Shown here: in pieces, positions 1 to 24,000 of the stretch
Position numbering within the stretch: the stretch's first letter is position 1
Layout of the letters: every line of letters starts with the position of its first letter
From: Rhizobium sp. Q54
Lineage (GTDB): Bacteria; Pseudomonadota; Alphaproteobacteria; SHVV01
NCBI GenBank assembly: GCA_945903685.1
Contig: CAMDOQ010000007.1
Location: 7,263 to 31,262, forward strand
Reading direction: 5' to 3'
DNA: 24,000 nt
Position numbers and translations under genes: made by a program
Notes under the pieces: model-generated
The model's input: the letters and a program-made list of their open reading frames with translations, nothing else
What the model was told of the DNA's origin: nothing
The model's database searches: none

Positions 1-2
1 GC

Positions 3-536
3 GGCTACGCCGCCGGCGTCGCGGCGCGGGCGTTCCCGCGCGGACCCGCCGACTTGATCGCCTTGTTCAACGACGACCTCGACCGGCGCATGGTCGAGGC
101 GCTCGCTCCCGCCCAGCTCGCCAAGCTCAAGATCCGCGAGCGGATCGCGCTCGCGGTCAAGACCCGGCTCGAATTGTGTCGGCCGCATCGCGAAGCCGCC
201 GGCCGCGCCGTCGCGTACTACGCCGCGCCGGGTCAAGCGCTGGCCGGTGCGCGCGCGATCGCCCGCACCGTCGATCTCATGTGGCGGGCTGCCGGCGATA
301 CCGCGACCGATTTCAACTACTACTCCAAGCGGGCGCTGCTCGCCGGCGTCTACACGACGACCCTCGCTTATTGGCTGGTCGACAACTCGGCCGCGAACGA
401 AGCAACGTGGCGGTTCCTCGACCGCCGCATCGCCGACGTCATGAGCATCCAGACTTGGCGGGGCCGCGCCACGCAGCGCCTGAGCGCGATCGGCGAACTG
501 CTCGCCCGACGCGGACCGTTCCCGCGGCGGTCCTAG
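3..536 (+). CDS. COQ9-family protein (ubiquinone-biosynthesis accessory / 'rpsU-divergently transcribed' family); 3' part only, the gene starts upstream of the window
   Basis: Frame 3 is open from base 3, so the 160-aa track ORF (TTG at 54) is only the in-window part. The helical sequence ...DLMWRAAGDTATDFNYYSKRALLAGVYTTTLAYWLVD...TWRFLDRRIADVM fits my recollection of bacterial COQ9-like proteins. Stop TAG at 534-536. Assignment is by recall only. Confidence 0.6.
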   Translation, partial: GYAAGVAARAFPRGPADLIALFNDDLDRRMVEALAPAQLAKLKIRERIALAVKTRLELCRPHREAAGRAVAYYAAPGQALAGARAIARTVDLMWRAAGDTATDFNYYSKRALLAGVYTTTLAYWLVDNSAANEATWRFLDRRIADVMSIQTWRGRATQRLSAIGELLARRGPFPRRS

Positions 537-542
537 CGGGGA

Positions 543-1034
543 TCAGCCGGTCGGGATCTCGGCGAGTTTGGCGGCCTGAGCTTCGCGCCAGGCGGCGACG
601 GCGGCGGCGATCTTGGCGTCGGCCAGCCCTAGCACTTGCGCGGCGATGATGGCGGCGTTGACGGCCCCCGCCTTGCCGATCGCCAGCGTTCCGACCGGCA
701 CGCCCCCCGGCATCTGCACGATCGAGAGCAGGCTATCCATGCCTTTGAGCGCGCCGCTCTCCATCGGCACGCCGAACACCGGCAGCGACGTCTGCGCGGC
801 CACGACCCCGGGCAAATGCGCGGCGCCGCCGGCGCCGGCGATCAGGACGCGCAGGCCGCGCTCGCGGGCGCCAGTCACGTATTCGGTCAAACGCTTCGGC
901 TTGCGGTGCGCCGAGATGATGCGCGCCTCGTTGGCGACGCCGAGTTCGTCGAGCGTCGACGACGCGTGTTTCATCGTTTCCCAGTCGGACTGGCTGCCCA
1001 TCAAGATGCCAACCAGCGGCGTGCGATCGTTCAT
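543..1034 (-). CDS. purE: 5-(carboxyamino)imidazole ribonucleotide (N5-CAIR) mutase
   Basis: 163 aa with PurE hallmarks: [20 protein letters not shown] and [13 protein letters not shown]...PVFGVP. Strong SD (GGAGGGAG) lies 3 nt upstream of the ATG at 1034. Convergent with the COQ9-like gene, 6 bp apart. Confidence 0.95.
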
Positions 1035-1228
1035 GACTCCCTCCGAAAAAGGCGCCGATTATAGGCAGCGCGAGCGCGGCTGCAACGATCCGTGATCGCC
1101 GTCACAGCTCGGTACCTTCTTCGCGGCGAGGCGGGCGATGCCTACCGTGGCCGGGGTCCTATGCTACACTTCGGTCCAACGCGCCGGTCATGATCGGGCG
1201 CGACGATCGTCCGTACGACGAGGGGTCG

Positions 1229-1975
1229 ATGAAAATCGGGGGAACGCCGCGCTACGCGGAGATCGCCCGCACTGGCAAGGTCAAGCCGGGGGCGCGGAGC
1301 GACGCGGCCGACAACGTCGAACGGTCGGCGTCGGGCGCTGCGTCGGCGGTCGCCGATACCATGTCGATCATGGGGGTGCCCGAGACCGAGCTCACCGCCA
1401 AGGTCCGCACCGCGTTGATGACGCTGATGCGCGAAGTCGAGGAGCTCCGGCGCGATCTCAACCGCACCCGCGCCCGTCTCGCCGAACTCGAACGCGAGGC
1501 CGACCAGGACACCCTGACCCCGCTCGCCAACCGGCGCGCGTTCGTGCGCGAACTGTCCAAGGTGATGTCGTTCACCGAGCGCTATGGCGGCGGCGCCAGC
1601 CTGATCTACTTCGACGTAAACAATCTGAAGATCATCAACGACACCCACGGCCACGCGGCCGGCGACGGCGCGCTGTTGAAGATCGCTGAGACGATCACCG
1701 AACAGATCCGCGAGTCCGACGTGGTCGGCCGCCTGGGCGGCGACGAGTTCGGCGTGATCCTCGCGCAGTCCGATGCCGACAAGGCGGTCGAGAAGGCCGA
1801 GTCCTTGGCTGATGCGATCGCCGCGGCGCCGTTCGAGTGGGAGGGAACGCCGATCAAGCTCGCTGTTGCGTTCGGCGTTCACACGTTCCGGCCGGGTGAC
1901 GACGCCAGTAAGGCGTTGGCCGAGGCCGACCGCGCCATGTACAAGCGCAAGCAGGCGATGAAGAACGGCAACTAG
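1229..1975 (+). CDS. Small cytosolic diguanylate cyclase (GGDEF domain) with an N-terminal coiled-coil/leucine-zipper segment
   Basis: The C-terminal half is a canonical GGDEF domain (NRRAF...YFDVNNLKIINDTHGHAAGD...RLGGDEFGVIL...ADRAMYKRK). An RxxD I-site (RESD) sits five residues upstream of GGDEF. I prefer the ATG at 1229 (GAGGGG SD 4 nt upstream) over the track start at 1190; both are in frame. Confidence 0.88.
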   Translation: MKIGGTPRYAEIARTGKVKPGARSDAADNVERSASGAASAVADTMSIMGVPETELTAKVRTALMTLMREVEELRRDLNRTRARLAELEREADQDTLTPLANRRAFVRELSKVMSFTERYGGGASLIYFDVNNLKIINDTHGHAAGDGALLKIAETITEQIRESDVVGRLGGDEFGVILAQSDADKAVEKAESLADAIAAAPFEWEGTPIKLAVAFGVHTFRPGDDASKALAEADRAMYKRKQAMKNGN

Positions 1976-1994
1976 CCGGCGTCGTGGCGCCGGC
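1975..1994. terminator. GC hairpin in the 22-bp gap between the convergent GGDEF and DUF465 genes
   Basis: GCCGGCG / CGCCGGC arms (7 bp) flank a short loop. On the + strand the hairpin is followed by GGTTT. It fills essentially the whole convergent intergenic space. Confidence 0.4.
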
Positions 1995-1997
1995 GGT

Positions 1998-2186
1998 TTA
2001 GCGCGCCGACCCCTGCTTCTCGATCTTGGCAATCTCGTCTTTGAGCGCGAGCTTGCGCTTCTTGAGCCGCGCCAGCTGCATTTCGTCGCTCCGGTTCTTG
2101 TCGGAGAGGGCGGCGATCGCTTGATCGAGGTCGCGATGTTCGGTCTTGAGGCCGCTGAGTTTCGCTTGCAAGTCCTTGCGTGCCAT
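1998..2186 (-). CDS. DUF465 (YdcH-like) small coiled-coil protein
   Basis: 62 aa. LQAKLSGLKTEHRDLDQAIAAL...LARLKKRKLALKDEIAKIE is the typical DUF465 pattern. Weak AGGA SD precedes the ATG at 2186. Confidence 0.8.
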   Translation of the reverse strand: MARKDLQAKLSGLKTEHRDLDQAIAALSDKNRSDEMQLARLKKRKLALKDEIAKIEKQGSAR

Positions 2187-2251
2187 GGGTCCTGCGTTTC
2201 TCTGTGGTCGCGCTTATCATAGCAGGGCAACGAGTGGGCGAGTAAGCCGAT

Positions 2252-2812
2252 ATGCGGGTCCGTCAAGCCTCGCGCCCGAGCGAACGCGCGTTCGCGCGCT
2301 ATGCATTTCGCCTTTACGGCCGGGCGGGCGTCGCGCGCGCCTGCCTCGCCCTCCAGGATCGCGCTGGCGCCGACGTCAATCTCGTGTTGCTGGCGTGCTG
2401 GTGGGGCGCGAGCGGCCGCGGCCGACTGTCGGTCGCGGCGTTCGGGCGCGCTCGCCGGGCGCTCGCCGTCTGGAACCGCGACGTGGTCCACGCGCTGCGT
2501 CGGGTGCGGCGCGCGCTCAAGGCCGGGGCCGGCGCACGTCCCAATGCGGGAAGCGATGCGCTCCGGCTCCGGATCCTCGCGGCCGAACTCGCGGCCGAAC
2601 GGATCGCGCAGGCGCGAATCGTAACCGCCCTCGCCGCGACGGCCCAGCGCATGCCGAGCGCGCCGGCGAGCGCGATCGGCGCGAGCTTGGTGGCGTATTG
2701 CCGGAGTGCCGGCATCGCGCTCGATCCGGCGAACCGGCGGGCGTTGGTCGCGGTCGCGGTCGGCGCCGGGCTCGATCCGGCGGTGGCCCGGCGCGCGTTC
2801 AGAGCGACTTAG
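2252..2812 (+). CDS. TIGR02444/DUF2390-family conserved hypothetical protein
   Basis: N-terminal AFARYAFRLYGRAGVARACLALQDRAGADVNLVLLACWWG matches my memory of the family signature (FW.FSL.LY..PGV..ACL.LQD..G.DVNLLL...W). High third-position GC in this frame. The 3' end overlaps the convergent acyl-CoA synthetase gene by 14 bp. Confidence 0.6.
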   Translation: MRVRQASRPSERAFARYAFRLYGRAGVARACLALQDRAGADVNLVLLACWWGASGRGRLSVAAFGRARRALAVWNRDVVHALRRVRRALKAGAGARPNAGSDALRLRILAAELAAERIAQARIVTALAATAQRMPSAPASAIGASLVAYCRSAGIALDPANRRALVAVAVGAGLDPAVARRAFRAT

Positions 2813-4427
2813 CGCGGTCGCGCAGCACGTACTTCTGCACCTTCCCGGTCGAGGTCTTCGGCAGGTCGGCGAAGACGACGGTCTTCGGGGCCTTGAAGTG
2901 CGCCAGGTTGGCGCGGCAGAAGGCGATGATGTCGTCGGCGGTGACGTCCTTGGCCTCGGGTTTCAAGGTCACGAACGCGCACGGGGTCTCGCCCCACGTC
3001 GCGTCGGGGCGCGCCACCACCGCGGCTTCGAGCACCGCCGGATGGCGGTAGAGCACGCTCTCGACCTCGATGGTCGAGATGTTCTCGCCGCCTGAAATGA
3101 TGATGTCCTTCGACCGGTCCTTGAGCTCGATATAGCCGTCGGGGTGCCAGACGCCGAGATCGCCGGAGTGGAACCAACCGCCCTTGAACGCTTCATCCGA
3201 TGCCTTCGGGTTCTTGAGGTAGCCGCGCATGACGATATTGCCGCGGAAGAACACCTCGCCCATGGTCACCGCGTCGCGCGGCACCGGTTCGAGCGTTTTG
3301 GCATCCGCCACCATCAACGCCTCGAGCATCGGGTAGCGTACGCCCTGGCGCGACTTGATCTTGGCGCGCGCTGCTTCGTCGAGCGCGTCCCATTCGCCGT
3401 GCCACGCGCTCACCACCGCCGGCCCGTAGGTTTCGGTCAGGCCGTAGACATGGGTGAGCTGGATGCCTTCGCGCTCCATCGCCTGCAGCACGGAGGGCGG
3501 CGGCGGCGCCGCCGCGGTCATGCCCTCGATCTTATGGTCGATCCGGCGCTTCAGCTGCGAGGGGGCGTTGATCAGCGTCTGCAAGACGACCGGCGCGCCG
3601 CAGAAATGCGTGACCTTGTCCTCGGCGAAGGCGCGGTAGATGGCGCCGGCCTCGACTTTGCGAAGACACACGTGGGTTCCGGCGTTGAGCGTGATCGACC
3701 ACGGGAAGCACCAGCCGTTGCAATGGAACATCGGCAGCGTCCACAGATACACCGGGTGCGCCGGCATGTGCCAGACCAGGAGGTTCGAGACCGCGTTCAA
3801 GTAGGCACCGCGGTGGTGGTAGACGACGCCCTTCGGATTCCCGGTCGTGCCCGAGGTGTAGTTGAGCGAGATCGCCTGCCATTCGTCGGCCGGCGGCTGC
3901 CACGGGAAGTCAGGGTCGCCCTGGGCGATGAAGGATTCGTAGTCGGCGACGCCCAACCGCTCGCCGGGCGGTGCCAGCGCGTCGTCGATGTCGATCACGA
4001 GCGGTTTTTGTTTCGAGCGCGCGAGCGCTTCCTTGACTACAGCGCTGAACTCGCGGTCGACCAGCAGAACCTTGGCCTCGGCGTGTTCGAGGATGAAGGC
4101 AATGGTCGACGCGTCGAGCCGGGTGTTGATGGGATTGAGCACGGCGCCGGTCGCCGGCACGCCGTAATGGCACTCGAGCATCGCCGGGGTGTTGGCGGCG
4201 ACCGCGGCGACGGTATCGCCCAAGCCGATGCCGCGCGCGCGGAGCGCGCTCGCGAGCTGCCGCGACCGGGCGAAGAACTGGGCGTTGCTGTAGCGGGTCT
4301 CGCCGTGAACGACGGCGGTCAAGTCGGGAAAGGTGGCGGCGGTGCGCTCGATGAAGCCCAAGGGCGTGAGCGGCTGGTAGTTGGCCGCGTTCTTGTCGAG
4401 CCCGCTGTCGTAGATCGTGCCGGCCAT
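2799..4427 (-). CDS. AMP-dependent short/medium-chain acyl-CoA synthetase (AAE7/ACN1-like)
   Basis: 542 aa with AMP-binding motifs YTSGTTGNPKG, a GWFHSGDLG-type core and LPKTSTGKVQK. The N-terminus ANYQPLTPLGFIERTAATFPD resembles acyl-activating enzymes for short-chain acids. GGGAGG SD upstream of the ATG at 4427. Confidence 0.9.
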   Translation of the reverse strand: MAGTIYDSGLDKNAANYQPLTPLGFIERTAATFPDLTAVVHGETRYSNAQFFARSRQLASALRARGIGLGDTVAAVAANTPAMLECHYGVPATGAVLNPINTRLDASTIAFILEHAEAKVLLVDREFSAVVKEALARSKQKPLVIDIDDALAPPGERLGVADYESFIAQGDPDFPWQPPADEWQAISLNYTSGTTGNPKGVVYHHRGAYLNAVSNLLVWHMPAHPVYLWTLPMFHCNGWCFPWSITLNAGTHVCLRKVEAGAIYRAFAEDKVTHFCGAPVVLQTLINAPSQLKRRIDHKIEGMTAAAPPPPSVLQAMEREGIQLTHVYGLTETYGPAVVSAWHGEWDALDEAARAKIKSRQGVRYPMLEALMVADAKTLEPVPRDAVTMGEVFFRGNIVMRGYLKNPKASDEAFKGGWFHSGDLGVWHPDGYIELKDRSKDIIISGGENISTIEVESVLYRHPAVLEAAVVARPDATWGETPCAFVTLKPEAKDVTADDIIAFCRANLAHFKAPKTVVFADLPKTSTGKVQKYVLRDRAKSL

Positions 4428-4520
4428 CGCCTGCCTCCCGCCGCTGCCTGCCGGCGCGAAACTAGGCGAAGCGCCGCCCGCTTACAACGGCCCCGCGGCG
4501 GAAAGGACTGGCACCGGGCC

Positions 4521-4539
4521 GCGCTTGCTTGACAAGCGC
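4521..4539. promoter_or_regulatory. Perfect 7-bp inverted repeat GCGCTTG-N5-CAAGCGC overlapping a TTGACA hexamer, in the divergent acyl-CoA synthetase intergenic region
   Basis: Read directly: gcgcttgCTTGAcaagcgc, with TTGACA at 4529-4534. It lies about 80-100 nt from both start codons (4427 and 4620). I found no convincing -10 element at 17-bp spacing, so promoter function is uncertain. It is a candidate operator. Confidence 0.3.
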
Positions 4540-4619
4540 GCCGGCCGAGTTGTTTCTTTGGCGGCGCCGCCGGTCGCGGCGGAAAATGCGCGAAAATCGC
4601 GAAGGCGAGGGGAGAGGCC

Positions 4620-6542
4620 ATGTCCAGCCGCTACGATCAGGTCTATGCCGACTGGCAACGCGATCCGGAGGCCTACTGGGCTGAGGCCGCCGAAGGCATC
4701 CACTGGTTCAAGAAGTGGGACAAGGTTCTCGATTCGAGCCGGGCCCCGTTCTACCGCTGGTACGCCGGCGGGATGGTCAACACCTGCTACAACGCGCTCG
4801 ATCGTCACGTCGAGGCCGGCCGCGGCAATCAGGTCGCGCTCATTTACGACAGCCCGGTCACGCAGACGATCAAGAAGTTCACCTTCAGCGAAGTGAAAAC
4901 CACGGTCGCCCGCTATGCCGGCGCGCTCCGGACGCTCGGCATCGGCAAGGGCGACCGCGTCCTTATTTATATGCCGATGGTGCCGGAGACGGCGTTCGCG
5001 ATGCTGGCGTGCGCGCGCATCGGCGCGATCCATTCGGTGGTGTTCGGCGGCTTCGCCGCCAACGAGCTCGCGACCCGGATCGACGACGCCAAGCCCAAAT
5101 TGATGCTCTCGGCGAGCTGCGGCATCGAGCCGGGCCGGGTCGTGCCATATAAGCCGCTCCTGGACCAGGCGATCCAACTGGCCAAACACAAGCCGGACAA
5201 GTGCGTCGTTCTGCAGCGCGCCGACGTCGAGGCGACCCTCGTCACAGGCCGCGACCTCGAGTGGCACGAGGCCATGAACAAGGGGACGCCGGCCGACTGC
5301 GTGCCGGTGGCGGCGACCGATCCGCTCTATGTGCTCTACACCTCGGGCACGACCGGCATCCCCAAGGGCGTGGTGCGCGACAACGCCGGTCACCTGGTCG
5401 CGCTCAACTGGTCGATGGCGAACGTCTACGGCGTCAATCCGGGCGAGGTGTTCTGGGCCGCGTCCGACGTCGGCTGGGTGGTTGGGCACTCCTACATCGT
5501 TTACGGGCCGCTCATTCACGGCAACACCTCGATTCTCTACGAGGGCAAGCCGGTCGGCACGCCCGATCCCGGCGCGTTCTGGCGCGTCATCACCGACCAC
5601 AAGGTCGCCGCCATGTTCACGGCGCCGACCGCGTTCCGCGCGATCAAGCAACAGGATCCCGAGGGCGAGTACATCAAGCGCTATAGCCGCGCCGGGTTCC
5701 GCACGCTGTTCCTGGCCGGCGAGCGCTGCGACCCCGACACGCTCCATTGGGCCGAGCGGCATTTGAACGTGCCGGTGATCGATCACTGGTGGCAGACCGA
5801 GACCGGCTGGCCGATGGCCGCCAACTGCGTCGGGCTCGGCATGCTCAAAGTGAAACCCGGCTCGCCGACCAAGCCGGTGCCGGGCTACGACGTCCGCATC
5901 GTCGACCCCCAGGTCAAAGAGCTTCCGCCCGACCAGACCGGCGCCATTGTGGTCAAGCTGCCGCTGCCCCCGGGGTGCCTGCCGACGCTCTGGAACAACG
6001 ACGACGGGTTCAAGCAGTCCTATCTCGACGAGTTTCCCGGCTACTACAAGACCGCCGACGCCGGCTACCGCGACGCCGACGGTTATCTCTACGTGATGAG
6101 CCGGACCGACGACATCATCAACGTCGCCGGCCACCGCCTTTCGACCGGCGGCATGGAAGAAGTGCTGGCGGCGCACCCGGACGTCGCCGAATGCGCGGTG
6201 ATCGGGATCGGCGATCCGATCAAGGGCCAGGTCCCGGTCGGTTTCGTCGTTCTGAAAGCAGGGTGCAAACGCGGGCCCGATCAGATCGTGCCCGAGCTGG
6301 TCAAGATGGTGCGCGACCGCATCGGCCCGGTCGCTTCGTTCCGCCTGGCCGCGGTGGTCAAGCGCCTGCCCAAGACGCGCTCGGGCAAGATCCTGCGCGG
6401 CACCATGCGCCGGATCGCCGACGGCGAGGAGTACCGGATGCCGGCGACGATCGACGATCCGGTGATTCTCGCCGAGATTACCGACGCGATGAAAGGGATC
6501 GGGCTCGACAAGGCGGCATCGAGCCGCGTGCAGCAGGGGTAA
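4620..6542 (+). CDS. prpE: Propionate--CoA ligase (propionyl-CoA synthetase; acetyl-CoA synthetase family)
   Basis: 640 aa. The N-terminus ...DPEAYWAEAAEGIHWFKKWDKVLDSSRAPFYRWYAGGMVNTCYNALDRHV and IYMPMVPETAFAMLACARIGAIHSVVFGGFAANELATRIDDAKPK are PrpE-like. AMP motifs YTSGTTGIPKG and LPKTRSGKILR are present. GGGGAGAGG SD before the ATG. Confidence 0.88.
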   Translation: MSSRYDQVYADWQRDPEAYWAEAAEGIHWFKKWDKVLDSSRAPFYRWYAGGMVNTCYNALDRHVEAGRGNQVALIYDSPVTQTIKKFTFSEVKTTVARYAGALRTLGIGKGDRVLIYMPMVPETAFAMLACARIGAIHSVVFGGFAANELATRIDDAKPKLMLSASCGIEPGRVVPYKPLLDQAIQLAKHKPDKCVVLQRADVEATLVTGRDLEWHEAMNKGTPADCVPVAATDPLYVLYTSGTTGIPKGVVRDNAGHLVALNWSMANVYGVNPGEVFWAASDVGWVVGHSYIVYGPLIHGNTSILYEGKPVGTPDPGAFWRVITDHKVAAMFTAPTAFRAIKQQDPEGEYIKRYSRAGFRTLFLAGERCDPDTLHWAERHLNVPVIDHWWQTETGWPMAANCVGLGMLKVKPGSPTKPVPGYDVRIVDPQVKELPPDQTGAIVVKLPLPPGCLPTLWNNDDGFKQSYLDEFPGYYKTADAGYRDADGYLYVMSRTDDIINVAGHRLSTGGMEEVLAAHPDVAECAVIGIGDPIKGQVPVGFVVLKAGCKRGPDQIVPELVKMVRDRIGPVASFRLAAVVKRLPKTRSGKILRGTMRRIADGEEYRMPATIDDPVILAEITDAMKGIGLDKAASSRVQQG

Positions 6543-6574
6543 GACCCCTCCGGCTCCCTCCGCTCGCTCCCGCG

Positions 6575-6614
6575 CCACCCCACCCTTACCCGCCCCCCTC
6601 GAGGGGGGGCGGGG
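6575..6614 (+). repeat. C-rich box + GC hairpin element (copy A), likely the 3'-end structure/terminator between convergent prpE and trcR
   Basis: CCACCCCACCCTTACCC is followed by the near-perfect palindrome CCCGCCCCCCTC/GAGGGGGGGCGGGG. Closely similar to copy C at 20152-20193 and, with compensatory stem changes, to 13441-13476. Confidence 0.6.
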
Positions 6615-6619
6615 ACGGT

Positions 6620-7309
6620 TCAGGAGGTGCTCGGGGCGGGGCCGGGATCGGACGCGGGCGGCGCCTCCGCCGGCGTTGCCGCGGCGGCCTGGGCCGCCTG
6701 CGCCGCCGCCCGGGTCGCTAGCGCTTCGGCCTCGACGTCGGCTTGACGCTTGGCCGCGACCTTGGCGTCGCGGGCCTCCTGGTTGAGCTTGCGCCGCTTG
6801 GCCTTGGTGACGGCGCTGTCGAGCTCGGTCTGCGTGCACATCCCGAGCGAGACCGGGTCCTCGAGCTTGACGTTCGAGATGTTCCAGTGCGTCCGCTCGC
6901 GGATCGAGTTGATGGTCGACTTGGTGGTGCCGACCAGCTTGGCGACTTGGCCGTCGGTGAGCTCGGGGTGGTAGCGCAGGAGCCACGCGATCGTATTCGG
7001 CCGATCCTGGCGCTTGGCGACCGGGGTGTAGCGCGGACCCTTGGCCCGCGCGATCGGCTGCGGGATGTCGGCCTTGATCATGTTGAGTTTCCGCGTCTTG
7101 TCGGCCGCGCACGCGGCGATCTCGTCCGCGGTGAGGATTCCGGACGCGATCGGATCGTGGCCGACGATCCCGGTCGCGACCTCGCCGTCGGCGATGCCTT
7201 GGACCTCGAGGTGGTGCAGCCCGCAAAACTCGCCGATCTGCGGGAACGCGAGCGTGGTGTTTTCGATCAGCCAAACGGCCGTCGCTTTCGGCATCAAGGG
7301 CCTAGACAT
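6620..7309 (-). CDS. trcR: DUF1013-family protein (cell cycle transcriptional regulator TrcR family)
   Basis: 229 aa. The N-terminus MPKATAVWLIENTTLAFPQIGEFCGLHHLEVQGIADGEVATGIVGHDPI..G.LT.DEI is the highly conserved DUF1013 signature. The C-terminus is a Lys/Ala- then Ala/Pro-rich tail. GGAG SD lies 9 nt upstream of the ATG at 7309. Confidence 0.85.
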   Translation of the reverse strand: MSRPLMPKATAVWLIENTTLAFPQIGEFCGLHHLEVQGIADGEVATGIVGHDPIASGILTADEIAACAADKTRKLNMIKADIPQPIARAKGPRYTPVAKRQDRPNTIAWLLRYHPELTDGQVAKLVGTTKSTINSIRERTHWNISNVKLEDPVSLGMCTQTELDSAVTKAKRRKLNQEARDAKVAAKRQADVEAEALATRAAAQAAQAAAATPAEAPPASDPGPAPSTS

Positions 7310-7401
7310 CGCTCAACTCCATGTCCGGGGGGCGCCGCCTAAGGGCGTGGCGCCGGTAATCGTTACCGTCGTTTAACACGATTCGGCGGCGCGGGAAAAC
7401 C

Positions 7402-8403
7402 TCAGGGCAGTAAAAGAATCTTCCCGACGTGCTGGCTGGTTTCCATGCGTGCCTGCGCCGCCCCGGCCTCGGCCAACGGATAGGTGCGGTCGATCACCGG
7501 TTTGATGCGGCCCTGGGCCAGCAACGGCCACGCGATCTGTTCGAGTTTGGCGGCGATCTGCGCTTTCTCCTCGATCGAGCGCGGCCGCAGCCGCGAGCCG
7601 GTCAGATAGAGGCCCTTGGCCATCACCGGCACCAGGCTGAGCTCGACCTTGTGGCCCTGCGGCATGGCGATGTGGACGAGGCGCCCCTCGTTGGCGAGCG
7701 CCTTCAGGTTGCGCGCGACGTAGTCGCCGCCGACCATGTCGAGAATCACGTCGACGCCTTCGCCCTCGGTGAGCGCGGCGATCGCGGCGACGAAATCTTC
7801 GGTCTTGTAGTTGATCGCGCGCTCGGCGCCGAGTGCCTCGCAGGCGCGGCATTTCTGGTCCGAGCCGGCGGTCGCGAACACGCGGACGCCGAGCGCATCG
7901 GCCAGCTGAATCGCGACCGTGCCGATCCCGCTCGATCCGCCGTGGACCAGGAGGCGCTCGCCGTCCTTGAGCCAGGCGCGGTCGAACAGATTGGCCCACA
8001 CCGTGAAGAACGCCTCGGGCAGCGCGCCCGCCGCGACCACGTCGATCCCGGCCGGCACCGGCAGCGTGTTGTCGGCCGGCGCCAGGCAATAACTCGCGTA
8101 GCCGGCACCCGGCACCAGGGCGCACACCGGATCGCCCACCCGGTAACGATGGACGCCCGGCCCGACCGCCGCGACCCACCCGGCAGCCTCGAGCCCCATG
8201 ATCTCGGGCGCACCCGGCGGCGGCGGATAGGTGCCCGCGCGCTGCATGCAATCGGCGCGGTTGATCCCGGCCGATGCGACTTGGATCAGCACCTCGCCCA
8301 GGCCCGGCACCGGCGTCGGCCGGGTCGCGAGGCGCAATACTTCAGGCCCGCCGGGCTTGGTGATTTCGACCACCGTCATGGTCGCCGGAATGGCGCTCGC
8401 CAT
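7402..8403 (-). CDS. qor: NAD(P)H:quinone oxidoreductase (zinc-independent MDR family, Qor/PIG3 type)
   Basis: VVEITKPGGPEVLRL...GEVLIQVASAGINRAD...LLVHGGSSGIGTVAIQLA... is typical Qor. The track ORF (to 8607) carries an implausible Ser/Arg-rich N-terminal extension. I start at the ATG at 8403 (MASAIPATMTVVEI); the ATG at 8379 (MTVVEI) is an equally plausible start. Confidence 0.88.
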   Translation of the reverse strand: MASAIPATMTVVEITKPGGPEVLRLATRPTPVPGLGEVLIQVASAGINRADCMQRAGTYPPPPGAPEIMGLEAAGWVAAVGPGVHRYRVGDPVCALVPGAGYASYCLAPADNTLPVPAGIDVVAAGALPEAFFTVWANLFDRAWLKDGERLLVHGGSSGIGTVAIQLADALGVRVFATAGSDQKCRACEALGAERAINYKTEDFVAAIAALTEGEGVDVILDMVGGDYVARNLKALANEGRLVHIAMPQGHKVELSLVPVMAKGLYLTGSRLRPRSIEEKAQIAAKLEQIAWPLLAQGRIKPVIDRTYPLAEAGAAQARMETSQHVGKILLLP

Positions 8404-8500
8404 CGTTCGCACTCGCTTGCTGGGGCCCCGAGGAAGGGTTGCACCTCTAATATGAACGCCGCACACTGGCAAGGCGCGAACCGACAACGCCGAGGCCGCG

Positions 8501-8689
8501 ATGCCGCTGGTGGACGACGACGACCGACCGATCCCGAAACTTCCCCGCAAGATCGACGACATGTCGGTCGTGGAATTGGAGGCGTTCATCGCCGCTTGCG
8601 AGGGCAAGATCGCCGAAGCCCGCGCCGTTATTCACCGCAAGCAGGGCGCACGCGGCGCCGCCGACGCCATCTTCAAGAAGAAAGGCTGA
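8501..8689 (+). CDS. DUF1192-family small protein
   Basis: 62 aa. DDMSVVELEAFIAACEGKIAEARAVIHRKQGARGAADAIFK fits the DUF1192 pattern (acidic N-terminus, L..LSV.EL..RI..L..EI.R). GAGG SD 6 nt upstream. Ends 12 nt before metY. Confidence 0.75.
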   Translation: MPLVDDDDRPIPKLPRKIDDMSVVELEAFIAACEGKIAEARAVIHRKQGARGAADAIFKKKG

Positions 8690-8701
8690 TCGGCGCGAAT
8701 C

Positions 8702-9991
8702 ATGGCCGACGAGTATAAGTTCGCGACGCTCGCCCTCCACGCCGGGCAGCGTCCCGACCCCGCGACCGGTGCCCGCGCGGTGCCGATCTACCAGACGACG
8801 TCCTATGTGTTCGAGGACGCCGACCATGCCGCCGCGCTTTTCAACCTGGAGCGCGCCGGCCATATCTATTCGCGGATCTCGAACCCGACCGTCGCCGTGC
8901 TCGAGGAGCGCCTGGCCGCGCTCGAAGGCGGGGTCGGCGCCGTCTGCACCGCGAGTGGGCAGGCCGCGCTCCACTTGGCGGTGGCGACGCTCATGGGTGC
9001 CGGCGGCCACATCGTCTCCTCGGCCTCGATCTACGGCGGCTCGCACAATCTTTTCACCCACACGCTGCCCCGCTTCGGCATCACCACGACCTTCGTCAAC
9101 CCGCGCGACCTGGACGGCTTTCGCCGGGCGATCCGCCCGGAGACCCGGCTCGTGTTCGGCGAGACCATCGGCAACCCCGGGCTCGAAGTGCTCGACATCC
9201 CGGCGGTCGCGGCGATCGCGCACGCCGCCAACGTTCCGCTCCTGATCGATTCGACGTTCGCGACGCCCTATCTCTGCCGGCCGTTCGAGTGGGGCGCCGA
9301 TCTCGTCATGCATTCGGCGACCAAGTTCCTGGGCGGCCACGGCGTCGCTATCGCCGGCGCGATCGTCGATAGCGGCCGCTTCGATTGGGAAGCGTCGGGC
9401 AAGTTCCCGACCTTGACCGAGCCTTATGCCGGCTACCACGGGCTCGACTTCGCACTCGAGTTCGGCCCGGCCGCGTTCGTCATGCGGGCGCGCGCCGAGG
9501 GCCTGCGTGACTTCGGCGCCTGCATGGCGCCGGCGACCGCGTTCTACATTCTGCAAGGGGTCGAGACGCTGCCCACCCGGATGGCGCGCCATGTCGAGAA
9601 CGCGCGCGCCGTCGCCGCGTTCCTCGGCCAGCACGCGGCGGTCGAGTGGGTCACCTACCCCGAGCTAGACCGTCATCCCGACCGCGCGCTCGCGGCGCGG
9701 CTGTTGCCGCAAGGCGCGGGCGCGTTGGTCGTGTTCGGGATCAAGGGCGGGCGCGCCGCCGGACGCAAGTTCATCGAAGCGGTACGGCTGTTCTCGCACC
9801 TGGCCAATGTCGGCGACGCCAAGTCGCTGGTGATCCATCCGGCCTCGACCACGCACCAGCAAATGGACGCGGCGGCGCTGGCGGCGGCGGGCGTCGGCGA
9901 GGACATGATCCGGCTCTCAGTCGGGCTCGAAGACGCCGCCGATCTCGCCGCCGATCTCGGTCAGGCGCTCCACGCATCGCAAAAGGCCTGA
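8702..9991 (+). CDS. metY: O-acetylhomoserine aminocarboxypropyltransferase / sulfhydrylase (PLP-dependent, Cys/Met metabolism family)
   Basis: 429 aa. [52 protein letters not shown] is present, with the PLP-lysine motif [11 protein letters not shown] and a C-terminal IRLSVGLED. Confidence 0.92.
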
Positions 9992-9995
9992 TCCG

Positions 9996-10805
9996 GTGGA
10001 GTTCGCGATTGCCGGCAAGCAGGTCTTTGCGGCCACCGGCGGGCGCGCCTTCGCGCCGGGGCCGCGCGCGCTCCTCTTCGTTCACGGCGCCGGGCTCGAC
10101 CACACCGTGTGGATGCTGCCGGCGCGTTACTTCGCGAACCACGGCTTCAGCGTCGCCGCTCTCGACTTGCCCGGCCATGGGCGCTCGGCGGGGCCGGCGC
10201 TCGCGACTGTCGAAGCGTTGGGCGCGTGGCTCCTGGCGGCGATGGACGCGCTCGGTCTCGCCCGCGCCGCGCTCTGCGGCCACAGCACGGGCTCGCTCGC
10301 GGCGCTGGCGGCTGCCGGCGCGGCGCCCGCCCGCGTCGCGGCGCTCGCGCTGCTCGCGACCGCGCACCCGATGGCGGTGAGCGACGAACTCCTGAACGCC
10401 GCCGCTGCCGACGACCATCGCGCTTTCGAGTTGATTGTCGGCTGGGGCCACAGCCGCCAAGCGCATCTCGGCCGCTCGACCGCGCCCGGGATGTGGATGG
10501 CGGGAGGATCGCTCCGCCTGCTCGAACGCAGCGTTCCCGGCGTCCTTCGCACCGACCTGGCCGCGGCCAAGACCTATGGTGGCGCGCTCGCGGCGGCGGC
10601 CCAGGTCGCGTGCCCGACGTTCGTGCTCCTGGGCGATTCCGATCGCATGACGCCGCCGGCCCGCGGCCGCGCGGTTGCCGATGCGATCGCGGGGTCGAGC
10701 ACCGTCGTCTTGAAGGACTGCGGGCACATGATGGTGGCCGAACAGCCCGACCAAGTGACTGCCGCGCTGGCCCGGCACTTTATCGGTGCGCTCGGCGACA
10801 AATAA
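9996..10805 (+). CDS. Alpha/beta-fold hydrolase, substrate unknown
   Basis: 269 aa. HG oxyanion region LLFVHGAGLDHTVW, nucleophile elbow GHSTGS, an acid residue in LLGDSDRMTP and a His in DCGHMMVAEQP. GTG start lies 4 nt after the metY stop, so the two are probably co-transcribed. Confidence 0.8.
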   Translation: MEFAIAGKQVFAATGGRAFAPGPRALLFVHGAGLDHTVWMLPARYFANHGFSVAALDLPGHGRSAGPALATVEALGAWLLAAMDALGLARAALCGHSTGSLAALAAAGAAPARVAALALLATAHPMAVSDELLNAAAADDHRAFELIVGWGHSRQAHLGRSTAPGMWMAGGSLRLLERSVPGVLRTDLAAAKTYGGALAAAAQVACPTFVLLGDSDRMTPPARGRAVADAIAGSSTVVLKDCGHMMVAEQPDQVTAALARHFIGALGDK

Positions 10806-10808
10806 AAA

Positions 10809-10829
10809 CCCCCGGGCATGGCCCGGGGG
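10809..10829 (-). terminator. Rho-independent terminator for rpmE (also a hairpin for the convergent hydrolase gene)
   Basis: CCCCCGGGC-ATG-GCCCGGGGG is a 9-bp GC stem. On the minus strand it is followed by TTTTTATTT (complement of aaataaaaa at 10800-10808). Located between the two convergent stop codons. Confidence 0.8.
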
Positions 10830-10855
10830 CTGGTTCGGTTCCGGCCGGCTTCGAC

Positions 10856-11080
10856 CTACTTGATGCCGAAGCGCTCGAACCGCTTGTTGAACTTGGCGAC
10901 TTGGCCGCCCGAGTCGACCAGCTTGAGGCCGCCGCCGGTCCAGGCCGGGTGCGACTTGGGATCGACGTCGAGGCGCAGCGAGTCGCCGGCCTTGCCGTAG
11001 GTCGAGCGGGTCGTGAACTGCGAGCCATCGGTCATGATGACCGTGATCTCATGATATTCGGGATGGATACCCTCTTTCAT
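10856..11080 (-). CDS. rpmE: 50S ribosomal protein L31 (Cys-less form)
   Basis: [20 protein letters not shown]...HPAWTGG...VAKFNKRF is the L31 signature. The true start is the ATG at 11080 (74 aa). The track ORF to 11173 is an upstream read-through extension. Confidence 0.93.
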
Positions 11081-11140
11081 GGTCTGGCTCCGATGGAAAA
11101 AAGCGGCCGGGATGGCGGTCCATCCGCCGGCGGGGCGGAT

Positions 11141-11168
11141 ATATAGCGAACGCCCCGGGCTGGCGCAA
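11141..11168 (-). promoter_or_regulatory. Candidate sigma-70-type promoter for rpmE (-35 TTGCGC, 16-bp spacer, -10 CTATAT)
   Basis: Read on the minus strand. The -10 hexamer resembles the CTATAT-like alphaproteobacterial housekeeping consensus as I recall it; the -35 is weak. It would give a roughly 50-nt leader containing a GGATGG/CCATCC hairpin (11110-11125). Prediction by eye only. Confidence 0.25.
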
Positions 11169-11205
11169 GCCAAGCGTGATTTCGCTCGGCGCCGGTCTAG
11201 TTTTA

Positions 11206-11233
11206 TTGTCCGGGCCCGGCCCGCTTGCTATAC
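11206..11233 (+). promoter_or_regulatory. Candidate sigma-70-type promoter for cyaY (-35 TTGTCC, 16-bp spacer, -10 CTATAC)
   Basis: Hexamers read directly. The predicted start is about 12-15 nt upstream of the cyaY ATG, leaving room for the GGAGA SD. Prediction by eye only. Confidence 0.3.
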
Positions 11234-11251
11234 CCGGCCGACGGAGACGCG

Positions 11252-11578
11252 ATGGCTTTGGATGAATCGACCTTCGAGCGCGTGGCGGGCGAGGCGCTCG
11301 CGCGCTATGCCGAGCGCCTCGAAGCGGCGGAGGGGCTCGACGTCGAGCTGCAGGGAGGGGTCCTTACCATCGAGACCGATGCCGGCAAGACCTTCGTCCT
11401 CAACAAGCACGCGCCGTTGAAGCAATTGTGGCTATCATCGCCGGTGAGCGGCGGCTCGCACTATGCGTTCGACGCGGCGCGTGGCGCCTGGATCGCGACC
11501 CGCGGCGGCGCGCCGTTGGCCGAAGCGTTGGCCCGCGACCTCGCGCAGGCGGCACAGGTGACGGTCGATTTCGCGTGA
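11252..11578 (+). CDS. cyaY: Frataxin homologue, iron donor/regulator of Fe-S cluster assembly
   Basis: 108 aa from the ATG at 11252 (GGAGA SD). FERVAGEAL...LE......DVELQGGVLTIE...GKTFVLNKHAPLKQLWLSSPVSGGSHY.FD is the CyaY/frataxin pattern. The track start at 11225 is a TTG extension. Confidence 0.88.
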   Translation: MALDESTFERVAGEALARYAERLEAAEGLDVELQGGVLTIETDAGKTFVLNKHAPLKQLWLSSPVSGGSHYAFDAARGAWIATRGGAPLAEALARDLAQAAQVTVDFA

Positions 11579-11600
11579 CCGGTCAGGGGCGGCACCCGGC

Positions 11601-13433
11601 GTGAGCGATCCATCGAACAGCCGCGCGGCGCCGACGGCCGCTAGCGCGAGCGAGCGCGCCAAGTCGCGCGACCTGGGCCAAATTCGCCACCTGTGGCCGT
11701 TCGTCAAGCCGCACGGGAGCGTGGTCTTGGGCGCGCTCGTCGCGCTTCTGGTCGCGGCCGGCGCGACCCTCGCGATCGGCCAGGCACTAAGGCGGGTGGT
11801 CGATTCCGGCTTCCAGGCCGACAACGCAGCTTTTCTCGACCAGTATTTCCTCGCGTTGTTCGGGGTCGTGGTCGTCCTCGCGGTGGCGACCTTCGCCCGC
11901 TTCTACTGCGTCTCGTGGTTGGGCGAGCGCGTGGTCGCGGCCGTCCGGAGTGCAGTCTACGACCGCGTCATCGGCCTCTCGCCCGCTTATTTCGAGACCG
12001 CGCGCACCGGCGAAATCCTCTCGCGCCTCACCACCGACACCGAGCAGATCCAGTCGGTGGTGGGATCGAGCGCTTCGGTCGCGCTCCGCAACGTCCTGCT
12101 CCTGATCGGCGGCACCGCGCTCCTGTTCGTGACCTCGGTCAAGCTGGCGCTGCTCATTCTCCTGATCGTGCCGCTGGTGGTAGTGCCGATCCTGGTCTTC
12201 GGCCGCAAGGTGCGCCGGCTCTCGCGCGCGAGCCTGGACCGCATCGCCGACGTCTCGGCTTACGCCAGCGAGACCCTGAACGCCGTTGAAACGGTGCAAG
12301 CGTTCGCGCACGAGGCCTATGACCGCCGCCGCTTCCGGGGCGCGGTCGAAGACGCATTCGGCGCCGCCGTCAAGCGCATCAATGCGCGCGCCTGGCTGAC
12401 CGCGCTCGTCATTCTTCTGATCTTCGGCGCGGTCGATGCGGTCATGTGGATCGGCGCCCGTGACGTTGCCGAGGCCCAGATCAGCGGTGGCACGCTCGCG
12501 GCGTTCGTGTTCTACGCGATCGTGGTGGCGGGTTCGGCCGGAGCGCTCTCGGAGGTCTATGGCGACTTCCAGCGCGCGGCCGGTGCCGCCGAGCGGCTGA
12601 TCGAACTCCTGCGCACGCCGATCGATATCCGGGCGCCGGCCCACCCGGCGCCGCTTGCCCTGCCGGCCAAGGGCGCAATCGCCTTCGAGCGCGTCGGTTT
12701 CCGTTACCCCTCGCGTCCCGATGCGCATGCGCTCGCCGACTTCGACCTGATGATCGCGCCGGGTGAGCGGGTGGCGCTGGTCGGACCGTCGGGCGCCGGC
12801 AAGTCGACAGTGTTCCGGATGCTGCTCCGCTTCCACGATCCGGAGACCGGCCGCATTACCTTCGATGGTATCGCGCTGCCCGATCTGGATCCGCAGGTCT
12901 TGCGGGGCGCGATCGGCGTGGTCGCGCAAGACGCGGCGATTTTCGCCGCGACCGCGATGGAGAACATCCGCTACGGCCGGCCGGCGGCGAGCGACGACGA
13001 CGTCCAAGCCGCGGCCGAGGCGGCGCAGGCGGCGGGCTTCATCGCCAGGCTGCCCGGAGGCTTCCACACCTTCTTGGGCGAGCGCGGTGTCCGCCTCTCG
13101 GGCGGACAACGCCAGCGGATCGCGATCGCGCGTGCGATCCTTCGCAATCCGGCGCTGCTGCTGCTCGATGAGGCGACCAGCGCGCTCGATTCCGAGAGCG
13201 AGCAAAAGGTCCAGGCCGCGCTCGAACCCCTGATGCGCGGTCGCACCACGCTCGTAATCGCGCACCGGCTGGCGACCGTGCTCGGTGCCGACCGCATCGT
13301 CGTCATCGATCAAGGCCGTATCGTCGCGCAAGGGAAACACGATCAGTTGATGGCCGAGGGTGGGCTCTACGCCCGGCTGGCGACGCTCCAGTTCAACATC
13401 GGCCAGCTCGCTCTGGGCCGCGCCGCGCAGTAG
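11601..13433 (+). CDS. ABC exporter, fused permease-ATPase half-transporter (ABCB type; Mdl1/ABCB10/MsbA-like)
   Basis: 610 aa. Six-helix TMD with the SRLTTDTEQIQ motif, Walker A GPSGAGKST, signature LSGGQRQRIAIARA, Walker B LLLLDEATSALD and H-loop VIAHRL. GTG start 22 nt after the cyaY stop; the start is less certain than the identity. Confidence 0.88.
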   Translation: MSDPSNSRAAPTAASASERAKSRDLGQIRHLWPFVKPHGSVVLGALVALLVAAGATLAIGQALRRVVDSGFQADNAAFLDQYFLALFGVVVVLAVATFARFYCVSWLGERVVAAVRSAVYDRVIGLSPAYFETARTGEILSRLTTDTEQIQSVVGSSASVALRNVLLLIGGTALLFVTSVKLALLILLIVPLVVVPILVFGRKVRRLSRASLDRIADVSAYASETLNAVETVQAFAHEAYDRRRFRGAVEDAFGAAVKRINARAWLTALVILLIFGAVDAVMWIGARDVAEAQISGGTLAAFVFYAIVVAGSAGALSEVYGDFQRAAGAAERLIELLRTPIDIRAPAHPAPLALPAKGAIAFERVGFRYPSRPDAHALADFDLMIAPGERVALVGPSGAGKSTVFRMLLRFHDPETGRITFDGIALPDLDPQVLRGAIGVVAQDAAIFAATAMENIRYGRPAASDDDVQAAAEAAQAAGFIARLPGGFHTFLGERGVRLSGGQRQRIAIARAILRNPALLLLDEATSALDSESEQKVQAALEPLMRGRTTLVIAHRLATVLGADRIVVIDQGRIVAQGKHDQLMAEGGLYARLATLQFNIGQLALGRAAQ

Positions 13434-13440
13434 CGCCGTA

Positions 13441-13476
13441 ACCCCCTCCCTACCCTCCCCCTCTCCGAGGGGGAGG
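13441..13476 (+). repeat. C-rich box + GC hairpin element (copy B1) downstream of the ABC exporter gene
   Basis: ACCCCCTCCCTACCC is followed by a 10-bp stem CCTCCCCCTC / GAGGGGGAGG with a 3-nt loop (13454-13476). Same layout as copies A and C, but both stem arms carry matching substitutions. Confidence 0.55.
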
Positions 13477-13493
13477 AGACAAGTAAATGAAGC

Positions 13494-13549
13494 TCCTCCC
13501 CCTGCGTCGCAGGGGGAGGACGCGAGCGCCGCGAGCGGGTGGGGGCCCC
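13494..13549 (-). repeat. GC hairpin + G-rich box (copy B2, inverted orientation, looser match)
   Basis: Perfect 12-bp stem TCCTCCCCCTGC-GTC-GCAGGGGGAGGA (13494-13520), then a 16-nt spacer and GGGTGGGGGCCCC (13537-13549). Read on the minus strand this is a C-rich box followed by a hairpin, i.e. forward orientation relative to the minus-strand MotB-like gene. Confidence 0.45.
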
Positions 13550-13708
13550 GCGCCCGCCGGCGCGTGTGTTTCGTGGCCATCGTTGACGCCTGTCGGTTGA
13601 ACCGCCTCGGCGGTATCAAGGTCGTGCGCGACGAGAATCACGAACGCTGAGGCTTACGTTCGACACCAACATTTTGGTTTATGAGGTGGGCGCCGACGCC
13701 GTCGGCGA

Positions 13709-15025
13709 CTACCGCTCGGTGAGCTTCATCTCGATGCGGCGGTTGCGCCGGTAGGCGATCTCGTCGGTGCGGGGATCGAGCGGCTGAAACTCGCCGAACC
13801 CGGCGGCGGCGAGCCGCTTGGCCGGAATGCCCTGCGTCGTCAGGAAGCGCGTCACCGCAATCGCGCGCGCTGCCGAGAGCTCCCAGTTCGAGGGGAACTG
13901 CGCGGTCGCGATCGGACGGACGTCGGTGTGGCCGTCGATCCGGATCACCCACGGGATTTCTTCGGGAATACGCGGGCTGATTTCGCGGAGCGTGGCGGCG
14001 AGCGTCGCCATCTGCCCGCGCCCGGCTTCGCCCAGCTCGGCCGACCCGGTCTCGAACAGGACTTCGGACTGAAACACGAAACGGTCGCCGACGATCGTGA
14101 TATCGGGACGATCGCCCAGCACTTCGCGCAGCCGCCCGAAAAATTCGGAGCGGTACCGGGACAACTCCTCGACCCGCCGGGCGAGGGCGACGTTCAAGCG
14201 CTGCCCCAGCGCCTCGATCTGCGCCTTCTGGTCGACGTCCTTGACCTCAGAGGACTTGAGCGCGACTTCGAGCCGGGCAAGCTGACGGCGGAGCTCCGCG
14301 ATCTGGTCGTTCAGCGCCTTGACCCGGGTCTCGGACCGGGTCGAGGAGAACTGCTCGCTCGCGATCTCCTGGCGCGCGGCTTCGAGCTGGCGGCCGATCT
14401 CGGCCAAGCGAATCTCGCGCTTTTCGATTTCCTTCTGGGCGAGCGAGGTCTTCTCGGCTTCGCTCGCGAGCCGCGCTTCGAGCTGCCGGGTGCGATCGCG
14501 GGCCTGGGTCGCTTCGGCCGAGCGCTCGGCGACCTGTTGTTCGAGCTGCGCGCGCACGGCGCGCAGGGCGTCGATGTCGCGGCGCAAGCTCACGAGCTCG
14601 GCCAACTGCAGCTCGATCTTCTCCTTGTCGACCGCGATCGACTTCTGGAGCTGCGCCGCCTCGACCTCGGCCCGCTCGGCGCGGCCGGTGAGGGCGGAGA
14701 TCTGGGTGGTGAGGTCCTCGACCTTGAGCGTCAGCGTGTCGCGGTCCTTGGCCGATTCCTGGAGTGTTGCCGAGAGCTGGGCGACCGAGAGCCTGAGTTC
14801 GGCGTTGGACTGGCGTTCGAGCGAGAGCAGGTCGGACAACTCGGCGATCTGCTTGTCGAGCCGCACCAACGCCTCGTCGCGGCCGGTCAGCGCTTCGGCC
14901 AGGAAGTAGTGGCCGAACGTAAATACCACCAGCAGAAACGTGATTCCGAGCAGCAGCGTGCTCAAGGCATCGACGAACCCCGGCCAGATATCGACCGAAC
15001 GGTGCGCGCGCGCCTGCCTCGCCAT
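13709..15025 (-). CDS. MotB/TolR-like membrane protein with a long coiled-coil spacer and a C-terminal OmpA/MotB peptidoglycan-binding domain
   Basis: 438 aa. The N-terminus DIWPGFVDALSTLLLGITFLLVVF is a single TM helix with the conserved Asp, like the MotB plug/TM region. Residues ~46-290 are heptad-rich and Glu/Leu/Arg/Gln/Ala-rich. The C-terminus FETGSAEL...RIDGHTDVRP...SNWELSAARAIAV..FL...GI...RL.AAGFGE..P......AYRRNRRIE is OmpA-like. The AGGAG SD overlaps the stop codon of the upstream gene. Confidence 0.85.
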   Translation of the reverse strand: MARQARAHRSVDIWPGFVDALSTLLLGITFLLVVFTFGHYFLAEALTGRDEALVRLDKQIAELSDLLSLERQSNAELRLSVAQLSATLQESAKDRDTLTLKVEDLTTQISALTGRAERAEVEAAQLQKSIAVDKEKIELQLAELVSLRRDIDALRAVRAQLEQQVAERSAEATQARDRTRQLEARLASEAEKTSLAQKEIEKREIRLAEIGRQLEAARQEIASEQFSSTRSETRVKALNDQIAELRRQLARLEVALKSSEVKDVDQKAQIEALGQRLNVALARRVEELSRYRSEFFGRLREVLGDRPDITIVGDRFVFQSEVLFETGSAELGEAGRGQMATLAATLREISPRIPEEIPWVIRIDGHTDVRPIATAQFPSNWELSAARAIAVTRFLTTQGIPAKRLAAAGFGEFQPLDPRTDEIAYRRNRRIEMKLTER

Positions 15026-15035
15026 CGGAGCGCTC

Positions 15036-16184
15036 CTAGTGCTGGCGGCTGCTGTGCTCGATCGCGGTCGCGACGGTGCGGGCGAGAAGCTTGACCTCGC
15101 TCCGGAAGTCCTCGATCAGCTCTTTGCGGCCCATGCTGGTCTCTTCCAAGAGCCGCATCATGTAGACATCGAGATTCTTCAAGTGCGTGCGGCTGGCCGG
15201 GTCGAGCCCGCCGGCGGCGCGCTCGCTCGATTCGGCCAAGCGCTGCAGGAACGGCTTGATCTCGACCTGGGCTTCCGCCAGCCGGATCATCAGGTCCTGT
15301 TCGGCCCGCATCTGGTCGGACAAGGTCGAGAGCTTGTCGGCGAGCGTGAGCAGCGTCGTGTTGGCGGAGGCGCGGTTGTCTTCGCTCCGCGCCATGATGC
15401 GCCGGAGGTTTTCGAGGCTCTCGGCGGTCTGCTCGAGGAGCGCGCTGACGTAGGCTGGGACCGACTGGTCGCCATCGCCGAGGCCGCCCGAGGAGAGCCG
15501 CGTCACGCTCGCGAGCCACTCCTCGAGGTCGTTATAGAACCGGTTCTGGGCGTGGCCGGCCTGGAGATCGAGAAAGCCCACGATCAGCGATCCGGCGAGG
15601 CCGAACAGCGATGCCGAAAACGCGGTGCCCATCCCGGAGAGCGGCGCGCGCAGGCCGGCCTGGAGATCGCGGAACACGGTCTGAATGTCGCCACCGGCCG
15701 CGATCTGCAGCCGCCCGAGTGCGAGGCTGAGCGACCCCATGGTTTGGATGAGGCCCCAGAACGTTCCGAGCAGCCCCAAGAAGATGAGCAGGCCGATCAG
15801 GTAGCGCGCGGTTTCGCGGCCTTCGTCGAGCCGCGAGGAAATGGTGTCCAGCAGGCTCCGTAGCGAAGCCGTCGAGAGCGACATTTTCCCGGCACGCTCG
15901 CCCAGCATCGCTGCCATCGGTGCCAACAGCGTCGGCGGCTTCGGTACCGAAAGGCCCGGTTCGTTCCGCCGGTAGACCTCAATCCAGCGGACCTCGGGCG
16001 TCAGGCGGTGGACCTGGCGGAACACGTAGGCGACGCCGATCAGGAACGTGCCGAAGATCAACCCGTTCAGCGCGATGTTGGCGGCGAACGCCTTCCACAC
16101 CGTGTCCGAGAGCAAGACGAGAACGACAATGACCACGAGCATGAACGCGGCCATCCGCATCAAGTATTTTTGCGGGCGGGTCAT
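15036..16184 (-). CDS. MotA/TolQ/ExbB-family proton-channel protein with a ~175-aa helical C-terminal tail
   Basis: 382 aa. Four predicted TM helices (about 10-26, 36-56, 127-148, 183-207). Family signature LIFLGLLGTFWGLIQTM ... LSGMGTAFSASLFGLAGSLIVGF. The tail (208-382) is Leu/Glu/Arg/Ala-rich and predicted helical. GAGGA SD 7 nt upstream of the ATG at 16184. Confidence 0.85.
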   Translation of the reverse strand: MTRPQKYLMRMAAFMLVVIVVLVLLSDTVWKAFAANIALNGLIFGTFLIGVAYVFRQVHRLTPEVRWIEVYRRNEPGLSVPKPPTLLAPMAAMLGERAGKMSLSTASLRSLLDTISSRLDEGRETARYLIGLLIFLGLLGTFWGLIQTMGSLSLALGRLQIAAGGDIQTVFRDLQAGLRAPLSGMGTAFSASLFGLAGSLIVGFLDLQAGHAQNRFYNDLEEWLASVTRLSSGGLGDGDQSVPAYVSALLEQTAESLENLRRIMARSEDNRASANTTLLTLADKLSTLSDQMRAEQDLMIRLAEAQVEIKPFLQRLAESSERAAGGLDPASRTHLKNLDVYMMRLLEETSMGRKELIEDFRSEVKLLARTVATAIEHSSRQH

Positions 16185-16238
16185 GGGCGATCCTCTTTTT
16201 CGGTGGGGCGCGATCCGGTGCCGCCGGCCGGCGGCGAC

Positions 16239-17573
16239 TTACGGAGCGAGCGAGATGATGTCGACGCGATCCTGAACGCCATCGGGCGGCGCGCCGAGGG
16301 CGCGGACGTCGATGCGCGTGCCTTTGATGCCTTGCTCGATCAGATAGGAGCGCACTTCGAGCGCACGCAGGAGCGAAAGCCGGCGCGCGCCCGAGGGCGA
16401 TTCGGCGCTGCCGCCGCTAGCGTAGCCCTGCACTTGGAGGCGAGTTTCGTTGCTCTCGATCCGTTTCGCCAGCGCGCGAAGCTGCTCGGCATCGGCGCCC
16501 GAAAATTTGGCGGCCCCAACCGGGAACGCCATCCGCGCCACCACCGGCCCATCCGGCGAGCGCATCGCGGGCGGGAGTGCGGCGGTCTGGGCTGGGCGCG
16601 CCGGCGGTTCCGGTGCCGCGGCGGGTGGGGCGGTTGTCGCCGCCGGGGGCGGAGTGAGCGTCGTCGGCGGAGCGGAGGTCACGACCGGCGGTGGTTGAAT
16701 CGTCGGTGCTCGCGGTGCGAGCGCCTGCGCGGGTGGGGTTTGTGTCGCCGGTGCGGTGCGAGGCGGTTGCGCTACGGTGGGCGGCGCCTGAAGTGCCGCA
16801 GTCGGCGGCGGCTGCAGGGCCGTGCTCGGCGGGGTTTGCGGCGCCGCGCTCGGCGCGGGTTGGGGCCGGGGCGCGGCCGGTGCTGTGGTCGGCGGTAGAG
16901 CGGGCGCGGTCGTGGATGTCGGTGCGGACGCAGGCGTGCGAGCGGGCGGGGTCCGTTCGGTCGCGGCCGGCGGGCGCGGTGCCGGCGGTGGTTGCAACGC
17001 CGCTGTCTCCTTGGCCGGCTCCTTCGGAGCCTCGCGGCGGGTGACCGGCTCCGGCCGTGCCGGCGGCAATCGGGGCGGTGTCACTTCGGGCTCGGGCTTG
17101 CGGGCGACTTGGGTCGGTGCCGGCGGCGGTTGACGGGGCGTCGAGACCTGAATAGCCGCACCGGTTCCGACTTCGGCGGGCAATAGCGTGGCGGGGACCC
17201 GGGGCCCGGTCGTGCCCGGTGGTGTCGCCGCCGTCGGAGCTGCAGACTTGGGCGCGCTCGGGGCGTCGCGGTCCTTGACCGTGCGCCGTCCACGCGGTTC
17301 GGGCGGAATATTGAGGGCGGTGATGTCGACGTCGGGGGCGCGCCGCTGCCCGACCCGGGTCGCGGTTCCCGGCATTAACAGCCGGCTTATGCCGCGCGCC
17401 GCCGGCGCTTCGGTGCCGGGCATGTTGACTTCGATCGGCGGTCGGCCGCTGCCGCCGATTACGATCGTTTCCTGCGCGCTGGCTGGGTCCAACGCGCAAA
17501 GCAACGCGGCAGCGGCGGCTCCGGCGAGCAACACGCGCTTAAAATGCGGAGCAGTCAGGGCGAATCGCCTCAT
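16239..17573 (-). CDS. Secreted or membrane-anchored Pro/Ala/Thr-rich protein with a divergent C-terminal OmpA-like domain
   Basis: N-terminus MRRFALTAPHFKRVLLAGAAAAALLCALDPASA|QE is signal-peptide-like. A low-complexity P/A/T-rich region of about 235 aa follows. The C-terminus FPVGAAKFSGADAEQLRALAKRI.....RLQVQGYASGG...PSGARRLSLLRALEVRSYLIEQGI...RIDVRALG follows the OmpA_C pattern with non-canonical residues (GYAS instead of GHTD). I prefer the ATG at 17573 over the track's TTG at 17582. Confidence 0.7.
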   Translation of the reverse strand: MRRFALTAPHFKRVLLAGAAAAALLCALDPASAQETIVIGGSGRPPIEVNMPGTEAPAARGISRLLMPGTATRVGQRRAPDVDITALNIPPEPRGRRTVKDRDAPSAPKSAAPTAATPPGTTGPRVPATLLPAEVGTGAAIQVSTPRQPPPAPTQVARKPEPEVTPPRLPPARPEPVTRREAPKEPAKETAALQPPPAPRPPAATERTPPARTPASAPTSTTAPALPPTTAPAAPRPQPAPSAAPQTPPSTALQPPPTAALQAPPTVAQPPRTAPATQTPPAQALAPRAPTIQPPPVVTSAPPTTLTPPPAATTAPPAAAPEPPARPAQTAALPPAMRSPDGPVVARMAFPVGAAKFSGADAEQLRALAKRIESNETRLQVQGYASGGSAESPSGARRLSLLRALEVRSYLIEQGIKGTRIDVRALGAPPDGVQDRVDIISLAP

Positions 17574-17582
17574 CGCGGGCAA

Positions 17583-17611
17583 CGATAGCCTAGGCGCGTT
17601 TTAATGGACAA
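17583..17611 (-). promoter_or_regulatory. Candidate promoter for the OmpA-like/MotA-like/MotB-like operon (-35 TTGTCC, 17-bp spacer, -10 CTATCG)
   Basis: Hexamers read on the minus strand in a locally AT-richer 101-nt gap after suhB. The hexamer pair resembles the cyaY candidate. It would give a very short or absent leader before the ATG at 17573, which fits the lack of an SD there. By eye only. Confidence 0.2.
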
Positions 17612-17674
17612 CCGAATAAGGACCAATCGTTAACGCGAAGGATCGCGCGCAATCGTGACGGAATGATGGCGCCG

Positions 17675-18475
17675 TCAGGCGCGGGCGTCGGCCAACAGGC
17701 GAAGAAGCGGGCGATGCAGCGGATCGTTGGCGGCGACCACGTCGCCGCTCGCGAGCGGATTGCGGCTGCCGCCGAAGTCGGTGACGAAGCCGCCCGCTTC
17801 GCGCACCAAGACGAGCCCGGCGGCGATGTCCCACGGTTTGAGGCCGCGTTCCCAGAACGCGTCATAGCGGCCGGCGGCGACGTAGGCGAGGTCGAGCGCT
17901 GCCGCGCCGAAGCGGCGGACGCCGGCACACGCCGCCATCACCGCCGGGATCTCCTTCAAGAACGGTTCATGATGATCGCGGCCGTGGTGCGGAATGCCGG
18001 TCGCGATCACGGCGTCGGCGAGCTTGTCGCGCGCCGAGACCCGCAAGCGCCGGTCGTTCAGGTAAGCCCCGGAACCGCGCTCGGCCCAGAACATCTCGTC
18101 CCGGATCGGGTCGTAGATGACGCCGGCCACCAGGTCCTCGCCCTCGGCGAGCGCGACCGAAATCGCGAAGTGCGGAATGCCGTGCAGAAAATTCGTGGTG
18201 CCGTCGAGCGGATCGATCAGCCAGCGCCGCCCGCTCGCATCGGTGCCGGTCTTGGCTCCGCGTTCTTCGGCGAGCACGCCGTAGGTCGGCCGCGCCCGCG
18301 CCAGCTCCTCGGTCAGGATACGTTCGGCGCGGAGATCGGCGGCGGTGACAAAATCGGACGGGCCCTTTTTCGACACCTGCAGCTGCTCGACCTCGCCGAA
18401 GTCGCGCACCAGTACGCGCGCCGCCTTTTTGGCGGCGGCGAACATGACGTTGATCGTGGCCGACTTCAATGCCAT
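17675..18475 (-). CDS. suhB: Inositol monophosphatase family protein (SuhB-like)
   Basis: 266 aa. Metal-binding motifs LAEERG, WLIDPLDGTTNFLHGIPHFAISVAL and WDIAAGLVLVREAGG. The N-terminus INVMFAAAKKAARVLVRDFGEVE is typical of SuhB. Confidence 0.92.
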   Translation of the reverse strand: MALKSATINVMFAAAKKAARVLVRDFGEVEQLQVSKKGPSDFVTAADLRAERILTEELARARPTYGVLAEERGAKTGTDASGRRWLIDPLDGTTNFLHGIPHFAISVALAEGEDLVAGVIYDPIRDEMFWAERGSGAYLNDRRLRVSARDKLADAVIATGIPHHGRDHHEPFLKEIPAVMAACAGVRRFGAAALDLAYVAAGRYDAFWERGLKPWDIAAGLVLVREAGGFVTDFGGSRNPLASGDVVAANDPLHRPLLRLLADARA

Positions 18476-18515
18476 CCGCGCGCTCTAGGGTTCGGCGCCG
18501 GCGTCGCAGGGCTCG

Positions 18516-18537
18516 GGTCGCGCCGATCGGCGCGACC
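18516..18537 (-). terminator. Perfect 9-bp GC hairpin between efp and suhB (no U-tract)
   Basis: GGTCGCGCC-GATC-GGCGCGACC, 13 nt downstream of the efp stop. With no T-run on either strand, it may be an attenuator or RNA-stability element rather than a full terminator. Confidence 0.35.
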
Positions 18538-18549
18538 GGCGGCTCCGCG

Positions 18550-19113
18550 TCAATCGGTGCGTTTGATGTAGTGGCCGTCTTCGGTCGAGACCACGATCCG
18601 TTCGCCGGTCCCGACGAACGGCGGCACCTGCGTCCTTACACCGTTCGACAGCAGCGCCGGCTTGTAGGACGAAGATGCGGTCTGACCTTTGACGACTGAC
18701 TCAGTTTCCGTGACTTCGAGCACGACCTGCTCCGGAATCTGGACCGAGAGCGGGCGGTCCTCGAAGGTCTCGATCACGACCTCCATGCCGTCCTGGAGAT
18801 AGGCGGCGGCGCTGCCCAGGATCGCGCGTTCGACCTGAATCTGCTCGTACGACTCTTTGTCCATGAACGTGAACAGGTCGCCCTCGGCGAACAGATACTG
18901 GTAGTCGCGCTGCTCGAGCGAGACGCGCTCGACTTCTTCGCCGGCACGGAACCGCTCGTTCAGCTTGGAGCCGGTCTTCACGTTCCGCAGCTCGGCCTGG
19001 TAGAACGCGCCGCCCTTGCCGGGCGTCATGTGCTGGCCGGTCGCTACCCGCCACAACGCACCCTGGTGTTCGAGCACGTAGCCGGGCCGGATTTGGTTGC
19101 CTTTGATTCGCAT
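18550..19113 (-). CDS. efp: Translation elongation factor P
   Basis: 187 aa from the ATG at 19113 (MRIKGNQIRPGYVLEH...). Conserved loop TPGKGGAF, and a C-terminal KPALLSNG..TQVPPFV..GE.I.V.T..G.Y..R. The track ORF to 19176 is an N-terminal over-extension. Confidence 0.93.
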   Translation of the reverse strand: MRIKGNQIRPGYVLEHQGALWRVATGQHMTPGKGGAFYQAELRNVKTGSKLNERFRAGEEVERVSLEQRDYQYLFAEGDLFTFMDKESYEQIQVERAILGSAAAYLQDGMEVVIETFEDRPLSVQIPEQVVLEVTETESVVKGQTASSSYKPALLSNGVRTQVPPFVGTGERIVVSTEDGHYIKRTD

Positions 19114-19235
19114 CGCCGCGTGGTGTGGTTGAGAATGCGGCGTTCGCCGCGTCAAAAAGCGCGCGGAAGCTATCACCCTGCTTAGGCCAAATCAATTCAT
19201 CCGGACGGCGGCGTCGGCGCGCGTCTGTCGGTGCG

Positions 19236-19634
19236 TCAGCGTGCAGCCGTGCGACGCGTCGGGACCAGGAGCGACAGGGGCTCGGCCTTGCCGCGAAACG
19301 CGACCGGCCCGAGCGCCTCGAACGCGAACGCGGCTTTCGCCGTCTCCGGGAGATGATCGACCAGGGCCTGCGAAATCAGCGCCGGCCGCTCGGATTTGCG
19401 GCAGGTCTCTTCGATGCGGGCGACGGTGTTGATCGTGTCGCCGAGGTAGACGATCGCCTGCTTGTCGCTTCCCATCTCGCCAACCACCACCGTGCCGATG
19501 TGGAGCGCGCCGCGGAACGACGGGCGGACGCGATAGTGTGCGTCATAGCCGTCGGCGCGCCGCGCGAGTTCGTCGACAATGTCGAAGTAGCAGCGCAGGC
19601 AAAGCCCTTCGCGCAGGCCGTCGTCCGGGCGCCA
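19236..19634 (-). pseudogene. 5'-truncated class III adenylate/guanylate cyclase catalytic-domain remnant (C-terminal ~132 codons only)
   Basis: The C-terminal part of the 419-aa track ORF reads ...FRGALHIGTVVVGEMGSDKQAIVYLGDTINTVARIEETCRKSERPALISQALVDHL, the distal half of a class III cyclase domain (R.G.H.G.VV.G..G......Y.GDT.N.A.R.E). The proximal half with the two metal-binding Asp motifs is absent. Upstream, the frame runs antisense through the RidA gene with junk composition. The only in-frame starts near the homology boundary are TTG codons. Confidence 0.55.
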
Positions 19635-19781
19635 CGGGGGCAACCTTAACGCCGTCCGTTGGCGCGGCAAGCGCGAACGGCCGCGCGAAACGCTTGACCT
19701 TGGCCGCGGTCTCCGCGAGCCTGCGAGCGGAGCCGCCCCGTTCGTGGGCGCGAAAACCAAAAAAACGGGAGGAGATCGACC

Positions 19782-20141
19782 ATGGCCATCGAACGCTTCG
19801 AACCGCGGCTTGGCGCAGGGCCGCACATGAACGGCATCGTCGTCCACAACGACACCATCTATCTGGCCGGGCAGGTCGCGCGCGGGGTCGAGCCCGACAT
19901 CAAGAAACAGACCGTGGCGATCCTCGCCAACATCGACCGCCAGCTCGCGGTGGTCGGCTCGAACAAGTCGAAGCTGCTGTCGACCAACATCTGGATCACC
20001 GACTTCGCCAATTTTGCGTCGATGAACGAGGTGTGGAACGCCTGGATCGATCCCAACAACATGCCGGTCCGCGCCTGCGTGCAATCGCAGTTGGCGGCGC
20101 CCGAGTACCTGATCGAGATCATGATCACGGCGGCGCGCTAG
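19782..20141 (+). CDS. RidA/YjgF/Endoribonuclease L-PSP family protein
   Basis: 119 aa. IYLAGQVA......I..QT..IL.NID..L...GS.KS.LL...IW..D...F..MN.VW..W.......P.RACVQ..LA.P..LIEI...A is the RidA-family pattern. Excellent SD GGGAGGAG 7 nt upstream of the ATG. Visibly lower GC than its neighbours. Confidence 0.82.
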   Translation: MAIERFEPRLGAGPHMNGIVVHNDTIYLAGQVARGVEPDIKKQTVAILANIDRQLAVVGSNKSKLLSTNIWITDFANFASMNEVWNAWIDPNNMPVRACVQSQLAAPEYLIEIMITAAR

Positions 20142-20151
20142 CGACCGCCCG

Positions 20152-20193
20152 CACCCCCACCCTGACCCGCCCCCCCCCTCAAGGGGGCGGGGG
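20152..20193 (+). repeat. C-rich box + GC hairpin element (copy C) between the convergent RidA-family gene and thiE
   Basis: CACCCCCACCCTGACCC is followed by CCCGCCCCC...GGGGGCGGG. Near-identical in layout and sequence to copy A at 6575-6614. Confidence 0.6.
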
Positions 20194-20202
20194 CGCGTCG
20201 AT

Positions 20203-20910
20203 CTACGAACGCTGCGGCTGCGAGTCGCGGGCGGCGGCGATCGCGCGGTTGAAGGCCGCGACCGCCGCGCCCGGTCCGCCGGGGTCGGTCCACACCGCCG
20301 CCGATGCCGCGACGAAGTCGGCGCCGGCCGCGACCAGCGGAGCGCAGTTGGCCGGGGTGATGCCGCCGATCGCGACGCACGGCACTTCGACGATCGCGCT
20401 CCACCACGCGAGCAGCGCCGGTTCCGCCGTGGTCTTGGGGTCCTTGGTCGCGGTCGGGAAGAACGCGCCGAACGCGACGTAATCGGCGCCGGCATCGGCC
20501 GCGATCATCGCCAGATGGCGCGAGTCGTGACAAGTGACGCCGACGATCGCGCCGGTGCCGACTGTGGCCCGCGCGGCCGCGTAGGGCGCGTCGTCCTGAC
20601 CGATGTGAACGCCATCGGCACCCGCCGCGGCCGCAAGGTCGGGGCGATCGTTGACGAGAAACGCGACGTCGTGCTCGCGGCAGATCGGCGTGAGCGCGGC
20701 GGCCGCCGCCAACACCTCGGCATCGCTTGCGCCCTTGAGCCGGAGTTGCAGGCAGGCGACGTCGCCGCCGGCCAAGGCGGCCCGCAGCCGGTCGGCGAAC
20801 GGGGCGAGATCGAAGGCGGGCGGGGTGATCAGGTAGAGCCGACACCCCGGCGCATCGCGTGCATCCGCGGGCCGCGGCGTGTTGGCATGCGGCCGGGGCG
20901 TATGCGTCAC
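20203..20910 (-). CDS. thiE: Thiamine-phosphate synthase
   Basis: RLYLITPP......F...[15 protein letters not shown]......VL.AA.AL..ICREHDV.FLVNDR.DLA...[11 protein letters not shown].......R...G...IVGV.CH.S.H.A..A...[13 protein letters not shown] is ThiE-like. The GTG at 20910 is the only canonical in-frame start upstream of the conserved core. It overlaps the fba stop (GTGA). The track ORF to 21195 runs out-of-frame through fba. Confidence 0.82.
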
Positions 20911-21941
20911 GCGGCGACGCGCTCTTTTTCCATCTCCGGGCGATAGCTGCCCGAGCGGGCGGCGCCGTTCAAACGGGCGCGTAGCGCGTAGACCGCCTGG
21001 GCGGCGGCGACGTTGGCGGCGCTGCCGCTCCACGCCTTGAGCGCCGAGGCCTGGAGCGCTCGGCCGTACGAGAACGAGAGCTGCCACGGCGCGTCCTTGT
21101 GGCGCGCGTTCATGGCGTTCAGGTGCGCGGTCGAGAGCGCTTCGTTCTGTCCGCCCGACAGGAACACGATCCCCGGCACCGCCGTCGGCACGCACCGGCG
21201 CAGCACCTGGACGGTCGCGTCCGCGACCTCATCGACGCCGGCCTGCTTGGCGCACTTGGCCCCGGCGATCACCATGTTGGGCTTGAGCAGCATGCCTTCG
21301 AGCTGGACCCGCTGGCGCGCCAGCGCGTCGAACACGAACCGGAGCGTGCGCTCGGTCACGATCCGCGCGCGTTCGAGGTCGTGGCCGCCGTCCATCAGCA
21401 CTTCGGGCTCGACGATCGGCACCATCCCGGCCTCTTGGGTGAGCGCGGCGTAACGGGCGAGGGCGTGGGCGTTGACGTCCAAGGCGTAGTCGGACGGCAG
21501 CTCGGCAGCGTCGATCTCGATCACCGCGCGCCATTTGGTGAATCGGGCACCCAACGAAACGTACTCGGCCAGCCGTTCGCGCAAACCGTCCAGCCCCTCG
21601 GTGATTTTCTCCTTGGCGCTGAAAGCGAGCGCCTTCGCGCCCTTGTCGACCTTGATGCCGGGGACGACGTCCTGGCCGGCCAGGAGTTTGGCGAACGGGA
21701 CCCCGGCGGCGGTCGCCTGGCGCAGCGTCTCGTCGTAGAGGATGACGCCGCTGATGTGCGGCGCGGCCTTGGCGGCGGTGAACAAGAGCTCGCGGTAGGC
21801 GCGGCGGTTTTCGGGCGTGTTGGGAACGTTCACGCTCGATAAGCGCTTCTCGATCGTGCTCGTGCTTTCGTCCGCGGCGAGAATGCCGCGGCCCGGCGCC
21901 ACCAGTTTCTTCGCCACTTGCGCGATATCGGTTGCCGACAT
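20907..21941 (-). CDS. fba: Fructose-bisphosphate aldolase, class I (eukaryote-type 'Glycolytic' family)
   Basis: 344 aa from the ATG at 21941 (GGAGGGAGGA SD). [18 protein letters not shown]......[22 protein letters not shown], the LLKPNMV Schiff-base lysine region and [11 protein letters not shown] are all present. The track ORF to 22055 is an over-extension. Confidence 0.93.
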
Positions 21942-21984
21942 CCAGTTCCTCCCTCCGAAATCCGTCCCGCTAAGGAAAGCGCGC

Positions 21985-22437
21985 TCACCGTCGCCGCGCA
22001 AGCGCCGGCGTGCGACGGCCCGCAACCAGCCCCGGTTCGCGTCGCCTGCGGGCAAAGCGCGCGCGACACGCGGCGACCGGGTCGATTACATCGCTCAGGT
22101 CGAGTGCCGCCGGCTGCGACGCGACGAGCGCGGCGCCGTATGCCGCGGCGGCCGCCTTGACGGTGCGCCAATAAGGGCTCGCGCGTTCGAAGCGGAGCGT
22201 CCGCCACCCGCACCGGAGCGCCGCATAGGCGAGCGCCGCCTCACCGCCGCAGTCGATGACAGCGCCGGCGAGGGCGGACGCGTGCCGGCCGCGCGCCACC
22301 GCCGCGATCATCGCAAAAAGAAACAACGGGCCGGCGGTACCGATCGCATCCGGCGCGGTCCTGAGCATGACCGTGACCCGGGCTGCAGCCGCGGCCCGGA
22401 GCGCGGTGCGGGCGTCGGCAACCGAGCGGACCACCAC
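21985..22437 (-). CDS. Hypothetical protein (~150 aa) between gap and fba
   Basis: Only the distal ~150 codons of the 342-aa track ORF lie outside gap. By my hand count of this frame, about 80 percent of third codon positions are G/C, as expected for real genes here. The sequence alternates hydrophobic strands and Ala-rich helices (VTVMLRTAPDAIGTAGPLFLFAMIAAVARG...AVIDCGGEAALAYAALRCGWRTLRFE). I recognise no family. The start is uncertain: GTG at 22437 or 22434, or ATG at 22368. Confidence 0.45.
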   Translation of the reverse strand: MVVRSVADARTALRAAAAARVTVMLRTAPDAIGTAGPLFLFAMIAAVARGRHASALAGAVIDCGGEAALAYAALRCGWRTLRFERASPYWRTVKAAAAAYGAALVASQPAALDLSDVIDPVAACRARFARRRREPGLVAGRRTPALARRR

Positions 22438-22472
22438 ATGGTACGGCGCGCGGGCGCGACTCCGTCGCCCGC

Positions 22473-23480
22473 TCAGCCCAGCCGCCCCATCGCCGCGGCG
22501 ACGTCGACCATGCGGTTGGCGAAGCCCCACTCGTTGTCGTACCACGCCATCACGCGGCAGAACCGGTCCTCGATCACCTGGGTCTCGCTCAAGTCGAAGG
22601 TCGCGCTGGCCGGACAATGGTTGAAGTCGATCGAGACCAGCGGCTCGGTATTGATCGCGAGGATGCCCTTGAGCTTGCCGCTCGCGGCCTTGACGATCGC
22701 GGCGTTGATTGCGTCGACGCTGGTCTTCTTCTTGGCCGTGAACGTGAAATCGATCAGCGACACGTTGGCGGTCGGCACCCGGATCGCGGTGCCGTCGAGC
22801 TTGCCGGCGAGCTCGGGCAGCACCAAGCCGACCGCGCGCGCGGCCCCGGTCGTCGTCGGAATCATCGACATCGCCGCCGAGCGGGCGCGGCGCAGATCCG
22901 GGTGCAGCGTGTCGAGAATGCGCTGATCGCCGGTGTAGGAATGGATCGTCGTCATATACCCCTGCGCGATCCCGACCGCTTCGTTCATGACGTAAGCGAC
23001 CGGCGCGAGGCAATTGGTGGTGCAGGAGGCGTTCGAGACCACGGTGTGGCTTTTCTTAAGCTTGTCGTGGTTGACGCCGTAGACGACGGTCAGATCGACC
23101 CCGGTCGCCGGCGCCGAAACCAGCACGCGTTTCGCACCCGCCGTCAGGTGCTTCACGGCGTCCTCGCGCTTGGTGAACAGACCGGTGCATTCGAGTGCGA
23201 GATCGACCCCCCATTTGCGCCACGGCAGCTTGGTCGGGTCGCGCTCGGCGGTGACGGCGATCTTTCCGCCGCCGATGTCGATCCCGTCTTTCAACGCCTT
23301 GACCGTGCCCGGGAACGAACCGTGCGCCGAGTCGTATTTGAGCAGGTGGGCGTTAGCGGCGACCTCGCCCAAGTCGTTGATCGCGACGATCTTGAGGTCC
23401 TTGCGCTTGCCCTCGTGGATCGCCCGCAGCACCAACCGCCCGATCCGCCCAAACCCGTTGATCGCTACCCGCGTTGCCAT
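22473..23480 (-). CDS. gap: Glyceraldehyde-3-phosphate dehydrogenase, type I
   Basis: 335 aa. The N-terminus VAINGFGRIGRLVLRA, the active site SNASCTTNCLAP and the C-terminal WYDNEWGF.NRM are all present. Confidence 0.96.
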   Translation of the reverse strand: MATRVAINGFGRIGRLVLRAIHEGKRKDLKIVAINDLGEVAANAHLLKYDSAHGSFPGTVKALKDGIDIGGGKIAVTAERDPTKLPWRKWGVDLALECTGLFTKREDAVKHLTAGAKRVLVSAPATGVDLTVVYGVNHDKLKKSHTVVSNASCTTNCLAPVAYVMNEAVGIAQGYMTTIHSYTGDQRILDTLHPDLRRARSAAMSMIPTTTGAARAVGLVLPELAGKLDGTAIRVPTANVSLIDFTFTAKKKTSVDAINAAIVKAASGKLKGILAINTEPLVSIDFNHCPASATFDLSETQVIEDRFCRVMAWYDNEWGFANRMVDVAAAMGRLG

Positions 23481-23538
23481 GTCTCTCTCTCGCGCTACTG
23501 AAACCGTTCGCGCTCTATACCGAAACTGGTGCCCGGTG

Positions 23539-24000
23539 TCAGCCGCGACCCAAAGCGCTGCGCGCTTGGGCGACGATTGCCGCAGCGGTGATGCCGAAGT
23601 GGCGGTAAAGCTCTTCGTAGGGCGCAGAAGCGCCGAACCCGTTCATGCCGACAAAGCCGCCCTCGCTGCCGATCAAGCGGTCCCAGCCGAAGCGCACCGC
23701 GGCCTCGACCGCGACCTTGACCGTTCCCGGTCCGAGCGTCGCGGTCCGGTACGCCGCATCTTGGCCGAGGAAGAGCTCCTGGCACGGGACCGATACGACC
23801 CGGGTCGGAACGCCTTCCTGCTCGAGCTCGGCGCGCGCCGCCATCGCCAGCGCGACTTCGGACCCGGTTGCCAGCAGGGTGACACGGGCGGCGGCGCTCG
23901 CGGCCGCGAGCTCGTAGGCGCCCTTGGCCGAGCGGTTGTCGCGCGTCGCGTCGGATCGGAGCAACGGCACGTTCTGGCGGGTCAGCGCCAGCACCGCCGG
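23539..24000 (-). CDS. tkt: Transketolase, C-terminal part (the gene continues beyond the window end)
   Basis: The frame is open to base 24000. ...LALTRQNVP......GAYEL........VTLLATGSEV..A..A...L..EG...RVVS.PC.ELF..QD..YR...L......VAVEA....GW.R......G..VGM..FGASAP...LY..FGIT is the transketolase C-terminal domain. The track's GTG 'start' at 23994 is internal. Confidence 0.9.
   Translation of the reverse strand, partial: PAVLALTRQNVPLLRSDATRDNRSAKGAYELAAASAAARVTLLATGSEVALAMAARAELEQEGVPTRVVSVPCQELFLGQDAAYRTATLGPGTVKVAVEAAVRFGWDRLIGSEGGFVGMNGFGASAPYEELYRHFGITAAAIVAQARSALGRG

What the first reader, a model, noticed from the sequence alone, without database searches (positions are those of the whole stretch)
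13709..17573. Orphan Ton/Tol/Mot-like three-gene envelope operon of unassigned function
Three co-oriented minus-strand genes lie close together, with gaps of 54 nt and 10 nt. The AGGAG SD of the last gene overlaps the stop of the middle one. Gene 1 (16239-17573) has an N-terminal hydrophobic signal or anchor, a ~235-aa Pro/Ala/Thr-rich rod and a divergent OmpA-like domain. Gene 2 (15036-16184) is a four-TM MotA/TolQ/ExbB-family channel subunit with a ~175-aa helical tail. Gene 3 (13709-15025) is a MotB/TolR/ExbD-like subunit with an Asp-bearing TM helix (FVDALSTLLLG), a ~245-aa coiled coil and a canonical peptidoglycan-binding domain. A Pro-rich periplasm-spanning protein plus a channel subunit plus an Asp-bearing plug subunit parallels TonB-ExbB-ExbD and TolA-TolQ-TolR, i.e. 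5:2-type ion-driven motors. The window contains no flagellar, Tol-Pal, TonB-dependent receptor, gliding or Zorya effector gene. The neighbours are housekeeping genes (suhB-efp upstream, an ABC exporter downstream). I cannot place the trio in a characterised system from memory.
Basis: partly seen in the sequence, partly recalled or inferred. Interest (0 to 1): 0.7.

Follow-up and report, generated by a model that had tools for sequence, protein, structure and literature searches.

The report
Uncharacterised Zorya-like envelope ion motor
Two tightly linked genes, conserved at the same chromosomal spot across many Alphaproteobacteria, appear to encode a proton-driven rotary membrane motor anchored to the cell wall; its nearest relative is the Zorya phage-defence motor, but it sits among housekeeping genes and I found no function reported for it.

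Summary
Three co-oriented minus-strand genes lie at the stated coordinates, with 54-nt and 10-nt gaps and an AGGAG overlapping the middle gene's stop.

Genes 2 and 3 make a credible A/B pair of the 5:2 ion-motor superfamily:
- The gene 2 model matches only ExbB, TolQ and ZorA structures.
- Gene 2's channel helices are the most conserved part of the family.
- Gene 3 carries an invariant TM aspartate, a ~255-aa coiled coil and a canonical OmpA/MotB peptidoglycan-binding domain.

The pair is adjacent in 79/80 related loci. It holds the same suhB-flanked position from Rhodospirillales to Sinorhizobium meliloti.

The interpretation needs three corrections:
- The closest family is ZorA (44/44 diverse members hit ZorA profiles). 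It is not Ton, Tol or Mot. It is also not Zorya: there are no effector genes, the tail is short, and it is syntenic with housekeeping genes.
- Gene 1 is not a TonB/TolA analogue. It has a cleavable signal peptide and a degenerate OmpA-like domain, is missing from about 25% of loci, and does not co-vary in length with gene 3.
- The conserved unit is therefore a pair, not a trio.

No paper naming or characterising it was found. The S. meliloti orthologues tolerate transposon insertions. It is a new architectural variant of a known motor kind, with unknown physiological output.

The parts
16239..17573 (-). g1: secreted Pro/Ala/Thr-rich protein with a degenerate OmpA-like C-terminal domain (444 aa). 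It is an accessory partner, present in about 75% of related loci.
   Evidence: ORF. Pfam OmpA 2.4e-10. Present upstream of g2 in 51/68 loci with room for it. No PADLOC, TonB or TolA hit.
17475..17573 (-). g1 signal peptide (aa 1-33, MRRFALTAPHFKRVLLAGAAAAALLCALDPASA|QE). Predicted signal peptidase I cleavage, not a lipobox and not a TM anchor.
   Evidence: Hydropathy and sequence. Orthologues show the same n-h-c pattern, mostly ending AxA|Q. A few have lipobox-like sites, such as VTAC, LAAC and LGAC. Heuristic only; no SignalP was available.
16539..17243 (-). g1 Pro/Ala/Thr-rich low-complexity linker (aa 111-345). It contains a 24-nt x 3.2 tandem repeat at 16780-16855.
   Evidence: Composition is 31% P, 22% A and 14% T. 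TRF result. Mature length varies from 131 to 481 aa among orthologues.
16242..16538 (-). g1 OmpA-like domain (aa 346-444). It keeps the LSxxRA arginine, but AYA/GYAS replaces the canonical GHTD.
   Evidence: Family consensus compared with g3.
15036..16184 (-). g2: A subunit of the motor (382 aa). It is ZorA-like, has four predicted TM helices and a cytoplasmic helical tail.
16011..16163 (-). g2 TM1-TM2 (aa 8-58), predicted peripheral lipid-facing helices with low conservation.
   Evidence: Hydropathy. Conservation is 0.44-0.55.
15804..16010 (-). g2 cytoplasmic loop (aa 59-127), about 68 aa and much shorter than a MotA torque domain. W67 and R118 are nearly invariant.
   Evidence: AF2 confidence is low here.
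15564..15803 (-). g2 channel core: TM3 (FLGLLGTFWGL, Thr141 invariant), a periplasmic loop and TM4 (GMGTAFSASLFGLAGSL, Ser190/Ser192 at 90% or more).
   Evidence: This is the most conserved region, 0.84-0.86 across 97 representatives at 33-57% identity. ZorA Thr147/Ser184 contact ZorB Asp26 (PMC11946911).
15039..15563 (-). g2 cytoplasmic helical tail (aa 208-382). A conserved base motif (RFYNDLEEWL) is followed by a helix-turn-helix of about 140 aa.
   Evidence: AF2 helices 167-230, 242-322 and 329-381. Heptad z = 3.5. Length is conserved but sequence is not, 0.37-0.39. The module is tandemly duplicated in 557-614-aa relatives.
15026..15038 (-). g2/g3 junction: the TAG stop of g2 overlaps the AGGAG Shine-Dalgarno of g3, with a 10-nt gap, implying translational coupling.
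   Evidence: Sequence. The median g2-g3 gap in 79 loci is 12 nt.
13709..15025 (-). g3: B subunit (438 aa), a member of NCBIfam PRK09039 'peptidoglycan-binding protein'.
   Evidence: NF006543 7.2e-134, 447 bits against a cut-off of 305. Lies downstream of g2 on the same strand in 79/80 loci.
14891..15025 (-). g3 Arg-rich cytoplasmic N-terminus, TM helix with Asp19 (codon 14969-14971) in the motif WPGFVDALSTLL, and a conserved post-TM segment (FLAEALTGRDEAL).
   Evidence: The WPG[FYW]VD motif is present in 78/79 orthologues: 74 by regex plus 4 by eye. The exception, L030, is truncated.
14117..14890 (-). g3 periplasmic coiled coil (aa 46-303), about 38 nm if a continuous helix.
   Evidence: Heptad z = 7.4 and no proline between residues 16 and 306. 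AF2 helix 14-303 with breaks at 91-94 and 225-229. Hits to SMC, filament and crescentin profiles. Total g3 length is 346-661 aa in orthologues.
13712..14116 (-). g3 OmpA/MotB-type peptidoglycan-binding domain with the canonical GHTD...NWELSxARA...RRNRRIE motifs.
   Evidence: Pfam OmpA 1.3e-15. PDB MotS 4.2e-17, also MotB and PomB. MotD 6.7e-31. ZorB3 1.2e-23. Family consensus.
13494..13520 (-). Terminator-like hairpin (12-bp stem, 9 G-C pairs) about 190 nt downstream of g3, between g3 and the convergent ABC exporter.

Best explanation
g2 and g3 encode the A and B subunits of a peptidoglycan-anchored, ion-driven (probably proton-driven) motor of the MotAB/ExbBD/TolQR/ZorAB superfamily. By homology the stoichiometry is A5B2.

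Shown:
- g2 has the ExbB/TolQ/ZorA fold, and its TM3/TM4 channel helices are highly conserved.
- g3 has a single TM helix with an invariant Asp, a long coiled coil and a canonical OmpA/MotB peptidoglycan-binding domain.
- The two genes are translationally coupled and almost always adjacent.
- The family is closer to ZorA than to MotA, ExbB or TolQ.
- The pair is vertically inherited at a housekeeping locus across at least Rhodospirillales, Acetobacterales, Kiloniellales and Hyphomicrobiales.

Inferred:
- Five g2 subunits surround two g3 TM helices.
- Protons pass from the periplasm via g2 Thr141 and Ser190/192 to g3 Asp19.
- With g3 fixed to the wall through its OmpA domains, the g2 ring rotates around it.
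- The moving output is the g2 cytoplasmic helical tail, predicted to project about 12-15 nm. The g3 coiled coil acts as a long, length-variable tether to the wall, not as a spacer of fixed length.

The physiological role is not shown. My best guess is a housekeeping function in envelope surveillance or homeostasis that couples the state of the wall or periplasm to the cytoplasm, working like the ZorAB core but without nuclease effectors. g1 is a lineage-variable periplasmic accessory that may associate with the wall or outer membrane. It is not a TonB/TolA-type force transducer.
For: Fold:
- All 50 best Foldseek PDB matches of the g2 model are ExbB, TolQ or ZorA chains, with probability mostly above 0.9, TM-score up to 0.53 on the target and best E-value 3.6e-3.

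Channel:
- TM3 and TM4 conservation is 0.84-0.86, against 0.37-0.55 for most other regions and 0.63 for the tail base, across 97 representatives at 33-57% identity. L136, G137, G140, T141, G144 and L145 are invariant in the 44-member alignment.
- The equivalent ZorA Thr147 and Ser184 contact ZorB Asp26 (PMC11946911).

B subunit:
- WPG[FYW]VD with the TM Asp occurs in 78/79 orthologues.
- OmpA 1.3e-15, MotS/MotB/PomB peptidoglycan-binding domains down to 4e-17, and an intact GHTD/LSxARA/RRNRRIE motif.

Operon:
- The SD overlaps the stop.
- g3 follows g2 in 79/80 loci with a median gap of 12 nt.

ZorA affinity:
- PADLOC ZorA1 and ZorA3 models hit 44/44 diverse members (best 1e-15), while Pfam MotA_ExbB hits 21/44 (best 1e-8).
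- NCBIfam ZorA_2 and ZorA_4 each hit 24/44, TolQ 2/44, and MotA and ExbB none.

Housekeeping and vertical inheritance:
- suhB lies upstream in 46/61 loci, and the same suhB-A-B-convergent-ABC order occurs in S. meliloti.
- G+C content is uniform.
- No match in 50,697 phage records.
- The family has 573 clusters at 50% identity with E <= 1e-30.

Not flagellar, Tol or Ton:
- S. meliloti has a canonical motA (SMc03022) in its flagellar cluster.
- Agrobacterium has tolQRAB-pal at Atu3713-3717.

Tail as a modular coiled coil:
- The ~140-aa tail unit is tandemly duplicated in the 557-614-aa relatives.

Weak envelope link:
- A ChvI-bound fragment maps inside SMc03993, the inferred S. meliloti g2 orthologue (PMC3687685).
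Against: - No stoichiometry, ion flux or rotation was tested.
- The g2 model is only moderately confident (mean pLDDT 67.7, pTM 0.44), and the Foldseek E-values are modest (3.6e-3 and weaker).
- The Pfam MotA_ExbB hit of the window protein is just below the gathering cut-off. A profile of the family finds no PDB sequence at E < 0.2.
- The g3 coiled coil is about 38 nm here and varies several-fold in orthologues. That is far longer than the ~9 nm inner-membrane-to-wall distance quoted for E. coli, so the stator geometry is unclear. The coil might itself be the working part.
- No cytoplasmic partner for the tail is encoded nearby.
- The S. meliloti orthologues are missing from two essential or low-insertion gene lists and from the NCR247 sensitivity tables. 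No phenotype supports any role.
- The ChvI fragment is intragenic and comes from an in vitro screen.
- Locus tags SMc03992 and SMc03993 were assigned by position, not by sequence.
Confidence: 0.6

Rival explanations
1. First reader's model. The trio is a Ton/Tol-like trans-envelope force transducer. g1 is the Pro-rich periplasm-spanning TonB/TolA analogue, energised by the g2/g3 motor to act on the outer membrane or wall.
For: - g1 is co-oriented and only 54 nt upstream of g2.
- g1 has a long Pro-rich region like TonB and TolA.
- g1 accompanies the pair in 51/68 loci.
- ExbB and TolQ are among the best structural matches of g2.
Against: - g1 begins with a signal peptide and an AxA|Q cleavage site, here and in orthologues. 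It could not stay in the inner membrane next to g2, as TonB and TolA do.
- g1 gives no TonB_C or TolA domain hit at E <= 1.
- g1 is absent in about 25% of loci, including Defluviicoccus and S. meliloti.
- g1 and g3 lengths do not co-vary.
- g3 has a MotB-type OmpA domain, not an ExbD/TolR fold.
- No TonB-dependent receptor, TolB, Pal or CpoB gene is nearby.
Confidence: 0.1
2. A reduced or cryptic Zorya-type anti-phage system. ZorAB-like proteins would act alone, for example by depolarising the membrane on envelope breach, or with effectors encoded elsewhere.
For: - The best profile matches of g2 are ZorA1 and ZorA3, and of g3 is ZorB3.
- g2 has a ZorA-style C-terminal helical tail.
- g3 has a peptidoglycan-binding domain like ZorB.
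Against: - No ZorC, D, E, F or G-like gene is present. g1 has no PADLOC hit, and no other gene recurs next to the pair.
- The tail is about 175 aa, whereas ZorA tails are long in all Zorya types (about 70 nm in E. coli), and that length was suggested to be functionally important.
- Scores are far below the NCBIfam ZorA cut-offs.
- The locus is syntenic between housekeeping genes across orders rather than patchy or island-borne.
- G+C content is uniform, and there are no phage or true plasmid copies.
Confidence: 0.08
3. An alternative flagellar stator, as many automatic annotations say ('flagellar motor protein MotA', 'chemotaxis protein MotB').
For: - Database names.
- The g3 peptidoglycan-binding domain is most similar to the MotS, MotB, PomB and MotD domains.
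- g2 has four predicted TM helices like MotA.
Against: - No NCBIfam MotA model hits any of 44 family members.
- The TM2-TM3 cytoplasmic loop is about 68 aa and poorly conserved, so no MotA-type torque domain was detected.
- There is no MotB_plug hit.
- No flagellar genes lie in the window or the syntenic loci.
- S. meliloti has its canonical motA elsewhere.
- From general knowledge (not tested here), several carriers such as Defluviicoccus and Crenalkalicoccus are described as non-motile cocci.
- The C-terminal tail would sit in the position where MotA meets FliG. This is inference.
Confidence: 0.03
4. A non-rotary structural tether. g3 would be an inner-membrane-to-wall coiled-coil anchor that sets or stabilises envelope architecture. 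g2 would be a membrane scaffold or chaperone, and the Asp would be a relic.
For: - Most of g3's mass is coiled coil plus a wall-binding domain.
- The coil length is highly variable, as for structural spacers.
- The pair is non-essential in S. meliloti.
Against: - The most conserved residues of the whole system are the ion-pathway ones: g2 FLGLLGT, TM4 Ser/Gly and the g3 TM Asp. This is unexpected for a relic.
- The A and B genes never separate.
- The g2 tail length is conserved.
Confidence: 0.12

Closest known systems
ZorA-ZorB, the membrane motor core of the Zorya anti-phage system (E. coli ZorA5B2, PDB 8qyd; PMC11946911)
   Same: - This is the best profile match for g2: ZorA1 and ZorA3 hit 44/44 family members, and NCBIfam ZorA_2 and ZorA_4 hit 24/44.
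- The A subunit has a C-terminal cytoplasmic helical tail.
- A conserved Thr on one inner helix and Ser on the other sit opposite a B-subunit Asp.
- The B subunit has an OmpA-type peptidoglycan-binding domain (ZorB3 1.2e-23).
- The A and B genes are adjacent.
   Different: - No ZorC, D, E, F or G effector genes are present.
- The tail is about 175 aa (predicted 12-15 nm), against about 70 nm in E. coli ZorA.
- g2 has four predicted TM helices against three in ZorA.
- g3 inserts a 150-470-aa coiled coil between the TM helix and the wall-binding domain, which ZorB lacks.
- g3 has a conserved post-TM segment, whereas ZorB has no plug.
- The locus is a vertically inherited housekeeping locus, not a defence island.
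- Scores are far below the curated ZorA cut-offs.
Flagellar stators MotAB / PomAB / MotPS
   Same: - The B subunit has the MotB-like motif around the TM Asp (W..[FY][VA]D) and the most similar peptidoglycan-binding domain (MotS 4e-17, MotD 7e-31).
- The A subunit has four predicted TM helices.
- The inferred logic is the same: B fixed to the wall, A rotating around it.
   Different: - No MotA torque-generating cytoplasmic domain was detected, and no MotA model hits.
- There is no MotB_plug hit.
- The linker is a coiled coil of about 255 aa instead of a short one.
- The A subunit has an extra C-terminal tail.
- There is no flagellar gene context.
ExbB-ExbD-TonB and TolQ-TolR-TolA
   Same: - These are the best structural matches for the g2 TM core.
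- The GLLGT motif on the inner helix is shared.
- An upstream Pro-rich periplasmic protein (g1) superficially recalls TonB and TolA.
   Different: - ExbD and TolR lack an OmpA domain and a coiled coil.
- ExbB and TolQ have three TM helices and no long tail.
- g1 is secreted rather than membrane-anchored and has no TonB_C or TolA domain.
- No receptor, TolB or Pal genes are nearby.
- Canonical Tol-Pal exists separately in related Rhizobiales.
NCBIfam PRK09039 'peptidoglycan-binding protein' (NF006542-NF006546)
   Same: g3 is a member: 447 bits against a cut-off of 305 for NF006543. The S. meliloti orthologue carries the same PGAP name.
   Different: The family name describes only the C-terminal domain. 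No function, partner or motor role is attached to it. The window protein has about 90 extra coiled-coil residues relative to the 350-position model.

Membership tests
5:2 ion-driven motor superfamily (MotAB/ExbBD/TolQR/ZorAB) | A subunit with the MotA/ExbB/TolQ fold | tested here: met
   The 50 best Foldseek PDB matches are all ExbB, TolQ or ZorA. Pfam MotA_ExbB is borderline for the window protein (22.5 against 22.9 bits) and hits 21/44 family members.
5:2 ion-driven motor superfamily (MotAB/ExbBD/TolQR/ZorAB) | B subunit with one N-terminal TM helix carrying a conserved Asp | tested here: met
   Asp19 lies in WPGFVDAL. The motif is present in 78/79 orthologues.
5:2 ion-driven motor superfamily (MotAB/ExbBD/TolQR/ZorAB) | Conserved polar residues (Thr/Ser) on the two inner A helices facing the Asp | tested here: met
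   Thr141 is invariant, and Ser190 and Ser192 are conserved at 90% or more. Their equivalence to ZorA Thr147 and Ser184 is inferred from motif position, not from a complex structure.
5:2 ion-driven motor superfamily (MotAB/ExbBD/TolQR/ZorAB) | Adjacent, co-transcribed A and B genes | tested here: met
   The gap is 10 nt with the SD over the stop. The genes are adjacent in 79/80 loci.
5:2 ion-driven motor superfamily (MotAB/ExbBD/TolQR/ZorAB) | A5B2 stoichiometry and ion-driven rotation | not testable with these tools
   Only monomer prediction was available. This needs AF-Multimer/AF3, cryo-EM and functional assays.
Zorya anti-phage system | ZorA and ZorB scoring above the curated family thresholds | tested here: not met
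   NCBIfam ZorA_4 scores 13 bits against a cut-off of 500, and ZorA_2 12 bits against 100. PADLOC hits (2e-12 for g2, 1e-23 for g3) show relatedness only.
Zorya anti-phage system | Adjacent effector genes (ZorC+ZorD, ZorE, or ZorF+ZorG) | tested here: not met
   g1 has no PADLOC hit. The neighbours are suhB, efp and an ABC exporter. No recurrent extra gene appears in 80 loci.
Zorya anti-phage system | Long ZorA cytoplasmic tail (about 70 nm in E. coli; long in all types) | tested here: not met
   The tail is about 175 aa. Most family representatives are about 380 aa in total.
Zorya anti-phage system | Anti-phage activity | not testable with these tools
   This needs phage challenge assays.
Ton system (TonB-ExbB-ExbD) | TonB: N-terminal inner-membrane anchor, Pro-rich spacer and C-terminal TonB_C domain | tested here: not met
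   g1 has a signal peptide with an AxA cleavage site. Only an OmpA hit was found, with no TonB_C at E <= 1.
Ton system (TonB-ExbB-ExbD) | ExbD-type periplasmic domain on the B subunit | tested here: not met
   g3 carries a coiled coil plus an OmpA domain. No ExbD/TolR family hit was found.
Tol-Pal system | tolQ-tolR-tolA-tolB-pal (with or without cpoB and ybgC) gene set | tested here: not met
   No TolA, TolB or Pal gene is in the window. TolQ models hit only 2/44 family members. Canonical Tol-Pal exists separately in Agrobacterium and S. meliloti.
Flagellar stator MotAB | MotA with a large TM2-TM3 cytoplasmic torque-generating domain | tested here: not met
   The loop is about 68 aa. No NCBIfam MotA model hits any of 44 members.
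Flagellar stator MotAB | MotB TM/plug region (Pfam MotB_plug) | tested here: not met
   No PF13677 hit at E <= 1. A different conserved post-TM motif (FLxxALSGRDxAL) is present, and its function is unknown.
Flagellar stator MotAB | OmpA-like peptidoglycan-binding domain on B | tested here: met
NCBIfam PRK09039 peptidoglycan-binding protein | Full-length score above the curated cut-off | tested here: met
   NF006543 scores 447 bits against 305, and NF006545 403 bits against 372.

The most novel reading that the evidence does not exclude
The pair is a housekeeping sister, or the ancestor, of the Zorya motor. It would be a wall-anchored rotary sensor that Alphaproteobacteria inherit vertically. 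It would report envelope or peptidoglycan perturbation to the cytoplasm through a short rotating tail bundle. Its tail module can be tandemly duplicated, which suggests how the very long ZorA tails could have arisen. Its B subunit, a MotB-like TM helix joined to a 20-70 nm coiled-coil tether and an OmpA domain, would be an architecture I found described for no known 5:2 motor.
Probability: 0.2. Interest if true: 0.8.

Novelty: new variant of a known kind. Interest (0 to 1): 0.6.

Why it matters
Every characterised 5:2 ion motor drives a distinct process: flagellar rotation, TonB-dependent import, outer-membrane constriction, gliding and type IX secretion, or phage defence.

This pair would add a branch with these properties:
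- It is conserved at one chromosomal position across several orders of Alphaproteobacteria, including plant symbionts with good genetics such as S. meliloti and Azospirillum.
- It is more similar to the Zorya motor than to any other curated motor family tested.
- It has an architecture I found in no described motor: a short ZorA-like tail on A, and a very long coiled coil between the TM Asp and the wall-binding domain on B.

It gives a tractable, non-essential system for two questions. What does a ZorAB-type motor do when no effector is attached? Where did Zorya come from?

It also flags a widespread mis-annotation. Many database entries call these genes 'flagellar motor protein MotA' and 'chemotaxis protein MotB'.

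Tried and rejected
Literature:
- Ten full-text searches found no named or characterised system. Terms covered the family name PRK09039, accession numbers, locus tags, and descriptors such as MotAB-like, stator-like and Zorya plus housekeeping.
- One search was badly designed and uninformative.
- The MotAB evolution paper and the TolA/TonB evolution paper do not describe this family.
- The pair is not among the S. meliloti Rgs proteins.
- The R. rubrum curvature paper matched only through its reference list.

Sequence-to-structure searches:
- phmmer and a family profile against PDB sequences found nothing meaningful for g2.

Unavailable fold libraries:

Ruler hypothesis:
- The idea that the g1 linker and the g3 coil co-vary in length was rejected (Spearman 0.09).

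Search for another partner gene:
- Downstream of g3 only the convergent ABC exporter or an MFS transporter recurs. Loci lacking g1 show unrelated upstream genes.

Taxonomic spread:
- Cluster look-ups and a profile search returned mostly unnamed metagenomic proteins. Presence or absence in Caulobacterales, Rhodobacterales, Sphingomonadales and Rickettsiales remains unknown.

Structure of g3:
- The single-sequence AF2 model was low confidence in the OmpA domain and added little.

Other checks:
- Rfam and tRNA scans of the window were empty.
- The Agrobacterium ChvG-ChvI supplement lists only canonical tol-pal genes.
- I considered that g2 helix 1 might be a cleaved signal peptide, which would give a 3-TM ZorA/ExbB-like mature protein. 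I rejected this as unlikely because the -1 position of the putative AFx site is not conserved.

Full report
OBSERVATION. The intergenic gaps are 54 nt and 10 nt. The AGGAG that serves g3 overlaps the TAG stop of g2 (CTAGGAGCGCTCCGATG). G+C content is uniform across the window at 0.66-0.73, so nothing suggests a recently acquired island. No tRNA or Rfam family lies in the window.

The remaining genes in the window are housekeeping genes. They are purE, a GGDEF protein, two acyl-CoA-synthetase-like genes, TrcR, a Zn-dependent dehydrogenase, a Cys/Met PLP enzyme, an alpha/beta hydrolase, a convergent ABC exporter, suhB, efp, thiE, class I aldolase, GAPDH and transketolase.

ANATOMY OF g2 (A SUBUNIT). 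Hydropathy gives four TM segments: 8-26, 38-58, 128-149 and 187-207. Basic residues lie at the N-terminus and after TM2, which fits an N-in, C-in topology. Pfam MotA_ExbB matches at 1e-4, which is 22.5 bits and just under the 22.9-bit cut-off.

An AlphaFold2 model built from 62 homologues has mean pLDDT 67.7, rising to 75-88 in the TM helices. It shows long TM3 and TM4 helices running into the cytoplasm, a disordered hinge at 231-241, and a helix-turn-helix tail at 242-322 and 329-381. Foldseek against the PDB returns only ExbB, TolQ and ZorA chains among its best 50 matches. Probability is mostly above 0.9, but E-values are modest at 3.6e-3 and weaker.

At sequence level the family is too divergent for PDB searches, whether with the single protein or with a profile.

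I compared 97 representatives at 33-57% identity. The TM3 and TM4 core stands out at 0.84-0.86 mean top-residue frequency, with the motifs FLGLLGTFWGL and GMGTAFSASLFGLAGSL. Most other regions score 0.37-0.55 and the tail base 0.63. Leu136, Gly137, Gly140, Thr141, Gly144, Leu145, Phe189, Gly195 and Leu196 are invariant in a 44-member alignment. The tail keeps its length (most members are about 380 aa) but not its sequence (0.37-0.39). It also shows heptad periodicity (z = 3.5). This is how a structural coiled coil behaves.

ANATOMY OF g3 (B SUBUNIT). It has four parts:
- A 13-residue Arg-rich cytoplasmic N-terminus.
- A TM helix with Asp19 in the motif WPGFVDALSTLL.
- A nearly uninterrupted helix to residue 303. 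There is no proline between residues 16 and 306, the heptad z is 7.4, and AF2 predicts a helix from 14 to 303 with breaks at 91-94 and 225-229.
- A canonical OmpA/MotB domain. It matches Pfam at 1.3e-15, and the MotS, MotB and PomB domains in the PDB down to 4e-17. The GHTD...NWELSxARA...RRNRRIE motif is intact.

g3 is a bona fide member of NCBIfam PRK09039 'peptidoglycan-binding protein', scoring 447 bits against a cut-off of 305.

In 79 orthologues the WPG[FYW]VD motif with the TM Asp is present in all but one, and the exception is a truncated gene. Total length ranges from 346 to 661 aa, so the coil varies several-fold in length. As a continuous helix the coil here would be about 38 nm. The inner-membrane-to-wall distance quoted for E. 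coli is about 9 nm (PMC11946911). The coil is therefore a long tether or arm, not a perpendicular spacer of fixed length. This last point is inference.

ANATOMY OF g1. Residues 1-33 form a classic signal peptide ending ALDPASA|QE. Orthologues show the same pattern, usually ending ...AxA|Q. In about half (24 of 48 complete orthologues) a short V-x-V-D-L-S-V-L-like strand motif follows. A few lineages have lipobox-like sites instead.

A Pro/Ala/Thr-rich linker follows. It is 31% Pro, contains a 24-nt x 3.2 repeat, and gives a mature length of 131-481 aa among orthologues.

The last part is an OmpA-like domain (2.4e-10). Family-wide, this domain has AYA/GYAS where canonical domains have GHTD, although it keeps the LSxxRA arginine. 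From general knowledge of OmpA-like domains, that aspartate helps bind the diaminopimelate of peptidoglycan. Wall binding by g1 is therefore uncertain.

No TonB, TolA or PADLOC model matches g1.

CONSERVATION AND CONTEXT. A scan of one genome per species found at least 594 loci. The best 80 are from Rhodospirillales (Azospirillum, Nitrospirillum, Thalassospira, Defluviicoccus and others), Acetobacterales, Kiloniellales and Dongiaceae.

Counts across these 80 loci:
- g3 follows g2 on the same strand in 79, with a median gap of 12 nt.
- g1 is present in 51 of 68 loci with room for it.
- suhB is upstream in 46 of 61, and efp in 45 of 61.
- The convergent ABC exporter is present in 19 of 65.

No other gene recurs.

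S. meliloti has the same order: thiE2, sel1, suhB, a 'MotA/TolQ/ExbB proton channel family protein' (368 aa), a 'peptidoglycan-binding protein' (342 aa) and a convergent ABC exporter. It has no g1.

The family comprises 573 clusters at 50% identity with E <= 1e-30. There are no phage copies. The only 'plasmid' hits are rhizobial chromosome-sized records labelled as plasmids. The pair is therefore an old, vertically inherited core unit, and g1 is a lineage-variable accessory.

WHICH KNOWN FAMILY IS CLOSEST. Two independent libraries agree.
- In PADLOC, ZorA1 and ZorA3 models hit all 44 diverse members (best 1e-15). Pfam MotA_ExbB hits only 21 of 44 (best 1e-8).
- In NCBIfam, ZorA_2 and ZorA_4 each hit 24 of 44, TolQ hits 2 of 44, and MotA and ExbB hit none.
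- The g3 domain hits ZorB3 at 1e-23 and MotD at 7e-31.

The system still fails the tests for being Zorya:
- Its scores are far below the curated cut-offs.
- It has no effector genes.
- Its tail is about 175 aa, against the ~70 nm tail of E. coli ZorA. The Zorya paper reports long tails in all Zorya types and suggests that length matters.
- It sits at a housekeeping, syntenic location.

It also fails the Ton, Tol and flagellar-stator tests (see the membership table). Related Rhizobiales have a canonical motA and tol-pal elsewhere.

MECHANISM.
Shown:
- A MotA/ExbB-fold protein and an Asp-bearing, wall-binding partner are co-encoded.
- Selection has been strongest on the residues that form the ion pathway in homologous motors.

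Inferred by homology with MotAB and ZorAB (PMC11946911):
- The complex is A5B2.
- Protons pass g2 Thr141 and Ser190/192 to g3 Asp19.
- With g3 held by the wall, the g2 ring and its tail bundle turn.

Further inferences:
- The conserved RFYNDLEEWL segment at the tail base and the Arg-rich g3 N-terminus may interact. The ZorB N-terminus contacts the ZorA tail in the same way.
- The conserved segment after the g3 TM helix (FLxxALSGRDxAL) may gate the channel as a plug does. It does not match MotB_plug.

The output and physiological role are unknown. My preferred guess is envelope surveillance or homeostasis signalled through the tail.

The only experimental hints are weak:
- A ChvI-bound DNA fragment at 2991422-2991677 lies inside SMc03993 (PMC3687685). 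I assign SMc03993 to the g2 orthologue by position, between the ABC gene SMc03991 and suhB SMc03994.
- SMc03992 and SMc03993 are absent from an essential-gene list and from a low-insertion list in two Tn-seq studies. They therefore seem dispensable in laboratory media.

A MODULAR TAIL. The 557-614-aa members of the family carry a tandem duplication of the ~140-aa tail unit. For example, P0303 matches g2 residues 239-376 twice. This shows the tail can lengthen by module duplication. It is a plausible route to ZorA-like long tails, and it supports the view that the tail is a length-tunable structural element.

VERDICT.
An orphan 5:2-type motor is correct. The Ton/Tol-like trio with g1 as transducer is not.
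- The system is a conserved but uncharacterised ZorAB-like pair with a new B-subunit architecture, which makes it a new variant of a known kind.
- Confidence that it is a wall-anchored ion-driven A/B motor is about 0.8.
- Confidence in the full statement, including the tail as output, is about 0.6.
- Confidence in any specific physiological role is low.

Noticed in passing
P0151, P0181, P0193, P0243, P0303, P0306 (relatives of g2, 574-614 aa): A minority of family members carry a tandem duplication of the ~140-aa tail module. g2 residues 239-380 match twice, and a third partial copy lies between them. The cytoplasmic tail can therefore lengthen modularly.
   Followed up: partly
window 17583-17611 (minus strand): TTGTCC-N17-CTATCG lies 9 nt upstream of the g1 ATG and resembles the alphaproteobacterial promoter consensus. 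g1 has no visible Shine-Dalgarno, so its mRNA might be leaderless or nearly so. The tool's sigma-70 scan did not call this site, so it rests on consensus resemblance only.
   Followed up: partly
window 13453-13520: Two G+C-rich hairpins with near-identical arms (TCCTCCCCCT...AGGGGGAGGA, and CTCCTCCCCCCTCGGAGAGGGGGAGGG) lie between the convergent g3 and the ABC exporter. They could be a bidirectional terminator or copies of a small repeated element.
   Followed up: no
window 19236-19460 (minus strand): A fragment matches only the C-terminal part of a class III adenylate/guanylate cyclase domain. The Pfam match covers positions 106-175 of 183, at E = 4e-4 and below the cut-off. It lies between efp and thiE and is possibly a gene remnant. 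Relatives have an unrelated small gene there (L081).
   Followed up: partly
window 6620-7309 (minus strand): A strong match to TrcR, a transcriptional cell-cycle regulator family of Alphaproteobacteria (1.7e-61).
   Followed up: no
window 1190-1975 (plus strand): A GGDEF diguanylate cyclase domain protein (2e-36) lies next to purE.
   Followed up: no
L084 4430-5575 (S. meliloti SMc03995): A secreted sel1-repeat protein lies between thiE2 and suhB, just upstream of the S. meliloti pair. It scored as essential in Tn-seq, and its function was only guessed by the authors (PMC5929573). The window has no counterpart.
   Followed up: no
window 11601-13433 (plus strand) and L084 9056-10870: The convergent fused TMD-NBD ABC exporter keeps its position next to g3 from this window to S. 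meliloti (SMc03991) and in 19 of 65 related loci. It had low transposon counts in one S. meliloti data set. Whether this is more than inherited synteny is unknown.
   Followed up: partly
database names of P0002, P0017, P0130, P0137 and others: Many public records name these proteins 'flagellar motor protein MotA' or 'chemotaxis protein MotB'. The evidence here does not support these names.
   Followed up: yes
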